From positions 141,181 through 205,180 of IMG/VR virus record IMGVR_UViG_3300037466_003648: a stretch of 64,000 nucleotides of DNA; one strand, given 5' to 3'. Each line of letters begins with the position of its first letter. Position 1 is the first letter of the stretch. This DNA comes from a virus (Duplodnaviria; Caudoviricetes). Below are positions 1-64,000 of this stretch, piece after piece. Under the pieces are notes generated by a model. The model did not search any database. It was not told the DNA's origin and saw nothing but the letters and a program-made list of their open reading frames with translations. A program made the position numbers and the translations under genes.

Positions 1-3000
1 TGCCCCCGTTGCGTGCGAACAGCCCCGCCCCGGCGTAGGCACCCAGAGGCGCAAAGCCGTAGGTCGTGGCGAGACCGACACCAATCATTCCAGCACCCAA
101 GCGGACCGAAGCTTCCCAGTTGGTGTTGGGCTCGTAGCCGAAGCTCATGCCGAAGCGCACGGCATTCGCCGTCCAGCCGTCCTCGCCGCCGGTCGCGTCG
201 ATGAGGGCACGCAGGGCGCCGTCCATCGGGATCTCTTCTTCGTTCTTGTGGTCTCGGTACCAATCCCGGAAGCCCTTGCGACCGCGCAGATCGGAGTAGT
301 AGTACGGGAGCTTGACACTGCCGTGGATGCCCGACGGCATGCCCAGCATCGCCGTCAGCATGAAGGTGGTCTTGCCACCCTCGACGACGGCGCCGCCCCA
401 GACCGAGCCCAGGGGCAGGTAACCAATACGCATACCGTACGCCAGCGACAGCGAGACCTGTGCCTTGTCGGCCTGACCCGCCCATTGCTGCGCCATGTCG
501 AGCGTCGCCCGGATGGCACCCAGTTCTGCCTGGTCACGAGGACCGGCGCCAGCTGCCACCAGCTTTTCCATGCGCCCCAACGACATGCGCTCCGTCTCGT
601 TGACCATCATCGTGGTCGCCATGGTCTTGGTGACGACCTTGTACATGAGGTCTTCACGACTGGCCATGAACGACATGGTCATGTCGCGCTGCATCGCGGT
701 CAGGCGATCGACAAAGTACCCGGCGATGCCAGACGCCGACCAGTCTCGCAGACCCGCACGCTCCACCTCGCGGTAGGGGTTGTAGCCCCGCAGGTCGCTC
801 GCCACCGAGACCATCTTGGTCGCGCGCTGGGCAGCCCCCAATGGGTTGAAGGGGTTCATCGACATCCCGGCAACGAACTGGGCACCCCAACTCAAGCCGG
901 TGCTCAGCCCCACCGCGAGCGCGGGCATGATGTCCAGGATACCCGCCAACCCGCTGCGCGGTGCCAGGTCGGCCCAGCCAAAGTTGGTGACCGTCCCCGC
1001 CGCCCCGTGCAGCGTGTTCTCGCGGTCGATCTGGGTCTCCAGGGTCTCGCGCTTGGCAGACGCCAGCATGCCATAAGCGTGGGTCGCCACCGCGCCGACA
1101 AACAGTGCCTGGACGCCACGACGGGCCAAGGCACGTCCGGGAGTCAGGCCGGTCTCGCCGTAGAGGTGTCCATAGGAACGCGCGAATTGACCTTGTGCGT
1201 GGGCATCACGCCACAGCTCTTGGGCGCGCGACCAGTCGCCCCGCAGCGCCGCACCCCACCCCGCGCGGCGTGTCGCGCGCATCCCCGCGATGTGAGGGTT
1301 TGGTGCCAGGTTGAGCACGTCGGCGACGAGCCCGCCACCCGGCAGCTCGCGAATGAAGCGATTGGCAACTTGGTTGACCGCCCGAAAACGCTCGTGCAGC
1401 GTCATGCGCTTGGCGTCGTGCTCGATCTCGTAGATCGTGTGAACATGCCCGCTAGGCAGCGTCACCGTCTTGACGTTGATCTTGCCGCCGCGCTGACGAC
1501 GCAGGTCGAGCGCGAGTTGGCGGTCGGTGACCTGGACCTTCTTGAGCGACGACTTGTGGTCGTACACGCCCATGACATCGTCGATGAACTTGCGGCCAAC
1601 GTCCCCCGCTACCGCCCCGTAGGCTTCGCGCTGGACGCCCCACAAACCCTTGGAGATGCCCGCGTGCACGTCCATCGCGTACTCGCCCGCCTGACCAGCC
1701 GCCACCGTCGCGTCACGCACGAACGCCGACACCGGGCCATGCACGGGCGCGTTCAGCACCCGATCCCCGATGGTACGACTGATCCGCCCCATCCCGGAAG
1801 CCGCCCGCGCACCGATCTCGGCCATGAACATGGTCGACCGGATCAAGCCGATGTTCATTCCCAGGTTGAAGAGCGTGTCGTCTACCCAACGAGCGCCATC
1901 GGCATAGGTGCCCTCCGCCTTCGCGTCGATCGGACGGTAGTCGGCAGAGCCGTAAACCCGCAGCTGCTCGTCTTGATGGTTCCGACGATCGATCTGGGCG
2001 CCCAGGTTGACCAGCAGCGAGCCCAACGGCCCGCGGTTACCGCGTGCCTCGGTCAGCTCGCTCGCCGTGGCCGCCCAGCCACTGCCGAAGCGCTGGTTGA
2101 CGTAGTCCGTGATCTGACCGCGCCACAGCTCGCCGAAGGTGGGCAGCATTGCCTCGCGGTCGCTTCGCGTGATGACGTCCGGCATGGACGACGGCAACTG
2201 CCCCTCGTGTCCACCTGCGTACATCTCGGTGTAGAGGTGGCGATAGAAGCGCCCGGCCGAACGCATCGGGTTGACGAACGATCCCTGCTCGTGCGTGGCC
2301 GCTGCCCACGCGTACGCCTTGCGCGTGTCGGCATCGAAGATGACCTGGGGGTCCACGACGTACTGCCACGCCTTGCGTTGGCCGCCCAGCGAGATGCCGT
2401 GCAGGGGCATCATCGACGGCATGAAGGTGCCCAACTTCGTGAACGGCATGCGCAACTGCTCGCCCGCACCGAAGTCGAAGTTGGACTGAACCTGACGAGC
2501 GATGTCGGCTGCCACACGGGCATCGCGGGCGTGCAGCATCACTTCGGTGGAGCGCTCGCCGTTGTAGCCTTCCACCGCGGTCTTGGAGAAGCGCATGGAG
2601 CCCACCATGTAGGTGTCACCCATGGCGATGACGTTGGCGTGCCACGGGCGGTTGCCCCAACCCACATGCAGGTTGGTCAGCGTGCGTCCTGCCGCCGTTA
2701 GCTTCTGGAACGCACGACCCTCGTTATTGATGTCTTGCTGGTTCAGACCACCCAAGCCCACGTAGACCTGATCGCCGCGGCGCGCCTTCTGGATGATCGA
2801 GTCCAGGACGTGCGGATCGGAGAGCGTGGCCGACGCGATGTACAACGCTGCGTGGTTACCCCGATCCCCGATGATGCGGCTCAGCACGTCCAGCGCGGTG
2901 CCCGTGTCCTTGGGACTGGCGACCAGCAGATTCTGGGTCGAGACCGGCGCACGACCAGCAGCGATCGCGCCCAGCACCGTGTCCATCTGGCGGACGAGGT

Positions 3001-3442
3001 TGGCATCGCGGGTTGCCACGAAGTAGTTGAACTGGGTCTTGTCCTGGCCGGAGAAGCGGCTGTACTCCGGCAGCGTCGCCATGCCCAAACCCGTCTTGGT
3101 CATGTTGGCGGTGCCAACGAACATCACACGATCGCCGGTCGGGCTCGTGAACTCGCCGACCTTGGCGTGCAGACGCGAGCCGAAGGTCTTGCGATCGGCT
3201 TCGATCAGGTTCGTGTGACCCTTCAGGGTCTCGTAGGCTTGGGGGTTGGACCACTTCGCGGTGGTGCGCTCCGAACCCACGATGCGACCGCCGCCGGACA
3301 GAACCGAACGCGTGAGCCGGTTGTCCTCCACCTCGTAAGTGGTCATGACCGAACGCGACGACATACCGAGCAGGCTCAGTCGAGCCTGCTCGTCATCCCG
3401 GCCAAACCAGGTAGGCGAGGTGCGATCGTCGAAGGTGGGCAT
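1..3442 (-). CDS. Giant protein (>1147 aa, runs off window) with N-terminal tandem phospholipase D/nuclease-like domains; candidate tape measure or ejected virion protein
   Basis: ATG at 3442, 4 nt after the terminase stop (MPTFDDRTSPTWFG...). I found no in-frame stop down to base 1; the + strand ORFs 248..2701 and 2735..3817 are its antisense shadows. Motifs RLHAKVGEF..VMFVGTANMT (3104-3169) and PWHANVIAMGDTYMVGSMRFS (~2585-2645); Gly/Ala-rich hydrophobic segments further on. Confidence 0.8.
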   Translation of the reverse strand, partial: MPTFDDRTSPTWFGRDDEQARLSLLGMSSRSVMTTYEVEDNRLTRSVLSGGGRIVGSERTTAKWSNPQAYETLKGHTNLIEADRKTFGSRLHAKVGEFTSPTGDRVMFVGTANMTKTGLGMATLPEYSRFSGQDKTQFNYFVATRDANLVRQMDTVLGAIAAGRAPVSTQNLLVASPKDTGTALDVLSRIIGDRGNHAALYIASATLSDPHVLDSIIQKARRGDQVYVGLGGLNQQDINNEGRAFQKLTAAGRTLTNLHVGWGNRPWHANVIAMGDTYMVGSMRFSKTAVEGYNGERSTEVMLHARDARVAADIARQVQSNFDFGAGEQLRMPFTKLGTFMPSMMPLHGISLGGQRKAWQYVVDPQVIFDADTRKAYAWAAATHEQGSFVNPMRSAGRFYRHLYTEMYAGGHEGQLPSSMPDVITRSDREAMLPTFGELWRGQITDYVNQRFGSGWAATASELTEARGNRGPLGSLLVNLGAQIDRRNHQDEQLRVYGSADYRPIDAKAEGTYADGARWVDDTLFNLGMNIGLIRSTMFMAEIGARAASGMGRISRTIGDRVLNAPVHGPVSAFVRDATVAAGQAGEYAMDVHAGISKGLWGVQREAYGAVAGDVGRKFIDDVMGVYDHKSSLKKVQVTDRQLALDLRRQRGGKINVKTVTLPSGHVHTIYEIEHDAKRMTLHERFRAVNQVANRFIRELPGGGLVADVLNLAPNPHIAGMRATRRAGWGAALRGDWSRAQELWRDAHAQGQFARSYGHLYGETGLTPGRALARRGVQALFVGAVATHAYGMLASAKRETLETQIDRENTLHGAAGTVTNFGWADLAPRSGLAGILDIMPALAVGLSTGLSWGAQFVAGMSMNPFNPLGAAQRATKMVSVASDLRGYNPYREVERAGLRDWSASGIAGYFVDRLTAMQRDMTMSFMASREDLMYKVVTKTMATTMMVNETERMSLGRMEKLVAAGAGPRDQAELGAIRATLDMAQQWAGQADKAQVSLSLAYGMRIGYLPLGSVWGGAVVEGGKTTFMLTAMLGMPSGIHGSVKLPYYYSDLRGRKGFRDWYRDHKNEEEIPMDGALRALIDATGGEDGWTANAVRFGMSFGYEPNTNWEASVRLGAGMIGVGLATTYGFAPLGAYAGAGLFARNGG

Positions 3443-3445
3443 GCG

Positions 3446-5425
3446 TTACCAGTCGGCTTGGGTCACCGACGTCTTCCGCCCCATGGTCCGAATCGTCGCC
3501 CCTGCATTTCTGGGCGCGTTGTTGATCAACCGTTGATTGCTGCGTGCGGCCATGGCACGACCCTCATCGAAGATGTCGGAGATGACGCCCGCCGCACGCA
3601 CCTTGCCGACCGTGCGCATCTTGTCCGAACCCACTTCGAAGCTGCGGTACTTGCGCTCGTCCTGGGCGATCTTGTAGATGACGCAGGCCAGGCAGTCGGA
3701 CAAGTCCTTCGAGCCGCGGGGCTTCGGGTGATCGATGCGACGACCGTTCATCAGCTTCAGCTCGATCAACTCCTTGTGCAGCTGGGCAGCGGCGGGCGAC
3801 ACGCTCGGGTCCGGTAGCTGGATGCGCTCGGCGTAGAGCCAGTCGCGCAAGGTCAGGTAAATGTCGCGCTGGACCTGCTGACTAAAGCTCGACTTCCACT
3901 CGCGGGTATTCACGCCCTTCGAGTACAGGCGTTGGATGATCATGGCACTCTGCCAGTGGTCGAAGGTCATGTCCCGCAGGGTGATGTAGGGAGCCAGCTC
4001 CAGGATGATCTCTTCCACGTTCATGAAGTCCGTGGGGTAGATGTTCTTGCGGCCCTTGTCGAGCGGCTGCCACTTCAGGATGGTGTGCACGTCCGCGTGC
4101 ACCAACCCCGTGGCTGCGTCGTAGAAAGGCGAGGCGGCCACGAAACCGAAGCTGTCCTTCTTCAGACCGGGGTCTCCGTGCGCGTAGCTTTGGAAGCCGA
4201 TCGGAACGCTGATCGCATCGCGGTCGACGTGGATCTTAATGCCTGCCTTGATCTGCACGCCATCGGGTCCGACCACCTGCGTCTCGATGGCCTCGTAGCC
4301 GACCGGCAGACTCATGCGCGTCGTGACCTTCTGGACCAGCGGCTTCTGGAAGTAGGACTCCTCCGAACCGGGGCGGACGCCTGCGTAGTCGCGCTGCGCC
4401 TCGATGCCGCGTGCAGCGAACTCTTTGCGCATGAAGGGGTGCTCTTCGCCCAGCTTCGCGAACTCCGGGTTGATGTCCCAGGTGCAGAGGCGGAACGCCA
4501 GGATGTTGGCGCCCTCCTCGGTCTCTGCCATCTCGTACATCGTGTCCGTGATGTCGCCTTCCGCCCAGGCGGAGGAGATGACGATGCGCTTGGAGCCGAA
4601 CTTCTGGAGGGTGGTGACACCCTTGCCGACGTTGGCGTACATCTCCGCGCCCGACGCACCGCCTTGGGCTTCGACACCAAAGCGGTTGCCCTCGTCCATC
4701 GCGAAGATCATCAGGGTACGGCCGACCAGACCCTCGGAACGGCTGTGACCGGCCCAGAGCAGGAGGTTCTTGCTTTCGCAGTAGATCTCCAGCGCGTTGA
4801 CCTGGATGACGCCGGTGGCCATGAGACCCTGGAAGTAGGGGCTGTGCTCGATACGACCCTTGACGGCGGCGAACAGCGTGTCCTTGGACTGCTTCTCGGA
4901 GGTTGCCAACACGAGGAAGGCAATCAGGGATCCCGCCATCAAACCGAACGACGCGGCAGGGTCCTTGAGCTGCAGGAGCTTGTAGAACTCGAAGGTCACC
5001 ATGATGGAGGTCAGCGAGGTCTTGGAGCCGCGCATCCCGCACTCCAAACACAGCTCTTGGTACTCCTGGCCTTCGACCCAGGTGGTCTTGTTGTCCAGTG
5101 ACCACTGCTGGAGGATCTCGCGCTCGTCCCACGGATCGTCCGGGTGCATGTCGTAACGGGAGCACCAGCTGAAGATCTCTTCCTCGCGCTCGGCGCTCGT
5201 CCGGCCCGTGAGGTTGATGCACAGGTCGCGCCAGAGCCCCTTCTCCAGCGGCAGGTTGTACAGCGCCTTGAGGATGGCACGCTGGGTCGGCCACAGACGG
5301 ACGCCCAGGATCTCTGTAGCGAACTGGACAACGTCCATCGTTGTCTGGTCCTGCTGCATACCTTCTGCCACGATCTCGTGGATGAAGCTCTGTGCCTTGA
5401 GCAGTGGCTTGTTGATCTTACTCAT
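3446..5425 (-). CDS. terL: Terminase large subunit
   Basis: Walker A-like LECGMRGSKTS, Walker B IFAMDEG, RNase H-like nuclease motifs AHGDPGLKKDSFG and HPKPRGSKDLSDCLA; 659 aa. Confidence 0.92.
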   Translation of the reverse strand: MSKINKPLLKAQSFIHEIVAEGMQQDQTTMDVVQFATEILGVRLWPTQRAILKALYNLPLEKGLWRDLCINLTGRTSAEREEEIFSWCSRYDMHPDDPWDEREILQQWSLDNKTTWVEGQEYQELCLECGMRGSKTSLTSIMVTFEFYKLLQLKDPAASFGLMAGSLIAFLVLATSEKQSKDTLFAAVKGRIEHSPYFQGLMATGVIQVNALEIYCESKNLLLWAGHSRSEGLVGRTLMIFAMDEGNRFGVEAQGGASGAEMYANVGKGVTTLQKFGSKRIVISSAWAEGDITDTMYEMAETEEGANILAFRLCTWDINPEFAKLGEEHPFMRKEFAARGIEAQRDYAGVRPGSEESYFQKPLVQKVTTRMSLPVGYEAIETQVVGPDGVQIKAGIKIHVDRDAISVPIGFQSYAHGDPGLKKDSFGFVAASPFYDAATGLVHADVHTILKWQPLDKGRKNIYPTDFMNVEEIILELAPYITLRDMTFDHWQSAMIIQRLYSKGVNTREWKSSFSQQVQRDIYLTLRDWLYAERIQLPDPSVSPAAAQLHKELIELKLMNGRRIDHPKPRGSKDLSDCLACVIYKIAQDERKYRSFEVGSDKMRTVGKVRAAGVISDIFDEGRAMAARSNQRLINNAPRNAGATIRTMGRKTSVTQADW

Positions 5426-5633
5426 GGGACTTGCCCTCCGGGGACGCCTCGGGCAGCGCGTAGCTCATGATGGCGTCGAGGGGAACCTTGATCCATACGC
5501 TCTCCGCATCGGAAGCCATCACCGTCACAGGTACCAGCTCCTGAACGAAGCGCAGCCCCACCGCGTTCGGCTCGTCTTGCACCACCTTGAACAGGCGGCG
5601 CATGAGGTCGAACGCGAGGGGAATGCGAGCCAT
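5418..5633 (-). CDS. Hypothetical protein (71 aa)
   Basis: Fills the gap between amidase and terminase and overlaps the terL start by 8 nt. Confidence 0.6.
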   Translation of the reverse strand: MARIPLAFDLMRRLFKVVQDEPNAVGLRFVQELVPVTVMASDAESVWIKVPLDAIMSYALPEASPEGKSHE

Positions 5634-5637
5634 GGTC

Positions 5638-6405
5638 TTAGCCCTTGATGATGTCGAGCATCATGAACTTCTCGTGACCGGCCTTGAGCGCGTCGTAGAT
5701 GCGCAGCAGCTCGGTCATGATGCCGTTCATGTTCCCGGTACCCACATCCACACGGAATCGGCCGTAGCCGTCCTGCTGGGCGTAGCTGGCGTGGTCGCTA
5801 ACGACCTTCATCTGGATCATCTTGCCGGTCTTCCAGATGCTGTTGGCATTCGGCTGGTCGCAAGCCATCTGGTCGATCGTCTCCGTCGCGCGGGGGTCGA
5901 TTCGGTGCCAGGCGCAGTACTCCGCGGCCAGGCGGGCACCCACCATAAGCTGCGCCTTGGTGACCGGCTGGCCGGAGGCCATTGCCATGAACGAGATGCC
6001 GATCGAGCCCGTGTTGCGCGCCCAGAGGTGCTTGCCCTTCTGGTTGCCCTTGAGGAAGCGCACGGCGTACGCCTGACCGGTCTTCGCGTCGTACACCACG
6101 CCGAACTGGTAACCGTCCCAGCACTGGTTGTAGTTGCCCGCGCTCCAGTGGAAAATGATGCGCTTGGACGTACCGGGATCGCCGTCCTTCTGGTCGTTCT
6201 CGTAGCAGAGCTGCAGCGTGAGCGTGTTGCTCAACTTCACGGACGTGTGCCGTGCCGCGTAGTGACCGGTCAGGTCGTAGGCGATCGGTTGGGTGGTCGT
6301 CGGATGCACGACCGGCGCGAGCAACAGACCGGGTGCCTCGCACTCGGTCACCTCGTACCAGGTCGGGTGCTCCAGCTTCAGTTGGGTGAGGTTCTTGTCA
6401 GCCAC
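5638..6405 (-). CDS. N-acetylmuramoyl-L-alanine amidase (Amidase_2-type endolysin)
   Basis: RIIFHWSAG, YQFGV, HLWARNTGSIGISF and distal SDH motifs typical of Zn amidases; GTG start with AGGA RBS. Confidence 0.85.
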   Translation of the reverse strand: MADKNLTQLKLEHPTWYEVTECEAPGLLLAPVVHPTTTQPIAYDLTGHYAARHTSVKLSNTLTLQLCYENDQKDGDPGTSKRIIFHWSAGNYNQCWDGYQFGVVYDAKTGQAYAVRFLKGNQKGKHLWARNTGSIGISFMAMASGQPVTKAQLMVGARLAAEYCAWHRIDPRATETIDQMACDQPNANSIWKTGKMIQMKVVSDHASYAQQDGYGRFRVDVGTGNMNGIMTELLRIYDALKAGHEKFMMLDIIKG

Positions 6406-6418
6406 GGGGTCCTGCTTT

Positions 6419-6853
6419 CTAGAGTTGGGTCGGGTCGATCACCGCGACCATCACCACGCGAGGTGGCTTGAGGAGGGAGTCGTACCCAATGTAGAAGATG
6501 TCACCGTGCGAGCGCTGGAGCATGAAGGCCATGTCCAACAGGGCACGGCCAAAGCGCATCGTGCGGGTGTGGGGTGTGTTCAGGTCGTCGGTGGGATTCG
6601 AGACGTCCACCACCACCCGATGGGATTCGGTAAAGGTCTCGTCATACACAACATACCCTTGCTGATCCACTTCTGGCAGATCGATCAAGTAGACGAAGGG
6701 TTCTACGACCTTGACGGCATCCGCGTGCGTCAGGATCAACATCAGCTTGTGGTCACCCAACGTGTCCAGTCCCTGGAAACCGCCGGGCGCGGAAGCGGCT
6801 AAGGTCTTCAGGGCGTCGCGGACTTGGGGATCGAGCAGAACGAGCGAGTTCAT
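6419..6853 (-). CDS. Hypothetical protein (144 aa)
   Basis: Tightly packed minus-strand ORF with typical codon usage; no recognisable motif. Confidence 0.7.
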   Translation of the reverse strand: MNSLVLLDPQVRDALKTLAASAPGGFQGLDTLGDHKLMLILTHADAVKVVEPFVYLIDLPEVDQQGYVVYDETFTESHRVVVDVSNPTDDLNTPHTRTMRFGRALLDMAFMLQRSHGDIFYIGYDSLLKPPRVVMVAVIDPTQL

Positions 6854-6858
6854 GGCGG

Positions 6859-8613
6859 CTACCTGTTGTTGTCGGCACGCAGCTGGTTCAGCTTCGTGTA
6901 CAGCGGCTTGAGGCGCTCACGCAGCCCGGATGCCTGGGCAATCGCAGCAGCCTTGACGGTCTCGTCCATCGACGTTGCACCGATGCTGTTGTTGTACTGG
7001 CTGATCGCCGTGTCGGCAGCATCGATGGCAGAGGATGCGGCACCAATGGCTGCCGTACCCGCAGCTTGCAGCTTGGGATCTCCCTTGGTCAGGTCCACCG
7101 TATTCAGCTGCCGTTGGCCCGCCGTGGCCGCGTAAGCAGCAACAGCCGTGGCCGCCTTGGCAACCTTGCCCTCGGCCGCGGTCACCAGTTGGGCGGCCGA
7201 CTCGAAGTTCTTGCCGTTGGGTGTTGCCGTGCGAGTGCGCGGGGCCGGGTCGGTGATCTTGCCACCGCCGCCCAGCACCTGGTTGCTGGCACCGCCCGCG
7301 GGGATCTTGGTGTCCTGCTTGGCCTGCAGGGTCTCCTTGGTCGCGCGCTGCACCAGGGTCGTGTCCGCATCCGAACCACCCTCGATGCCGCCCACGGCAA
7401 AGCACTGGAACTTGTAGTAGGTACGGGCATCGTCGCGGTACCAGCGGGTGTAGTTGGTCACGATGACCTGGTACTTGATGCGCACCACGCCGCTGAAGAT
7501 CTCGAAGTCGACCGCCGTGCCGCCCTTTACCGCGTTGTCGAGGAACACCCGCGACACCTGCCACGAGCCGCCCTTCTTCTCCGGGTCCGTGTAGAGCGGG
7601 TCGGGGTTGTAGGGATCGTGGTAGCCGACCTTGTGCAGATCTTGGTTCAACAGACGCGCCTGGTCCCAACCCAAGAACGCTCCCACGAACTCGATCATCA
7701 AACCCTGGATGCCCAAGGACTGGTAGACAGGCGCACCGCCGGGAATGAGCAGCGTCGCGTAGTTCTGGACGTGCACGAAACGGATGCCCGCCTCGGCACC
7801 GGGTGCTTGCTGACCCTGTACCCCACCGTGGATGGGCAGGATCGAGTTGGTGGCAGGGGGCAGCTCGAACGGCACGTTCGCGAGCTTGACCTCCATGTGA
7901 CCTGCGTGACCCACGTTGACCTGGTGCGTGGGTGGCGTGCGCGTGAAGGTAGGCGGCGTGTCGTCCGGCCAGTAGTACTCGACCAGCTGCGGCTGGGGTG
8001 GCCGGTAGCCGAAGTTGAGACCGTACTGCTTGGCGAGCAGCCCCAGCGCCGCACCGGCCAGGTTGGGCAACAGGACGCCTGTGATCGCGTCGGCCGCCAC
8101 ACCCCCGAAATTGCCTTGCAAGATGTCGGCCAGGATCGTGTCGCGCGTCGAGGGCGACATGTTCGAGAGCACCGCCCCGACGGCCGGAATGTGCTGACCG
8201 AACGTGTCGAGCACACTGTCCATGACCTGGACGCCCGTGCCCGGCCACGAGAGCGTGGAGATCACCGCACCGGGGTTTTGGGCGACCGTGTCGATCGCGT
8301 CGATGCCCTTCTGATACAGCTCGCCGACGATGCCCTGCACGCCGCTGTCACCACTGGCGGGCAGGAGTCCCGTCTGGTAGAGCATACCGTCAAGGTAGGT
8401 CTGGCCGTCGAGGTAGTTGTTACCGGTACCCGCCTTCGCCTGTCGGATGCGATGGGCGACGTCCGGGGGCATCTCGTTGTTGTTGACCGAGGCCAGCAGG
8501 GTATCCCCAAGCGTTGGATCCCCGGAGAGTTGGTTGACGCCCAGAACTGTTGGCTGCTTCGTAACAGAAGCAGCCAGGTTCGCGAACTCGGCAGTCAGGA
8601 ACTCCAGCCCCAT
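6859..8613 (-). CDS. Putative virion protein with Mu gpN/P2 gpU-like (tube-initiator-type) domain
   Basis: Central YATLLIPGGAPVYQSLGIQGLMIEFVGAFLGWD resembles the DNA-circularisation-N/gpU pattern; helical Ala-rich C-terminus; RBS GGAG. Family call is by eye. Confidence 0.45.
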   Translation of the reverse strand: MGLEFLTAEFANLAASVTKQPTVLGVNQLSGDPTLGDTLLASVNNNEMPPDVAHRIRQAKAGTGNNYLDGQTYLDGMLYQTGLLPASGDSGVQGIVGELYQKGIDAIDTVAQNPGAVISTLSWPGTGVQVMDSVLDTFGQHIPAVGAVLSNMSPSTRDTILADILQGNFGGVAADAITGVLLPNLAGAALGLLAKQYGLNFGYRPPQPQLVEYYWPDDTPPTFTRTPPTHQVNVGHAGHMEVKLANVPFELPPATNSILPIHGGVQGQQAPGAEAGIRFVHVQNYATLLIPGGAPVYQSLGIQGLMIEFVGAFLGWDQARLLNQDLHKVGYHDPYNPDPLYTDPEKKGGSWQVSRVFLDNAVKGGTAVDFEIFSGVVRIKYQVIVTNYTRWYRDDARTYYKFQCFAVGGIEGGSDADTTLVQRATKETLQAKQDTKIPAGGASNQVLGGGGKITDPAPRTRTATPNGKNFESAAQLVTAAEGKVAKAATAVAAYAATAGQRQLNTVDLTKGDPKLQAAGTAAIGAASSAIDAADTAISQYNNSIGATSMDETVKAAAIAQASGLRERLKPLYTKLNQLRADNNR

Positions 8614-8622
8614 GGGCGTCTC

Positions 8623-9084
8623 CTACTTCGTGCGGCTTACCGCGGGCGGATCGGCCGGGGGTGCTGCCTTCTGCGGCGACCAGTTCATGATGAGCGTGAG
8701 GGTCAACCCCAGTGCCGACAACCCAACGGTGATCAGGGTCACGTAGGTCGCCGTCGTGTTGGAGTGCATGCTCTTCAGCAGCTCCAGGTGGTTGTGGTTG
8801 GTCTCGGCAATGGCCTCTTGAGCGGCATTCACCGCGGTTCCCAGCAGCGCCATCTGCTGCTGGGTCGCATCCAGACGAGCTTGGATCTCGTGCCGCGGCA
8901 CGAAGCTCTGAGGCAGTGCCTTCAACTCGTTCAAGGTCGCACGAATCTCGTCGAGCTTCGAGTTCAACACGGCCAGTTGCTGGTTGTTCTGACTGGTCTG
9001 CGAGGCCGTTTCTGCCAGGCGCTTGTCCAGCTCCTGCAGCTTCTGCTCCAGCAAACCAATTCGCTGCTCCAACACTTCGGACAT
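8623..9084 (-). CDS. Coiled-coil protein with C-terminal transmembrane helix (XhlA-like lysis accessory)
   Basis: Heptad-rich N-terminal 110 aa followed by YVTLITVGLSALGLTLTLIM. Confidence 0.55.
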   Translation of the reverse strand: MSEVLEQRIGLLEQKLQELDKRLAETASQTSQNNQQLAVLNSKLDEIRATLNELKALPQSFVPRHEIQARLDATQQQMALLGTAVNAAQEAIAETNHNHLELLKSMHSNTTATYVTLITVGLSALGLTLTLIMNWSPQKAAPPADPPAVSRTK

Positions 9085-9094
9085 GGGCTTCTCC

Positions 9095-9421
9095 TTACGG
9101 CCGCAAGCTATCGAGAACCAACACGCTGAAAAGCCCCGTAGACTGGGACTTCCCGTTCTGGAAGGTCACGACAACCTCCCCGGAGTAGGTACCAACAGTG
9201 TTGGTGTCGCCGTTCTGCCAGGCATACTCGGCCTTGCCGTCTTCGGCATCGGTCACGGTGCAGGCGCGATGGTCGATCAGGAGGTTCGTGGAGTCGGTGC
9301 CCATCGAGAACGTGATGGACGAGACGTCTGTCAGGTCGACACAACTTCCATCTCGCTTCTTGAGATGGAACTGCAGGATCGGGAGCAAGTCCTTCTTGTA
9401 GATGGAAAATTCGATGGCCAT
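9095..9421 (-). CDS. BppU N-terminal-like Ig-fold virion protein
   Basis: ILQFHLKKRDGSCVDLTDV...DAEDGKAEYAWQNGDTNTVGTYSGEVVVTFQNGK pattern. Confidence 0.65.
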   Translation of the reverse strand: MAIEFSIYKKDLLPILQFHLKKRDGSCVDLTDVSSITFSMGTDSTNLLIDHRACTVTDAEDGKAEYAWQNGDTNTVGTYSGEVVVTFQNGKSQSTGLFSVLVLDSLRP

Positions 9422-9422
9422 G

Positions 9423-9554
9423 CTAGTCCCCCAGCACCAAGGTCAACACGACGGACGGCGTCATCACCAGTGCCAAGGGGGCACTGTCGATCACCAGACC
9501 GAGGGTCTGATCGTTCTCGATGATCAGCACGAGCGAAGTCGTAGGATCGGTCAT
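9423..9554 (-). CDS. Small hydrophobic protein (43 aa, MTDPTTSLVLIIENDQTLGLVIDSAPLALVMTPSVVLTLVLGD)
   Basis: ATG at 9554 with GAGGAG RBS; stop lies 1 nt from the next start. The ORF-track start (9617) is too far upstream. Confidence 0.6.
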   Translation of the reverse strand: MTDPTTSLVLIIENDQTLGLVIDSAPLALVMTPSVVLTLVLGD

Positions 9555-9599
9555 CGGCGTGGGGCTCCTCCACGAGCATGGTGGAGTGAAACTGCGTCT

Positions 9600-9641
9600 A
9601 ACTTCTGGGCGACGCAACCGAAGCTGCGTCGCCCAGAAGTT
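9600..9641. repeat. Perfect 17-bp inverted repeat (hairpin), no U-tract
   Basis: AACTTCTGGGCGACGCA (9600-9616), 8-nt loop, TGCGTCGCCCAGAAGTT (9625-9641); intergenic. Confidence 0.9.
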
Positions 9642-9677
9642 GGAGTGAGGAGGAGAGGGAAGGAATGGAGCGGAAAA

Positions 9678-9962
9678 CTAGGCACGCGCCTTGTCGAGGA
9701 CCGTGGTGATCAGCTTCTCGGCCAGCGCCTCGATGTTGGCCGCCACGCCGTGCAGCATGGCGTCGTTCTCCAGGAGCAGCTTGGCGTACGTGGGGATCTG
9801 GGGGATCGCTTCGATGGCCGCCTTGGCATCCTTGACGATGGTTTCGACAGCAGCCGCTGCATCGGCCGTGGCTTCAGCGGCGTTCAGCTTGCGTTCGACC
9901 GCGGCTTCCAGGATCGACGCGATGACCTGCTCCGCGTCCTGCAACAATTCGTTGGGGGTCAT
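9678..9962 (-). CDS. Hypothetical amphipathic helical protein (94 aa)
   Basis: RBS AAAGGAG upstream of ATG; Ala-rich helical sequence. Confidence 0.7.
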   Translation of the reverse strand: MTPNELLQDAEQVIASILEAAVERKLNAAEATADAAAAVETIVKDAKAAIEAIPQIPTYAKLLLENDAMLHGVAANIEALAEKLITTVLDKARA

Positions 9963-10024
9963 GGGGATCTCCTTTCAGATCGACATGCCACATGGTGTCG
10001 CAAAACCGGGGTAAGAACTGGGCA

Positions 10025-12925
10025 TTACGGCAATGGATCGGCGATTGCTACTGGACGTCCGTTGGGTTCGTACAGTGCCACGCTCGCCGCGGAGGTGACC
10101 GCCGTACGGGCATCCGTACGGGTCTCGCGCACCACGAGGATCAGACGCCGTCCCTGGTAGGACACCAGCATTAGCATGACCGTCTCGTGCGCCCCCGCCG
10201 TGCTCAAGGCGTCGGACTCCACCAGGAAGCTCGCATCCGCCAGGTCCGACAGGTGGAACACGCTGCCCTGCTGGAGTGGCACGCTGCCACAACGGTTCTT
10301 GGCAAGAGGCAGATCGCTCAGCACCGAGCGAACCGGCGTATGGTTGATCAAGGCGATCGCACGGCTGTCGAGGCTGGCCGCCCGCACGAACGGAGCGGTT
10401 CCCCAGTCGGGTGCCGCATCGGTGCCGCCCGTGCCCTTGGTGTGCGCCACCAGAACCAGGGCCGATACGGCCACCAGTGCCGCGGAAGGGTCCACCGTCA
10501 GTGCAAGCGGGACGTGCGACGAGACCGCCACGTTGACATGGTCGGCCGGAACGAACTCGCGGCCCACCAAGGCGATCATCTGGACCTTGGTGCCGTCGGT
10601 CAAGGGTGCCGGGAACGTGAGCGTCACGAGCGGACCCGCGATCACCACGGTCACCGACAGTGCCAACGACACGGCCACGCCATCCAACAGGATCGAGGCG
10701 CACACCGCCGAGGCGATCTTGCCCTTGATCATTCCCGGTGCCGCGAGCGTCACGGTGTTCGTGCTGCCCTGTGCCACCGTCGAGAGCACGTACGCCTCGG
10801 CCAGGTCAGCCACCGAGGAGGCTTCGGCATCCCAGGTACACACCGGCGCGTCGAGCACGACATCCACCTCGAAGTAGGCGTTGCTCGCCACCGTGGTGCT
10901 GCCGCCCAGCACGATCGTGACCGTGCCGTTGCTGTTGCGCTGCGAACTGAAGAGTGCCGTGGTCACGTTGTTGACCCGCACGTCGATCGGCCACAACACC
11001 GTCCGTCCGTACTTCGTCGCGGCGATTGTGTAAGTCGACGTGCCGTTTCCGGGGATCCGCAGGGTCGCTACAGTGCCCTTGACGGCCGACCCAGGGTTCC
11101 ACGCGTTGACCGCTTCACCCGTGGCGAGCTGCAACCCCAACGCGGGACCGCTCAACGTCTGGCTCGAACTGGCTGCGGGCACGGGGTAGATGCGACCCCG
11201 AACGTCGGAAGCGCCCAACACGCTGTCGAAGCGTACGGGCACACCACTGTTCGCCGCGTAGCTCACGCCCAGGACCAGGCGCACATCCGCGTGGGTGGGG
11301 GGCACCGCCGGGCGGAACTCCAGGTTGTTGCTCACCACGGCAATGGTGCCCGCGATGGTAGCGCCCGTGGTGCCATCGTACATGGCCGACTGCCCTGCAT
11401 CGAAGCTGCCGCCCAGCGTGCTCAACGCGGAGGGCAGGAGCACCGGGTAGAACGAGCCATCCGTCACCTGCATCACCGGACGCAGTACGGCTTCGGGGCG
11501 CACATCCACGTAGTCCAGCGTGAGCGACGTCGTGCCGCCATCCACGTAGATGCGCAGCTCGAAGCTGGTCACCCACGAGGGGAGATTCAAGATGCTCTGC
11601 TGGAGCTGGGGCGTGTTGAAGGGGATCGAGGCCAGGTTCGCGATCGTGATGGTCGCCAAGGCGTTGTGCGTGACGGGGTCGGCCACCACGATCAACAGGT
11701 TGGCGCCGTTGGCGCTGTGGACGGTGTAGCCCACCTGCACGGCCAACACATCCGTTGCCACCCCCGTGACCGTGGTCTTGATGCCGTAGGGATCGCCCGA
11801 AGGACCGCCGGTACGCTGCATGTCTTCGCCGGTCGAGCCGTGCAGGGCGAGCACACCCGTGGCGCTGCCGCTCGTGTAGATCGTCCAACCATCGGGCACG
11901 CCGTCGGCGTTGGTGTCCACCTCGAAGTGCGAGTGCTTGATCAGGTTCGCCGTGATAGCGGTCTTGTCGGCACCCGCCCGGTCCGAACGCCGCGTGCAGT
12001 AGGGCACCGTGTCCAGCGCCTGCAGCGTGGTCTGCAACACGCCACCACCCAGCTTGTTGGTGAGCACGTCGACCAGCGAGCGGCGGAACAAGATGTCGTC
12101 GTTGGGACGCAGCGTGGTGCGCTGGCGCAGATCCACCACCGATCGCACCATGTCCACCGCGTCGTTCCACCCACCATCCGGCCGCGTCGACGGCACGGTT
12201 TGGCTGGCGACGGGCGCCCCGTTCGGGTTGGTCACGGCATCGTACGCGGTCGTGTTGTGACGACGCACCCGCGCGATGGGCAGCGCGTAGGTGAAGCGGT
12301 ACAGCTCGTTGTCCAGCCCCACCTCCGACAGAATGTCATTCTCCAGGCCGTCGCGCAACGCAACCCACAAGCCGGGATCGGTCGCCAGATCGAAGGCGGA
12401 AGGACGCTGCACGTAGACCGCAGCCGTCGTGTTACCCTGCTCGTCATGTGCGACCACCGTGGGGTCGTCCATGCCATCGGGGTAGCTGCTGAAGTTGACG
12501 CCCGAAACCACGCGGAAGCGGTACTGCAAGCTGCGCCCGCTGCCCTCTGCACGAATGAACCATGCTTCCAGGAAGACCAGGTCATCGCGCGTACCGGTCG
12601 TCGGTGGTGCGGGCAAGGTGATCGCCACCTGGTTGCGGGGCAATGGCAGACGGTAGCCGTCCAACAGCACCTCTGCCCCGTTGGTCGCGTCGAGGTAGAG
12701 CGTGTTGGCGACCGGCGGGCTCACCTCCGCACCCCCGCGCAATACCCCCGGCGCGAGCCAACCCGAGGGCGCCTGGAGCTTGACCAGGCGCGCCACCTCA
12801 TCCGTCATCGTGCGGTGCACGACCACGGGAACGCCGGGGATCTCGGCGTTCTCGTCACGCACGGGAACTTGGCCGGGACCGTTGCCGGTGTCGAGGTAGG
12901 AAGCCGGGATCGGGAACGTCGCCAT
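10025..12925 (-). CDS. Tail fibre/receptor-binding protein with carbohydrate-binding-module-like insert
   Basis: N-terminal PAPPTTGTRDDLVFLEAW tail-protein motif; internal NLIKHSHFEVDTNADGVPDGWT (CBM4/9-like); 966 aa, beta-rich. Confidence 0.7.
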   Translation of the reverse strand: MATFPIPASYLDTGNGPGQVPVRDENAEIPGVPVVVHRTMTDEVARLVKLQAPSGWLAPGVLRGGAEVSPPVANTLYLDATNGAEVLLDGYRLPLPRNQVAITLPAPPTTGTRDDLVFLEAWFIRAEGSGRSLQYRFRVVSGVNFSSYPDGMDDPTVVAHDEQGNTTAAVYVQRPSAFDLATDPGLWVALRDGLENDILSEVGLDNELYRFTYALPIARVRRHNTTAYDAVTNPNGAPVASQTVPSTRPDGGWNDAVDMVRSVVDLRQRTTLRPNDDILFRRSLVDVLTNKLGGGVLQTTLQALDTVPYCTRRSDRAGADKTAITANLIKHSHFEVDTNADGVPDGWTIYTSGSATGVLALHGSTGEDMQRTGGPSGDPYGIKTTVTGVATDVLAVQVGYTVHSANGANLLIVVADPVTHNALATITIANLASIPFNTPQLQQSILNLPSWVTSFELRIYVDGGTTSLTLDYVDVRPEAVLRPVMQVTDGSFYPVLLPSALSTLGGSFDAGQSAMYDGTTGATIAGTIAVVSNNLEFRPAVPPTHADVRLVLGVSYAANSGVPVRFDSVLGASDVRGRIYPVPAASSSQTLSGPALGLQLATGEAVNAWNPGSAVKGTVATLRIPGNGTSTYTIAATKYGRTVLWPIDVRVNNVTTALFSSQRNSNGTVTIVLGGSTTVASNAYFEVDVVLDAPVCTWDAEASSVADLAEAYVLSTVAQGSTNTVTLAAPGMIKGKIASAVCASILLDGVAVSLALSVTVVIAGPLVTLTFPAPLTDGTKVQMIALVGREFVPADHVNVAVSSHVPLALTVDPSAALVAVSALVLVAHTKGTGGTDAAPDWGTAPFVRAASLDSRAIALINHTPVRSVLSDLPLAKNRCGSVPLQQGSVFHLSDLADASFLVESDALSTAGAHETVMLMLVSYQGRRLILVVRETRTDARTAVTSAASVALYEPNGRPVAIADPLP

Positions 12926-12934
12926 GAGGATCTC

Positions 12935-13384
12935 CTAAACCACGGGGTTGTCGTCGCGTGCCAGCTCGTCGGCGACCTGGTCGGACGCACGCGCCCCCGG
13001 CAGACGATGCAAGACGCTGTGGAAGACGTCGAGCCGCAGGAAGTCGATCACGACATCGATCATCGGATTGTGCCAACCCAAGGCCACCGAGACGCCCTTG
13101 ACGTTCTGCAGCACGGAGATGACCTCCTTGAGCAGCAGCAGATAGAAGCACGCGCTGCCCACATGGTCGACCAGGGGCAACCCGATCCCGCCGAAGAACA
13201 CCTGCAAGACGGCGAGCACGCTCAGGTAGAGCGACAGCTTCACCAAGACCAGTGGAAGTCGGCGCACGTCGAAGCGCTTCTCCAGCACAGCCCGCGGCGT
13301 CCCCGTCAACCAGTCAAGCAGCAGCACGAGGTACAGCATCTGTGCCTCGGAACTCTGCAAGAAGACGAGAAAGGCGGCGTACAT
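12935..13384 (-). CDS. Holin (phage holin 4-1/TcdE-like)
   Basis: 149 aa from ATG 13384 (RBS AGGAG). Three hydrophobic segments; LLLDWLTG and KEVISVLQN motifs. Confidence 0.8.
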   Translation of the reverse strand: MYAAFLVFLQSSEAQMLYLVLLLDWLTGTPRAVLEKRFDVRRLPLVLVKLSLYLSVLAVLQVFFGGIGLPLVDHVGSACFYLLLLKEVISVLQNVKGVSVALGWHNPMIDVVIDFLRLDVFHSVLHRLPGARASDQVADELARDDNPVV

Positions 13385-13391
13385 GGGACTC

Positions 13392-13547
13392 CTAGTTGCC
13401 GGAGTTGTTGCTGATGATGCCAGGCCCCGGACCACTCGTGACGAGCGGTCGGGGCACGGTGGGTGCGGTAGGGCACACGACTTGCGGCGTGCAGCTGACG
13501 AACAGCAGGACCGCCGCGACCATGAGCACCGTCGTGATCAGGCGCAT
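13392..13547 (-). CDS. Small proline-rich lipoprotein (51 aa), o-spanin/Rz1-like
   Basis: Not in the ORF track. MRLITTVLMVAAVLLFVS-C-TPQVVCPTAPTVPRPLVTSGPGPGIISNNSGN: signal peptide, lipobox-like Cys, RBS AAGGAGG; directly upstream of the holin. Confidence 0.65.
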   Translation of the reverse strand: MRLITTVLMVAAVLLFVSCTPQVVCPTAPTVPRPLVTSGPGPGIISNNSGN

Positions 13548-13610
13548 CACTTCCTCCTTGGGGATAGTAGGCCCGATCGTAGCGAGCGGGGTCGCGTGGG
13601 TTCTGGGCGT

Positions 13611-14450
13611 CTACTGGTCGAAGTCGTTGGCGGTGTCCTGGTAGTAGTACTGGTGGGAGGTGGCACTGTCCGTCGGGTACACACCCAACCCGGCTACCGG
13701 GTAGACTTCGGCCAGGTTCAACACCTTGGCGTAGTCGACCGCGGGGATGTTGGTCGTACCCGCTCCGGCACTGACACCCAGAACGACCAGGATCTTGGGC
13801 TTGGGCAGCGTGATGGCGTTGGGCGCGGGAGGTGCTGGCTTGGTCTTACTGATCGCATACTCCAGGCGCCCGTACATCGCCTCCTTGGGCTCGGCGGTCG
13901 GCGTGCTGCCCGCGAAGTAGAAGCCGTCCAGCAGAATGACGTCTTGACCGGAGCCCGTACCGATGACCGGATCGGCCAGCGAGTCATAGCTCTCCAATGC
14001 GTCCATTGGCTCGGTCGCGGAGACCATCACTTGCAGAGGCGTGCTCGATGCGAACTGCGCGTAGGTGTAGGTAACCGCCGCGTTCTGGTTGTCACGCGTG
14101 GCCGTGCCCACCCCATCCGAAAAGCCGAACTCGTCGATGAAGAAACCGTCCAGCACGCCTTGGACCGGCAGCGTGTTCACCCAGTTGTCCGCCTGCACCT
14201 TCCACTGGTCGAGGTTGGCCGCGCCGCCCAGCGCGGTGTAGCCAAAGAACTTGGCGTTCTCGTTGATCACCTTGACCGCGCGGATGACCTCCGCCAGATC
14301 GGCAGCGTCTTGCTCCACCTGGGGCGGCTCCACCACGATGAAGTCGTAGCGCGCGAGGATCCCGATCGCCCCCAACAGGTTGTTGACACCGCCGATCGTG
14401 GTGATCGTCGGGCTCGCGTAGCGGATGAAGTTGTTGCGATCGGTTTGCAT
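13611..14450 (-). CDS. Putative TIM-barrel glycoside hydrolase (GH135/GH114-like)
   Basis: ARYDFIVVEP, KFFGYTALG and LDGFFIDEFG motifs; 279 aa. Confidence 0.55.
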   Translation of the reverse strand: MQTDRNNFIRYASPTITTIGGVNNLLGAIGILARYDFIVVEPPQVEQDAADLAEVIRAVKVINENAKFFGYTALGGAANLDQWKVQADNWVNTLPVQGVLDGFFIDEFGFSDGVGTATRDNQNAAVTYTYAQFASSTPLQVMVSATEPMDALESYDSLADPVIGTGSGQDVILLDGFYFAGSTPTAEPKEAMYGRLEYAISKTKPAPPAPNAITLPKPKILVVLGVSAGAGTTNIPAVDYAKVLNLAEVYPVAGLGVYPTDSATSHQYYYQDTANDFDQ

Positions 14451-14453
14451 GGC

Positions 14454-15311
14454 TTAGATCCTGTTGTAGCTAGGGGACCACGACTGCCAGCTGTAGCCAT
14501 TCCACCAGTGCCAGCTGTTGTAGCCGTCCATGTAGACCCAGGTGCCGCTGGGTACCTGGAACATGAGATAGTTGCCGCCCCAGCTGGACGAACCCGCCTT
14601 GATGCCGTAGCTCTTGACCATGGCACAAGCCTCGGGGTACCACTGGAAAAGCAACTTCCAGTCGGGATGGTTCTTGGGGTCCTCGAAGCCGGGGATGACG
14701 CCGTCCGGTGTGCCGGGACCCGAGGAGCCGCGGGTGTTGCCCGGTGCTTCGGTCGTGCCGCCGAAGAAGCGACCCGCATTGGCGAACTGCTCCCACGGAC
14801 CTTCGTGACGCCCGTCCGGCACCGCCCACGGCGCCTGGTTGGGGTCGTAGGTGGTGTGGTTGGAGCTGATCAGCCTCTCCCACAGGTGGGCCAGCTCTTC
14901 GCAGCCCTGCGACTGGTTGCCGTACAGCCCCATCCAGTTGTGGTACGCGTGGTACCACTCGTGCGAGAGCGCGGCCGGGAACTTGTAGCCGCCGTAGGTC
15001 TGCGGATCGAAGTACTGGATGTCGATGTGCGAGCGGTAGTCGGCGTCGCTGTAGGTCAGCGCCAGCGCGATGTTGGCGTTCGGGAAGGGCAACCACTTCG
15101 AGTAGACGTTGACCGTCACGCGGCGCGTGAACTTGTTCGTCAAGTCCGGTTGGTTGTAGTACTCGTAGGTGTTCGTCCCCAGCTGGTTGATCCAGGAGGT
15201 CCACTGAGCGATGGAGCCGCACTGGTTGTCGACCGGACCGTAGTCGGACTCGTAGTACCGGTTGAGCACGAGCCCGTTCGGGAACGTCGTGGTGATGAAC
15301 TGTTGGGACAT
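14454..15311 (-). CDS. Zincin-type metallopeptidase
   Basis: ALSHEWYHAYH (HExxH) plus a distal WEQFAN third-ligand-like motif; aromatic-rich C-terminus. Confidence 0.7.
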   Translation of the reverse strand: MSQQFITTTFPNGLVLNRYYESDYGPVDNQCGSIAQWTSWINQLGTNTYEYYNQPDLTNKFTRRVTVNVYSKWLPFPNANIALALTYSDADYRSHIDIQYFDPQTYGGYKFPAALSHEWYHAYHNWMGLYGNQSQGCEELAHLWERLISSNHTTYDPNQAPWAVPDGRHEGPWEQFANAGRFFGGTTEAPGNTRGSSGPGTPDGVIPGFEDPKNHPDWKLLFQWYPEACAMVKSYGIKAGSSSWGGNYLMFQVPSGTWVYMDGYNSWHWWNGYSWQSWSPSYNRI

Positions 15312-15323
15312 GATCGACTCCTG

Positions 15324-16232
15324 TTAGGTGACCTGGGTAGGACCATCCACGATGCCCGCACCACCCGCACCACCGGGACCACCGTTGCCACCGGAACCCG
15401 AGCCCCCAGTACCGCCCGCACCACCGTTGGCGTGAATGTTGCCGGAGCCGTTGTTGGTAAAGCTGGTGGTGTAGCGGATCTTGATGGTGCCACCGCCGCC
15501 ACCACCGCCACCACCGCCGCTGCCCCAGAACGACGTGCCAGAACCAACACCGTTCGCGCCTGCCGCACCGTCGGCCGTGATCAGACCGTTGGCACCGATC
15601 GTGATGGTGACGGCCCAGATGTCGATGATGCCGCCGCCCGCGCCACCCGCACCACCGGCACCAGACGTACCACCGCCGTTGCCCGATCCGCCGCCACCGC
15701 CGCCCGAGCCACCCGCACCCATGCGACCGCCCGTAGACTCGGTGAACGTGCTACCAGCCGTACCGCCAGCACCACCGCTGCCCGAACCACCGGTTGTGCC
15801 GTTGGTGCCCGCCACGTTGTGCGAACCACCGGCACCACCGCCGCCGCCCTGGTTGTTACCCGCGCCGTTGTTGTACACACCGGCACCACCGCCCGTGGAG
15901 GCCGTGCCCGACGAGGTACCCGCGCCACCCGCGCCACCGGGGTTACCTGTCGAACTGGTGCTGGCACCGGCGGCGCCACCAGCCAGCCCCAAACCCAGCA
16001 CGCTGATGGTGCCGTTCACGATTAGGTTGGTGCAACGGATCTTCAGGAGACCGGCCGCGCTGAGCGTCAGCGTACCACCCTTCTCGATGAAGATCTCGTT
16101 GTACTGCTTGGTCGAGTCATGGTTGATGCTCTGACCCGCGTACACGTACAGGTCGGGCAACGGCGTGCCCGACTGGGTCGGGAACACCGTCTGGCTGCCA
16201 GGTGCATTAGTCGATCCAGGAATGAACGTCAT
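15324..16232 (-). CDS. Glycine-rich tail-associated protein
   Basis: 302 aa with long poly-Gly/GAGG runs, in the fibre cluster. Confidence 0.7.
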   Translation of the reverse strand: MTFIPGSTNAPGSQTVFPTQSGTPLPDLYVYAGQSINHDSTKQYNEIFIEKGGTLTLSAAGLLKIRCTNLIVNGTISVLGLGLAGGAAGASTSSTGNPGGAGGAGTSSGTASTGGGAGVYNNGAGNNQGGGGGAGGSHNVAGTNGTTGGSGSGGAGGTAGSTFTESTGGRMGAGGSGGGGGGSGNGGGTSGAGGAGGAGGGIIDIWAVTITIGANGLITADGAAGANGVGSGTSFWGSGGGGGGGGGGTIKIRYTTSFTNNGSGNIHANGGAGGTGGSGSGGNGGPGGAGGAGIVDGPTQVT

Positions 16233-16242
16233 GATGATCTCC

Positions 16243-16569
16243 TTAGATCAGGTACCAGGCGCTGACGCCGTCGTACATCAACGTGATGGACATGCGGTTA
16301 AGGGTCATCAAGAGGCTGGTGTCGCCTTCGATCGTGTCACTGCCGCCCGGCAACACGGTAATGTTATGATTGGTTGCGTCGTTGTTCGCGTCCTTGATGT
16401 AGACGATCGCACCAGCTTGAGGAGCGGTGGGAAGCGTCACGGCGAAGGTGCCCAACACCGCGAGCTTGACCAGCACGGCTTCCCAGGCAGCAGCCGTGTA
16501 GGTACTACCTGTCGTCTTGATGACAGGCGTCAGGAAGTTTTCCAGCTCTCGTGCAGAAATCTTGCCCAC
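16243..16569 (-). CDS. Stand-alone tail-fibre C-terminal-type beta domain (108 aa)
   Basis: TLPTAPQAGAIVYIKDANNDATNHNITVLPGGSDTIEG...YDGVSAWYLI; the same module ends three other genes here. Confidence 0.7.
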   Translation of the reverse strand: MGKISARELENFLTPVIKTTGSTYTAAAWEAVLVKLAVLGTFAVTLPTAPQAGAIVYIKDANNDATNHNITVLPGGSDTIEGDTSLLMTLNRMSITLMYDGVSAWYLI

Positions 16570-16578
16570 GGTGCTCTC

Positions 16579-16869
16579 CTAGGTGTAGATCTCAACGAAT
16601 CCGGTCGCATACGTAGCGGCTGCGATGAAACCCTTGATGAATTGCGGATCGCCCCAGCCGTCTGGCGCGGGCTTACGACTGTTGAAGGTCAGCTCGTACC
16701 GGGCACCTGCCGGACCACTGCAGCTGATGTACTGGGGATGCTCCCGCAGCAGATGCATGAAGCGGTCTTCATCGGATAGCAGCCACGTAGGGCGCGGACC
16801 GTCCGGGTTGGGGGGAAGGTGCAGCGTGTACACCGTCTCCTCGACGTCGATCTGAAGTGCCAGCACCAT
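16579..16869 (-). CDS. Hypothetical protein (96 aa)
   Basis: ATG at 16869, 1 nt after the upstream stop; the ORF-track N-terminal extension overlaps the previous gene and is probably spurious. Confidence 0.6.
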   Translation of the reverse strand: MVLALQIDVEETVYTLHLPPNPDGPRPTWLLSDEDRFMHLLREHPQYISCSGPAGARYELTFNSRKPAPDGWGDPQFIKGFIAAATYATGFVEIYT

Positions 16870-16870
16870 C

Positions 16871-17131
16871 CTACTTGGCCTTCTTCGAGACGGGCTTCGG
16901 CTCTTTGGCCAACGCTTCCTCGACGGGGGCTGGAGCCGGTTCCGGCTTCGAGAAGGTATCCGTCGCGCGGTCGTAAACGTCGCCAATGGCAACTTCGGGA
17001 TCGCGTCCAGTCACCTCTACAGGATCGGGGTAGTCTTCGTGGTCCTCGAAAACGGGCACCAGGTCGTCATAGCGCTCGAAGAAGCACTTGACGACGTTGT
17101 CCTTGGTGAGTTCGGCGTACCTGCGGGGCAT
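16871..17131 (-). CDS. Small tail-fibre assembly-like protein (86 aa)
   Basis: RBS AAGGAG before ATG 17131; VEVTGRDPEVAIGDVYDRATDTFSKP pattern typical of small fibre-associated proteins. Confidence 0.55.
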   Translation of the reverse strand: MPRRYAELTKDNVVKCFFERYDDLVPVFEDHEDYPDPVEVTGRDPEVAIGDVYDRATDTFSKPEPAPAPVEEALAKEPKPVSKKAK

Positions 17132-17190
17132 GTTTATCTCCTTGAGCATTTAGTGTGGAGTAAGCTCGCGCACAAGAAGTGCGCGCGTTA

Positions 17191-18483
17191 CTAAGCTTCC
17201 ACCCAGTACACAACCACGAAACCAGCACCACCTGCGGGCGGGGTCGTGCCGCTGCCGCTGGCACCGCCGCCGCCAAACCCGCCGCCGCTCAAAACGGTGG
17301 TGCCGCAAGCGTAGCCACCACCCGCGCCGCCGCCAAAGCCCAAGGACCCGGTCCCTGCTACGCCACCGCTGGTGTTGCCACCCCCGCCGTTGGTGTCGCC
17401 GTTGACAGAACCACCGCCGCCGCCACCGGCTTGACCAACAGCACTGGTGGACGAGCCACCGCCGCCGCCACCGCCAGCACCGTTACCGCCAGTGGTGCCG
17501 GAGCCAGCCGTGCCATTGTTGCCCTTGCCACCACCGCCACCGCCCGCGTTGGCACTGGTGGCACCGGCATTGCCACCACCACCGCCACCGCCACCGCCGT
17601 AGGCGCTGCCGTTGCCCGACGCTCCGTTGCCACCCGGCAGGTTGATGATACCCGCGGTCGTTTGGAACTGCCAGGCGCTGGCATTCAGGTTGGTATCCGT
17701 GATGTCCGACCAGCTACCACCGCCGGTACCACCACTACCACCGGCAGCTCCAGAGCTGGTAGTACTAATACCACCACCGGCTGCCGACAGGAGGGCACCA
17801 AAACTGGACGTGCTGCCGCTGGAAGTGCCTACAGTGACCGTGATGGCTGCTGTGCTGGTGATCAGCGAGGTCACGTCAGCCATCTTATGCTGAGCGCCGC
17901 CACCGCCGCCCGAACCGTTGGCGGAATTGTAACCACCCGCACCCGACAGCCAGACAAGAACCCGCAAGAAACCACGAAGGTTGCCCTGCGGAATGCTCCA
18001 GCTGCCGCTGCCCGTGTACACCGTCTTCTTGAGCTTTGCAGCTGGAAGCATGCACGCGTTCATGAGAATGGCGTAAGCACCTGCCTGGGTGAACATCGCA
18101 GCCTTGGCATACGGAGAGCCCAGCATCGCGCTAATCGCGGGGCCAACCGTCACCACGCGGTCCATGATGGCTTGAGAAGCTGCAAAGGTGTTCATGCCTG
18201 TGGAGCTGGTCGCGATCAGACCCATGAACGTGGTGCTGCGCAGCATCTCGCCAAAGGCAATGGGCTCTGTCTGCACGACGGCCATAGCTGTAGCCGAACC
18301 GGCAATGGCCGTTGCGGCAGCGCTGCTGTCAGCCAGCGCGCGGCAATGGTAGCGCGACTCCAACATGAGTCGGAAGGCGCCCAGCTCATTGGCATCGGCC
18401 AGGCGAGTCTCCAGCTGGGACGCGTTCAGGCTGCCCGCCAGAAGCAGGTTCACCGTCCGCAAACCACGAATAGAACCAGACAT
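17191..18483 (-). CDS. Tail protein with Ala/Ser helical repeats and C-terminal glycine-rich domain
   Basis: SATAMAVV/SSTGMNTF repeats, then YTGSGSWSIP...GAGG...GGAGFVVVYW. Confidence 0.7.
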   Translation of the reverse strand: MSGSIRGLRTVNLLLAGSLNASQLETRLADANELGAFRLMLESRYHCRALADSSAAATAIAGSATAMAVVQTEPIAFGEMLRSTTFMGLIATSSTGMNTFAASQAIMDRVVTVGPAISAMLGSPYAKAAMFTQAGAYAILMNACMLPAAKLKKTVYTGSGSWSIPQGNLRGFLRVLVWLSGAGGYNSANGSGGGGGAQHKMADVTSLITSTAAITVTVGTSSGSTSSFGALLSAAGGGISTTSSGAAGGSGGTGGGSWSDITDTNLNASAWQFQTTAGIINLPGGNGASGNGSAYGGGGGGGGGNAGATSANAGGGGGGKGNNGTAGSGTTGGNGAGGGGGGGSSTSAVGQAGGGGGGSVNGDTNGGGGNTSGGVAGTGSLGFGGGAGGGYACGTTVLSGGGFGGGGASGSGTTPPAGGAGFVVVYWVEA

Positions 18484-18493
18484 GGAGCCCTCC

Positions 18494-19786
18494 TTACGAG
18501 TTCATGACGCCGACGCGCCAGATGTTTCCGGGTACGGCAACCGTACCGCCACTGGGGTTGGAGATCGTCAGGGTGATGGTATCGGCACCTGTAACGACCG
18601 CTTTGTAAGTAATGGCCGTGGGCAGATCCATGGGCGGGCCGACCACCGTGCAATCGTTGGCACGCGCACCGGGCACCGAAACGGCCAGGGTGTACGACAA
18701 ACCTGCCGTCAAGCTCTGGGTTGCAACACTGACGAGAACCGTGTTCGGACGGACTTCCTCGATCAAGGGATCGACATATGCCATTACGAAGTCGATGTTC
18801 GCCAACTCCATAAACAAGCGTCCGCCCGCCGTCACGGTCAGTACGGACTCACCGTCGGCCGTGTCCGTGGCCGTCGACGAGTAACGGTAGAGGCCCAAAC
18901 TCGGGATGAACACCAATGCGTCAGTAGTCAGACCGGTCAGTGCAGCAGCAGCCGTGGTGTCCGCCACCAACTGCAATCCACCGGCGCTCACCTTCAAGGC
19001 AAACTCGCTGAGCGCGTGCCCAGCGAAGGTCGTGGCATCCGTGCCCGCCAGGGGAGACACAGAGCTGGAGATCTTGACTTCGACGCCGGTTGCGGGGATC
19101 TCGCCTGCCACGAACGTGATCTTGTTGCCCGTGCGGGTGTAGTTCACACCCCCACCGACCATGATGTTGCCGCCGCGCCACACCAACTCGTAAGGACCGC
19201 CCGTCGGCAAGGTATACGTTGCGTTGCTCGTGCCAACGTCAGCAGTGACCACCACGGGAGTGGTCATCGCACCACCTGCGGACAGGTCGGCGAAGGCGCG
19301 CTTGTCGGTCACCAGGGTGATGACACCGCCGCTGGTGGTCACTTCTGCCATGCGGAAGCGACCCGCTGTAAAGCCTGTCGTGTTCTTGCTGACAGTACCT
19401 GCCGAGTCTACCTCGACGTAGTTGGTGGCGTTGTTGGTCAACCCAATCGTGTTTGCCGACACGCTGACCAGCGTGGGACCGGCCTGCATCTTGCCTGCCT
19501 TGTAGCCGTACGTCAGGCCCGTGGTCGTGGCCGTGTTCTGGCCGAAGTCATCGATGCCACCCGTACCGGCGACGTTGATCAGGCCGGAGCCGTCTCCCGT
19601 GATGACGCCGTTGGTGACCGTGAGGCCACCGTCCATGGTCTGCGTGCCATGCCCCGTCGGGTTGGCGATGAGCAGCTGTGCGGCACCCGATGCTTGCGCG
19701 ATGGCAAGGACCGCGTTGTGCAGCACCTTGGTGACGTCGAACTTGCGCTGGAAGTGCGCGAGCGCTTGTGCGATGAGTTCGTTCAC
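18494..19786 (-). CDS. Tail fibre protein
   Basis: N-terminus similar to that of 19797..20609; contains the TADVGTSNATYTLP...YTRTGNKITFVAG module also found twice in 22182..23942. Confidence 0.7.
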   Translation of the reverse strand: MNELIAQALAHFQRKFDVTKVLHNAVLAIAQASGAAQLLIANPTGHGTQTMDGGLTVTNGVITGDGSGLINVAGTGGIDDFGQNTATTTGLTYGYKAGKMQAGPTLVSVSANTIGLTNNATNYVEVDSAGTVSKNTTGFTAGRFRMAEVTTSGGVITLVTDKRAFADLSAGGAMTTPVVVTADVGTSNATYTLPTGGPYELVWRGGNIMVGGGVNYTRTGNKITFVAGEIPATGVEVKISSSVSPLAGTDATTFAGHALSEFALKVSAGGLQLVADTTAAAALTGLTTDALVFIPSLGLYRYSSTATDTADGESVLTVTAGGRLFMELANIDFVMAYVDPLIEEVRPNTVLVSVATQSLTAGLSYTLAVSVPGARANDCTVVGPPMDLPTAITYKAVVTGADTITLTISNPSGGTVAVPGNIWRVGVMNS

Positions 19787-19796
19787 AGGAACACTC

Positions 19797-20609
19797 CTAC
19801 GTCACGGTCCGGGTGGCGCCCGTCCAATCCCCGCTGGAATACGAGTTCGTGATGGTCACGGTCTTACCGCCACCCACAATCGTGACGACGTTGAGCGTAC
19901 CATCGGCGTTGTAGCTAAAAGTGGTCGTCTTCACGGTCGTACCACCGTTCTTTTCGGTGACGGACGCGATCGTCCCATCCGCGTTCATGACCGTTACGTT
20001 CACCAGATCGTGGATCTCGATCTCGTATCCGTGCTCGTAGCGGACGTCTGTGTTGGCATCACCGTGGGTAGTGTTGCCCTTGACAACGAGGTTGCCGTCC
20101 ACGGTGCCGTTGCCGGTACTGTGGAACGATCCATCAACCGACGAGATCTCGAAGCGCGTGACAGGCGTGGTGCCCGTACTGGTCGTCGATTCGAAGACCC
20201 AACCATAACCTGCTTGGTTCTCGACGTTAAAGCGCCGCGCCCAACTGGTCACCAAGGATCCCGTAGATGGTGTAACGCCGTTAGGGCCGCCGGAACCGCC
20301 AGGCGCCATGTAGTCCATCCAGGTCTTGAAGGTTGCGTTGTTGTACCACTGGATGCGCGCATTGGTGTTCGCCGTCCGGTTCATGAACAGATAGCTGTTC
20401 GTCCCGAACAAGGCATTGCCGTTGATGGTCAGGTCGTTGCTGATCGTCAAACCACCGGCAATGGTTTGGGTAGCACCGCCATTCGGGTTACCGATGATCA
20501 GTTGAAAGGGAGCTGCCGCCGCTGCCACAGCCAAGACCGCGCCCCACTTGGGGTGGGTCGTGTCGAACTTGAACGTTAGAATGTTAGCGGCGAGGAGTTC
20601 CTCGGACAT
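19797..20609 (-). CDS. Tail fibre protein with C-terminal YD-like hairpin module
   Basis: C-terminal NADGTIASVTEKNGGTTVKTTTFSYNADGT module shared with two other genes. Confidence 0.7.
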   Translation of the reverse strand: MSEELLAANILTFKFDTTHPKWGAVLAVAAAAAPFQLIIGNPNGGATQTIAGGLTISNDLTINGNALFGTNSYLFMNRTANTNARIQWYNNATFKTWMDYMAPGGSGGPNGVTPSTGSLVTSWARRFNVENQAGYGWVFESTTSTGTTPVTRFEISSVDGSFHSTGNGTVDGNLVVKGNTTHGDANTDVRYEHGYEIEIHDLVNVTVMNADGTIASVTEKNGGTTVKTTTFSYNADGTLNVVTIVGGGKTVTITNSYSSGDWTGATRTVT

Positions 20610-20624
20610 GGGGCTACCTCAAGG

Positions 20625-21575
20625 TTAGTAGAGGAGCCCCATACGAACCAGCTGCGTGGTCGTGTTCGGCATCAGGTACAGGTACTCGATGCCGTCGGCC
20701 ACGATGGTGTCCATGCGGTTACCTGCCACGGCAGCGCCGTTCAGGATCACGTACTGGGTAGCCAACATGCGGGCCACCGGACCGCTGCCAGCAGACAGGT
20801 CCAGCTCGACAATGCGACCCGTCGCGTCCTTCGAGATCGCCAGACGCTGTGTTGGTGCACCGGTCAGCAACTTGCACATGTAGCTGCCGGTCGTGAAGGT
20901 TTCGGTATCGGGCTTGTACGTGATCTGTGTCCAGGCGTTGCCGGAGATCGAGTACTGATCCACACGGTTGGTAGCACCACCCGCTACACGGATGATGTGG
21001 TCGTTGCCACCACCGTGGCCCGGCAAGAAGACCAGGCCACAACCGGCGCCCGAGGCCGTGGGTGCGTTAGCCACCGTGGTAGGCGAGGCGACCCAGGCGT
21101 TGGTGCTGATCTGGTAGCGGTAGAAGGTGGCCGCATTGTTGCCAACCAGGTAGATGAAGTCCGACGAGGCAGCACCCGCGCCCATGGTGGGCATGGCCAT
21201 GTTACCGTCCGTACCAAAGGTGGCGGGCAGGTTGGTGACGCTGCGGGCCGTCCAAGTATTGGTGGTCGGATCGTAGTACTGGAAGGTCGGTGTGGCGACG
21301 CCGTTGGTGATCAACGCCCACAGGCGGCTGTTGGCGCTGTCCCACTGCAGGCAAGTGCCCACGCCGAGCGTACCGCCCGGCGGGTTGGCGAGCTGCTGCC
21401 AGGCATCCGCTTGACAGTCGTAGCGCCAGAAGGACGTAGCGGAGAACAAGGCGTACAAGAAGCGAACGGAGTCGCCCGTCATACAGACACCCGCCGCGAC
21501 AGCCGCCGGGGGCGGGGTCATCTGCTGGAAGATGGGAGTGTCGATGACAGGCTTGTTGTTGTTGACGGTGGTCAT
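20625..21575 (-). CDS. Kelch-like beta-propeller protein
   Basis: Repeats FWRYDCQADAW, FQYYDPTTNTW, FYRYQISTNAW, VDQYSISGNAW. Confidence 0.75.
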   Translation of the reverse strand: MTTVNNNKPVIDTPIFQQMTPPPAAVAAGVCMTGDSVRFLYALFSATSFWRYDCQADAWQQLANPPGGTLGVGTCLQWDSANSRLWALITNGVATPTFQYYDPTTNTWTARSVTNLPATFGTDGNMAMPTMGAGAASSDFIYLVGNNAATFYRYQISTNAWVASPTTVANAPTASGAGCGLVFLPGHGGGNDHIIRVAGGATNRVDQYSISGNAWTQITYKPDTETFTTGSYMCKLLTGAPTQRLAISKDATGRIVELDLSAGSGPVARMLATQYVILNGAAVAGNRMDTIVADGIEYLYLMPNTTTQLVRMGLLY

Positions 21576-21585
21576 GGGGATTCTC

Positions 21586-21855
21586 CTAGCTCAGATTCTT
21601 TCGGAAGCCCGCATAGTAGTTCTGGGCAGTGTCCAACTGGGTCTTGCCATTGGCGTTGGTGGCACCCCAGTTGGTGATGTTGCTCAGAGTGGTACACGTT
21701 GTCACCGTGGTCACCGTGGTCACGGTACCGCTGGAAATCAAGGCATCCACCTGCAGACGGTTCGCGGTGTTCACGATGAGGCGTCCCAACGTCTTCGTCA
21801 GGATCTCCATGAAGGCACGCTCCAGGGCGCCGCTTGCGATACTTCCCTTGTTCAT
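21586..21855 (-). CDS. Small Thr/Val-repeat protein (89 aa)
   Basis: GTVTTVTTVTTCTTLS repeat; RBS GAGGA. Confidence 0.7.
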   Translation of the reverse strand: MNKGSIASGALERAFMEILTKTLGRLIVNTANRLQVDALISSGTVTTVTTVTTCTTLSNITNWGATNANGKTQLDTAQNYYAGFRKNLS

Positions 21856-21864
21856 CGGGTCCTC

Positions 21865-22182
21865 CTACTCTGCCGTCACGAACCAAGCCGTGCCCGTGCT
21901 GTACAAAGTCACGTACTCCTGCGCGTACTCCAAAACGTAAGTCGAGACGATCCCGATCAGCTCGGCTCCGTTGGGGTCGATCGTAACGGTGTTGGTCGTG
22001 CTGTCCGTCTTGACGACCGTGAAGGATCGACCTGTCACCGTCGCTGCGGCCGGTAGGGTCAGTACGAAGCTGCCCGAGGTCGCGTCGGCCAAGGTCACCG
22101 ACTCGTTGGAGGTGATCGTGTGGTTTCCCGTCACCACCGAAGGCGGGACGCCATCCAGAACTTCCGGGCCGATGTTAGGCAT
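21865..22182 (-). CDS. Stand-alone tail-fibre C-terminal-type beta domain (105 aa)
   Basis: VTLADATSGSFVLTLPAAATVTGRSFTVVKTDSTTNTVTIDPNGAELI...YSTGTAWFV; TAATG overlap with the upstream gene. Confidence 0.75.
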   Translation of the reverse strand: MPNIGPEVLDGVPPSVVTGNHTITSNESVTLADATSGSFVLTLPAAATVTGRSFTVVKTDSTTNTVTIDPNGAELIGIVSTYVLEYAQEYVTLYSTGTAWFVTAE

Positions 22183-23942
22183 TACACCACCGCCTTGGTC
22201 ACCGTGACCGTGCCACTGCCGTACGCGTACGTGTGGGTTGCTGTCTTTCCGTTTGCAACGTAGACCTTCGTTGCAATCGATCCGTCGCTGTTGTACGTGA
22301 TGGTCAAGGTCTTGACCGTCGTCGCGCCGTTCTTCCAGGTCACCGTTGCCAAGGTCCCATCCGCGTTGAGCGTCTGGTCTTCCTCCAGGGTACCCGTCTC
22401 CATGTACGTGCCCATGTCTGGGAGCATCGTGGAGTCGATCACACCGCCTGCAGTCGTCTTGACGATCGCGTTAGCCGTGCTTGTAACTGCTGGAGCGGAT
22501 CCCTGGAGTGTGATTGCATCGATGTCGTTGTCAGAGATCGAGCAACTGATTACTACCTTAGCAGTACTAAGTGGGATATTTCCGGCAACAAATGTGATCT
22601 TGGTTCCCGTGCGGGTGTAGTCGGTTCCTCGTACTTGGATCGCACCCGACTTCCACACCATCTCGTAACCACCCGTGGTGGGCAAGGTGTAGGTGGCGTT
22701 ACCGGTTCCCGCGTCGGCAGCAACGATGGCCGGGACGGACATGGCACCCAGATCGGTGGCAGCGACCGACACACTGATCGTCACCTTCGACGTACTCAGT
22801 GGGATGTTTCCCGCCACAAAGGTGATCTGGTTGCCCGTGCGTGTGTAGTCGGTGCCGCGTACCTGGATCGCACCCGACTTCCATACCATTTCGTAGTTGC
22901 CCAGGTACGGGAGCGTGTACGTGGCGTTGCCCGTACCCACATCTGCGGTGACCACCACGGGCACCGACATGGCGCCTGGCAGGTTGCCGATCGTGGACAA
23001 CACACCTCCAGAGTAGGCAATCGAAGTGCCATCGACCGCGTTATCCAACAACACCGTGCGATCGGCCCCATTGACACGCGTGAAGACGCCGCCGGTCGTG
23101 GTCCAGAAGTCTCCGTCCAGGGGTGTGGTGGGTGCGACGCCGTGCGGTAGATTCAACGAGGCTGCGCCTGCAGTTGCCGCTGACAACATGGTTCGTCCGT
23201 TCTCACTGACGGAGAACAGCAGCGTACCACCGGCCGCTGTGTTCGCGTTCGTGCGCACGGCGAACTTGCGCGTGGTGTCGCTGTTGTCCGAGTCGATCAA
23301 GACAATGACATCGGCCGTGGAATTGACCACCGTACCATTGCTACTATCGACAAACAGCCCGTTGTTGGCGTTGAGTCCCAGGTAGCTGGTTGGAACCGCG
23401 TTTGCCGTCGTCGCGGCAATCGCGTGAACCGTTGCTGTCAACGTAGTGTTGTTGCTTGCATCGATCGCGCCAACCGTGATATTGCCATTGTCCGCCGCGT
23501 TGCGGAAGGTCAACAGGCCCGCGTTACCAATGACGACACTACCCTTGATGTACGCACCGTTGGTGGGTACCTTGCTCACATCAGCATAAGCACTGGATAC
23601 GAGCAACTGACCAACATTGACACCCACGGCAGCGCTGCCGTTAAGAAAGTTGATGGGGACCGTCGACCGCAGCTGACCGCTTGTCAAGGTCAGACCACTG
23701 GCACCCCCAACCGTCATGTTACCGGCGAAGTTGGGGGTGGTGGCGTTGTACAGGGCGACGTTGGTCGACAGCGTGCTGTCCGCCAACCCGTTGGTACCCA
23801 AAGCAGCGTTGACGTTGGCGCCGTTGATCGAGATCGTGCCCGCGGACAGCCCGATGTTCGATCCAACGATAACGGCGCCGCGGACGGCGCCCGCAGCGAG
23901 GGGTAGGTGGTTGGCTGGGTAAAGGCTACCTTCGTAAGACAT
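22182..23942 (-). CDS. Tail fibre protein (586 aa)
   Basis: N-terminal ~45 aa near-identical to 23970..25400; two tandem ~70-aa modules; C-terminal YD-like module. Confidence 0.8.
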   Translation of the reverse strand: MSYEGSLYPANHLPLAAGAVRGAVIVGSNIGLSAGTISINGANVNAALGTNGLADSTLSTNVALYNATTPNFAGNMTVGGASGLTLTSGQLRSTVPINFLNGSAAVGVNVGQLLVSSAYADVSKVPTNGAYIKGSVVIGNAGLLTFRNAADNGNITVGAIDASNNTTLTATVHAIAATTANAVPTSYLGLNANNGLFVDSSNGTVVNSTADVIVLIDSDNSDTTRKFAVRTNANTAAGGTLLFSVSENGRTMLSAATAGAASLNLPHGVAPTTPLDGDFWTTTGGVFTRVNGADRTVLLDNAVDGTSIAYSGGVLSTIGNLPGAMSVPVVVTADVGTGNATYTLPYLGNYEMVWKSGAIQVRGTDYTRTGNQITFVAGNIPLSTSKVTISVSVAATDLGAMSVPAIVAADAGTGNATYTLPTTGGYEMVWKSGAIQVRGTDYTRTGTKITFVAGNIPLSTAKVVISCSISDNDIDAITLQGSAPAVTSTANAIVKTTAGGVIDSTMLPDMGTYMETGTLEEDQTLNADGTLATVTWKNGATTVKTLTITYNSDGSIATKVYVANGKTATHTYAYGSGTVTVTKAVV

Positions 23943-25316
23943 TGGATCCCCCGATCCGGTCGGGCGACCTTACATCACGTTCCACTCGGTGCCGTTGTAG
24001 ACCAGCTCGCGGGAACCGTAGTTGGACTCGATGAGGTGGGTGGCCTGACCGTCGATCGTGCCCGCAGCCGGGGTGATTGTGATGGTGTTCGTGCCCGCAT
24101 CACCCTTGCCGTCCTTGATGGTGAACCACTCGCCGTTGGTCGGCGTCGCAGGCAAGTTCACAACAGTCGCGGCACCCACGGTCTTGTTAATGATGACGAT
24201 GTCGTCGGCCGTGGTCACGGTGACGGCACCGGCCGCCGTCACGACGCGGTTGGTGCGTACGATGGCTTGCGGGCTGACGGAGAAGACACCCGCCGACACG
24301 GCGATACCCGCACCCGCCTGCGCAGCGCCCAACGCCGCGGCGGTTGCCACGGGCAGGTCCAAGGGTACCAGAGCACGGTAAGCGGGCGCCGCAGCGCCAC
24401 CGGAGGCCGGACCGGCCAACACCAGATTCGCGTTCTGGTTGGCGAACGACAGCGTGATCGAGCCGGTCGAAGCCGTGACCGACAGACCCGAACCGCTGAC
24501 CGCAAAGGCGGTCACACCGGCGTTGCTGATGACGCCCGCGGTGATGCCCAGACCCGAACCCACCTGTACGGCACCGAACGCCGCGCCGGTTGCCAGGGGC
24601 AGCGTGCTCGCCGGGATGCTGTTAGCGCCCGTGATCTGCGCACCAGGGATGCCCGTCAGACCGGTAGCGGGACCCGTGAACTGCGTGGTCGCGGTGATGG
24701 TACCCGTCGACGTAATGTTGCCCGCACGGAACGCCTGCTCCGACGACGCGATGTACGCGGAGTCGTCCGCCTTCACCTTGGCGGTGGTCCAGCGCGAGTT
24801 GGCGTTGTCCCAGGTGATACCCGGCATGTCATTGGCGACGGAGCTGCCGTTGGAGCCCACGTACACCGAGATACCGGTGGCTAGCGTGGGAGCGGGATCG
24901 CTCACGCCGACACCGGCCGACGGCCAGTTCACCTGGATGATGCGGTCATTGAAGTCCACCGAGGTCGAGTTGACCTGGAAGGTGGTACCCGTGACGGTCA
25001 GGTTACCGTTGATGACGGTGTTGCCACCGATGGTGCCACCCGCGGAGTTGAACGGCGTGTAACCCAGGGCGGTGGTGATGTTCGTGCCGGTCAGCGAGAT
25101 CGTGCCGGAGGCCAGCGTGATGTTGGAGCCGACGATCACCGCACCGCGCGTGCCACCCGCGGCCAGGGGCAGCTGCGACGCCGTGAGCAAACCGCCGCTC
25201 AGACCGGCGTAGCCGTTCGAGGCGTTCTTGTTGGCCTGGTCTTCGGGGGTGTAGCCGAGCGCGTTGGTAACGTTGGTGCCGTTGATCGAGATCGTGCCCG
25301 CGGACAGCCCGATGTT
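23820..25316. repeat. 39-nt exact direct repeat in the 5' ends of two adjacent fibre genes
   Basis: GCCGTTGATCGAGATCGTGCCCGCGGACAGCCCGATGTT at 23820-23858 and 25278-25316. Confidence 0.9.
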
Positions 25317-25400
25317 GGTACCAACAATGACGGCACCACGCACACCACCTGCCGCGAGGGGCAGGTGATTCGCGGGATAAAGACTACCTTCGTAGGACAT
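23970..25400 (-). CDS. Tail fibre protein (476 aa)
   Basis: Repeated LPLA.G...GAV.VG..I motifs, LAGPASGGAAAPAYRALVPLDLP, and a C-terminal TLP..P..G..FTIKDGKG domain. Confidence 0.8.
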   Translation of the reverse strand: MSYEGSLYPANHLPLAAGGVRGAVIVGTNIGLSAGTISINGTNVTNALGYTPEDQANKNASNGYAGLSGGLLTASQLPLAAGGTRGAVIVGSNITLASGTISLTGTNITTALGYTPFNSAGGTIGGNTVINGNLTVTGTTFQVNSTSVDFNDRIIQVNWPSAGVGVSDPAPTLATGISVYVGSNGSSVANDMPGITWDNANSRWTTAKVKADDSAYIASSEQAFRAGNITSTGTITATTQFTGPATGLTGIPGAQITGANSIPASTLPLATGAAFGAVQVGSGLGITAGVISNAGVTAFAVSGSGLSVTASTGSITLSFANQNANLVLAGPASGGAAAPAYRALVPLDLPVATAAALGAAQAGAGIAVSAGVFSVSPQAIVRTNRVVTAAGAVTVTTADDIVIINKTVGAATVVNLPATPTNGEWFTIKDGKGDAGTNTITITPAAGTIDGQATHLIESNYGSRELVYNGTEWNVM

Positions 25401-26567
25401 CTACTTGATCCTCCAGACGGTGCCGTCGAGGTAGAAGGTACGGCTTGCGTAGTCGGCACTGATCGTAGAGACGGGTTCGAGCGTGGTGCTGCCCCCGGCG
25501 ACGAACGTGATGTTGTTGGTCGAGGCGTTTCCGCTGATGTCCTTGACCGTGACGGTCTTGCCGTAGTCCCAGGTACCCGGCAGCGTAATCGCCACCGGCC
25601 CGGCGCCATTGACGTGCACGGTGACGTCATCATTCTGAACCGTTGCGTTAGCAGTAACTGTGCGGAAGTTGGGCAAGTAACCCAGTGCCGCCCAGGTGCC
25701 TGGCGTGCCGTCCGCGATGCAGGTCCAGCCCGTTGCCAAACCGCGTGCGGGTAGGTTGTTGAGGACCACATCGCCGCGAACGTGTGCACCCGATCCCGGA
25801 GGCGCGCTGCCTTGGATCAGCTGGTTCGTAGACAGCAAGAAGGTACCCAACACCTGGACATCGTGCTGGAAGGTGTTGGTTGCGGCATCCGTGAGCGGGA
25901 CTTCCGCGGGCATGTCGGTCTTCACCAGCAGGCGGAAGGTTGCTGCCTGGTCGGCGCCTGAGGTCGGACCCGCGAACACCTTGTGGGCTGCCTGCGAGCC
26001 GCCACCCACTGCCGCGGCAATGCTGGTATCGGCACCCACCGCCGTGTAGGTCGTGCCGTTCCAGTTACCGACCACCACCTCATGGCTGGTCGGTGTGTAG
26101 GTTGCCAGCGTCACGCGCAGCGTGCCGTCGTCCTTCGCGACCAGATACTGGTTGGTGGCGTTCGTGAAACTGACCATGTAGTTGACCGTGGGCAGCGTGC
26201 AGTACAGTCCGTTGATCGCGACCTCACCGGCTTGGAGCGTCAGGTTGACGCCGCCCGTCATCGTGCCGGTGTAGGAGGTCATAATCCAGTGCGCGCCGAT
26301 CGCCGCGGCGAAGATCCTGCCGAACTGCGTGCGCTGCAGTTGCTCGGCAGCCACCGCGCGGTCGCTCTCGTCCCGGCGGGTGTCCTCCAGGTAGGCGAGG
26401 ATGCCACGAATCTCCTCGTTACGCAGGTTGAAGAGCGCTGCGGTAACGAAGTTGCCCGCCACGTACGCGCTGAGCAGCGAGTCGTCCGGCACACCGTAGG
26501 ACTTGTTCATCAGCAGGGTGATGGGTCCCTGCTGGGCACTGCTGTAGGCGGTGATGTTGTAGCTCAC
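25401..26567 (-). CDS. Tail fibre protein (388 aa)
   Basis: FAGPTSGADQAATFRLLVKTDMP, RGDVVLNNLP...GWTCIADGTPGTW and the shared C-terminal beta domain. Confidence 0.75.
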   Translation of the reverse strand: MSYNITAYSSAQQGPITLLMNKSYGVPDDSLLSAYVAGNFVTAALFNLRNEEIRGILAYLEDTRRDESDRAVAAEQLQRTQFGRIFAAAIGAHWIMTSYTGTMTGGVNLTLQAGEVAINGLYCTLPTVNYMVSFTNATNQYLVAKDDGTLRVTLATYTPTSHEVVVGNWNGTTYTAVGADTSIAAAVGGGSQAAHKVFAGPTSGADQAATFRLLVKTDMPAEVPLTDAATNTFQHDVQVLGTFLLSTNQLIQGSAPPGSGAHVRGDVVLNNLPARGLATGWTCIADGTPGTWAALGYLPNFRTVTANATVQNDDVTVHVNGAGPVAITLPGTWDYGKTVTVKDISGNASTNNITFVAGGSTTLEPVSTISADYASRTFYLDGTVWRIK

Positions 26568-26576
26568 GACTTACTC

Positions 26577-27878
26577 CTACGACACGCTGTCCGTGACGCC
26601 CGACCACAGCCCATTCACGTCGTACGTGTGGTCCTGTGTGAAGGTCTTGCCGTCCGCCTCTTCGACCACCGAGGCCAGCGATCCGTTTGGGTTGTAGCTG
26701 AAGGTCACGGTCTTCACGACCGTAGCGCCATCCGTGTACTGGATCCCTGCAATCGTGCCATCGGCGTTGGTGGTGACCACCTTGGTCAGCGTGTCCTGCT
26801 GGAGGTCGACGCCGTGGGTGATGGTCACCGTGGTGTTGCTGCCCGGCCCCGCCGTGCCACTACCGGCCGAGAGCAACGTCGACATGAACGAGGCGGCCAG
26901 CGTGCTGCCGCTGGGCGGCTTGGTGCTGCCCAGGAACTGGATCTGACGACCCCGCACCACGAAGTCCTCGTACTGTGTGTAGAAGACCACCGACCCGTTC
27001 GAAAGCGTCGCGCGCAGCACGATCGTGTCGGTCACGGGCGTCACGGCCAGCGTGAAGGTCTGGACCACACCATCCGGCACCGGGGTCGGCACCTCGCTGG
27101 CGAAGTAGATACCCACCACCGGGTAACCCCAGCTGACGGCCACGTCGTAGGGCTGCGCGGGGTTGTAGTGCAAGAGCACCGTGTGCGCGTCGAGATCCAG
27201 GGTGTAGTCATCCGCGCTCAGCAAGAAGCCGTAGTCGAGGATCTGCACCGAGCGTCCATGGTCCACGGGCAGGTTGAACAGACGCGGATTCCCGATGGCG
27301 TCAGGCTGCGTGATGCCGACGATCGGGCGCATACCCGGACCACCGGAACCCCAGCATGCGCTGATGTCGTAGGTCGTCGCCGGTGTGTAGGTCAGCTGCA
27401 CGACACCGGAGACGATCTTGAACTCGTCCCGGCGCAAGAGACGCCCGTGGTCCAGCACCTGCACGTTGACACCTGCCTCGGGCGGCAGCTGCCACATAGT
27501 AGGATCGCCACCCACCTCCGTGAGCGCGACCGGCACGGTCAGACCGCCGCGGCTGGCCGACCAAACCGCCGAAAGGTTGTACGGCGAAGCAGGATCGTAG
27601 GTCAGCAGGACTTCGTTGGTGGCGGTGTCGATCGAGAACTCGGTGACCTTGAGCATGCGCCCGTGGTCGAGCACGTTGAGGGTGCCCACCGCACCATCCG
27701 GGATCACCCAACGACGAATGGACGACCCCTGCTCCATGAGCACGGGCGAACCCACACCCGAATCGACGTCGCTCGCGCGCAGCGTCTGGGCCACGTTCAG
27801 CACGTAGGCAAGGGCGTCGTTGATCTTGCTGATGCCATCGCCGAAGAAGTCGGCGGCTTGCACCTGAGGGATCGTCAC
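26577..27878 (-). CDS. Tail/baseplate-associated protein with three DHGR/DYG repeats and YD-like C-terminal module
   Basis: Three ~70-aa repeats (VLDHGR...LTY.PA.PY...A.W); C-terminal NADGTIAG...VKTVTFSYNPNGS. Confidence 0.7.
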   Translation of the reverse strand: MTIPQVQAADFFGDGISKINDALAYVLNVAQTLRASDVDSGVGSPVLMEQGSSIRRWVIPDGAVGTLNVLDHGRMLKVTEFSIDTATNEVLLTYDPASPYNLSAVWSASRGGLTVPVALTEVGGDPTMWQLPPEAGVNVQVLDHGRLLRRDEFKIVSGVVQLTYTPATTYDISACWGSGGPGMRPIVGITQPDAIGNPRLFNLPVDHGRSVQILDYGFLLSADDYTLDLDAHTVLLHYNPAQPYDVAVSWGYPVVGIYFASEVPTPVPDGVVQTFTLAVTPVTDTIVLRATLSNGSVVFYTQYEDFVVRGRQIQFLGSTKPPSGSTLAASFMSTLLSAGSGTAGPGSNTTVTITHGVDLQQDTLTKVVTTNADGTIAGIQYTDGATVVKTVTFSYNPNGSLASVVEEADGKTFTQDHTYDVNGLWSGVTDSVS

Positions 27879-27881
27879 GGG

Positions 27882-28088
27882 TTAGCCTCCCGAGGTTTCG
27901 CGCAGCACTTCCAACACGTCGTCTGGCACGAGCTGGCCCGCGTTCATGGCTTCGGCAGCCTTCAGCATCGCACCGGAGACACGCTGAATCTGTTCGAGTG
28001 CGCGCTCTTCAGGACCCGGATGGAACAACCACATCCCGGAGTTGGGACACACCACGTAGGGTGGCAAGCTTTGCGTGGGCGTGTTCAT
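27882..28088 (-). CDS. Hypothetical protein (68 aa)
   Basis: RBS AAGGAG; fills the gap between two structural genes. Confidence 0.65.
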   Translation of the reverse strand: MNTPTQSLPPYVVCPNSGMWLFHPGPEERALEQIQRVSGAMLKAAEAMNAGQLVPDDVLEVLRETSGG

Positions 28089-28097
28089 GGCGGCTCC

Positions 28098-31000
28098 TTA
28101 GTTCGAGACCACGGCCGAGATGTTGCGCAGCTGCGTGTAGAACTGCGGCGTGTCGGTCCGCACGTCGAGCTTCACGCGGAAGAGGTAGCTGCCACCCACC
28201 GCCGCGGGCGACAGGCCGGTCGCCGTAAAGGCAAGCGTGACGTAGGTGTCATCTACCGGTGTCGATCCCGCCTGCTGGGTCATGGTCACGTAGTTGAAGC
28301 TCAGCGCGGCAGCGGCCAGCGTCGAACCGCCTGCGGGCACCGCCGTCACCGAGGCATCGCCCGTCACGAAGGCCGAGCGGTTGTTGCGGTACGCGGTCAG
28401 GATACGGTTCGATCCAGAGATCTTCACCGCCAGGGTGTACTGCGAGAACTGCGCCGTGAAGTATGCCAAGGCGCGCGTGGCGAAGTCGGCCAGCGTGCCC
28501 GTGCCACCCGTGTAGGTGTAGGTGCGCGAGATGCCGTCCAGCACCAACGTCAACTGGTCCCCCGTAACCGGCACACCCGAGAGGGTGGTCGAGCAGAGAC
28601 CCAACGGATCGTCGACCATGGAAAGCTTGGCGGTCACCGCGGTGATGCCCGACAGGATCGAGAGGTCCAGAGTCACGCGTGCCTGGTTGTACTGTGGCAC
28701 ATTCGTCGCCAGGCGCGTGGGGTACACGGCCAGCGCGGCGGGCTCGAAGGCCAACAGCTTCGCGTTGGTGGTTGCCACCGCTGCCGAGACCGCCGTCGTG
28801 CCCCGCAGGGTCGCCTGCAACACCAGCGAGGTCACGCGATGAGGCAGTGCTTGGGGATCCAGGGTGCCGTCTGCATCCACGGGCAGGGCGGTCGCCGTCG
28901 CGTTGCCGTCCATCTTGTAGCTCCATGCCAACGCGGCACCGCGCGGCACGAGCTGCTGCGCGCGTGCGATGATGAGGTCGAGACCGGGCAACACGGCGGC
29001 GCTGACCGGCTGGAAGACCAGCTGGTTGTCGGAGGCGCTGAACAAGCACTCCAGCAACTGGAAGGTCAGGCAGTTCTGGGTCTGGATGACCCAGCCGCCG
29101 CCATCGGTGCTGGAGTAGATCGCACCGGTGATGGGGGCCGAGACCATCAAGGTGTTGTTCTGGTCGGCGTGGCCGACCACGGCCTTCTTGATGCCCCAGT
29201 TCTCGTCGGCTGCCTCGATCACCACCGCGAAGGCGGTGTTGGCAGGGCAGAAGACCACGTCGTTGAACTCGATGCGCGTCTCGGCCACGGTGGAGAAGGT
29301 AGTGGAGCCCACCAGCAACCGCTTGCGTGCCAGAATCTCGTCACCCGGCTCGCCGTTGTTCAGCGTGTTGCGGATCTGCACCTCGACCCAGCCGCCACCC
29401 ACCCGGCCGAAGAACAGGTTCAAGCCGCGGATGAAGACATCCCGCGTGTAGCTGAACGTCTGTGCCACCTGCACGAAGCGGTTCGCCGCCAGCGCATCGT
29501 GAGCGATCGGCAAGGTCGCCGTCGCGGCGGGCGTTGCCCCGTAGACCGTCGACGCCACGATCTGGTTGCTGGCGTTGATCAGGGAGATCGTGCGGGTGCT
29601 GTCGCCGGTCGCCGTTCCTGCCACCAAGGGAACGGCAGCGTTGGTGAAGGTGCCAGAGGTCACCGTGATGGTTACCGCTGCCCCCAACCCGTCCAATACC
29701 GGCTGACCGTCCACCGTGACGGTGTAGATGCCGTTCGGGAGGTTGCGTCCCTCCATGGTCAGCGTCATTGCGGGCAGGTAGAGCTGACGCGCGGCAAGCC
29801 AGGGCGGCTGCTGCTTGCGCGTACGCCAGAAGCCACCTTCCAACGCGGTTGGTACGGTCTCGACGCTGCGGCTCTGCGTGTTCAGGAAGTTGAAGGCCGA
29901 GGCGCCTTGCGGGGCACCCGTGTAGTCACCGGTTACGACGGCCACCGTTGGGCGGGCCGCATTCGAGGCACCGCGCGGCACTTCCAGGTCGGGCGTGTTG
30001 TCAGGGCCGTGCGTCGCCCGCACGTTCACGATCTGGGTCGAACCCACCAAGCTGTGTCCCAGCACCGCGGCCTTGCTACCCACGAAGCAGGTCGTTTGGG
30101 TGGTGTCCACCGCCAGCGACAACGTCTCCATGGTGAGGGTCGGCGAGAGCACACCCTTGTCGGGATCGATCTGGACGTTGCTCCAGGCAGTCGGTGCGCT
30201 GTTGATGTCCAGTGTGTCGGAGTTCACCAGCGCGTCCGTCAGCAGCCCGCGCAGAGCCAGGCCCGCGGCAGTCGACTTGTTGTACGATGCCAGCTTCAAG
30301 TCCTGGATCGCCGCGTTGTAGTTGATCTGGTCGATGGCGATCTTCAGCTGACGGGTCTCCTGCTGGGTGAGCGCCCGTACGGGGTACTCGTCCACACGCA
30401 CGCTGGACGCATCGCTGTTGGCGGGGATGACCAGGTTCGCGATCGGCAAGACACCACGCGGCACGGTGGGTGCGTAGGCGGGCTTGTTCGACTGACCGGA
30501 CTGCACCACGATCTGGTTGTCCTCGTCGATGTAGACGAGGTCCACACGGTCCAGCAGCCAACGGTAGGCCAGCGTGATGGGGAAGTAGTCGTTGGAGAGC
30601 GGCACACCCACGAAGCCGCGGTCGGTGTAGACCACATCGCCGCTCGTGTACGCCGCCGCCAGTGGATGGTCGATGCGCACGCGGTTGAGGGTCATCACCT
30701 CGGCGATCGTGCGGGTCTCGTCCGAGACGTCGGGCAGCGCCCCCGCCTGGAGCGCGAGGGTCATGCCCACGACCAGTCCGTCGTTCTTGTCGAGCGTGAC
30801 CACGGTCGTACCCACGGTCACCGTGACGGTGTCACTCTGCGGGGTGCTGGGCGCGCTGCTGCCCAAGGTCAGGGTCAGCGTGCCGCCCGCGCTGTCCGTC
30901 ACGTTCACGGTGGCGCCGTTCACCCACGCGACGTTGTCGACGGGCGTGCCGGTACCGTAGGTGAACTTGTAACCGCTGGTGGTACCCGCCGCCACGGTCA

Positions 31001-32420
31001 GGGTGTACGTGCCGCTGGTCACAAGCGTCGAGCCAATGGCCGCGATCGTCGTGTGCGTGTTGTTGGTGCCCTTGGTCGCCGTGTTGGGAACGGTGTTCGC
31101 TGCCAGTTCGGTGCTGGCGATGCCGGGGTAGACGTACTGTGCGCGGTCCACACCGGTGTCCATCGCCGTGCCGTTGTTCAGGGCATCGGGGTAGTCTCCC
31201 GTCAGCTGCAGCGAGAGCTTGTCGGACGCGACCGTGTAGTCGGTGGTACCCGACAACGTCGCGTTGAAGATCCACACCGCGCGGATGTGGTGCGACGGCA
31301 GGCCGCTCGTGAAACGGAAGCCCTGCGTGGTCGGCGTGAAGTCCAAGGCAGCGTTGGTCACGTCATCGTAGACCGCCACGACCTTGAAGAGCGGCCCGAA
31401 CGGGAAGCTCTTCTCGATGAAGATCTCGGTGGGATCGAGAGGGTTCTGGGTGAACGGGTACTGGTGGAAGTCGCCCGCGCGCTGAATCGCCACCAACAGG
31501 TTGAAGGTGTCCACCTGCTTGACCGGCAGCTCGACCGGCGTGATGGTGGCGACCATGGTGCCGTCGGCCGCGGCCACGGAGTGCAGCAACTCGCCCGTCA
31601 CGGTCTCCGTGTCGAACTTCGCCTTGGTGATCAGCAGCGGCGTGCTGGTCTTGTAGCCCACCCGGCGTCCGTTGACATAGGCGGTGCCCCGATCGACCAC
31701 CACGCGCAGCTGGTTGGCGTTGGCATCTTCCACGCGCACGGTCATGCCGTTGCCCGTGATGCAGTCGCCCGCCAGGTCCGCCGTGTACAAGACCAGGTTG
31801 CGATCGACCTCGTTCAGCACGTCGTTGGACGAGATGCGCAGCTGGCCGTCGGACAACTCGTACAGGTCCAGCGCATCGGCCAGGTCGGCCGCGTTGGCGT
31901 CGGTCTTCACCGCGCACGTCACGAGGAACGTGCGGCGGTAAGCACCTGGACCGCCTGCCGTGTCGTCGCCCACCACGATATTGTACAGCACCGGGTCTTC
32001 GACCTCGGTGACCGTGTCGGGCGTCACGCGCACTACGATCGTCTCACGGCCCGTGCCTTGGAGCGTGAGCGTTGTCTGGGGCACCGTGTGGAACAAGCCG
32101 TTGACGTAGACCTGGCCGGGGACGGCGGGGTCCTGCCACTCGATGTGCGCCAACTTGGGGTTCGACGACAGGTCGAGACGCAGCTGCAGCCCACGGGTCT
32201 GGCCGTCGCGCAGCACGAAGTCGCCGATGTCCTTGATGGCATCGAGCAGGATCTCCTGCATCTCGTTCAGTTCGGGCACCTGGGGTGCGGTGCCGGGTGT
32301 GAAGACGATCTGCTTCCAACCCTTCGTGCGACCGCTGACGGTCTCGTCGCGACCGCCCACCGGGATGTCCTGGGCGTCCACGCCCGTTTGCGAGTAACGG
32401 CTGTAATACGGCTTGTCCAC
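28098..32420 (-). CDS. Large baseplate/virion structural protein (DUF4815-like)
   Basis: N-terminal WKQIVFTPGTAPQVPELNEMQEILLDAIKDIGDFVLRDG; 1440 aa; follows the wedge genes. Confidence 0.75.
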   Translation of the reverse strand: MDKPYYSRYSQTGVDAQDIPVGGRDETVSGRTKGWKQIVFTPGTAPQVPELNEMQEILLDAIKDIGDFVLRDGQTRGLQLRLDLSSNPKLAHIEWQDPAVPGQVYVNGLFHTVPQTTLTLQGTGRETIVVRVTPDTVTEVEDPVLYNIVVGDDTAGGPGAYRRTFLVTCAVKTDANAADLADALDLYELSDGQLRISSNDVLNEVDRNLVLYTADLAGDCITGNGMTVRVEDANANQLRVVVDRGTAYVNGRRVGYKTSTPLLITKAKFDTETVTGELLHSVAAADGTMVATITPVELPVKQVDTFNLLVAIQRAGDFHQYPFTQNPLDPTEIFIEKSFPFGPLFKVVAVYDDVTNAALDFTPTTQGFRFTSGLPSHHIRAVWIFNATLSGTTDYTVASDKLSLQLTGDYPDALNNGTAMDTGVDRAQYVYPGIASTELAANTVPNTATKGTNNTHTTIAAIGSTLVTSGTYTLTVAAGTTSGYKFTYGTGTPVDNVAWVNGATVNVTDSAGGTLTLTLGSSAPSTPQSDTVTVTVGTTVVTLDKNDGLVVGMTLALQAGALPDVSDETRTIAEVMTLNRVRIDHPLAAAYTSGDVVYTDRGFVGVPLSNDYFPITLAYRWLLDRVDLVYIDEDNQIVVQSGQSNKPAYAPTVPRGVLPIANLVIPANSDASSVRVDEYPVRALTQQETRQLKIAIDQINYNAAIQDLKLASYNKSTAAGLALRGLLTDALVNSDTLDINSAPTAWSNVQIDPDKGVLSPTLTMETLSLAVDTTQTTCFVGSKAAVLGHSLVGSTQIVNVRATHGPDNTPDLEVPRGASNAARPTVAVVTGDYTGAPQGASAFNFLNTQSRSVETVPTALEGGFWRTRKQQPPWLAARQLYLPAMTLTMEGRNLPNGIYTVTVDGQPVLDGLGAAVTITVTSGTFTNAAVPLVAGTATGDSTRTISLINASNQIVASTVYGATPAATATLPIAHDALAANRFVQVAQTFSYTRDVFIRGLNLFFGRVGGGWVEVQIRNTLNNGEPGDEILARKRLLVGSTTFSTVAETRIEFNDVVFCPANTAFAVVIEAADENWGIKKAVVGHADQNNTLMVSAPITGAIYSSTDGGGWVIQTQNCLTFQLLECLFSASDNQLVFQPVSAAVLPGLDLIIARAQQLVPRGAALAWSYKMDGNATATALPVDADGTLDPQALPHRVTSLVLQATLRGTTAVSAAVATTNAKLLAFEPAALAVYPTRLATNVPQYNQARVTLDLSILSGITAVTAKLSMVDDPLGLCSTTLSGVPVTGDQLTLVLDGISRTYTYTGGTGTLADFATRALAYFTAQFSQYTLAVKISGSNRILTAYRNNRSAFVTGDASVTAVPAGGSTLAAAALSFNYVTMTQQAGSTPVDDTYVTLAFTATGLSPAAVGGSYLFRVKLDVRTDTPQFYTQLRNISAVVSN

Positions 32421-32430
32421 GAATGAACTC

Positions 32431-33231
32431 CTAGAAGGTCAGGATCAACACGAGCGCGTCGCGGCCATTCAGACGGCGAGGGATCGGCTGGTCGTTGTAG
32501 TACCACTCCAGGAGCCCGTCGGTGAGCCACTCGGCCGGAACGGTCTTCTGACCCGGCTGCGCCTGACCGGGGAAGGTGACGTGCGAGAGCACACCCACCT
32601 GACGGTACTGGAAGCGGGTGGCGGCCGACAGGTTCGTCACGTAGCGACCGGCGTACACGGCGTCTGGCAACGGATCGGCCAAGTGGATCGTCTTTGCGCC
32701 CGTGTCAACCGCGTCCACCGTGGTGTTCAGTCCGTCGACGCCGTCCACGATCACGTTGTCACCCACCTGGTAACCCGCCGCGGACTTCAGTGTCAGCGTC
32801 TGGCTGCCCGCATCCGCGGTGACCGTCAGGAACGAGTCGTTTGCCTTGATCGGCACGCCGTTGTAGTCGAAGCTGCCCTTGACCATCACCCAGCGGCAAC
32901 CCTGTGCCATGGCCTGCTGGGTGGTGACCGTGCGCCACTTCTGGCCGTAAGCTTCGATGGTGCCCGCGTTGTCCGGCACCACGAGCGAGAGGTCCACCTT
33001 CACGGCGGCCACGGGCTCGGCGAGCGCCGTCGTCGCGGGGTTGGGGATCGGCGGCACGGTATCGCTTACCGTCTGGTTCGGCGGCGAAGTCAGTGGATCG
33101 GTGCCCGACCAGGAGGTGGGCTTGCCCAGCACCGCCCACACGTCCGTGCGAGCGGCAAAGTCGAGGGCGCGGGCGACGTGACCACCCAAAGCGGTGGTGC
33201 CAGCAAAGCGAGGGTTAATGGGCAGCGGCAT
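32431..33231 (-). CDS. Baseplate wedge protein (T4 gp8-like)
   Basis: WAVLGKPTSW...PPIP...KWRTV...RWVMV...YRQVG...GLLEWYYNDQPIPR pattern and position. Confidence 0.6.
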   Translation of the reverse strand: MPLPINPRFAGTTALGGHVARALDFAARTDVWAVLGKPTSWSGTDPLTSPPNQTVSDTVPPIPNPATTALAEPVAAVKVDLSLVVPDNAGTIEAYGQKWRTVTTQQAMAQGCRWVMVKGSFDYNGVPIKANDSFLTVTADAGSQTLTLKSAAGYQVGDNVIVDGVDGLNTTVDAVDTGAKTIHLADPLPDAVYAGRYVTNLSAATRFQYRQVGVLSHVTFPGQAQPGQKTVPAEWLTDGLLEWYYNDQPIPRRLNGRDALVLILTF

Positions 33232-33239
33232 GGGCTCTC

Positions 33240-34223
33240 CTAGGCTAGCAGGACACCGGGTTCGTCCAGCTCGGTGCCGTCATCCAGCGAGACCTCGTAA
33301 GTGATGATCGGTCCTGCCTGGAGGTCCGTCACGGCATTCAGGTCTGCCAAAGGATCGGTGAGCACGGGCACGAAGGTCGGCACACCAGTTTGCGCCGAGG
33401 TCAGCATATCGACGGAAAGTGTGTAACTACTGTGCAAGTCCTGGAAGCGCAGTCCCATGCCCCACGACAACAGCACACCCGCGGGCACACCCGCGATCGA
33501 CAGGGTCGGCTCGAAGTTGAAGTCTGCCACCTCGAAGTCGAAGCCGGTCCCGGCCGACTCGATCGTGGTTTCCACCGCATCGGACACCAGGTAGTCGTTG
33601 TCGCTGGTGCCGTTCATCGAGAGGTTGGTCGAGATGATGCGGGCGAACCACGGCAACACACCGCCACCCTTGACCCGTTCCAGGATCTCATCGATGTCGT
33701 CGGGAACCGTGTCGTTGGTCTGGATCTCGAAGGTCGCACCGCGGTGGTAGCGCGCATCCGTCAGGTAACGCCCATACCACGGTTCGCCCCAGATGATGAC
33801 GTCGTTGCCAGGCTCGTAGAGCTGGGCGTCTACCTGACCGTTGGTCAGCAAGGGCACCAGATCGGCCAACGCCCGAGGCGTCACACGGGCGGCGCGCAGC
33901 TCGCGCTCCAAGCGCAGCGCATAGGTCACGTTGCTCTCGCCGCTCTTGCGGGGCAGCTCCAGGATCGCGCCGAACGCGTCGAGTTGGGCCGTGTCTTCTT
34001 GGGGGATCAGCACCTCGTAGCGCTGGGTCTCGATCGCCATGCGCAGGTCGGCCGCCACCTTCGACCAGGCACGAATCTCCTTGCCCAGCTCGCGGTCGCC
34101 GTCCAGCGAACGACGCTCGAACCAGCGGTAGCCGGTCGGAATCCACGACGCAAAGGTGCGGACGGTCAGCCGCCGCAACAGCTCGCGCGAGGGCTTGATG
34201 TTGGCGCGGTTAAACGTGGCCAT
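33240..34223 (-). CDS. Baseplate wedge protein (P2 gpI-like)
   Basis: AQLDAFGAILELPRKSGESNVTYALRL motif; follows the baseplate J gene. Confidence 0.7.
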   Translation of the reverse strand: MATFNRANIKPSRELLRRLTVRTFASWIPTGYRWFERRSLDGDRELGKEIRAWSKVAADLRMAIETQRYEVLIPQEDTAQLDAFGAILELPRKSGESNVTYALRLERELRAARVTPRALADLVPLLTNGQVDAQLYEPGNDVIIWGEPWYGRYLTDARYHRGATFEIQTNDTVPDDIDEILERVKGGGVLPWFARIISTNLSMNGTSDNDYLVSDAVETTIESAGTGFDFEVADFNFEPTLSIAGVPAGVLLSWGMGLRFQDLHSSYTLSVDMLTSAQTGVPTFVPVLTDPLADLNAVTDLQAGPIITYEVSLDDGTELDEPGVLLA

Positions 34224-35343
34224 GGACCGTCACCGTTCGCGGACGGAAGGTCTGCTGGGGCAGGATGGGGACCTCGTCACCCACCGCGCCCACGACCGCC
34301 GCCGTCGCGCCCACCACGTTCTCCACCTGGAAGGCCATTGCCGCCACATGCGAGACGCACAGCTCCTGACCCTGGCCCCACTGGCTCAACTGCTCCGTCA
34401 CGTACGCCTGCACGGCACTCTCGACGGAGGCCACCGACACGTTGGCCGTGCGATCGACCGTCACGTTGACCGTCACATCGCCCAGCAACTTCTCCATGGC
34501 CTTCGCACGCAGGACGACACCACCGCAGCGCCAGTCGAAGCCGATACTCAAGACTTCTGCCTTCTGATCGTTGGTCAGTGTGACGTTGGAGGATCCGTCA
34601 TCGATGAACGCGGTCATGTAACCGACCATTGGCAGGTACTCGACCAGGGCGAAGCTGCGAATCCACGAGATGCCCGCCAAAGCCGTGTAAACGGCCTTGT
34701 AGGTCCCGCGTGTCAGGGAGAGCAAGTAGCTGCCAAAGCGCAGACGGAAGGCGTCGTCCTTCTCGCGATCGGCGCCCTGGCTAAGGCTCGTGACGGGGTT
34801 GTTGCGTGCGTCGAGTCCGTTGCCCACGTAGAGGGTGTACGCGGCGGCGACCGTGCTGCGCAACGGAGTAAGCACGGTGCCCGCGGGTAGGTTGTACTTC
34901 GCGCCGGTCGCGGTGCACTGGATGGGGAAGACCGCGTAGGGGCTGCCCAGGGTGACCGTGCCGGTCGACGAGAAGGTTGCGTCGCCCAGCGACAGCAGCT
35001 CGCCGGGGTTCACCGCGATGGAGGGTGCCGAATTGGACTTGGGGATCGCGATGGCGAAGCCCACCGCCTGCGCTCCCTGCTTGCGGTAGAGTCCGAAGAT
35101 GTTCGCCAACAGGTCCAGCGCAACGTCTCGCGCGGTGGCGGGGTTCGAATCCCGCTGCACCTCTACCAGAGCGCGCCAGCAGTCCGAGACCACGCGAGCG
35201 AAGCCACGCGACTGGACCTTGATCTTCGATCCCTGGTTCCAGTCGTCAATGCTGGCCGACTCCGCCGTTGGATCGGTCGGGTCGACCAGCTCCGAGGCGA
35301 TGTCGTCCATCACGTCTTCGATGCTCTTGGCAATGATGGCCAT
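34210..35343 (-). CDS. Baseplate J/gp47-family protein
   Basis: ALDLLANIFGLYRKQGAQAVG, CTATGAKYN, GADREKDDAFRLRF motifs. Confidence 0.88.
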   Translation of the reverse strand: MAIIAKSIEDVMDDIASELVDPTDPTAESASIDDWNQGSKIKVQSRGFARVVSDCWRALVEVQRDSNPATARDVALDLLANIFGLYRKQGAQAVGFAIAIPKSNSAPSIAVNPGELLSLGDATFSSTGTVTLGSPYAVFPIQCTATGAKYNLPAGTVLTPLRSTVAAAYTLYVGNGLDARNNPVTSLSQGADREKDDAFRLRFGSYLLSLTRGTYKAVYTALAGISWIRSFALVEYLPMVGYMTAFIDDGSSNVTLTNDQKAEVLSIGFDWRCGGVVLRAKAMEKLLGDVTVNVTVDRTANVSVASVESAVQAYVTEQLSQWGQGQELCVSHVAAMAFQVENVVGATAAVVGAVGDEVPILPQQTFRPRTVTVHGHV

Positions 35344-35352
35344 GTCGAACTC

Positions 35353-35829
35353 CTACGCGGCGGGGGCGAGACCAGCGGTCAGGGCATTGTTCGACCGCTT
35401 GAGGATCAGGTTGAGCGGCTGGGGCACGTTCAGGATCGTGAACTTGATCTCGAAGTGAATGCCTTGCTGTTCGAGGTTGGTGATGGTGTAATCCACCGTC
35501 TGGAGTTGGATGCGGGGCTGGTTCGCAGCCACGCTGTGAATGTGGTCCACCATGTTGTTGATCCACGCAGGCGTCATGGGTTCCGACAGTTGGGCGTAAG
35601 CGTTGTTGCCGTAGTCCTCGTCGATGACCTTCAGCCCGTCGATGTCGTAGATGTAGCGTCCCAGGTAGCCCAGTGGGGTGACCAACTCGCGGATGAACGC
35701 GTTGACCACGTTCTCGATGCCGCTGATGGTTCCCCAGTCGGACCCCGAAGCCGCCACATCACCTTGCGCGGTGGTGGCGAGGTCGGTCCCCAGGAAACTG
35801 GGATCGAAAGGCTGACTGAACGCGCTCAC
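35353..35829 (-). CDS. Baseplate wedge/sheath initiator (gp25/W-like)
   Basis: GTDL...GD...ISGIENVVNAFIRELVTPLG...DYG pattern; lies between spike and J genes. Confidence 0.7.
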   Translation of the reverse strand: MSAFSQPFDPSFLGTDLATTAQGDVAASGSDWGTISGIENVVNAFIRELVTPLGYLGRYIYDIDGLKVIDEDYGNNAYAQLSEPMTPAWINNMVDHIHSVAANQPRIQLQTVDYTITNLEQQGIHFEIKFTILNVPQPLNLILKRSNNALTAGLAPAA

Positions 35830-35849
35830 GGGTACGATCTCCCAAGCCT

Positions 35850-35878
35850 AGCCTCCGGCATCGGGGAGGCTCTTTTCT
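35850..35878. terminator. Intergenic hairpin with T-tract on the + strand side
   Basis: AGCCTCC (35850-35856)/GGAGGCT (35865-35871) followed by CTTTTCT; the orientation would stop antisense transcription. Confidence 0.35.
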
Positions 35879-35883
35879 GGGCG

Positions 35884-38862
35884 CTAGTCGCCCTGCAGCT
35901 TTCTCAGTACGTCCTTGGGTTGACTGTACGGTGCCGCGCACGGTACGGGGTTGCGCTGACCACGCGTCGGAAGCACCGCAGGCGCCTTGTCCTTGGTGGT
36001 GTCCAGCGCCGGGGGATCGACGTGCTTGTTGGTCACCGTCCGGGGCGAAGGCTTCGATGTAGGGTTCAGGTCAATCCGGCCGGAGGGGTCCATCACGATG
36101 CACGCGGCACCCAGTTGGATGACCAACTTGTTGCCCGTCACGTCGATCTGCGCCTTGCCTCCATCCACGTCCAGCGTGATCGAGGTCTTGTCGCCGACCT
36201 GCGTTCCCTCCTGACCGAAGTAGTACGCCTTCTTGGCCGTCTGGATCAGCTCGTTCTTGACGATCAGCTGCCACGCGCCCGTCATGAAGCCCGTTGCCTT
36301 CTCGATCAGGTGGTAGAGCCACTGACCTCGCACGTCGTGCGCATCGGCCTCGGACAGCTTGTGCTGCGCCTGGTGTACCAACATACGCGCGGTCTGGCGA
36401 ACCACCGGTGCTTCGTGTGCGATGGACGACCCCGCCTGCTGCAGCGAGAACTTGGACTGGTGAACGTGCCCTTCCGACTGCTGATCCAGCTTCACGCCCG
36501 TGGTCTTCGCCAAGGTCGTCGAGGCAAGCGCATTGGCGGTCTCCTTGACGATGCGCTCGACGTGTGCCGCACGCGCGGTTGGCAGATCGGTGATCTCCGC
36601 GTCTACCAGCATCTTGGCAGCGCCCGCCACCGACGGCACCGACTTGGTCAACACGCTCTTGATGGTGTCGTGCTGATGCTCCAGCGCACCCGACAGGTAC
36701 GCCTGGGTGTCGGTGTTCTCCTTCAGGTGGTTGATGTCGTTGGCCTCCTCGGCCGACTCCACCGTCGTGCCGCCGCGTGCCTGGGCCAACATCTCCGTGG
36801 CCGCGGCCATCGTCTTCTGCTGGTGGTCGAGGAGATCCTGGGTGGCAGTGACTGCCGCGGGCATACCCGCGTGGACCATGTCCATCGCCGAGCCACTGTC
36901 CACGTTCGCCAGGGACTGCATGTAGGTGGTGTAGGCACCACCCGCCGTGACTTCCTTGGCGTGCTCCGTGCCCACCTTGGCCATCTTGGAGATGCGGTTG
37001 ACGGTCTCCTTCTCGTTGCCCTCGTTCTTCTCGATGAGCAACAGCGAGCGTGTCATGATGGCCTGATTCGAGGCAGCATACGCGACCTCGGGACCGATGT
37101 GACCGCCGAAGTTGTTCAGGATGTCCGGGGCCGCGGCCACCAGCGCTCGCAGATCCGTCGAGCCGAAGGGCTGTAGAGGATCGAGCACGGTGTGCGTCAG
37201 CGTCTTCTCTTCGGCCGTGAGCACATCGCTGGTGTCAACGTGGACGATGTCGACACCCAGGTTGTTCCAGACACCGATCCAGTTGACGATCGTGTCGTGC
37301 TGGTCGTTGGTCAAGCGGTTGTTCGTAAAGTTGCTCGCCAGCTGGTCGGGCGCGCCAAGCACGGTCGGCCGGGCCAGGTAGCTCTCGTGCAGGTCGCGCA
37401 CGAACGACACGAACGCCCCGCCGAACGCCGTCGAGTGGGACACCATCCGCGGAATGGTGCCCGGCTTCAGCGCGATGATGGCCTGGTAGACCTGCTGGAA
37501 TGCCAACAGGACTTCCAGCAGCTGTGCGTAGCGCGGATCACCCGCCTGGTAGTACGAAGGCAGCGACGATACCATGCTGTCGTAGCGCGGATCGGGGTCG
37601 GTCACGAACTTCGCGATCTCACCAGCATAGGGCGAACCCAGTCGCTGGGCAATCGCGACCGGCGCATGGCCCACCAGGCTCTTGCCTGCAGCGGGCTCGC
37701 CGTCGTCCGCGTACGCCGCGTGCATCAGGTTGCCTGGCATTGCGCCCGTAGGGCAACGGCTGACCTGGGACAGGCTCTGACGCACCTGATCGGGGCGGTG
37801 GATCGGTGGCACTGGATCGTGCTTCAGTCCGCAGTCGAAGCGCCAGCCGTGCAGCAGCTGGTGCAGGCCATCGGCCAGGTTGAGCGGTGCAAGCATCGCC
37901 ATGCGCAGCATGCCGTCGAGCTGCATACCGAGGGCAGGCAGTCCCAGCCCTTGAGCAGCGAGCTGGGCGGCACGCGACAGGCTGTCGGCACCGCCGCCGA
38001 ACAGACACTGACCGCCGACCGCGTTGAAGAGGTCGTTGCCCAGCTTCAGCGCGTTGTCCAGGAAGCTCAGCGGGTTGCCACCCGGCTGGTTCGGCCAGTC
38101 GCTGCGCATGCCGGAACTGCTGAACGAGCCGTACTTGCCATGCTTCTTGTTGGGGTCGCGGATGCCCAGCGGGATCTGGCGGATGGGCACCATCGCTGCC
38201 GCCTGGTTAGTGGCATCGGCCAGACCGGAACTTGCGAAGCCCGTCAACCAGTCCACGCCGTCACCCAGTCCATTCAGCAGACTGGCCATGCCGTCGCCCA
38301 GCGCCTTGGCGCCCAAGTCGGCGATGGCTGCCGCCTTGTTGCCCAGCGCGTTGATGAAGTCCAGGACATGCTGTGGCGTGCTCGCGATCGAGATCAGCAG
38401 GCTGGAGAACTCGCCCAACACCTCGGCCCCCACAGTAGGCGCGACCTTGGCGATCTCCTTCGAGATGTGCTGCGGCTGCGTGGGCGTCGAGACGATGGTG
38501 TCCTCGTCCGAGTCCTTCGTGCTCACTCGCGGATCGTTGTGGTCGTAGTTGACCCCTGGCGTGGTGAACGGCAGCTGGAAGTCGGCCAGGAAGCCGCCCC
38601 CGAACACAGGCGCGCTCGTGCCGGGACAGCAGATCTCCGGGAAGGTGATCTGGGGCAGGTGCAGCTCAGGTAGCTGGAACGAGAACGACGGCAGCGTCAG
38701 CTGGGGGAACGCGAAGCAAGGATGGTCCGACTCCGGGATGTCGATGTTGTGCTCCGCCACCACCGGACCCGGCGCGATCTGGATGTCGGCGTTCGTCACG
38801 TCGTCGGGGTTGCCGCCAGGCGGGAACCCGTCGGTGTTGATGATGTCGTCTCCGATACCCAT
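35884..38862 (-). CDS. Large spike-associated protein with gp5/VgrG-like C-terminal beta-repeat region
   Basis: C-terminal KTSITLDVDGGKAQIDVTGNKLVIQLGAACIVMDPSGRIDLNP; 992 aa; its start overlaps the stop of the OB-fold gene. Confidence 0.55.
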   Translation of the reverse strand: MGIGDDIINTDGFPPGGNPDDVTNADIQIAPGPVVAEHNIDIPESDHPCFAFPQLTLPSFSFQLPELHLPQITFPEICCPGTSAPVFGGGFLADFQLPFTTPGVNYDHNDPRVSTKDSDEDTIVSTPTQPQHISKEIAKVAPTVGAEVLGEFSSLLISIASTPQHVLDFINALGNKAAAIADLGAKALGDGMASLLNGLGDGVDWLTGFASSGLADATNQAAAMVPIRQIPLGIRDPNKKHGKYGSFSSSGMRSDWPNQPGGNPLSFLDNALKLGNDLFNAVGGQCLFGGGADSLSRAAQLAAQGLGLPALGMQLDGMLRMAMLAPLNLADGLHQLLHGWRFDCGLKHDPVPPIHRPDQVRQSLSQVSRCPTGAMPGNLMHAAYADDGEPAAGKSLVGHAPVAIAQRLGSPYAGEIAKFVTDPDPRYDSMVSSLPSYYQAGDPRYAQLLEVLLAFQQVYQAIIALKPGTIPRMVSHSTAFGGAFVSFVRDLHESYLARPTVLGAPDQLASNFTNNRLTNDQHDTIVNWIGVWNNLGVDIVHVDTSDVLTAEEKTLTHTVLDPLQPFGSTDLRALVAAAPDILNNFGGHIGPEVAYAASNQAIMTRSLLLIEKNEGNEKETVNRISKMAKVGTEHAKEVTAGGAYTTYMQSLANVDSGSAMDMVHAGMPAAVTATQDLLDHQQKTMAAATEMLAQARGGTTVESAEEANDINHLKENTDTQAYLSGALEHQHDTIKSVLTKSVPSVAGAAKMLVDAEITDLPTARAAHVERIVKETANALASTTLAKTTGVKLDQQSEGHVHQSKFSLQQAGSSIAHEAPVVRQTARMLVHQAQHKLSEADAHDVRGQWLYHLIEKATGFMTGAWQLIVKNELIQTAKKAYYFGQEGTQVGDKTSITLDVDGGKAQIDVTGNKLVIQLGAACIVMDPSGRIDLNPTSKPSPRTVTNKHVDPPALDTTKDKAPAVLPTRGQRNPVPCAAPYSQPKDVLRKLQGD

Positions 38863-39650
38863 TACATGCCCTCCGGCAAGCTGCCCGCGGCAAGCGCTCC
38901 GGCGCCCTGCCCGATGGCAACCGTGTCCGCCTGCGCCATCACCTGGCGCGCGTGCGTCAATGCGGTCGAGGTGGTGGCCTTCTCTGCCTGTCCGATCTGC
39001 TTCGAGATCGCGGCGAAGCCTTGGGCCAGTCCGCCCATGTTGGTGGGGTCGAGCTTCGCCGCCATGTCCGCTGCCTGGGCCAGCGAGTTGGCCGCGAACA
39101 TGCCGTGCATCTCGGGCTCGGTCTGGGAAAGACCCTTGTGCCGGGTGTCCGTGGCACCCTGCGCGTGATGGGTCTCTTTGCCCACGATGAGCTGGCTGTG
39201 ACCACCCTGGTCGTCCAGCATCTGGATCGAACCGGGGGTGTAGTCATAACCAGAGCCCAAGCGCCCCTGCACGGCGTAGAAGTTCTTCTGATCCTTGAGC
39301 GAGGGATGCGAGGGAGCGGGGTAGTCGCCCTCCGAGTACATGACGCCCGTGACCTCGGCCTGGCCGACACCACCGTGCTTGCCGTGCTTCATCTCGACCT
39401 TGACTTCGGCCCCGTCGTGCGGCAGGGCGTGGATCCCCGTACCCGCTCCGGCCGACCACGGCACCGACACCCGCACGTTGTGCAGGGTGATGTTCATGAG
39501 GGGCAAGTAGACGTCGACGCGGTGCGGATCGCTCTTCTGCGATCCCTCCACCACACGGCCGGTCATTGGACCCTTGGCGGGGTCCGCCCACTGGTCGTTG
39601 TAATGGCCGAAGGTGTCGTCCCAGGTAGGGCGGTTGAAGCCGAAGTCCAT
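38862..39650 (-). CDS. Baseplate central spike N-terminal (gp5/gpV OB-fold) protein
   Basis: ATG 39650 with GGAGG RBS (262 aa); MTGRVVEG...RVDVYLP...VRVSVPWSAGAGTGIHALPHDGAEVKV. Confidence 0.8.
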   Translation of the reverse strand: MDFGFNRPTWDDTFGHYNDQWADPAKGPMTGRVVEGSQKSDPHRVDVYLPLMNITLHNVRVSVPWSAGAGTGIHALPHDGAEVKVEMKHGKHGGVGQAEVTGVMYSEGDYPAPSHPSLKDQKNFYAVQGRLGSGYDYTPGSIQMLDDQGGHSQLIVGKETHHAQGATDTRHKGLSQTEPEMHGMFAANSLAQAADMAAKLDPTNMGGLAQGFAAISKQIGQAEKATTSTALTHARQVMAQADTVAIGQGAGALAAGSLPEGM

Positions 39651-39651
39651 A

Positions 39652-41280
39652 CTAACCTCCCGACGCCGACGTGTCCTGGGTGTTGCCCAGGCTGTCGAGC
39701 GTGATGGGCTTGCCATTGTTGGTCTGGTGCACGATGTAAGGCGCCCAGTCCTGACCGGGTGGCTTCTCGGCCGTACTCATGGCCTTCTTGACCGCGTTGA
39801 TGGTCTTGATCTTGTTCTCGTCGGCTTCCGCAAAGGCAATGGCCGTCTTGAAGCCCTTGGCAGGACCCTGAGCCACCAGCTGGTGCGTGACGGCTTCGGC
39901 GCGGAAGGTCTCGCCCTCGAAGAAGCCGAAGTTGAAGATGCGAACGGCCGTGCCCGCGCGCACCCCCTCGTCGCCGGGGATGATCGCCGTACCCGCCCGC
40001 ACGTCCTTGCCCCAGATGCGGAACATGGCGTCCACGAGTCCTTGGGCATTCGCGATGTCGGTCGAGGTGATCGTGTCGTCGAAGATGTAGCGCGTGCGGC
40101 GCGTGAAGTGGCGCAGACCGGGGAACGCATCGGGGATGTTGGCCGCGAAGAAGCGGTCATCGGGCAGACGGCCCGAGACATTCACCACACCGGCGCTGGG
40201 CAACGCGGGATCGCCCGCGCTCTTGTTCTGCGCCTGCGGGTTGACCACGATCAGTTCGGAGATGGTGCCGATCGTGCTCCAGTCGGTCTCAGCCGAGATG
40301 ACGTTGGGCGGATAAGTCACCCCGTTGATCGTTGCGGGCACGAGGAACGACAACACGTAGGGGTTGTCGAAGTTGTCCGTGAAGCGGGTCTTCCAGGAGA
40401 TCTGACCGCCGCCGTTCTGCTCGTCACCGATCTCCGCGAACAGCTCGCGCGGCTGTGCCTCCAGGCTGGCGATGTGCTTGATCACCTCCAACGGGAAGCG
40501 GTTCATGATGTTGAAGCCCATGATGCCGCCGTCCACGTCCTGGGGCGGGGTCACCGGGCGCGTCGACTTCTCGATGGCCGGGGCGGTCAGCGCCCGCGTG
40601 TCGTTGGACGCGGTCTTGTACTCCGTGTCACCCGGCTGGAAGTGCTCGACCAGGGGCGCGGGCAGGCAACCACCGTTGGAACCGGCATAGATGAGCCAGC
40701 CGATGATCTTGTGCTTGTCCAGGACACCGGAGTTGAAGTCCTTGGCGGCAATGCCCATCGCATCGGCAACCTCGTTGAGGGTCAGGGGCTGTTCTTGCGA
40801 GCGCACGGCGCCTGCCCCGGCGCTCTGGTAGATCTGCCAGTTCTGTCCGAAGATCTGACCACTGAACTTGTTGTCGATCAGGAACCGCATGGAGTCACGG
40901 CACGAGATCGTGACCTTGACGCCCTTCGAGGTGCACTTGGCGTTGATGGTGTCGACGTAGCCGAAGAAGACGCGGTTGCGGCGTGTGACCAGCTTGTCGC
41001 TGAACAACGCGCTCGCGTAGCCCATGTCGATGATGATGGGATCTTCCGGTGCGATGTCCAGTTCCTTGGCGAGATCGAGCTTGCGATCGTTGGTCGACAG
41101 GATGCGGCGCGTCAGGGTGAACTGCGCGCTGGACGACGCCCACAGGCGGGTCTGAGAAACCTTGGCCGAGAAGAGCTTCCACGGGGTACCACGACCGAAA
41201 ACGGGGTCGGGGCTTGTCGCCCGCCCCGTTCGGTCCGCCCGGTAGACAGCTCCCCACGGAAACGTGTGGTGCTGGCTCAT
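39652..41280 (-). CDS. Baseplate hub (T4 gp27/P2 gpD-like)
   Basis: IIIDMGY, VFFGYVDTI, VTISCRDSM and C-terminal GDEGVRAGTAVRI...FRAEAVTHQ; directly upstream of the spike. Confidence 0.8.
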   Translation of the reverse strand: MSQHHTFPWGAVYRADRTGRATSPDPVFGRGTPWKLFSAKVSQTRLWASSSAQFTLTRRILSTNDRKLDLAKELDIAPEDPIIIDMGYASALFSDKLVTRRNRVFFGYVDTINAKCTSKGVKVTISCRDSMRFLIDNKFSGQIFGQNWQIYQSAGAGAVRSQEQPLTLNEVADAMGIAAKDFNSGVLDKHKIIGWLIYAGSNGGCLPAPLVEHFQPGDTEYKTASNDTRALTAPAIEKSTRPVTPPQDVDGGIMGFNIMNRFPLEVIKHIASLEAQPRELFAEIGDEQNGGGQISWKTRFTDNFDNPYVLSFLVPATINGVTYPPNVISAETDWSTIGTISELIVVNPQAQNKSAGDPALPSAGVVNVSGRLPDDRFFAANIPDAFPGLRHFTRRTRYIFDDTITSTDIANAQGLVDAMFRIWGKDVRAGTAIIPGDEGVRAGTAVRIFNFGFFEGETFRAEAVTHQLVAQGPAKGFKTAIAFAEADENKIKTINAVKKAMSTAEKPPGQDWAPYIVHQTNNGKPITLDSLGNTQDTSASGG

Positions 41281-41283
41281 TGG

Positions 41284-41976
41284 TTAGCTGAAGTTCGTGA
41301 GGTTCGGTTGGGTGCCGGGAATCGTGTTCGCCACACCGTCCTGGAACGACTTGAAGAAGTTGCCCTGACCACCGATGTTCTTGGCCGGGGTGTCGTTCGA
41401 CAACGTCGGCGTCTTGAGACCGTCGATGATCGAGTAGTCCGACGTGATGGCCGTGAAGCCCTCGGCGACGCCCTGCCACTGCACGGCGACAACGTGACGA
41501 CCCGACGTGGCCGCCAAGTGCCAGGAGTCGATCTTGCAGGTCTCCAGAACGAAGCGACCCGTGACGTCGCGGTTCCAGGTACCGTCGATGTCGATCGAGC
41601 TGATCGCGCCTTCCAGCACGTCCGCGTCGACCGGGTTCATCGAGAAGGTGATCTCGAAGCGCGGCGAGCGGCCGAAGCGCTTGCGGCGGGTGATCTGGTT
41701 GAAGCCGAAGGTCTGCTGGAAGACGTTGACGTCGAGCAGGCCCTTCTCCAGAACGTAGGCGATCTGGAACTCACCGTCCAGGTAGCGCGGGTAGCGCTGG
41801 CCCATCTCCAGGTAGATCTCGGTGGCGTTGCGGACGGTCATCACGATCGACGTGAACTGACCGAGCAGCACCTTGCCACCCGAGGACTGGTCGGCCACCC
41901 AGCAGCCGACGTCAAAGCCCTGAAGGGGGTCGGCGCCGCCCTGGTTGAGCATGTTGGACTTGATGCTACCGGCCAT
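41284..41976 (-). CDS. Tail tube protein (paralogue 2)
   Basis: DPLQGFDV...GQFTSI...LDGEFQIAYVLEKGLLD; gp19-like tube pattern downstream of the sheath. Confidence 0.75.
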   Translation of the reverse strand: MAGSIKSNMLNQGGADPLQGFDVGCWVADQSSGGKVLLGQFTSIVMTVRNATEIYLEMGQRYPRYLDGEFQIAYVLEKGLLDVNVFQQTFGFNQITRRKRFGRSPRFEITFSMNPVDADVLEGAISSIDIDGTWNRDVTGRFVLETCKIDSWHLAATSGRHVVAVQWQGVAEGFTAITSDYSIIDGLKTPTLSNDTPAKNIGGQGNFFKSFQDGVANTIPGTQPNLTNFS

Positions 41977-42045
41977 CTTGGTGACTCCTCTTCTTCAGGG
42001 ACCGCTCCTCATGGTAAGGATGTGGTCATGTGTGATCTGGGCGCT

Positions 42046-43326
42046 TTAAGTGCTCTTGGAGGGTGGGGTGGGTGGACCTTCCACAAAGGTCTTGAAGTAG
42101 TACCCTTCGGTGTCCTGCTGATACGCCACGTTCGCGTTCGCACCCGCGTTCGGGTCACCCGTCGCGCGCGAGTGGGGGCTTTCCGTTGGGCTGGGTCCCG
42201 GTAGCGCGTAGGATCGCTGGCCCTGACCCGCAGGACGCACCTCGCCCGTGTTGCCCGACCCAACTGGATCGGGGTGGGGCCGCACCTCGCCCGTGTTGCC
42301 GGAGAGGCTGCCCAGGCTGACACGCAGGGTCGTGATCTGGTCGTCCAGGCTCGCCAGCAGAGGCACCGCCAGTGCGGGGTCGAGCGCCCCCAACCCCGAG
42401 GCAACGGCTGCACGCGTGACTTGCAGCGCCGCCAACATCTGAGCGGGGGATCCGCCCCATTGGTTGATGGCCGAGCTAACACCCTCGTGGCTGCGCACGG
42501 CACCCAACTGGCGGTCGATCGAGTCCAGCAATGCCTGCTTTCCAGGGAAGTCTGGTAGGCTCGCGAGCACCTGCTTCTCCGCGTTCAGGATCATCTCGGG
42601 GCTGATCCAGTCAGGGTAGAGTTGGTACGACGCGGGTGTTACGCGTGGCGATGTCGAGGCGTAGTCCGCGTAGTCCTGGAAGAAGAACGTCGGCAGCTCG
42701 ATCGGGTCGGTCGGACGTCCCTGCACATCGTAGCCGCTGCGCTTGTTGAATGGCATGTTGTCGAGCGTCAGCGGCTCGGCCCAGATCTGCTGAGCCAACC
42801 CCTTCCACTGGGTGACCACGATCTCGCGCCCAGCGCGTGCGCCGAGTCCCCATTCATCGACCTTCGCCATCTCCAGTACCACGCGACCGCTGGGCGTACG
42901 CTCGATCTTCTGACCGAACGCCATGCAGGCTTCGTCTAGCGCGGCGAAGTCTACGGGATCGATGGCGAACGTGATCTTGAAACGTGGACTGCGTACGTAA
43001 CGATTCAGCCAGTTGTAGGTCTTGAAGCCGAACGTCTCGCGGAACACGTTGACGTCTAGCAGCCCCTTGTCCATGGTGAAGCTGATCTGCTTCTCGCCGT
43101 CCAGGTAGATGGGCGTATCGTAACCCACCGGCTTGTAGGGCTCGGAGGCCACCTTGACCCAGATCTGGATCTGGGTGAACTGGCCCATGAGCACGTCCTT
43201 GTGCCCGCGCCCCATGTCCTGGACGAAAACGCCCACGTCGAATCCCTGGATGGGGTCCGGCCCACCCACGTTGATGACCTTCGAGTCGACGGACTGCTTC
43301 GAGCCCACCTTCGGGTCGATCTGCAC
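42046..43326 (-). CDS. Tail tube-like protein (paralogue 1) with ~200-aa C-terminal extension
   Basis: DPIQGFDV...GQFTQI...LDGEKQISFTMDKGLLDVNVF aligns with 41284..41976; first gene after the sheath. Confidence 0.75.
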   Translation of the reverse strand: MQIDPKVGSKQSVDSKVINVGGPDPIQGFDVGVFVQDMGRGHKDVLMGQFTQIQIWVKVASEPYKPVGYDTPIYLDGEKQISFTMDKGLLDVNVFRETFGFKTYNWLNRYVRSPRFKITFAIDPVDFAALDEACMAFGQKIERTPSGRVVLEMAKVDEWGLGARAGREIVVTQWKGLAQQIWAEPLTLDNMPFNKRSGYDVQGRPTDPIELPTFFFQDYADYASTSPRVTPASYQLYPDWISPEMILNAEKQVLASLPDFPGKQALLDSIDRQLGAVRSHEGVSSAINQWGGSPAQMLAALQVTRAAVASGLGALDPALAVPLLASLDDQITTLRVSLGSLSGNTGEVRPHPDPVGSGNTGEVRPAGQGQRSYALPGPSPTESPHSRATGDPNAGANANVAYQQDTEGYYFKTFVEGPPTPPSKST

Positions 43327-43344
43327 GGGATGCTCCTACGAAGT

Positions 43345-43368
43345 GGGTCCGGGTCGGAACCCGGACCC
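43345..43368. repeat. 10-bp perfect hairpin between sheath and tube genes
   Basis: GGGTCCGGGT-CGGA-ACCCGGACCC; no U-tract; just upstream of the AGGAG RBS. Confidence 0.85.
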
Positions 43369-43381
43369 TTCGTCCATTTGC

Positions 43382-45808
43382 CTAGACGTCCGTCGCCAGG
43401 CGGTGCATGCCGTAGTCGATCTCGTCCGCGGGGTACACGGGGTACCACTGGAAGTCGATGCGCACGCCCTTGCCCTGCGTCTTGGCCGAGATGATGGTGC
43501 CGCCCTTGATCTTGCCGACCGCCGCGAGACCATTGAGGTAGGTCTGGGCCATCGCCGCGATGTTCTGGAGCAGATCGCCGCCCTTCGGCTCGCTCTTCTC
43601 CGCCTGCGAGGCGAAGTAGAGGTCGGTCTTGATGCGGTTCGCCATCCGGCGGATGCAGACGTAGTACTCGGCCGCATCCGAGGACAGCGTACGACCGTTC
43701 AGGCGGTGGTAGCCGTTCGTCGCCGGGTCGAGGACCAAGGCTTCGAGACGACCGTCCGTGTACGCCTGGAAGTCGACGTCGTCGTTCTCCGTGTCGACCG
43801 CACCCACCGTCTTGAAGTACGGCGAGCTGCTACGGGCGGCAGGCGAGACGTGCTCCGGTGTGGCGCACAGCGCACCGACATAGAAGCCATCCGGCGACAC
43901 GCCCAGCTCCGGCAGGCGGGGCTGACCCGTGTACGTCGCCCAGCCCGCCACCATCACGGCCGAACCGGTCGTGGTGTCGTAGCCCGTGGCTGCCGTGGCC
44001 GCGCTGGTGGCGTCAACACGGCGGGCCGCGTTCAGGATGGCAATGCGCAGGCCCTTCAGGATCGTCGCATTCTCCGCCTGGGCAAGCAGCGCGTGACGGA
44101 TCGCATCCGACGTCTGGCCGGGCGCGAAGATGATGTTCGCGCGCTTGGTAGCCAGCAGGCGGATGGCCGCCAGGTAGTCATCTTCGGTGATGGTGGAGCC
44201 GTCGAGGCCACCCGACAGGAAGCCGGTGCCCGTGGGCAGGTTGATGTTGTTGAAGTCGGCGTTCGGCGACAGGACGCCACGGACCGTGATCGAGCTGCGC
44301 AGCGCCGCGATCTCACGCCCGTTGATCAGGTCACCCGGCGTGAACGCCAGCGTGATCGTCTCGCTCTTGTTGTCGGAGTTGGTCAGCTTCACGTCCACCG
44401 TACCGGCCTTGGTGCCGGGGATGAACGTGTACTTGATGAAGTTGCCGTCCGAACCCTCGCCGATGGCCGTCAGGGTCAGGTCGCCGCTGGTCACCGACGC
44501 CTTCGCCGCACCGTCCAGACCACCCGTCAGGTTGCCGCTGGTCGGGTTGATCGTGAGGTCGGAGGTCAGGTTGCCGGTTTCCGCCAAAGCGTACTGGATC
44601 GCGTTGCCCGCCGCACCCGGCGTCTTCGCCGTCAGGACGATCTTGTTCAGCACGGAGTCGTAGACCGCCACGACGGATGCCTGCGCATCCTGGTTGACAG
44701 TCGTAACGAACGCCGCGTCGATCGCCAGGGCGGTCTCGGCCGCGGTCAGCGCCACGGTGTAGTTCTTGACGACCACACCATCGATCACCGTCAGGGTCAG
44801 CGTCTCGTAGGAGCTGGCCGAACGGGTGATGACGGTGAGCTGGATCGCGTTGGCCGCGGCACCCGCGGTCTTGGCCGTCAGGGTGATGACGGCAGCCGAG
44901 TTGTTCGCGGTCACGTCGGGATCGCCGCTGCCCGCGTTGATGGCTGCCACCAGACCCGCCGCGACGTTCGTGGTGGTGTTGCCCGCCACGACGCGGTAGG
45001 TGTAGGTGCGGCTCGTGGAGCCGTTGGTCACGATCAGCACGACGCGGTCGTCGGCCGTGATGGTGCCGCCGATGGTGTCGGTCGCCGTTGCCGCGATGGC
45101 CGCCGCACCGGTTGCCAGGGTGGCCGCCGAGCGGGTTGCCGTGACAGTCGCGCTACCACCCGTGCCTTGGGCCACGGCGCCTGCCAACGTGATGGAGTTG
45201 CCACCCGCACCCGCGGTCTTGGCGGTCAGGGTCACGACGGCACCACTCACGGTTGCCGCCACGGTCGGATCGCCCGCACCGTTGTTGGACGCGTTGATGA
45301 CGGCCATCGCCCCCGCCGCGATGCTGTTGACGGTGTCACCCGCCACGACCGTGTAGTCGTAGGCCACGCCACCGATGGTGATCGTCACGACGTTGCCCAC
45401 CGTGACCGTGCCCGCGATGGTGACCGTGCCCGTGGCCGCGATGGCGTTCGCACCACCCGTCAGGGTGGGGTTGTTGAGCGTCTGGGTCTCGGTGGGCGAG
45501 ACGTTGGCAACGGCACCGCCGATGGTGAACTGCGCGCTGGCCGAGCGGGCGGCGCCCAGGACACGCACGAAGCCGGTGTCGGTGGCGCCTTCGTCGCGGG
45601 CGCACTGCAGACCGACGGAGCCCTCGGAGAGGTCACGGCCGATCTTGTCGTCCAGCTGGGTGTCGCTGGAGACGAGGATCACGTCACCCAGCGCGCCGCG
45701 CTTCGACTTACCGACCGCCACGGCGCGGTTCAGCGCCTGCTGCTGGACCGGAAGGGGACCGTCGATGATCTCTTCGATCGAGACGTTGGGGAAAGAAACT
45801 GCCGACAT
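43382..45808 (-). CDS. Contractile tail sheath protein
   Basis: N-terminal FPNVSIEEI...AVAVGKSKRG; C-terminal SPDGFYVG...SPA...GYHRLNGRT...RRMANRI...YPVYPADEI; 808 aa with inserted domains. Confidence 0.93.
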   Translation of the reverse strand: MSAVSFPNVSIEEIIDGPLPVQQQALNRAVAVGKSKRGALGDVILVSSDTQLDDKIGRDLSEGSVGLQCARDEGATDTGFVRVLGAARSASAQFTIGGAVANVSPTETQTLNNPTLTGGANAIAATGTVTIAGTVTVGNVVTITIGGVAYDYTVVAGDTVNSIAAGAMAVINASNNGAGDPTVAATVSGAVVTLTAKTAGAGGNSITLAGAVAQGTGGSATVTATRSAATLATGAAAIAATATDTIGGTITADDRVVLIVTNGSTSRTYTYRVVAGNTTTNVAAGLVAAINAGSGDPDVTANNSAAVITLTAKTAGAAANAIQLTVITRSASSYETLTLTVIDGVVVKNYTVALTAAETALAIDAAFVTTVNQDAQASVVAVYDSVLNKIVLTAKTPGAAGNAIQYALAETGNLTSDLTINPTSGNLTGGLDGAAKASVTSGDLTLTAIGEGSDGNFIKYTFIPGTKAGTVDVKLTNSDNKSETITLAFTPGDLINGREIAALRSSITVRGVLSPNADFNNINLPTGTGFLSGGLDGSTITEDDYLAAIRLLATKRANIIFAPGQTSDAIRHALLAQAENATILKGLRIAILNAARRVDATSAATAATGYDTTTGSAVMVAGWATYTGQPRLPELGVSPDGFYVGALCATPEHVSPAARSSSPYFKTVGAVDTENDDVDFQAYTDGRLEALVLDPATNGYHRLNGRTLSSDAAEYYVCIRRMANRIKTDLYFASQAEKSEPKGGDLLQNIAAMAQTYLNGLAAVGKIKGGTIISAKTQGKGVRIDFQWYPVYPADEIDYGMHRLATDV

Positions 45809-45824
45809 CGAGTGTCTCCTTTAC

Positions 45825-46778
45825 CTAGCAGGGGCTGTCGTCTTCACGCTTGAAGTAGAACGAGAGGTCGAGCAGACCCTTGGGGGCGGAGTCGATCAGC
45901 GCCATCAGGTCTGGGTCGAGGGTCGAGTACGGGTGACTTGTCGCTGGATCGGTCAGGTCACTCCGGTCGATCGTGGTACCATCCGCGCGAAGGAAGACGT
46001 TGCGCATCGTGTCGTAGAAGACGTCGATCGTGGCGTTCTGCGCATCGGTGATGTAACCGACCTGGAGGTTCCCGTCCGACATCTCCACCGGCAGGTAGCG
46101 CGGTTGGCGACGCCAACGGATCGGCACGTAGTAATCAGTGTGCCAGGTGATCGTGGCAGAATGTAGGATAAGATTGCTGCTCTTGTCCTGTGTGGCTGTC
46201 GGGTAGTCGATGTGGTGCACGAAGGAGTTTGCGAGCAGCCGCATCTTGTTGCCGTTCGGGAACGCGGGCAGGTGGTGCAGATCGTCGCGCAGAACTGCCG
46301 CAACCACCTCCGCGTACTGGCGGACCGCCCACTCGATGTAGTTGTGCTCGAAGAGCGTGTTCTGCTCTTCGGAGATCGTGTTGTCGCTCTCGCTCTGGTT
46401 GGAGTAGCCGAACATGTGCAGCTTGAGCTGGATGTTGGCGCGTGCCTTGATGTAGGCGGTCAGGTCGGACTTGTCGCCGCCCAGCGTGGTTTGCTTCTCG
46501 TCGAAGACGACACCCGCGTTCTCGGAGTTGACCGTGAGGCTGGTGGTCGCGTCGCCCTGCGCGTAGTGGTAGGGATAGACGGACAGTGTGATGCCGTTCG
46601 GGTTCTTCAGCTCGCGCCCGTCGTAGTTGCGGAACTTGTTGATGCGCAGCGGCTTGCCGTTCACATCGGTGATCGGTGGATCGACCAGCAACGGGTGCAT
46701 GGCCAGACGGAAGATTGCCGTCTGCACGATCCGGTTGACCGTGACGGGAGGCCAGATCTGAACGCTGCCTTGTGCCAT
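45825..46778 (-). CDS. Tail completion/terminator-type protein
   Basis: Immediately upstream of the sheath; beta-rich fold pattern. Positional call. Confidence 0.5.
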   Translation of the reverse strand: MAQGSVQIWPPVTVNRIVQTAIFRLAMHPLLVDPPITDVNGKPLRINKFRNYDGRELKNPNGITLSVYPYHYAQGDATTSLTVNSENAGVVFDEKQTTLGGDKSDLTAYIKARANIQLKLHMFGYSNQSESDNTISEEQNTLFEHNYIEWAVRQYAEVVAAVLRDDLHHLPAFPNGNKMRLLANSFVHHIDYPTATQDKSSNLILHSATITWHTDYYVPIRWRRQPRYLPVEMSDGNLQVGYITDAQNATIDVFYDTMRNVFLRADGTTIDRSDLTDPATSHPYSTLDPDLMALIDSAPKGLLDLSFYFKREDDSPC

Positions 46779-48467
46779 TTAGAAGATCCCTCGATTGAAG
46801 TAGTTGATGTCCTGGAATGCCTGGGACATCCGGTTGGAGAGCTTGGGCTGTGCCACACGCGCTCCCACAATGCCACCGGGCTCCTGCAACAGGGCCAGCT
46901 CGGCCTTACCCATAGGGAAGTGGTACACGATGTCCATCACGATGCTCTTGGGCTCGCCATCGAAGTCCGTCGCGAGCACCAGCGTGTTGGGCACGGCACC
47001 GAAGACGACTTCGGGCGGCGCGCTCAACAGATCGAAAACCAGCTTGTCCTCCGTGACGGAGAGTTGGTAAGGCACGATGCGGATCCCAGGAGCCGTGACG
47101 GTGTTGCCTGCCACTTGCATCTGGGTCGGCGAGCGCAGCGCGGGCAGCACCTTGAGCTGCTTCGAGATCAGGTTCATGTCGTCGGCCATCAGGCGCACGA
47201 CGTCGTCGGCAGTGGATCCCCGCGGGATCTTAACCACGCGAGCAGGCACCCCGTACGAGCTGGCTGCTACGTTGCCGACCTGGTACTTCAGCACCCCGTC
47301 CTGACTGGTCTTGCCGGAAACCGACGTGACCTTGAAGTAGAACGAGTCGTAGAGTGCGTCGCTGATCGCTGCCGTGGGGTTGGTCGCGCCGGGCTTGAGC
47401 ACGGCAGCGGTGCCTGCGTTGCCGGGGGTGATGTCGATCAAGACCGAGTAGGGACCCTTCTGCGAGAGCAGGGTGTAGTCGGGGTGGTCGAGCTGCAGGA
47501 TGTTCTGCATCACGCCGTAGACGATGCCCTTGATGCCCAATGTGCCGCTTGCGTTCAGCAACTCCAGCGTGCAGAACAACGCGCTCACGATGAGGTCGTG
47601 CTGGCCCGCGTAGAACGACATCCACCCCATGTTGACCTGGAGCGATGGGATCACCGTCAAGGGGTTGCCGACCGAGTCCATGGTCTGCATGACCCGGCTG
47701 GTCGTGATCAATGGACCCTCGTTGGGGCCAATCACGAGGTTGAACTTGGTGCCCGCCGGTGCCGCCGCGAGGTAGGCACGAACCGCGCCCAGCAACTTGT
47801 TCATGATGACCGCAGGCGTGTCGCCCACGGCCACGGGCGCGCTGACCTTGTACTGGTTGACCCACAGGTTTGCCACACCGTCTTCTTGTGCACCGGGGTA
47901 CGGCTTGACGGCGTTGTTGATGGGGTCGTAGGTCGTGGGGTTGACGTCGAGCGCCATGAAGATGCGAGGGCTCTTGTCTACCACGGCCGACGAAGCAGCC
48001 TTCGCCGCGGCGGCAGCCGCTGCCGTCAGTTCGGGCGAGCTGGTCAGCTGCTTGAGGTCGGCCATCGCCTCCTTCTGGAGGTCCGAGGCAATCTTCTGCT
48101 GCTCGGGCACCTGGCCCGCAAGCATGGTGGTCATCCACGACGCGGCCAACCGGGCGGCGATCATGTAGACCATGTCCTTGACGATGGAGTTGGTCATCAC
48201 CTGGAAGACCAAGGTGTTCGCCGTCGCCTGAATCGTAGGATCGGCGAGGTCGCTCAGCTCCTCGTAGAAGACCATCTTGCCCACACCGGTGCTGGTCTGG
48301 GCACGCGCGCTGATCAGGTAGCCCCGGATGCGGGGGAACGCGCTCTGGTTCAGGTAGCTCAGGATCTTGCTGTTAGGAAAGGTGCCCGTGTCCGACAACA
48401 CGACGTTGTAGTCACGGACCTGCTGGACGATGGGATCGTTCGGGTTGGTGATGAACGGCGTTGCCAT
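46779..48467 (-). CDS. Head-tail adaptor/neck protein with extra domains
   Basis: Helical N-terminus (ILSYLNQSAFPRIRGYL...IAARLAASW...EAMADLKQL) resembles Mu gp36/SPP1 gp15-type adaptors. Confidence 0.55.
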   Translation of the reverse strand: MATPFITNPNDPIVQQVRDYNVVLSDTGTFPNSKILSYLNQSAFPRIRGYLISARAQTSTGVGKMVFYEELSDLADPTIQATANTLVFQVMTNSIVKDMVYMIAARLAASWMTTMLAGQVPEQQKIASDLQKEAMADLKQLTSSPELTAAAAAAAKAASSAVVDKSPRIFMALDVNPTTYDPINNAVKPYPGAQEDGVANLWVNQYKVSAPVAVGDTPAVIMNKLLGAVRAYLAAAPAGTKFNLVIGPNEGPLITTSRVMQTMDSVGNPLTVIPSLQVNMGWMSFYAGQHDLIVSALFCTLELLNASGTLGIKGIVYGVMQNILQLDHPDYTLLSQKGPYSVLIDITPGNAGTAAVLKPGATNPTAAISDALYDSFYFKVTSVSGKTSQDGVLKYQVGNVAASSYGVPARVVKIPRGSTADDVVRLMADDMNLISKQLKVLPALRSPTQMQVAGNTVTAPGIRIVPYQLSVTEDKLVFDLLSAPPEVVFGAVPNTLVLATDFDGEPKSIVMDIVYHFPMGKAELALLQEPGGIVGARVAQPKLSNRMSQAFQDINYFNRGIF

Positions 48468-48483
48468 GGGTCACCTATGAAAG

Positions 48484-48510
48484 AGGCGGGGAGACAGAGC
48501 CTCCCCGCCT
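48484..48510 (-). terminator. 10-bp hairpin with short T-run (weak terminator/attenuator)
   Basis: AGGCGGGGAG/CTCCCCGCCT with 7-nt loop; followed on the minus strand by CTTTCAT. Confidence 0.55.
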
Positions 48511-48528
48511 TGACTTACAAAACCAGCG

Positions 48529-48891
48529 CTACTCCGCCTTGGGCTCCTCGGGCGCAGCCGCCGAACGGCGACGCGTCTTGGGGGCTTCCGGGGTGGCTTC
48601 GGCGGTCGCCTCGACCGGGGCTTCCGCTTCGGGAGCGTCAGACACCTGGGTGGGCTCTTCGACCGGGGCCTCCTCGGCGGTGGGAGCGGCCGGAGCCTCT
48701 TCCACCGGAGCGGGGCTCTCCGCGGGGGCGTCGACCTCGTCGGTGCCGAGGTCACGCTTGAGAGCGTAGATCGGGTAGACACCCGACTTCTGCTCCTTCA
48801 GCTCGGCCCACTGGCGGTCGGTGACGGTTTGCTCGTCACCGACGTAAGGACCTTCGCTGCCGCAGGGATGGATGCAGACGATGTGCTTCAT
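48529..48891 (-). CDS. Small head-associated protein with Ala/Glu/Pro-rich tail
   Basis: 120 aa, in the capsid cluster; low-complexity C-terminal half. Confidence 0.7.
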   Translation of the reverse strand: MKHIVCIHPCGSEGPYVGDEQTVTDRQWAELKEQKSGVYPIYALKRDLGTDEVDAPAESPAPVEEAPAAPTAEEAPVEEPTQVSDAPEAEAPVEATAEATPEAPKTRRRSAAAPEEPKAE

Positions 48892-48916
48892 GGTGGGGTC
48901 CTCGTTCCTTCTGGGC

Positions 48917-49723
48917 TTAGGGGTTGCCGTTGCCCAGGAGGACGGTGCTGCGGAGGCGGTTGTCCACCGAGGTGATGGCCGCGCCCGCGAGGTTGGCGCC
49001 CGACGCGGTCGCCGTGCCCGCCGCAGCGGTGTCGGCCGCGGTCAGTGTGTACGCCGTCGCGTCCTTCGAGGTCAGGGTCGCCACCGCGCCCACGACCGAC
49101 ACGCTCACCTTGGCCGCCGCCGTGGCGTTGGCTTCGATCGCGGTCTTCGCCAGCGCGGCCATCTGAGCCGCCGTGGTGCCGTTGACGGTCGAGGTCACCA
49201 CAACGGCGGTGCCGCCGATGGTGATCGTGGCCGTCTCGGTGTTGTCGAACACGCCACCGAAGGTGACGGTGCCGGTGTCGGCGCTCGACACGACCTTGCC
49301 CAGCAGGATCGAGGCGGGCTCGGGCTGGCGCAGGGGACCCTTCTGGGAGAAGCCGGTCGTGTTGATCAGCGCGCCCATGTTGGGGTCGTGCTGCAGCTCG
49401 GGGGCGACGTCGCGGTACTGCTGACCCGACGCGAGGTCGGCCGACAGGGCGAGCGTGCCGTCCGTCTTCAGCCAGACGAGCTTGGTCGCGTTGTGGGGAA
49501 CCGTGATGGTGAGCGGGGTCTGGATGTCCAGCTCCACGCCGGGAATGTTCATGCCGGACGCCGCCTTGTTAGGCAGCGCGTCGACCTGCGCCTGGGTACG
49601 GCCCACACGGGCCATGCCGACGGAGGCGGTCAGGGTCAGCGCGGAGGCGCTGAGAAGCAGGCTGTTGCCGACCGTGCCCAGCCCCAGACCCACCTTGTCG
49701 AGTGCGTGAAAACCATGCTGCAT
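48917..49723 (-). CDS. Putative capsid decoration protein carrying a sheath-like inserted domain
   Basis: Directly after the major capsid gene; RBS AAGGAG; DTGTVTFGG...TITIGG...VATLTSK domain matches the sheath inserts. Confidence 0.55.
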   Translation of the reverse strand: MQHGFHALDKVGLGLGTVGNSLLLSASALTLTASVGMARVGRTQAQVDALPNKAASGMNIPGVELDIQTPLTITVPHNATKLVWLKTDGTLALSADLASGQQYRDVAPELQHDPNMGALINTTGFSQKGPLRQPEPASILLGKVVSSADTGTVTFGGVFDNTETATITIGGTAVVVTSTVNGTTAAQMAALAKTAIEANATAAAKVSVSVVGAVATLTSKDATAYTLTAADTAAAGTATASGANLAGAAITSVDNRLRSTVLLGNGNP

Positions 49724-49746
49724 GGTGCAGTTCTCCTTATAGGGGT

Positions 49747-49773
49747 GGGAGGGTGGACTTAATCCACCCTCCC
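49747..49773. repeat. 11-bp perfect hairpin after the major capsid gene
   Basis: GGGAGGGTGGA-CTTAA-TCCACCCTCCC; no U-tract; next RBS about 10 nt away. Confidence 0.85.
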
Positions 49774-49780
49774 CAGGGCG

Positions 49781-50887
49781 CTAGAACGGGTTGGTGACCG
49801 TCGGATCGACCAGGGCCGTCAGGTTCGAGACCGAGTCCACGGTCATGATGCCGATCCAGTCCGGGTAGACCAGGTACGGCAGACCGGAGTTGCCGATCTG
49901 GACCGAGCGGCCGGGGGCAGCCGGAGGCGTGGTGTCGGGGCCGGAGCGCACCCACAGGCCAGGACGACCCGCGGGGTCCTCGCCCATGCAGTACATCATC
50001 TTGCCGACCGACTCGCCAGGGAAGTCGGGGTGCACGTCCGAAGCCAGCACGATCTTGTTGATCGGCCAGAGCTTCTGGGTGGCGCCCGTGACGGGGTCCT
50101 GGTAGATGTGGTCGAACGTGAGGATCTCCATGCCGGAGATGTGCGTCAGCTTGCCCTCGCTGAACGTCACGAAGCCGGTCTGCGACAGGAAGCTGACTTC
50201 CTGGCGGCGCAGGATCTCGGCGTTGCCTTCCAGGATCGTCTGGAGGTCCGAAGTCATGATGATGTACTTCGGCTCGACCTTGGCGACGTTCATGATGCGG
50301 CGACGGAAGCGCTTGAGCAGCTCGACCGGGGTCGAGTTCGCCTGGTTGGCGAAGCCGGGCAGGCCAGCGGCCACGACGTCGAACAGGTTGCTGGCCGGGA
50401 TGCCGGTCGGCACGTTGATCGACTGCTTGGTGCGCGGGTCGGTGTAGTTGATGCCGCCCAGCAGCACCTGCGCCTTGAGCATGGTGAACAGGTGGTTGTT
50501 GCGGTTCGTCAGACGCTGCAGACGCTTCGCAATGAACTCCTTGCCCTCCTTCTCGTTGAGGGTGCCCAGCTTGCGCAGGTCGTTGATGATGTTCATCGGG
50601 ATGAAGTCCGACTCGCGCACGTACGCGGGGAAGACGTTCATGCGCTCGACTTGCGCGTTGTCCGTCAGGACGTCGGTGAAGCCGGGGTTCACCAGCGGGG
50701 CGACGCCCACGCCCTCGCGGACGCGCTCGATCGTGATCGAGGTGTTCATCGTGGTTTCCTTGGGGAAGAACCGCGACAGGGGGTCACCCGAGAACTGCTC
50801 GAAGGTCAGCGCGAGCTTGGTCAGCACCGTGGTGCCGAGGCTCGCGATGTCGCCCACCGGGGCGAACTGGTTCACAGCTGCGTACAT
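49781..50887 (-). CDS. Major capsid protein (phage capsid E-like, HK97 fold)
   Basis: 368 aa after the protease/scaffold; LSRFFP...APLV...RLQRLTNR...AQVLLGG...YTDP pattern. Confidence 0.88.
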   Translation of the reverse strand: MYAAVNQFAPVGDIASLGTTVLTKLALTFEQFSGDPLSRFFPKETTMNTSITIERVREGVGVAPLVNPGFTDVLTDNAQVERMNVFPAYVRESDFIPMNIINDLRKLGTLNEKEGKEFIAKRLQRLTNRNNHLFTMLKAQVLLGGINYTDPRTKQSINVPTGIPASNLFDVVAAGLPGFANQANSTPVELLKRFRRRIMNVAKVEPKYIIMTSDLQTILEGNAEILRRQEVSFLSQTGFVTFSEGKLTHISGMEILTFDHIYQDPVTGATQKLWPINKIVLASDVHPDFPGESVGKMMYCMGEDPAGRPGLWVRSGPDTTPPAAPGRSVQIGNSGLPYLVYPDWIGIMTVDSVSNLTALVDPTVTNPF

Positions 50888-50915
50888 CGGATCTATCTCC
50901 TCTACTTACCGCCGA

Positions 50916-52592
50916 CTACTTGCCGACGGTTTCGACGCGGGAGATGATCTCCGCGTACGGGTTGGGATCGCTGTCGGACAGCTGCTGGCCGACCTGGGTG
51001 TAGTTGACGCGGTTCTCCGCGGGAGTCTGCTCCAGGACGTCCAGGAGCGAGTCCACCAGGCTGACGGGGGCGGCGCCTTCCGACAGCTTGATCTGGCGGC
51101 CAGCCAGCTCGGGGTTGGAGGCCAGCGCCAGGACGGCGTTGACGGTGGTGGGGGCGATGCCCGCGCTCACCAGAGCTTCGGCGCGCTGCTGGACGCGGCT
51201 GCGCTCGGCGTTCTGGGTGAACTGCTGCTGCACGGCGACGGTGGTCGTCAGCTGGGTCTGCAGGCCCTCGATCTTCTGGTCCTTCTCGGCCAGCTGAGTC
51301 GAGAACTCCTGCTTCACCGCGCCGACAGCTTCCGCGACCGCCGACGCGATCAGCGCCTGGACTTCGGTGGGCTTCATGTCGATCTCTCCTTCGGTGTTCG
51401 AGAACTCCTGCGCCGACGAACCGGCACCGGTCTTGCTGTTGTCGATGGTAACCGTGCCACCGTTCACGTTCTGCGCAGGGTTCGAGTCACCCGCGGTCTG
51501 CGAGTGCTTCTCGTCCTTCGGCGCGGACTTGTCGTCGCCAGGCTTGGCGCCCTTCTTACCCTTCATGAAGTTGCCGACCATCGACAGGAACTCGCCCATC
51601 ATCGAAGACATCGACTCGCGGTCCTCGTTGTCGCCCATCTTGTCGAGGTTCTTCGCCGCCTGGTGGAGGGGTGCTCCGTGGCCGTGCATCTCGGTCGTGC
51701 CGCCTTCTGCACCAGCGCCGGTGTAGACCTCGGAGGGCTTGCCCGCGGGCTTGTTCACGCTCTGCGAATCCGCCGAGGGCTTCTGGTCGGTGTCCATGCC
51801 CGACTCGTTCTGCTTGGGGCTCTCCTTGCCCTTGGTCTCGCTGTAGACGGTACCGGGCTGACCGGCGGTCTTGGTGGACACGTCCGCCGCGCCGGGAGCC
51901 GACAGGCTGCCCGCGAGACGGGCGCGCAGAGCGGCACGCTGGTCGGCGTTGATCGACAGGGACTCGGCGCCCATCGCCGCATCGATCATGGAAAGGATCT
52001 CATCCGGGTTCATGGTCAGTGCTCCTTCGTTACTCAGGTTCAAGCGCATGAACCCGTTAGAGGGGGTGCCGTCCGCGCCTTCCGAGAGAGCCTGGTTGCG
52101 CGGGAGATCGGGGACAAACGGGGCGTTGGTGAGCGCGTGCGCCGTCAGCAGGGTGCCGATGGGGCGCCCGTCGCGCTTGGAAATGGCGTGACGCGTCAGT
52201 TCGGCGGACGAAAACTCGTACTCGCCGTTCTTGACTTCCTGAACGACCTTCTCGCAGCCCGCGATGGGATCGTAGACGCCGTACAGAACGTCTCCTTCCT
52301 TCTCCAAGCGGAGCAGGTTCGCGATCTTGGGCTCGCCATCAACCGCCTCGGGATGGGCGGCGTGGCCGTAGCGGAGGTACGGTGTGAAGCCGCACTCGTT
52401 CTCCTCGAAGTTACGGACCATGTCCGCGAAATCGCTATCGCTGAAGTGCACGATGCCGTAGCGCTTGTGCACGAACGTGCCCAGGCGCGCCACGGGGATG
52501 CGCACGTACTTGTCGACTGCCTGTGCTTCGGCGGTCGAGAAGTAGCAGTGGATCGCCGCGGGTGCGACATCATAAGTGGGATCTACAGCCAT
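50916..52592 (-). CDS. Prohead protease/scaffold (Mu gpI-like)
   Basis: IPVARLGTF...YGH...YEFSSAE...TAHALTNAPFV protease domain, then low-complexity and coiled-coil scaffold region. Confidence 0.85.
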   Translation of the reverse strand: MAVDPTYDVAPAAIHCYFSTAEAQAVDKYVRIPVARLGTFVHKRYGIVHFSDSDFADMVRNFEENECGFTPYLRYGHAAHPEAVDGEPKIANLLRLEKEGDVLYGVYDPIAGCEKVVQEVKNGEYEFSSAELTRHAISKRDGRPIGTLLTAHALTNAPFVPDLPRNQALSEGADGTPSNGFMRLNLSNEGALTMNPDEILSMIDAAMGAESLSINADQRAALRARLAGSLSAPGAADVSTKTAGQPGTVYSETKGKESPKQNESGMDTDQKPSADSQSVNKPAGKPSEVYTGAGAEGGTTEMHGHGAPLHQAAKNLDKMGDNEDRESMSSMMGEFLSMVGNFMKGKKGAKPGDDKSAPKDEKHSQTAGDSNPAQNVNGGTVTIDNSKTGAGSSAQEFSNTEGEIDMKPTEVQALIASAVAEAVGAVKQEFSTQLAEKDQKIEGLQTQLTTTVAVQQQFTQNAERSRVQQRAEALVSAGIAPTTVNAVLALASNPELAGRQIKLSEGAAPVSLVDSLLDVLEQTPAENRVNYTQVGQQLSDSDPNPYAEIISRVETVGK

Positions 52593-52634
52593 AATTCACA
52601 CGGTAAAAGTTTGTGCACGGCAGTTTCTGGGGAA

Positions 52635-53072
52635 CTAGCAGGGACTGTCCGACGTGCTTTCCAACCAACCGGCGTTCAGGAAGCCGTGGTATAGCGTGTG
52701 CGTTGTGTGGCCTTGCGAGGGATCTTCCCAGTTGTTCGGACGATCAACCGAGACGTGAATGCTCGGCGCGGCTGTAAGGTCCGGGGCGCTACCGGTGATG
52801 GTCCAGAAGCCTCCTTGCTGCGAAGGAGCGTTCATCATCCACGGGAACCCATCCGGGCACTTGAGGATCCACATCTTGCCATCGGGTCCCGGTCGACCGT
52901 GGGTGTAGGGATGCTCGACCAGCGCGCCTGGCGGCAACTTGCTCCAGGTGACGATCGCGCGCGTCTCGGGATGGAAGTACGAACGTTCGTGCCAGTAGTG
53001 CTCCGACGGCTGGTCGGGCACGTCGACACCCACGGTGACGGGTTCGGCGATGTAGCAGCGAATGCGGCTCAT
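52635..53072 (-). CDS. DUF6527-like protein
   Basis: WTITGSAPDLTAAPSIHV...YHGFLNAGWL pattern; family recognised by eye only. Confidence 0.55.
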   Translation of the reverse strand: MSRIRCYIAEPVTVGVDVPDQPSEHYWHERSYFHPETRAIVTWSKLPPGALVEHPYTHGRPGPDGKMWILKCPDGFPWMMNAPSQQGGFWTITGSAPDLTAAPSIHVSVDRPNNWEDPSQGHTTHTLYHGFLNAGWLESTSDSPC

Positions 53073-53074
53073 GA

Positions 53075-54763
53075 CTACCTCGACTGACGTCCGCCGACGT
53101 CGTTGCCCTTCTGCGACTTCATGCCAGCCTTCTGCGAGGCGCTGGGCACCGTACGGGTGTACGGCGCGGGCGGCAGGGGCAGCGGAGCCTTGGTGGCTTG
53201 CTGGGCAGTCGTCGTGGTCTTGGTAGGTACTGGCGGAGCACCCGTGCCCGAGGATCCGCTCTTGCCGCCGGACTTCTTGATGACCTGGGTCTGCGTCTTA
53301 CCCGCGTTGCTGATCTGGGGCTCGTTCTTGGTGATGGTCTTGACCTCGGTCTGCGCGTCCGCCTGATGCTGGGCGGTGAGCGAGAGCGCGCGGTTCTTCG
53401 CGGCCAGACGCTTGGCGCGATCCTCTTCCATCGTGTCGATGCCCACGCGCGAGCGCATCATGTTGATGTCGTTCACGTCGGTGTTGTCGATGGCGCCGAC
53501 CATGACCATCTTCTCGAAAATGCTGGCCATGATCTCCATGGTCGCGGGGTCCCACGGCGAGTGTTCGAATCGTCCGGGATTCGGATCCCCGAAGTTGATG
53601 CGAACCAGGGGACCGATCACCTGCTCGACGAACGGCTCGATGATCTCGGCGTACAGCTCGCCCAGCACCATCTTGTAGACCTCGAAGTGGATGGCCGTGG
53701 CTGCACCGCTCCCCAAGCCGCCCTTCTCGTTCTCGTTAAGCAACAACGCGGGAATCAACAGCCCCCGGAAGATCATCTTGTTGTAGTACTTGATGGCTTC
53801 CTCGAAGGCGCCACCGAAGTTGTTGCCCGTCGTCAAGGTGCCCAGCTTGATCTGGGTCGCGTCCGGCGTCGGGTTCGTGATGACAAGGCCGGTGCCGGTG
53901 TGGATGTTGCTGATCGCGGCTTCGGTCGAGTCGGCGAAGGTCTCCGCGCGCACACCACCAGGAGCCGAGGGGTCCGCGACCTGGTTGCCGGTCAAGCCGT
54001 TCGGCACGATGGCATAGGCGACGGGCGTGCCGTAGCGATCCAGCGCGACGTTCCACATCTCCAAGACCGCCTCCTTGAGGCGCCAGTCCTTGTAGATGCG
54101 CTTGAGGGCAGACTCGCCGTAGTAGTTGTTGTAGCGCTTGTTGTGGCTCACCAGGCAGCAGCGCTGCAGTGGGAGCTGGACCGGCGCACCACCCAGGCGA
54201 TCCTGCCAGATGCCGGTCCTGAACGCGACGTTGAAGGCGGGCGTCTCGCCCTGCGTCAAGATGCCGTGAGTGTTCACGTACATGGTCAACGTGCGTGGGT
54301 TGTAGTTGGCGATGTAGTCGATCCAGACCTTACCGGCCTCGGCCTTGTAAACGGTCTCCGACACACCAAAGCCCGCCCAGAGCGAGGAGATTGCCAACTC
54401 ACCCAGTGCAGACTTGTAGGAGCCCTTCATGCGGGCAAAGTTCTCGTTGACGAAGTCCACGACCTCCGGGTTGGGGTGCCAGTACGGCCCCATCGACGCC
54501 AGGATCGAGAGCTTCAAGAACTCGATGCCCGCGCCGATCGTCTCGTCGGTGGTCAGGGCGCGCTCGTACTCCGCGAGCCGCAGGTACTCGGGATGGCCGA
54601 AGAACCCGTAGATGGTCTGCGCCGTCCAGTGGGACAGCGTGGTGCCGATCTGCTTCGAGTAGCCTCGGGGCAGACGGGTCTCCTTGTTCTCGTGGCCGCT
54701 CTGGGCGGAAACTTCCGCCTTGAGCGTGTCGTCGAGCTTCTTCGGGGACTTCTTACTGGCCAT
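53075..54763 (-). CDS. Portal protein (Mu gp29/DUF935-like)
   Basis: WAGFGVSETVY, YYGESALKRIYKDW...W...LDRYGTP, GSGAATAIH, FVEQVIGPLVRINFG motifs. Confidence 0.9.
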   Translation of the reverse strand: MASKKSPKKLDDTLKAEVSAQSGHENKETRLPRGYSKQIGTTLSHWTAQTIYGFFGHPEYLRLAEYERALTTDETIGAGIEFLKLSILASMGPYWHPNPEVVDFVNENFARMKGSYKSALGELAISSLWAGFGVSETVYKAEAGKVWIDYIANYNPRTLTMYVNTHGILTQGETPAFNVAFRTGIWQDRLGGAPVQLPLQRCCLVSHNKRYNNYYGESALKRIYKDWRLKEAVLEMWNVALDRYGTPVAYAIVPNGLTGNQVADPSAPGGVRAETFADSTEAAISNIHTGTGLVITNPTPDATQIKLGTLTTGNNFGGAFEEAIKYYNKMIFRGLLIPALLLNENEKGGLGSGAATAIHFEVYKMVLGELYAEIIEPFVEQVIGPLVRINFGDPNPGRFEHSPWDPATMEIMASIFEKMVMVGAIDNTDVNDINMMRSRVGIDTMEEDRAKRLAAKNRALSLTAQHQADAQTEVKTITKNEPQISNAGKTQTQVIKKSGGKSGSSGTGAPPVPTKTTTTAQQATKAPLPLPPAPYTRTVPSASQKAGMKSQKGNDVGGRQSR

Positions 54764-54775
54764 GAGAACCTGCGG

Positions 54776-55368
54776 CTAGAGGGAGGGTCGGGGGAGCAGT
54801 TCGCTGGGCGTCCGCGTGTGCATTCCTGCGGTGCGCGGCATCGCGTCCTGCTCCGGCGGCTTGAGCAGCTCCTGCAGCTTCATATCGCCTTCGGTTTCCT
54901 CGTCGGCGATCATCTGCTGGACCTCCTCGATCCAGACCTCCAATTCCACGTCGGACATCTCGATGGACTCGGAGGGCTGGATGCGTCCGTGGCGAGCTAG
55001 GAATGCTCGCTCTGGGATTCGGAGGTGGACTCGGAGGAGCTGCTTGCGCCGCTCAAGAGCTTTTTTGCGACCTCCTTGATGTCGGCCACATCACCTTCGC
55101 CGATGGTGAACATCTCCAGGAAGAGGCGCGTGTACGCCTGCTGATCCTTGATGGTCCAGCTGCCCATGCGGTGACGGGGATCCGGCTCCCGGAAGGGGTT
55201 GCCGTTGATCGACTTCAGGCAGTACGCCGCCAGCAGCTCTTCGACGCTCTGACGATCGTCGGGCTTGAGCATGCCGATCACGGCGTTGCGATCTTTGGCG
55301 TACGGCTCGCGGAAGGTGATCTCGTTGCCGGACGGCAGGGCGTAGGGGAACTCGCGAAGAGCGGGCAA
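54776..55368 (-). CDS. Tail assembly chaperone, -1 frameshifted long form (gpGT-like, ~197 aa)
   Basis: A AAA AAG heptamer at 55066-55060; the -1 frame is open from there through the 54776..54958 ORF (KALERRKQLLRVHLRIP...SIEMSDVELEVWIEEV). Confidence 0.75.
54997..55368 (-). CDS. Tail assembly chaperone (gpG-like, 123 aa)
   Basis: TTG start at 55368 with AGGAGG RBS; FPYALPSGNEITFREPYAKD pattern; ends with AKK at the slippery site plus a short tail. Confidence 0.75.
   Translation of the reverse strand: MPALREFPYALPSGNEITFREPYAKDRNAVIGMLKPDDRQSVEELLAAYCLKSINGNPFREPDPRHRMGSWTIKDQQAYTRLFLEMFTIGEGDVADIKEVAKKLLSGASSSSESTSESQSEHS
55060..55066 (-). other. Programmed -1 ribosomal frameshift slippery site A_AAA_AAG
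   Basis: In-frame GCA AAA AAG; SD-like AAGGAGGT at 55077-55070, 3 nt upstream. Confidence 0.75.
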
Positions 55369-55490
55369 GGTGGACCTCCTAAAATGGGTGTGGCGCAGCT
55401 TCTGGCGCCGTCTACAGGTCTCACCTTCCCACTTACATGTACTCATATTCTGTGCAGAACATGCAGTGATCCCACATCGAGCATGAGACC

Positions 55491-58400
55491 ATGGCCTTCT
55501 TCGTGCTCCGCAACACGCAGACCGACCTCTACCAGGTGGTGGAGGCGGCAAACCGTGCGGAGGTGGAATCGCGCTGGTTGCGCGGCAAGCCCTTCGTCTA
55601 TGGAACCGGCCGCATCTTCGCCGATCCCACAAGCGCACAGGGCTGGTTGTCCAACGTAAGTGTCCCCGACATGGGTAAGCGCCCCGCTACCCTCGACTTG
55701 GCTATGGGTCAACAGATGCTCGCCCGCGTACGCGCGGAGGAAGCCGCCGACCGAGTCGTCGAGAACTCCATCCCGGACGCCTCCGCCGAGAGCGATGGCA
55801 GCCGAACCCAGCCCGAGGACCGCGACGCCGAACGCGACGGGTTGACGCGCCCCGAGAAGGGCGATGTCTTCAAGAAGACGGAGATCATCCCCGCGGATGC
55901 CCCGCGCCCCATCGGCGAGAGCGTGTGGGGCAAGGCCGAAGATCTCTTGCCTAGTGATGCCGACCTCGTCCGCAGCACCTTCGAGGAAGCCGAGCGCTTC
56001 GTCGATACGGCCACTCATGAGATGGCGAAGCGCAACGAGGACATGCTGGCCGACGGTCGGCGCACGTCCCCGAAGCCTCCCAAGATCACCGAGACCACGA
56101 CGAAGAACGCCTTCGTGCGCACCTTCGACGCGTCGGGTCAGGTCACGTCGGCCGACCACTTCACGTACAGCGTCAAGCCCGCGGCTACCCGCAGCATGAG
56201 TGTCGGGTGGCGGGATCATCCCGACTACATGGGACCTGTCCCCGGTTCGCAGCTGGAACCACTGGTCCCACCCGAAGATCCCGTATTCAAGCCTCGCCAG
56301 GGTTGGACACGTACACCCGACAAGTACCAGATCCGTGAGTTCTACCACGACATCGCCACCGCACGATCGGTTGCAGCGGTCACGGGTGGGCGCGTGTCGA
56401 TGGTTGAAGCAGGTGTCGCGGGTCCCGAATCCCTGGCCATGGTCACCTACCTCAACAAGCGCTACAACAAGGCAGCATCGGTGGGTGCCGATCCTGTCCG
56501 TGCCCAGTACGATGGTTACACCTTCACCTCGCGCCGCAGTCTCGATGCGTTCGTGCAACGTAAGCTGGCTGACGCCTACGAGGCGCCCAGGCGCCCATGG
56601 GAGGGTGGTGTTCGCATCAACATGGGGCTGGTGGCCGGTGATTACCACCAGAACAGCTTGGGACCTGACGGGCGCCCTGTCGCACGTCCAGGTTACATCA
56701 GCAAGGGCATGCGCCCGGCCACCCCCGAGGATGTTGCCCGGTTCAACGACGAAGCCGCCAACATTCAGGCGCGTACTCGTGCATCGCAAGAGCGTTACGC
56801 GGGGTTGGACGGCAACCGCGACGACTACCGCACGGGTGTCGCCCGTTCGCTCGTGTCGGACGGTCTGTCCTCGCCCGACTTCGAGCAGGGCGACCGTTCG
56901 GCGTGGGAGATGCAGCGTGCGGGCGACCTCATGGAAGACCGGATCGACGCGGCCATGTACGGCGGCACCATCGATCCCATCACCGGCTTCCGCAGCACGG
57001 AGGTCTCCAAGAGCTTGATGCCCAGCGGCTTCGGAGACGATGCACTGGGTCGTCCCGAGATGTTGTCGTCCGAGGTGCACTTCTTCACACGCAGCCACGA
57101 GGAGGCGCTGCTGATGGCGCGCCGCCGCTCCGGTCACATCGCCAAGGTCGAGACGGCACCGACGCCTTACTACGAGTTCACCTTGAAGCCGTACAATGCT
57201 CGTCCCAACGCCAAGCGTCTTCGCTCTATGCTCGGACGCAAGGCGGGGTACGTCAACGCGGACCAGCTCTACCTGGAGGCGATGAACCTCCCCAGCGACT
57301 ACTACTCGCAGCGGCGCATCTCTTCCGACCCGCACGCCGAGGCAGGACGCATCGCCAAGGCACTGGGTGCTGGTCTCGAAGCCTTCCGGCTCTCCGACAT
57401 GAGTCGCTTCGTCGACGTGGCGGCGATCGTCAACGAAGGCACCGACGCGGTGATCGGCTACAAGCTGACGTATGCCAAGGACATCACCCGCATCAACCAC
57501 GGCGACGCATCGTTGTCGGCAGGTCCGCTGGGCGGTGGCGAGAAGATCCAGTACATGCACATCAAGCGCCCGGATGGTACCGAAGAGTCGGGCCACTTCG
57601 CCTGGCGCGATGGGCAGTGGGTCAAGACCTCGCGTCCGCACCGCGGCGCCGAGAACGTCATCGACATGGTCGCCGATCACGAGCAGACCGCCTACATTTC
57701 GTGGAACAAGCAAGGCGAGCTGACGATCCGTGCCTACACCGAGTCCGAAGCCCAACGCATCTCCGGCATCTTGCGCGAGCGCGACCCCCACATTCAGCTC
57801 AACGCCAAGATCGGCAAGAGCACCGAAGCCTACGACGTGCGCTTCTACGACAAGGAGTTCGACTACACCGGCAAGACCCCGGCACGCGAGCCTAAGTTGC
57901 CCGAGGCGGGTGTGGACCAGCTGTACCCCGACCGGGTGCCGTCCAGCTCCCCTCTGGCGCCTACTAACCGTCCTCAGGTCTCCCGTCAACAGGGCGCACC
58001 GCTGGGGCAGCTGGTCTCGCCCTCTACACCGGGTCTGTCGCCCCTCAACACCCGTACGGCAGCAGCCATCCCCGTCACCACGACGCGGGTGGGTGCTGCA
58101 GGCGACCGCAACTCTAGCTGGTGGTCGCAGCCCGAACACGTCTTTGCACTGCGCGGGTTGGACCGGCTCTCCTCTGCGGCACCTGTTGGTGCTTTGGTGA
58201 TGGACGCGGAACCGGCCGCTGCCCGTACAGTACATCCCGATCCGTACGTGAGCGACCCCCGCCGCGAGGAAACCACCCAGCGTTGGGCGGTGAACCAGCA
58301 AAACCGGGCAATCGCCCAAACGCGTGAACGCGAAATGTTCGCGCGCGAGGAAGCCGCACACGTCTCGCCACTCTCCAACACCGAGCTGCACGCACGCACG

Positions 58401-59057
58401 TTGCTGGGCGCCCTGCCCGGCTCTGGGTTCGCCGTGGGTCACGTTGGCCGTGCCGCCTTCGGTTACGCCGCGGGTGCGGCTTTGGGTGGTTTGCTAGGTA
58501 CTAGCGGCAGTGGTCTCAGCGGCAGCGATCAGTTCTCCGCCGCAGCCGAAGGTGCGCTGTGGGGTGCCATGGGGAACAACCCGCGCGCGTTGATGTTTGG
58601 TTTGCGGTCGCACGTCGGCCAGCAGTCCCGCGACGAGATCGAGGGAACCCTGGGCACCATGGTCGTGGGCTTGGGCGTCGGCACACCGGTCAGCGCACTG
58701 GTCGAGCACCGCATCACACGCAGCCGCGGCGGTGCCGCCGGTCAGATCGCAGGCTTCGTGGCAGGTGCGGCTATTTGGTCGATGGCCGAACTGGGTCGTG
58801 GGCTCATCACCGGTTGGCGCGGACGCGCTGCCGCCGCGGCCAGCAACACCGTCAATCAGACGGCGCTCGCCACGTCGACGGACCGCGCACGCGACCTGGC
58901 ACAGGAGTCGTCGGACGAGTTCGAGAACTTCGACATCGAGTTCCAGGACGAGCAAGGCAACGTCCTGGATGTCGACTTCGAGGATGACGAACGCAGCGTG
59001 ACCGAGGTGGTCGACGAAGACGGTGAGGACTTCGCCTTCGACCTGGAAGTCGCCTAG
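55491..59057 (+). CDS. Large hypothetical protein (1188 aa) with C-terminal hydrophobic Gly/Ala helices and acidic tail; candidate internal virion/ejection protein
   Basis: Long ORF with genome-typical codon usage, divergent from the chaperone gene; no good ORF on the opposite strand. Confidence 0.8.
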   Translation: MAFFVLRNTQTDLYQVVEAANRAEVESRWLRGKPFVYGTGRIFADPTSAQGWLSNVSVPDMGKRPATLDLAMGQQMLARVRAEEAADRVVENSIPDASAESDGSRTQPEDRDAERDGLTRPEKGDVFKKTEIIPADAPRPIGESVWGKAEDLLPSDADLVRSTFEEAERFVDTATHEMAKRNEDMLADGRRTSPKPPKITETTTKNAFVRTFDASGQVTSADHFTYSVKPAATRSMSVGWRDHPDYMGPVPGSQLEPLVPPEDPVFKPRQGWTRTPDKYQIREFYHDIATARSVAAVTGGRVSMVEAGVAGPESLAMVTYLNKRYNKAASVGADPVRAQYDGYTFTSRRSLDAFVQRKLADAYEAPRRPWEGGVRINMGLVAGDYHQNSLGPDGRPVARPGYISKGMRPATPEDVARFNDEAANIQARTRASQERYAGLDGNRDDYRTGVARSLVSDGLSSPDFEQGDRSAWEMQRAGDLMEDRIDAAMYGGTIDPITGFRSTEVSKSLMPSGFGDDALGRPEMLSSEVHFFTRSHEEALLMARRRSGHIAKVETAPTPYYEFTLKPYNARPNAKRLRSMLGRKAGYVNADQLYLEAMNLPSDYYSQRRISSDPHAEAGRIAKALGAGLEAFRLSDMSRFVDVAAIVNEGTDAVIGYKLTYAKDITRINHGDASLSAGPLGGGEKIQYMHIKRPDGTEESGHFAWRDGQWVKTSRPHRGAENVIDMVADHEQTAYISWNKQGELTIRAYTESEAQRISGILRERDPHIQLNAKIGKSTEAYDVRFYDKEFDYTGKTPAREPKLPEAGVDQLYPDRVPSSSPLAPTNRPQVSRQQGAPLGQLVSPSTPGLSPLNTRTAAAIPVTTTRVGAAGDRNSSWWSQPEHVFALRGLDRLSSAAPVGALVMDAEPAAARTVHPDPYVSDPRREETTQRWAVNQQNRAIAQTREREMFAREEAAHVSPLSNTELHARTLLGALPGSGFAVGHVGRAAFGYAAGAALGGLLGTSGSGLSGSDQFSAAAEGALWGAMGNNPRALMFGLRSHVGQQSRDEIEGTLGTMVVGLGVGTPVSALVEHRITRSRGGAAGQIAGFVAGAAIWSMAELGRGLITGWRGRAAAAASNTVNQTALATSTDRARDLAQESSDEFENFDIEFQDEQGNVLDVDFEDDERSVTEVVDEDGEDFAFDLEVA

Positions 59058-60151
59058 GCCCCGCCCCCAGCGCCTGTGGTGCCCGTCGTGGTCGGCATCT
59101 GCTGCGCGATCTCCTGACGGACCTGCTTCGACCAGCCGTCGATCACATCCACCACGGACAGGATCGCCTTCTTGGTCTCTTCGTTGTCCACGCGGTTGAT
59201 GCGCAGAGCCAGGAACGCCGGGGTCATGCTGTCCTTGAAGAACTTCTGCAGCTCTTCGAAGGACTTCTTGACGTCTGCCTTCGCCTGGCCGACGGGCGAG
59301 TGCATGAACCGCTCCAGGTTCTGCCGTGCCTTCGACGCATCTGCCGCCACTTCGCGCAGCTGCATCTCGACCGTCTCCTTGGCCTGTGTCGCCTGCTCCA
59401 GCTGGATCTTGAGCTTGCCGATCTCCGGGTCGCCCTCGCCGATCTTGGTGGCCGCCTCGTGCAGCTTGACCTGCCCCGACAACTCCGTCACGCGCGCGGC
59501 GCGCTCGTTGACGTCCGTCTGGAGCTGCTTGGTCTGCTCGTCCATCTGGGTGATGCGACTCTGCAACTCGTCCGCGCGCTCCGCTGCTTCGGCCGCGCCC
59601 ATCTCGCGTGCCTTCTTGAGCTGGTCGTCGAGCTGCTTGCGCAGCTTGGGCGACGTCTCCGCCAAGCTCTTGAGGTCGAGGTCGACCTTGCCCGCGTTGG
59701 CGGCCGAGATCAGCTCGCGCGTGTCCTTGGTGTTGAGCTGGGCGGCCGACACCACGCGCGCCAGCTTGGCGACGTCTTCCGGCGTGCTGTTGTGGAAGTT
59801 GAAGCGCGCGACCTCGCGGAAGTGCCGGAACGTGAGGTTCATCGGCACCGCTTCGGCGTCCTTGAAGACGTCCGCGACCTGGATCATCCGGTTCGCGTAG
59901 TCCTTGCTGTAGGCAAAGTGCTCGCACCACTTCTCCCAGGCACCGGTCACGCCCTTGTCCTTGAGGATGGTGCGGATCGAGCCCAGCTTCCTACCCATCT
60001 CCCAGAGCGCCCGACCAGCGACCGCCTCCAGGTTGACGACGTCCTCGGTCAGCGACCGCACGAGCGCGGCGCTGTCCTCGCTGACGTTCAGCCCCTGCAA
60101 GAACGCGTGCTGATCCGCCTGCTGGGCGACCAGCTCCGAACCCTTAGCCAC
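59054..60151 (-). CDS. DUF3102-like protein with long coiled coil (365 aa)
   Basis: GTG 60151 with GAGGAGG RBS; LWEMGRKL...GAWEKWCEHFAYSKDYANRMIQVA pattern; stop overlaps the convergent gene's stop (CTAG). Confidence 0.7.
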   Translation of the reverse strand: MAKGSELVAQQADQHAFLQGLNVSEDSAALVRSLTEDVVNLEAVAGRALWEMGRKLGSIRTILKDKGVTGAWEKWCEHFAYSKDYANRMIQVADVFKDAEAVPMNLTFRHFREVARFNFHNSTPEDVAKLARVVSAAQLNTKDTRELISAANAGKVDLDLKSLAETSPKLRKQLDDQLKKAREMGAAEAAERADELQSRITQMDEQTKQLQTDVNERAARVTELSGQVKLHEAATKIGEGDPEIGKLKIQLEQATQAKETVEMQLREVAADASKARQNLERFMHSPVGQAKADVKKSFEELQKFFKDSMTPAFLALRINRVDNEETKKAILSVVDVIDGWSKQVRQEIAQQMPTTTGTTGAGGGA

Positions 60152-60743
60152 TGACTGCCTCCTCGCTGTCGACCAGCGTGCCGTTGACGACTTCGATGTC
60201 GGAGATCGCCACGGTGATCTCCATCGTGGGGACTTCCTTCTTGACGCCCGCCGCGTGGACGTGCAGGATCTCGCCGTAGACCTGATCCTCTTCGTCGTCC
60301 TTGACAAAGTTGATGCGCAGGATCTTCGTCTCGCGCTCGCCCTTCACTCCGTTCAGCACGTCGACGATGTCGGCTTTGTAGGCGCCCTTGCAGATCACCA
60401 TCATGTAGTCCGGCATCGGAACCTTGCCTTCGGCGATGCACTCGACATCGTCGAAGAACAGGCCGCGCTCGAACCAGAAGACGCTCTGCAGCAGGTCCAA
60501 GGTGTAAGACATCGGCCCGTGCTTCAAGCCGCTGAAGTCGATGTCGAAGCCCTGCAACGGGTCGGGACCCACGGGGAAGTTCAGCGGGCGCTCGTACTCC
60601 TCCTTCGGCAGGTTCCCGAAGGACGCCTTCATCAGCTCGACTTCCTCGTCGGTAGGGACAGCAGGCTCCTCGGGGAGTCCGGCCTTCAGACGAGCTGCTT
60701 GCAGATCGTCGGGGATGCGGTAGGGGTCTTCCTTATGCGTCAT
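60144..60743 (-). CDS. Divergent tail-tube-like protein (199 aa)
   Basis: ATG 60743; contains GPDPLQGFD and FWFERGLF, matching motifs of the two tube paralogues. Confidence 0.5.
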   Translation of the reverse strand: MTHKEDPYRIPDDLQAARLKAGLPEEPAVPTDEEVELMKASFGNLPKEEYERPLNFPVGPDPLQGFDIDFSGLKHGPMSYTLDLLQSVFWFERGLFFDDVECIAEGKVPMPDYMMVICKGAYKADIVDVLNGVKGERETKILRINFVKDDEEDQVYGEILHVHAAGVKKEVPTMEITVAISDIEVVNGTLVDSEEAVSG

Positions 60744-60745
60744 GA

Positions 60746-61003
60746 CTAGGTTTCTCCTCTCAACACCTGCTGTAGTAGCACCACCACACGCTGCGCCCAC
60801 TCACGGAGCTGTGGCGTCATGTCTCGCGTGAAGCGAGACGCCAACTTGTCGTACAAGAGCGAAGGCTCGCGCAAATTGTAGAACCGCCACATCTGCTCGA
60901 TGAGCTTGCCCTTCGTCTGGCCGCTTTGGGTCAGGTGCGCGTCGATCTCCTTCTGGATCTGAGGATCGAGGTAGCAGCTGAATTGGGGTTTGTTGGTGCC
61001 CAT
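60746..61003 (-). CDS. Ribbon-helix-helix DNA-binding protein
   Basis: KPQFSCYLDPQIQKEIDAHLTQSGQTKGKLIEQMWRFY: beta-strand, helix, G-x-T turn, helix. Confidence 0.7.
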   Translation of the reverse strand: MGTNKPQFSCYLDPQIQKEIDAHLTQSGQTKGKLIEQMWRFYNLREPSLLYDKLASRFTRDMTPQLREWAQRVVVLLQQVLRGET

Positions 61004-61013
61004 CCGTTACCTT

Positions 61014-61184
61014 CTAGTTCAGGTCCAGCTTGGCGTCTAGCGAATGCTTTGCCAAGCGGATCTCGTCGGCTGAGATGACAACCGTCTCATGACGACCGTA
61101 CTCCTTTGGATCTTCCACCGCCAAACGGGGGAAGCACTCCAGGCTACAGTACAAGTCGAGGGGCATCACGATGACTCGTTGCAT
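61014..61184 (-). CDS. Hypothetical protein (56 aa)
   Basis: ATG 61184 with AGGAG RBS; the ORF-track GTG at 61250 lies inside the promoter region. Confidence 0.55.
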   Translation of the reverse strand: MQRVIVMPLDLYCSLECFPRLAVEDPKEYGRHETVVISADEIRLAKHSLDAKLDLN

Positions 61185-61290
61185 GTGGTCGCTCCTAGGA
61201 TCAACAAAGCTACTGTACCACGACTTCCATGGAAGGTCTAGCACTTCCACCTACTTTGTGCTAAAGTAGCGACCAGCAAAGGAGAACCGT
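61185..61290. promoter_or_regulatory. Divergent promoter region with operator-like palindrome
   Basis: Extended -10-like TGcTAAAGT (+, 61259-61267) and TGgTACAGT (-, 61220-61212); palindrome CTACTTT-N5-AAAGTAG at 61251-61269 overlaps the rightward -10. Confidence 0.55.
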
Positions 61291-61576
61291 GGTGAACTGG
61301 GACACGCAGCCTAACACCCGTGCGGTTCTCCTCGCACTCGATCCTGTCCTGTGTGAGCTAGCGTTTGCTCGTCGGATCAACTTCGTCCGGGACGCCATCC
61401 AGTCGGTCATCGCCTTCTGTGCTGTGACCAACCAGAAGGTTCCCGAGCACGCCATGGTGATCGACTGGCAAGAGCAGCTGGTCTTCATCGACCACCCCAC
61501 CCCTGTCGACAAGATGCGGTGGTACCAGGTCATCACCCAGATGCTCTTCATCAAGAACCAAGGAGGCTCTCCGTGA
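61289..61576 (+). CDS. Hypothetical protein (95 aa)
   Basis: RBS AAAGGAG, GTG start; first gene of a rightward operon. Confidence 0.7.
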   Translation: MVNWDTQPNTRAVLLALDPVLCELAFARRINFVRDAIQSVIAFCAVTNQKVPEHAMVIDWQEQLVFIDHPTPVDKMRWYQVITQMLFIKNQGGSP

Positions 61577-61812
61577 GCGACCGCACCAACGATCTGGCCC
61601 GTCTCCACAACCGTCTCTACGAGGCGTATGGTCCCACCTCCGGCATCCAGTTCCTCGCCGTCATCGGTCCGAAGTTGGACCCCGAAGTCAGTGTCATGAA
61701 CTTGGAGAAGGCGCTGGACACCATCAACCACTACGCGGCGAACCCGGAGCTTCGCCAGAGTCAATTGTTGTCTTTCCTCCCCCTCAACACTTTGTTCACC
61801 GTTACCCTCTAG
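61573..61812 (+). CDS. Hypothetical protein (79 aa)
   Basis: GTG overlapping the upstream TGA (GTGA), RBS AGGAGG. Confidence 0.7.
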   Translation: MSDRTNDLARLHNRLYEAYGPTSGIQFLAVIGPKLDPEVSVMNLEKALDTINHYAANPELRQSQLLSFLPLNTLFTVTL

Positions 61813-61828
61813 TTGGAAGGAGTCTCCC

Positions 61829-62290
61829 GTGACCCGCATCAAGCCCAAACTCAAGGCGCCCGTTCAGAGTCCCGAGCAGCAGCGTCGGACCGAGCTGATC
61901 CAAGCTCACGTCGACCGCGTCTTGCAGGCGGCTGACAAGAGCGAGATCCCGATTCCCAAGGCGACCCGTGCGCGCGTCATCACGCAGCAGACGATCGACT
62001 ACCTGAACCGCCGCCTCTACGGGGTCAAGACCGTGGACAAGCGCGTGAAGGAGGACATCGCCAAGGCGATCGTCGTCATCAAGCAGTCCTTCGCCGAGAA
62101 CCAGGTGCCGTTGCCCACGAGCATCATGGACAGCTGGGTGGGTGGTCGTGTCCACCTGCGTCTGACCTTCAAGAAGTCGGACGATCTGCAGATGGCGATC
62201 GAGCAGCTGCAAGCACTCCCGCCAGCTGACGACGAGACCGCCAAGGCGATCGAAGAGACCATCGCGGGCTTCCGTCGGGAGAAGCACTAG
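61829..62290 (+). CDS. Hypothetical basic protein (153 aa)
   Basis: RBS AAGGAG, GTG start. Confidence 0.75.
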   Translation: MTRIKPKLKAPVQSPEQQRRTELIQAHVDRVLQAADKSEIPIPKATRARVITQQTIDYLNRRLYGVKTVDKRVKEDIAKAIVVIKQSFAENQVPLPTSIMDSWVGGRVHLRLTFKKSDDLQMAIEQLQALPPADDETAKAIEETIAGFRREKH

Positions 62291-62419
62291 ATGACGATGC
62301 ACAGCAAGGTCTGCACCTGCGGCAAGACCTTCCAGACCGCCGATCCCAAGCGGGTCCAGTGCCCGACCTGCCAACCACCTCCGCAGGTGCAGGTGATGTC
62401 GGAAAGTCACAACCGGTGA
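62291..62419 (+). CDS. Zinc-ribbon microprotein (42 aa)
   Basis: Not in the ORF track; MTMHSKVCTCGKTFQTADPKRVQCPTCQPPP..., ATG directly after the upstream TAG. Confidence 0.65.
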   Translation: MTMHSKVCTCGKTFQTADPKRVQCPTCQPPPQVQVMSESHNR

Positions 62420-62616
62420 CCAATCCGCTCTGCAAGTTTTGTGGTCGGGCGTTCGTCCCCAACGAGTTCCGCAAGGACGTCTGTGACGGGATGCTCTGCT
62501 TGGAGAAGATGGTCGACGAGTACGAGACCGAGCAGAACCGCTTGAACGACGAAGCCTGGGCAGCGTACGAGGCTAGTAAGGGACTCCAAGAACAACAGAT
62601 GGGACCCACCGCCTAA
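62416..62616 (+). CDS. Zinc-finger microprotein (66 aa)
   Basis: GTG overlapping the upstream TGA; LCKFCGRAF...VCDGMLC plus an acidic helix. Confidence 0.65.
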   Translation: MTNPLCKFCGRAFVPNEFRKDVCDGMLCLEKMVDEYETEQNRLNDEAWAAYEASKGLQEQQMGPTA

Positions 62617-62635
62617 GCGATGGGTCCCTTTTCTT
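62601..62635 (+). terminator. Rho-independent terminator
   Basis: GGGACCCA/TGGGTCCC stem with inner CGC/GCG pairs, followed by TTTTCTT, at the end of the rightward operon. Confidence 0.8.
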
Positions 62636-63001
62636 ATACGGCGTCGCGCCCTGTGAGCAGCACAAGGACCCAGCAGCATGGTGTGGTTCCTGCTGGGTCC
62701 CTGTACGCATCCCCAAGCCCACCGTCCGCGGTAGGACTCTACCTTTGTTGTACCACAAGAGTAGGTGGAAGTACACCTACTTTGGTTTCAAAAGTATGCA
62801 TGGTTGTACGAGCCAAGGCGGGGCCTCTGGCCCCACCCCCCTACCCCCTTAGGTCGCGCGAAACACGACCTGGGTACGGTGGGGCCTCTGGCGATCGCCG
62901 TACTACCCGGCGTAACCAGACTACAACCCCTTGCGATCGCCGTTGCCTGACCGCCGTGGTACAGGCTTGCCGATCGCCTGCCGAGAGGAGCGTTACACAC
63001 C

Positions 63002-63322
63002 ATGAACGACACCATCAACACGCACGACAAGGTCACCGCTGCTGCCGAGGCTTGGCTCGACCGCTACTTCGCTGGCGATCGCCCTGTCTACGTCACCGAC
63101 CAGCTGCTCGCTGGCTTCCGGTGGATGTTCATCGAGCAGCTCCGCGGCTCCTACACCTGCCGGGAGGCGCACGACGAGGTCTACGGCGCGGACGAGTTGG
63201 AGCTGGGTGCAAGCCCGAAGGGCTTCAAGCTCTACCTCTACGAGCTGGCTGACGCCATCGAGGCTGCACGCGCAGCGAAGCGCTTGGCGATCGCCCTCCG
63301 CGAGGAGGAAGCCCAGGGCTAG
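63002..63322 (+). CDS. Hypothetical protein (106 aa)
   Basis: RBS GAGGAG, ATG start, genome-typical codons. Confidence 0.75.
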   Translation: MNDTINTHDKVTAAAEAWLDRYFAGDRPVYVTDQLLAGFRWMFIEQLRGSYTCREAHDEVYGADELELGASPKGFKLYLYELADAIEAARAAKRLAIALREEEAQG

Positions 63323-63330
63323 CGATCGCC

Positions 63331-63384
63331 GGTGCGTGGGTGCCCTGTTCTTGCCCTTGGCAAGAAGACGCCCACCCACGCACC
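63331..63384. repeat. Long compound hairpin (12-bp + 8-bp stems)
   Basis: GGTGCGTGGGTG (63331-63342)/CACCCACGCACC (63373-63384) enclosing TTCTTGCC-CTT-GGCAAGAA. Confidence 0.9.
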
Positions 63385-63684
63385 CCACACCGCGCAGCTG
63401 GCCTGCCCGGCTACCGCCGGATGGTTGGCGATCGCCTCGAACGGCGAACCAAGGAGCCGCCATTCGGCGGACCGGAACAAGGCCGGGGCTCACGCCCCTA
63501 AGACCCCACGATTGCCAGTCTACTGCGAACACGCAAGCACGCCGTGCACGCAAGGCTGGCGCGCTTCGCGCATTACATGGGTGTGCTTGCACGCCCGCAG
63601 TTCACCCAAGCAATCCTCGTTGATTGCATGGGACGCCGCTGACGCGGCTAAGGGTCGCGTCACCTAGCCGAAAGGACCACACCG

Positions 63685-64000
63685 ATGACCACTACCGCTA
63701 CCAAGCCGCTTCGCCCCTTCCAGATCGCCCTCGTCGAGGCCAAGGCGCTCGCGATGGCGACCGGCAAGGTCCACACCGTCACCGCCGACAAGGTCGGCCG
63801 CGCGATCGCCGCGCCTGCCGCCAAGGTCAAGATGGCCCGCGAGCAGCGCGAGCTGGAAGGCAACACCGCGGATGACCGCGCGGAGAACAACTGGACCGAG
63901 AACGACTCCGTCGGCCTGTCCTACCAAGTGGAGGGTGACCTGGACGCCCAGCTCGATCGCGACGCCAAGGCGTTCGCTGGCTGGTACGTCGAGCAGCACA
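63685..64000 (+). CDS. Hypothetical protein, partial (>105 aa, runs off window)
   Basis: Not in the ORF track; RBS AAAGGA, ATG 63685, MTTTATKPLRPFQIALVEAKALAMATGKVH..., open to the window end. Confidence 0.75.
   Translation, partial: MTTTATKPLRPFQIALVEAKALAMATGKVHTVTADKVGRAIAAPAAKVKMAREQRELEGNTADDRAENNWTENDSVGLSYQVEGDLDAQLDRDAKAFAGWYVEQH

Follow-up and report, generated by a model that had tools for sequence, protein, structure and literature searches.

Concentration of the cyanobacterial palindrome HIP1 in one gene block of a soil-derived phage genome

Why would a phage carry, in one short part of its genome, dense copies of a palindrome typical of cyanobacterial chromosomes? Highly Iterated Palindrome 1 (HIP1) has been known since the 1990s, and we know of no protein that binds it, cyanobacteria included. 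The word, GCGATCGC, is found on cyanobacterial chromosomes (Elhai 2015, PMC4390886; Xu, Lawrence and Durand 2018, PMC5861425), being hyper-abundant in most cyanobacteria and apparently kept by selection, without an established function or reader (PMC5861425, PMC4390886). According to the account given in PMC5861425, published gel-shift assays do not support a role as a transcription-factor site.

Extent of the HIP1 island

The window (the whole stretch of DNA analysed, 64 kb) is the last part of a 205-kb phage record, which is a circular assembly; the source samples were soil and rhizosphere. The ends of the record have an exact 127-bp terminal overlap, which we read as an assembly circle. In the window, GCGATCGC occurred nine times, with seven copies within 62891-63809 and the other two at 2961 and 10353. 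All seven clustered copies had C as the next base, and four of them read GGCGATCGCC. In addition, one-mismatch copies were located at 62970-62977 (CCGATCGC) and 63953-63960 (TCGATCGC), and 24 GCGATCG 7-mers were present in window positions 1-62800. The cluster described in the initial annotation is real, and its counts of copies, clustered copies, decamers and 7-mers were all right.

A check past position 64000, which the same annotation had proposed, revealed that the cluster does go on, with 13 further GCGATCGC sites at genome positions 574-9888. It crosses the record junction, and the seven sites seen in the window are the left edge of a larger island. Scanning the genome placed the best interval at 204071..9888, with a log-likelihood ratio of 38.2 (maximum over 300 random placements, 13.1); the whole island thus comprises genome 204071..205053 plus 1..9888 (10,871 bp) and holds 20 of the 32 GCGATCGC sites of the genome. 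Under a third-order Markov model 2.6 sites were expected there, corresponding to an 8-fold enrichment, and the density was 29 times that of the remaining genome. The other 194 kb contained 12 sites, against 13.1 (third-order) or 14.7 (maximal-order) expected. Genome-wide 8-mer counts therefore confirmed the enrichment and placed the rest of the genome at expectation, so that the claim of under-use or avoidance elsewhere was not upheld; the two copies in window 1-62800, against 4.8 expected, gave P ~0.14.

Compared with the remaining genome, GCGATCGC(C) was the top enriched 8-/9-mer of the island (P ~1e-22 to 1e-27), and the decamer GGCGATCGCC made up 11 of the 20 copies. There was no enrichment of GATC itself (7.5 per kb within the island vs 8.0 per kb elsewhere) or of the one-off variants of GCGATCGC (20 vs ~15), and near-sites were not depleted. 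Counted from the island head, successive 2-kb intervals held 9, 3, 3, 2, 2 and 1 sites.

The slightly higher G+C content of the island (66% vs 62.6%), and the fact that GCG-ATC-GCC is a natural spelling of Ala-Ile-Ala in GC-rich genomes, would fit an ordinary origin in which the island is a recent host patch, a mis-assembly or a product of GC-rich codon usage. However, the stretch was present whole in four samples, and a 61-kb sister-strain contig from another sample crossed the record junction uninterrupted. For a strain 0.8% divergent, ~0.8 hits are expected, too few changes to gauge the conservation of the sites.

Layout of the unit and constraint on the word

The features of the region are as follows, in window coordinates unless a genome position is given.

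62601..62635, + strand: intrinsic terminator, an 8+3 bp hairpin followed by TTTTCTT, which closes the upstream small-gene unit
62760..62781, no strand assigned: operator-like 22-bp palindrome, AGTAGGTG-N6-CACCTACT, in an AT-richer patch
62891..64000, + strand: in-window part of the HIP1 island, delimited from GCGATCGC counts
62891..62977, + strand: first leader array, non-coding, with two copies of GCGATCGCCGT (62891, 62933) and the near-copy CCGATCGCC (62970)
63002..63322, + strand: first island gene, 106 aa, no family match, with the GAGAGGAG start motif 5' of the gene
63322..63435, + strand: second non-coding leader, with HIP1 at 63322 and 63428 and predicted pairing
63685..64000 (on to genome 561), + strand: start of a 249-aa gene, the ORF extending beyond the window end
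genome 3546-5510 and 5525-7039, + strand: RNA polymerase genes, locus L005

The island starts ~255 bp 3' of the terminator, a counterpart of which (hairpin plus T-tract) was found in the related lineage L013. Its head adjoins this terminator and a conserved operator-like block, and the density falls from the head along the gene block. The block TACACCTACTT and the flanks of the operator-like palindrome are conserved in L013, and the palindrome probably marks the control region, or promoter area, of the island transcription unit. The regulatory region directly upstream of the island thus combines operator-like palindromes with small genes, whose proteins are encoded at window 60.7-62.6 kb. Nothing upstream of the island matched the sigma-70 consensus, and its end lacked a clear + strand terminator. 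When intergenic k-mers were searched for a promoter motif of the phage polymerase, the only output was tRNA T-loops, ribosome-binding sites and C-rich repeats.

All island genes, including the two-subunit RNA polymerase pair, are on the + strand, and the GAGAGGAG translation start motif is specific to the island. The three first-leader copies (62891, 62933 and 62970) are direct repeats with spacings of 42 and 37 bp; the L013 base run aligned to 62891 reads GGCGCCCGC, and the site there therefore differs by point substitutions. Within the 106-aa gene, HIP1 copies were located at 63075 (frame 1, G-D-R-P) and 63287 (frame 0, A-I-A), and the copy at 63322 overlaps the stop codon. The homologous second leader of L013 also has two HIP1 copies, at positions that differ. 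In the 249-aa gene, HIP1 was found at 63802 (A-I-A), followed by the near-copy TCGATCGC at 63953.

HIP1 density in the island was ~5 per kb in non-coding DNA vs 1.45 per kb in coding DNA (~3-fold), with 14 of the 20 sites (~70%) in genes and 6-7 non-coding, and all 12 sites outside the island were coding. Reading frames 0 and 1 were both used by the genic copies, as Ala-Ile-Ala or x-Asp-Arg-x. Synonymous permutation of the island genes gave 4.8 +/- 1.8 sites vs the 14 observed, a number reached by none of 2000 shuffles; these shuffles and the non-coding excess together rule out codon usage. Ala-Ile-Ala was also 4.4 times enriched in the island proteins, where it was written GCGATCGCC in nine of 10 cases vs five of 39 elsewhere. 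The word works at the DNA or RNA level, and its concentration is probably functional. GCGATCGCC stood on the sense strand at 19 of the 20 island sites. Over 52 sites, C was present at +8 in 45 and G at -1 in 32, a flank bias that is reversed in the related lineage L027 (GGGGCGATCGCA).

The RNA of 63305-63450 was predicted to fold at -76.1 kcal/mol (z = -4.6), with a long hairpin inside a domain closed by 63322 and 63428. The copies at genome 574 and 590 were predicted to form a hairpin (-30.5 kcal/mol, z = -3.7) with 12-bp arms reaching past the palindromes and an ATG spanning the loop and 3' arm, and in L027 hairpins of HIP1 pairs were predicted 3' of a gene. Comparison of the leaders with Rfam gave no family match. 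That a DNA-level concentration of HIP1 coincides with structured non-coding leaders, as stated at the outset, was supported. The predicted hairpins, and the sense-strand reading of GCGATCGCC, would suit an RNA element in which self-complementary copies in the early transcript pair in a REP-like manner and shield or process the mRNA, or hide its start codons. However, any two nearby palindromes fold alike, so that the folds of HIP1 pairs carry no independent weight. Most sites stand singly within genes, hundreds of bases from one another; copies in the first leader and in L013 have direct rather than inverted extensions; the flank bias on the sense strand turns round in L027; and in cyanobacteria transcribed DNA is no richer in HIP1 than other DNA (PMC5861425). 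We consider an RNA element very unlikely as the explanation of the island.

Relatives, host and candidate readers of the word

HIP1 enrichment was detected in nine of 12 related soil-phage lineages, mostly at differing positions, with observed/expected values of 12/0.6, 9/0.6, 9/1.1, 6/0.3, 5/0.4, 3/0.7, 3/0.2, 2/0.1 and 3/0.7 and a G+C content of 55-66%; two lineages had no HIP1 site. Relatives have some positions in common; many others are specific to a lineage, and amino-acid changes to Ala-Ile-Ala accompany them. In the HIP1-bearing relatives (L026 omitted) 15 of 16 Ala-Ile-Ala in three conserved genes were spelled as HIP1. No HIP1 site lies upstream of the unit in L013. The island genes are phage genes, syntenic and conserved in the relatives, with no Pfam match apart from the RNA polymerase. 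All 12 lineages had only the RNA polymerase pair and a protein of 215-265 aa in common, and these families occur in HIP1-free lineages too. On the available contigs, which are short, no gene family separated HIP1-bearing from HIP1-free relatives; the HIP1-free relatives had no substitute iterated word, and the ~250-aa genes that HIP1 arrays flank in the various relatives were not orthologous.

Given the same enrichment in nine of 12 relatives, mostly at other positions, neither a patch taken from a host nor a codon artefact nor a compact switch of the pac/ori type accounts for the island. A patch from a HIP1-rich host, as had been suggested, is contradicted by the conserved phage genes, in which point substitutions and amino-acid replacements created the sites in place. 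An ordinary origin is also opposed by the common synteny and by recurrence of the enrichment over such a range of G+C, and we regard it as highly improbable; host patch, mis-assembly and codon usage were each considered and are refuted by the shuffles, the non-coding excess, the synteny and the multi-sample contigs.

Cultured phages gave no match to the island DNA or to the RNA polymerase subunit, at near-identity or at the protein level, and a search of IMG/VR for polymerase relatives, with a single protein and then with a profile, returned only this genome itself. The HIP1-rich viral genomes in IMG/VR were unrelated by capsid. Among 50,697 phage records, the capsid protein matched only Ma-LMM01-type Microcystis phages and a Microcoleus phage, at ~31% identity to these cyanophages, and the best portal matches and the lowest-E-value polymerase match were also to Ma-LMM01-type Microcystis phages or the Microcoleus phage. 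Since the head genes match cyanophages only, a tie to a HIP1-rich host appears plausible. A ribonucleotide reductase scan of a genome collection found only scattered archaeal and bacterial MAGs (27-38% identity), and in a protein atlas the capsid fell in generic capsid clusters only. The cultured cyanophage relatives had 1 and 0 HIP1 sites in 162 kb; HIP1 loading is therefore no general habit in phages of HIP1-rich hosts.

The initial annotation had also advised looking for a methyltransferase or binding protein. In the phage genome, no C5 methyltransferase (PF00145), Dam-type methyltransferase (PF02086) or ParB was found; the search did yield one N4/N6 methyltransferase (PF01555) at genome 110.5 kb, and no recognisable GATC- or CGATCG-type methyltransferase. 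Family searches with 38 proteins (Pfam 35, PHROGs 10) turned up neither a DNA-binding nor a HIP1-related candidate in the neighbourhood of the island, no conserved phage-encoded candidate reader adjoined the island among the 12 lineages, and no terminase was recognised with PF03237 or PF17289.

The reading that we prefer, tentatively and short of calling it probable, is that selection maintains the sites in an early operon dependent on the host, since this is where a HIP1-recognising activity of the host acts. The HIP1 sites would be cis-acting copies of the iterated palindrome of the host lineage, presumably HIP1-rich and cyanobacterial, kept by selection in one transcription unit. This unit would be an early operon, its early timing and the stepwise entry of the DNA being read from gene order only, and, since it encodes the phage's own RNA polymerase, it would run on host machinery alone. 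A chromosomal HIP1 reader of the host, methylation-linked or nucleoid-associated, may then act on the first-expressed, and possibly first-entering, DNA, which, up to the takeover by phage functions, would be protected, organised or transcribed in a chromosome-like way. The fall in density from the head would fit a signal that matters most at the start of the unit or of the DNA. It is more doubtful, though possible, that HIP1 is in general a functional word read by a host factor and that this phage clade writes it only in the host-run operon.

Alternatively, a dimeric phage protein may bind the ~20 palindromes and shut the operon, for example at an early-to-middle switch, the identity with HIP1 being a coincidence or coupling the binding to host methylation. 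Consistent with such an operator array are 1) the limitation of the enrichment to one transcription unit, with a peak at the head and in spacers, 2) the one-directional flank bias, 3) the direct-repeat arrays in leaders with a spacing of 15-55 bp, 4) enrichment of the exact word and not of its one-off variants, and 5) the operator-like palindromes and small genes immediately 5'. However, no DNA-binding family was detected among the proteins nearby and no ParB in the genome, no gene family splits HIP1-bearing from HIP1-free relatives on the available contigs, the flank bias turns round in L027, and ~70% of the sites lie deep within genes at the cost of amino-acid changes. Moreover, a chance match to a famous word among 256 8-mer palindromes, in a cyanophage-headed phage, is unlikely. 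On balance, an operator array seems rather unlikely.

The origin of sites in place by point substitutions and amino-acid replacement, as in cyanobacteria (PMC4390886), could also reflect a mutational drive of the host, in which methylation-linked biased mismatch repair (Elhai's model) makes and preserves HIP1. The island would be its target as the segment exposed to host enzymes or heteroduplex, for example an end that enters first or is terminally repeated; a gradient that runs from one end would suit a process with a fixed start, and a flank preference varying by lineage would be expected if hosts differ. On the other hand, the whole genome replicates in one cell, yet 194 kb are at expectation; the record is an assembly circle with the 61-kb sister-strain contig passing through its junction; near-sites are not depleted; and selection has been favoured over replenishment for HIP1 (PMC5861425). 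We judge such a drive unlikely, less so than an RNA element.

The initial annotation took the cluster as a candidate for an undescribed system, and no HIP1 island like this was found in the literature searched; a phage HIP1 island appears to have no earlier description there. As HIP1 is ubiquitous on chromosomes, its distribution there tells little of its function. The phage offers a contrast, the word being kept in one operon and at background in the other 95%, with an abrupt onset, a graded density and positions that turn over among relatives, which can make the purpose of HIP1 testable by what sets this operon apart from the remaining phage during infection. It also adds to the few cases of phages adopting a host chromosomal word. 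If the preferred reading, with a host reader, is true, HIP1 would for the first time have a context that is local, limited to one unit and directional, and the puzzle, now 30 years old, could be narrowed to early transcription and DNA entry or protection, not general nucleoid structure. If the sites are instead operators of a phage regulator, they would make up a dispersed-operator system of an unusual kind, in a phage that encodes a two-barrel RNA polymerase of its own.

Comparison with known systems

A compact GATC-gated switch of the P1 pac or oriC kind had been proposed for the cluster. The likeness lies in several GATC-containing sites close together, but the pac and oriC clusters are compact (~160-250 bp), non-coding and built on GATC, whereas the island spans 10.9 kb with its sites mostly genic (14 of 20) and GATC unenriched; the proposal was not supported.

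Stoperators of cluster A mycobacteriophages (L5 gp71 sites) are asymmetric and mostly intergenic; they and the KorB operator sites of IncP plasmids are bound by a known repressor that the element encodes. Like the island, both systems have many short sites across transcription units, also away from promoters. They have an orientation bias relative to transcription as well, which in the island takes the form of a partial flank bias, reversed in L027. In contrast to them, the core of the island word is a perfect palindrome, the copies are mostly genic and no binding protein was found.

The T7 early and T5 first-step-transfer regions, the first to be expressed or to enter in phages with a polymerase or takeover genes of their own, are known for lacking restriction sites. 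They resemble the island in being a short host-dependent block of small genes, here with a translation start motif of its own, whereas the island accumulates a palindrome and belongs to a phage known from assembled sequence. Chi is an asymmetric word read by RecBCD, and Chi-rich lambdoid phages likewise take up a host chromosomal word; the core of the island word is palindromic, however, and its flank asymmetry is inconsistent between lineages, in which it departs from Chi. The REP/BIME elements of enterobacteria are 35-40-nt imperfect palindromes, strictly extragenic and genome-wide. Similar to these, paired HIP1 copies form predicted GC-rich hairpins after stop codons within the operon (genome 571-600; L027 1244-1295).

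Cyanobacterial HIP1 is over-represented genome-wide on the chromosome, which this phage genome is not: here the word is concentrated in one 11-kb operon (5% of the genome), its enrichment is 8-fold vs the published 15- to 300-fold, its density falls along the unit and the phage has no recognisable GATC/CGATCG methyltransferase. In other respects the two agree. The 8-mer is identical and often extended to GGCGATCGCC, and it occurs in both coding and non-coding DNA, in the island beyond what codon usage gives. In both, the word is fitted in by codon choice and amino-acid change and originates by point substitution, and the trait is kept, in the phage across relatives, while positions turn over.

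Distribution of HIP1 sites in the window and the genome

Pattern search of the window yielded nine copies of the 8-mer GCGATCGC, the highly iterated palindrome (HIP1) of cyanobacterial chromosomes: seven at 62891-63809 and the others at 2961 and 10353. All counts of the initial annotation proved correct: each of the seven clustered copies was followed by C, four of them forming GGCGATCGCC, one-mismatch copies were present at 62970 and 63953, and GCGATCG occurred 24 times in window 1-62800, matching the claimed two dozen or so. The record (205,180 bp, the window being bases 141181-205180) begins and ends with the same 127 bases (window 63874-64000; genome 1-127 and 205054-205180), an exact overlap. 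This "direct terminal repeat" is more likely an artefact of circular assembly than a physical terminal repeat, its length being typical of an assembler k-mer, and the record was treated as an assembly circle of 205,053 unique bases. Because the record is read in this way and a 61-kb sister-strain contig obtained from a different sample crosses the junction without a break, the cluster continues past base 64000, with 13 further sites at genome 574-9888.

In a circular scan, the best window was 204071..9888 (10,871 bp), hereafter the island, which held 20 of the 32 genome sites (log-likelihood ratio 38.2, against a maximum of 13.1 in 300 random placements) where a third-order Markov model expected 2.6. 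Only 12 sites, all inside genes, were found in the remaining 194 kb, against 13.1 (third-order) or 14.7 (maximal-order) expected; therefore, HIP1 is not avoided elsewhere, as had been suggested initially, and the two sites in window 1-62800 did not differ significantly from the 4.8 expected. Biased repair by the host driving HIP1 formation, as in Elhai's model (PMC4390886), is improbable in our judgement, since, if the island is not some special end, it leaves unexplained why 194 kb replicated in that cell as well stay at expectation. GCGATCGC(C) ranked first among all 8- and 9-mers for island enrichment, the 24 one-letter variants of HIP1 stayed at background level (20 versus about 15), and no enrichment of GATC was detected in the island. 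Genome-wide, GATC was very frequent, with 1,635 sites (8 per kb), or 1.85 times the number expected from dinucleotides; therefore, neither phage nor host seems to select against it.

Organization of the island

Genes on the plus strand extend from about 202.5 kb, around the junction, to about 132.7 kb, and the structural genes are on the minus strand. All island genes are on the plus strand and, apart from the RNA polymerase pair, none had a family match. The features in and around the island are as follows (L005, the start-of-record locus, in genome coordinates; L013 to L029, metagenomic contigs of related phages).

Window 62601-62635: intrinsic terminator ending a small-gene unit, immediately left of the island; conserved in L013
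Window 62760-62781: AT-richer block with a 22-bp palindrome, after the terminator; conserved in L013
Window 62891: first HIP1 site of the island
Window 62983-62990 (genome 204163) and L005 773, 1313, 2532, 2714: GAGAGGAG start motif
L005:2733-3530: gene for a 215-265-aa protein, forming with the next two genes a trio also found in L013 to L029
L005:3546-5510 and 5525-7039, plus strand: two RNA polymerase subunit genes
About 11.6 kb: tRNA array, after the island

Counted from the island head, HIP1 sites per 2 kb numbered 9, 3, 3, 2, 2 and 1, with a density of about 5 per kb in non-coding versus 1.45 per kb in coding DNA. The motif GAGAGGAG, followed 7-11 nt on by ATG, precedes five island genes and occurs nowhere else in the 205 kb; its placement puts the start codons of two of them (788 and 1331) later than the longest ORFs suggest. 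The 215-265-aa protein, which lacks a family match, is encoded directly upstream of both polymerase subunit genes in 12 of 12 lineages and could be a third subunit or a specificity factor. In runs X5 and X7, sister strains carried 128 other letters in place of 8 bases between the polymerase genes (L005:5531-5540) and 99 in place of 57 bases at 10.0 kb (L005:10017-10075), and one of them had a 487-letter insertion (L005 about 611-665) just 3′ of the paired HIP1 copies at 574 and 590.

These two copies are predicted to form a hairpin with 12-bp arms reaching past the palindromes, and those at window 63322 and 63428 to close a folded domain; no Rfam family matched the leaders. The folds were given little weight because any two nearby palindromes fold so and the HIP1 extensions in other leaders are direct repeats. 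RNA hairpins may matter for paired copies but are irrelevant to the majority of sites, and it is very unlikely that they explain the island.

DNA-level constraint within genes and conservation in relatives

Within genes, HIP1 used only two of the three frames, frame 0 (GCG ATC GCC, giving Ala-Ile-Ala) and frame 1 (giving x-Asp-Arg-x), with frame 2 absent. Permutation of synonymous codons in each island gene gave 4.8 ± 1.8 sites versus 14 observed, a number reached in none of 2000 permutations. Ala-Ile-Ala occurred 10 times per 3,211 island residues versus 39 per 55,750 elsewhere, and was spelled GCGATCGCC in 9 of 10 cases versus 5 of 39.

Homologues of the RNA polymerase subunit numbered 18 in metagenomes (41-70% identity); none was found in cultured phages. 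Eleven relative contigs (G+C of the loci, 54-66%) were compared.

HIP1 sites in relative contigs, observed and expected (third-order Markov model)
Contig; observed; expected
L027 (in 5.8 kb); 12; 0.6
L013; 9; 0.6
L014; 9; 1.1
L020; 6; 0.3
L019; 5; 0.4
L018; 3; 0.7
L029; 3; 0.2
L028; 2; 0.1
L026; 3; 0.7
L015; 0; 0.8
L021; 0; 0.0

In L013 (17 kb), all nine sites fell within a 7-kb stretch beginning after the same control region as the island, the 4.8 kb upstream and the final 5.5 kb being free of sites, and leader site 62891 aligned with GGCGCCCGC. Alignment of the polymerase genes showed some sites shared by column and others where one lineage alone had changed residues to Ala-Ile-Ala; this tripeptide was spelled as HIP1 in 15 of 16 cases (three conserved genes of HIP1-bearing relatives, L026 left out). 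Flanking bases varied between lineages. Over 52 sites, C followed in 45 and G preceded in 32. The form in L027 was GGGGCGATCGC(A/T), with 9 of 12 sites in two intergenic arrays of 4-5 copies on both sides of one gene (L027:1-150 and 1235-1375); common to both arrays is a repeated module, about 50 nt long, with a small GC hairpin followed by TGTTACA and a pair of HIP1-like copies facing each other, which has the look of a regulatory or mobile unit that was duplicated. No substitute iterated word was found in the HIP1-free relatives. The constraint and relatives results combined exclude codon usage, a patch from a HIP1-rich host (proposed in the initial annotation) and mis-assembly, and show HIP1 loading to be a trait maintained while single sites turn over.

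Possible readers of the sites and comparison with other viruses

Among 50,697 phage records, the capsid protein matched only Ma-LMM01-type Microcystis phages and one Microcoleus phage (about 31% identity), which also gave the best portal matches and the lowest-E-value DNA polymerase match; those two cyanophages have one and zero HIP1 sites. Runs containing the phage DNA came from soil and rhizosphere. No C5 or Dam-type methyltransferase and no ParB was found in the phage, its sole recognizable DNA methyltransferase being of the N4/N6 type (PF01555; genome 110502-111257, locus L011:502-1257), with a Thermus putative modification methylase as nearest solved relative.

The facts to explain are the exact host-lineage word, its confinement to one unit, the peak at the unit head and in spacers, the costly insertion into proteins, turnover with maintenance across the clade and the lack of a recognizable phage reader. 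Tentatively, we favor that the operon, which must run before the phage's own RNA polymerase exists, would be read at these sites by a putative host HIP1-recognizing activity, and that selection keeps them. A dispersed operator array for an unrecognized phage regulator would account for the confinement equally well but leaves the identity with HIP1 as a coincidence, and we consider it rather unlikely.

Our literature search found no paper on HIP1 clusters in a phage. Previous studies of HIP1 have described selection, with no gene-level function found and a nucleoid hypothesis (PMC5861425), a methyltransferase link and the repair model (PMC4390886), and an analogy to Chi (PMC5101192). Other complete viral genomes in IMG/VR, capsid-unrelated to the present phage, carry HIP1 genome-wide: the record containing L090 (157 kb, 69% G+C) has 93 copies of GGCGATCGCC, only three in the first 37 kb and dense thereafter, and that containing L042 (134 kb, with inverted terminal repeats) has 40, evenly spread. 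The new element is therefore not the presence of HIP1 in a virus but its confinement to one operon.
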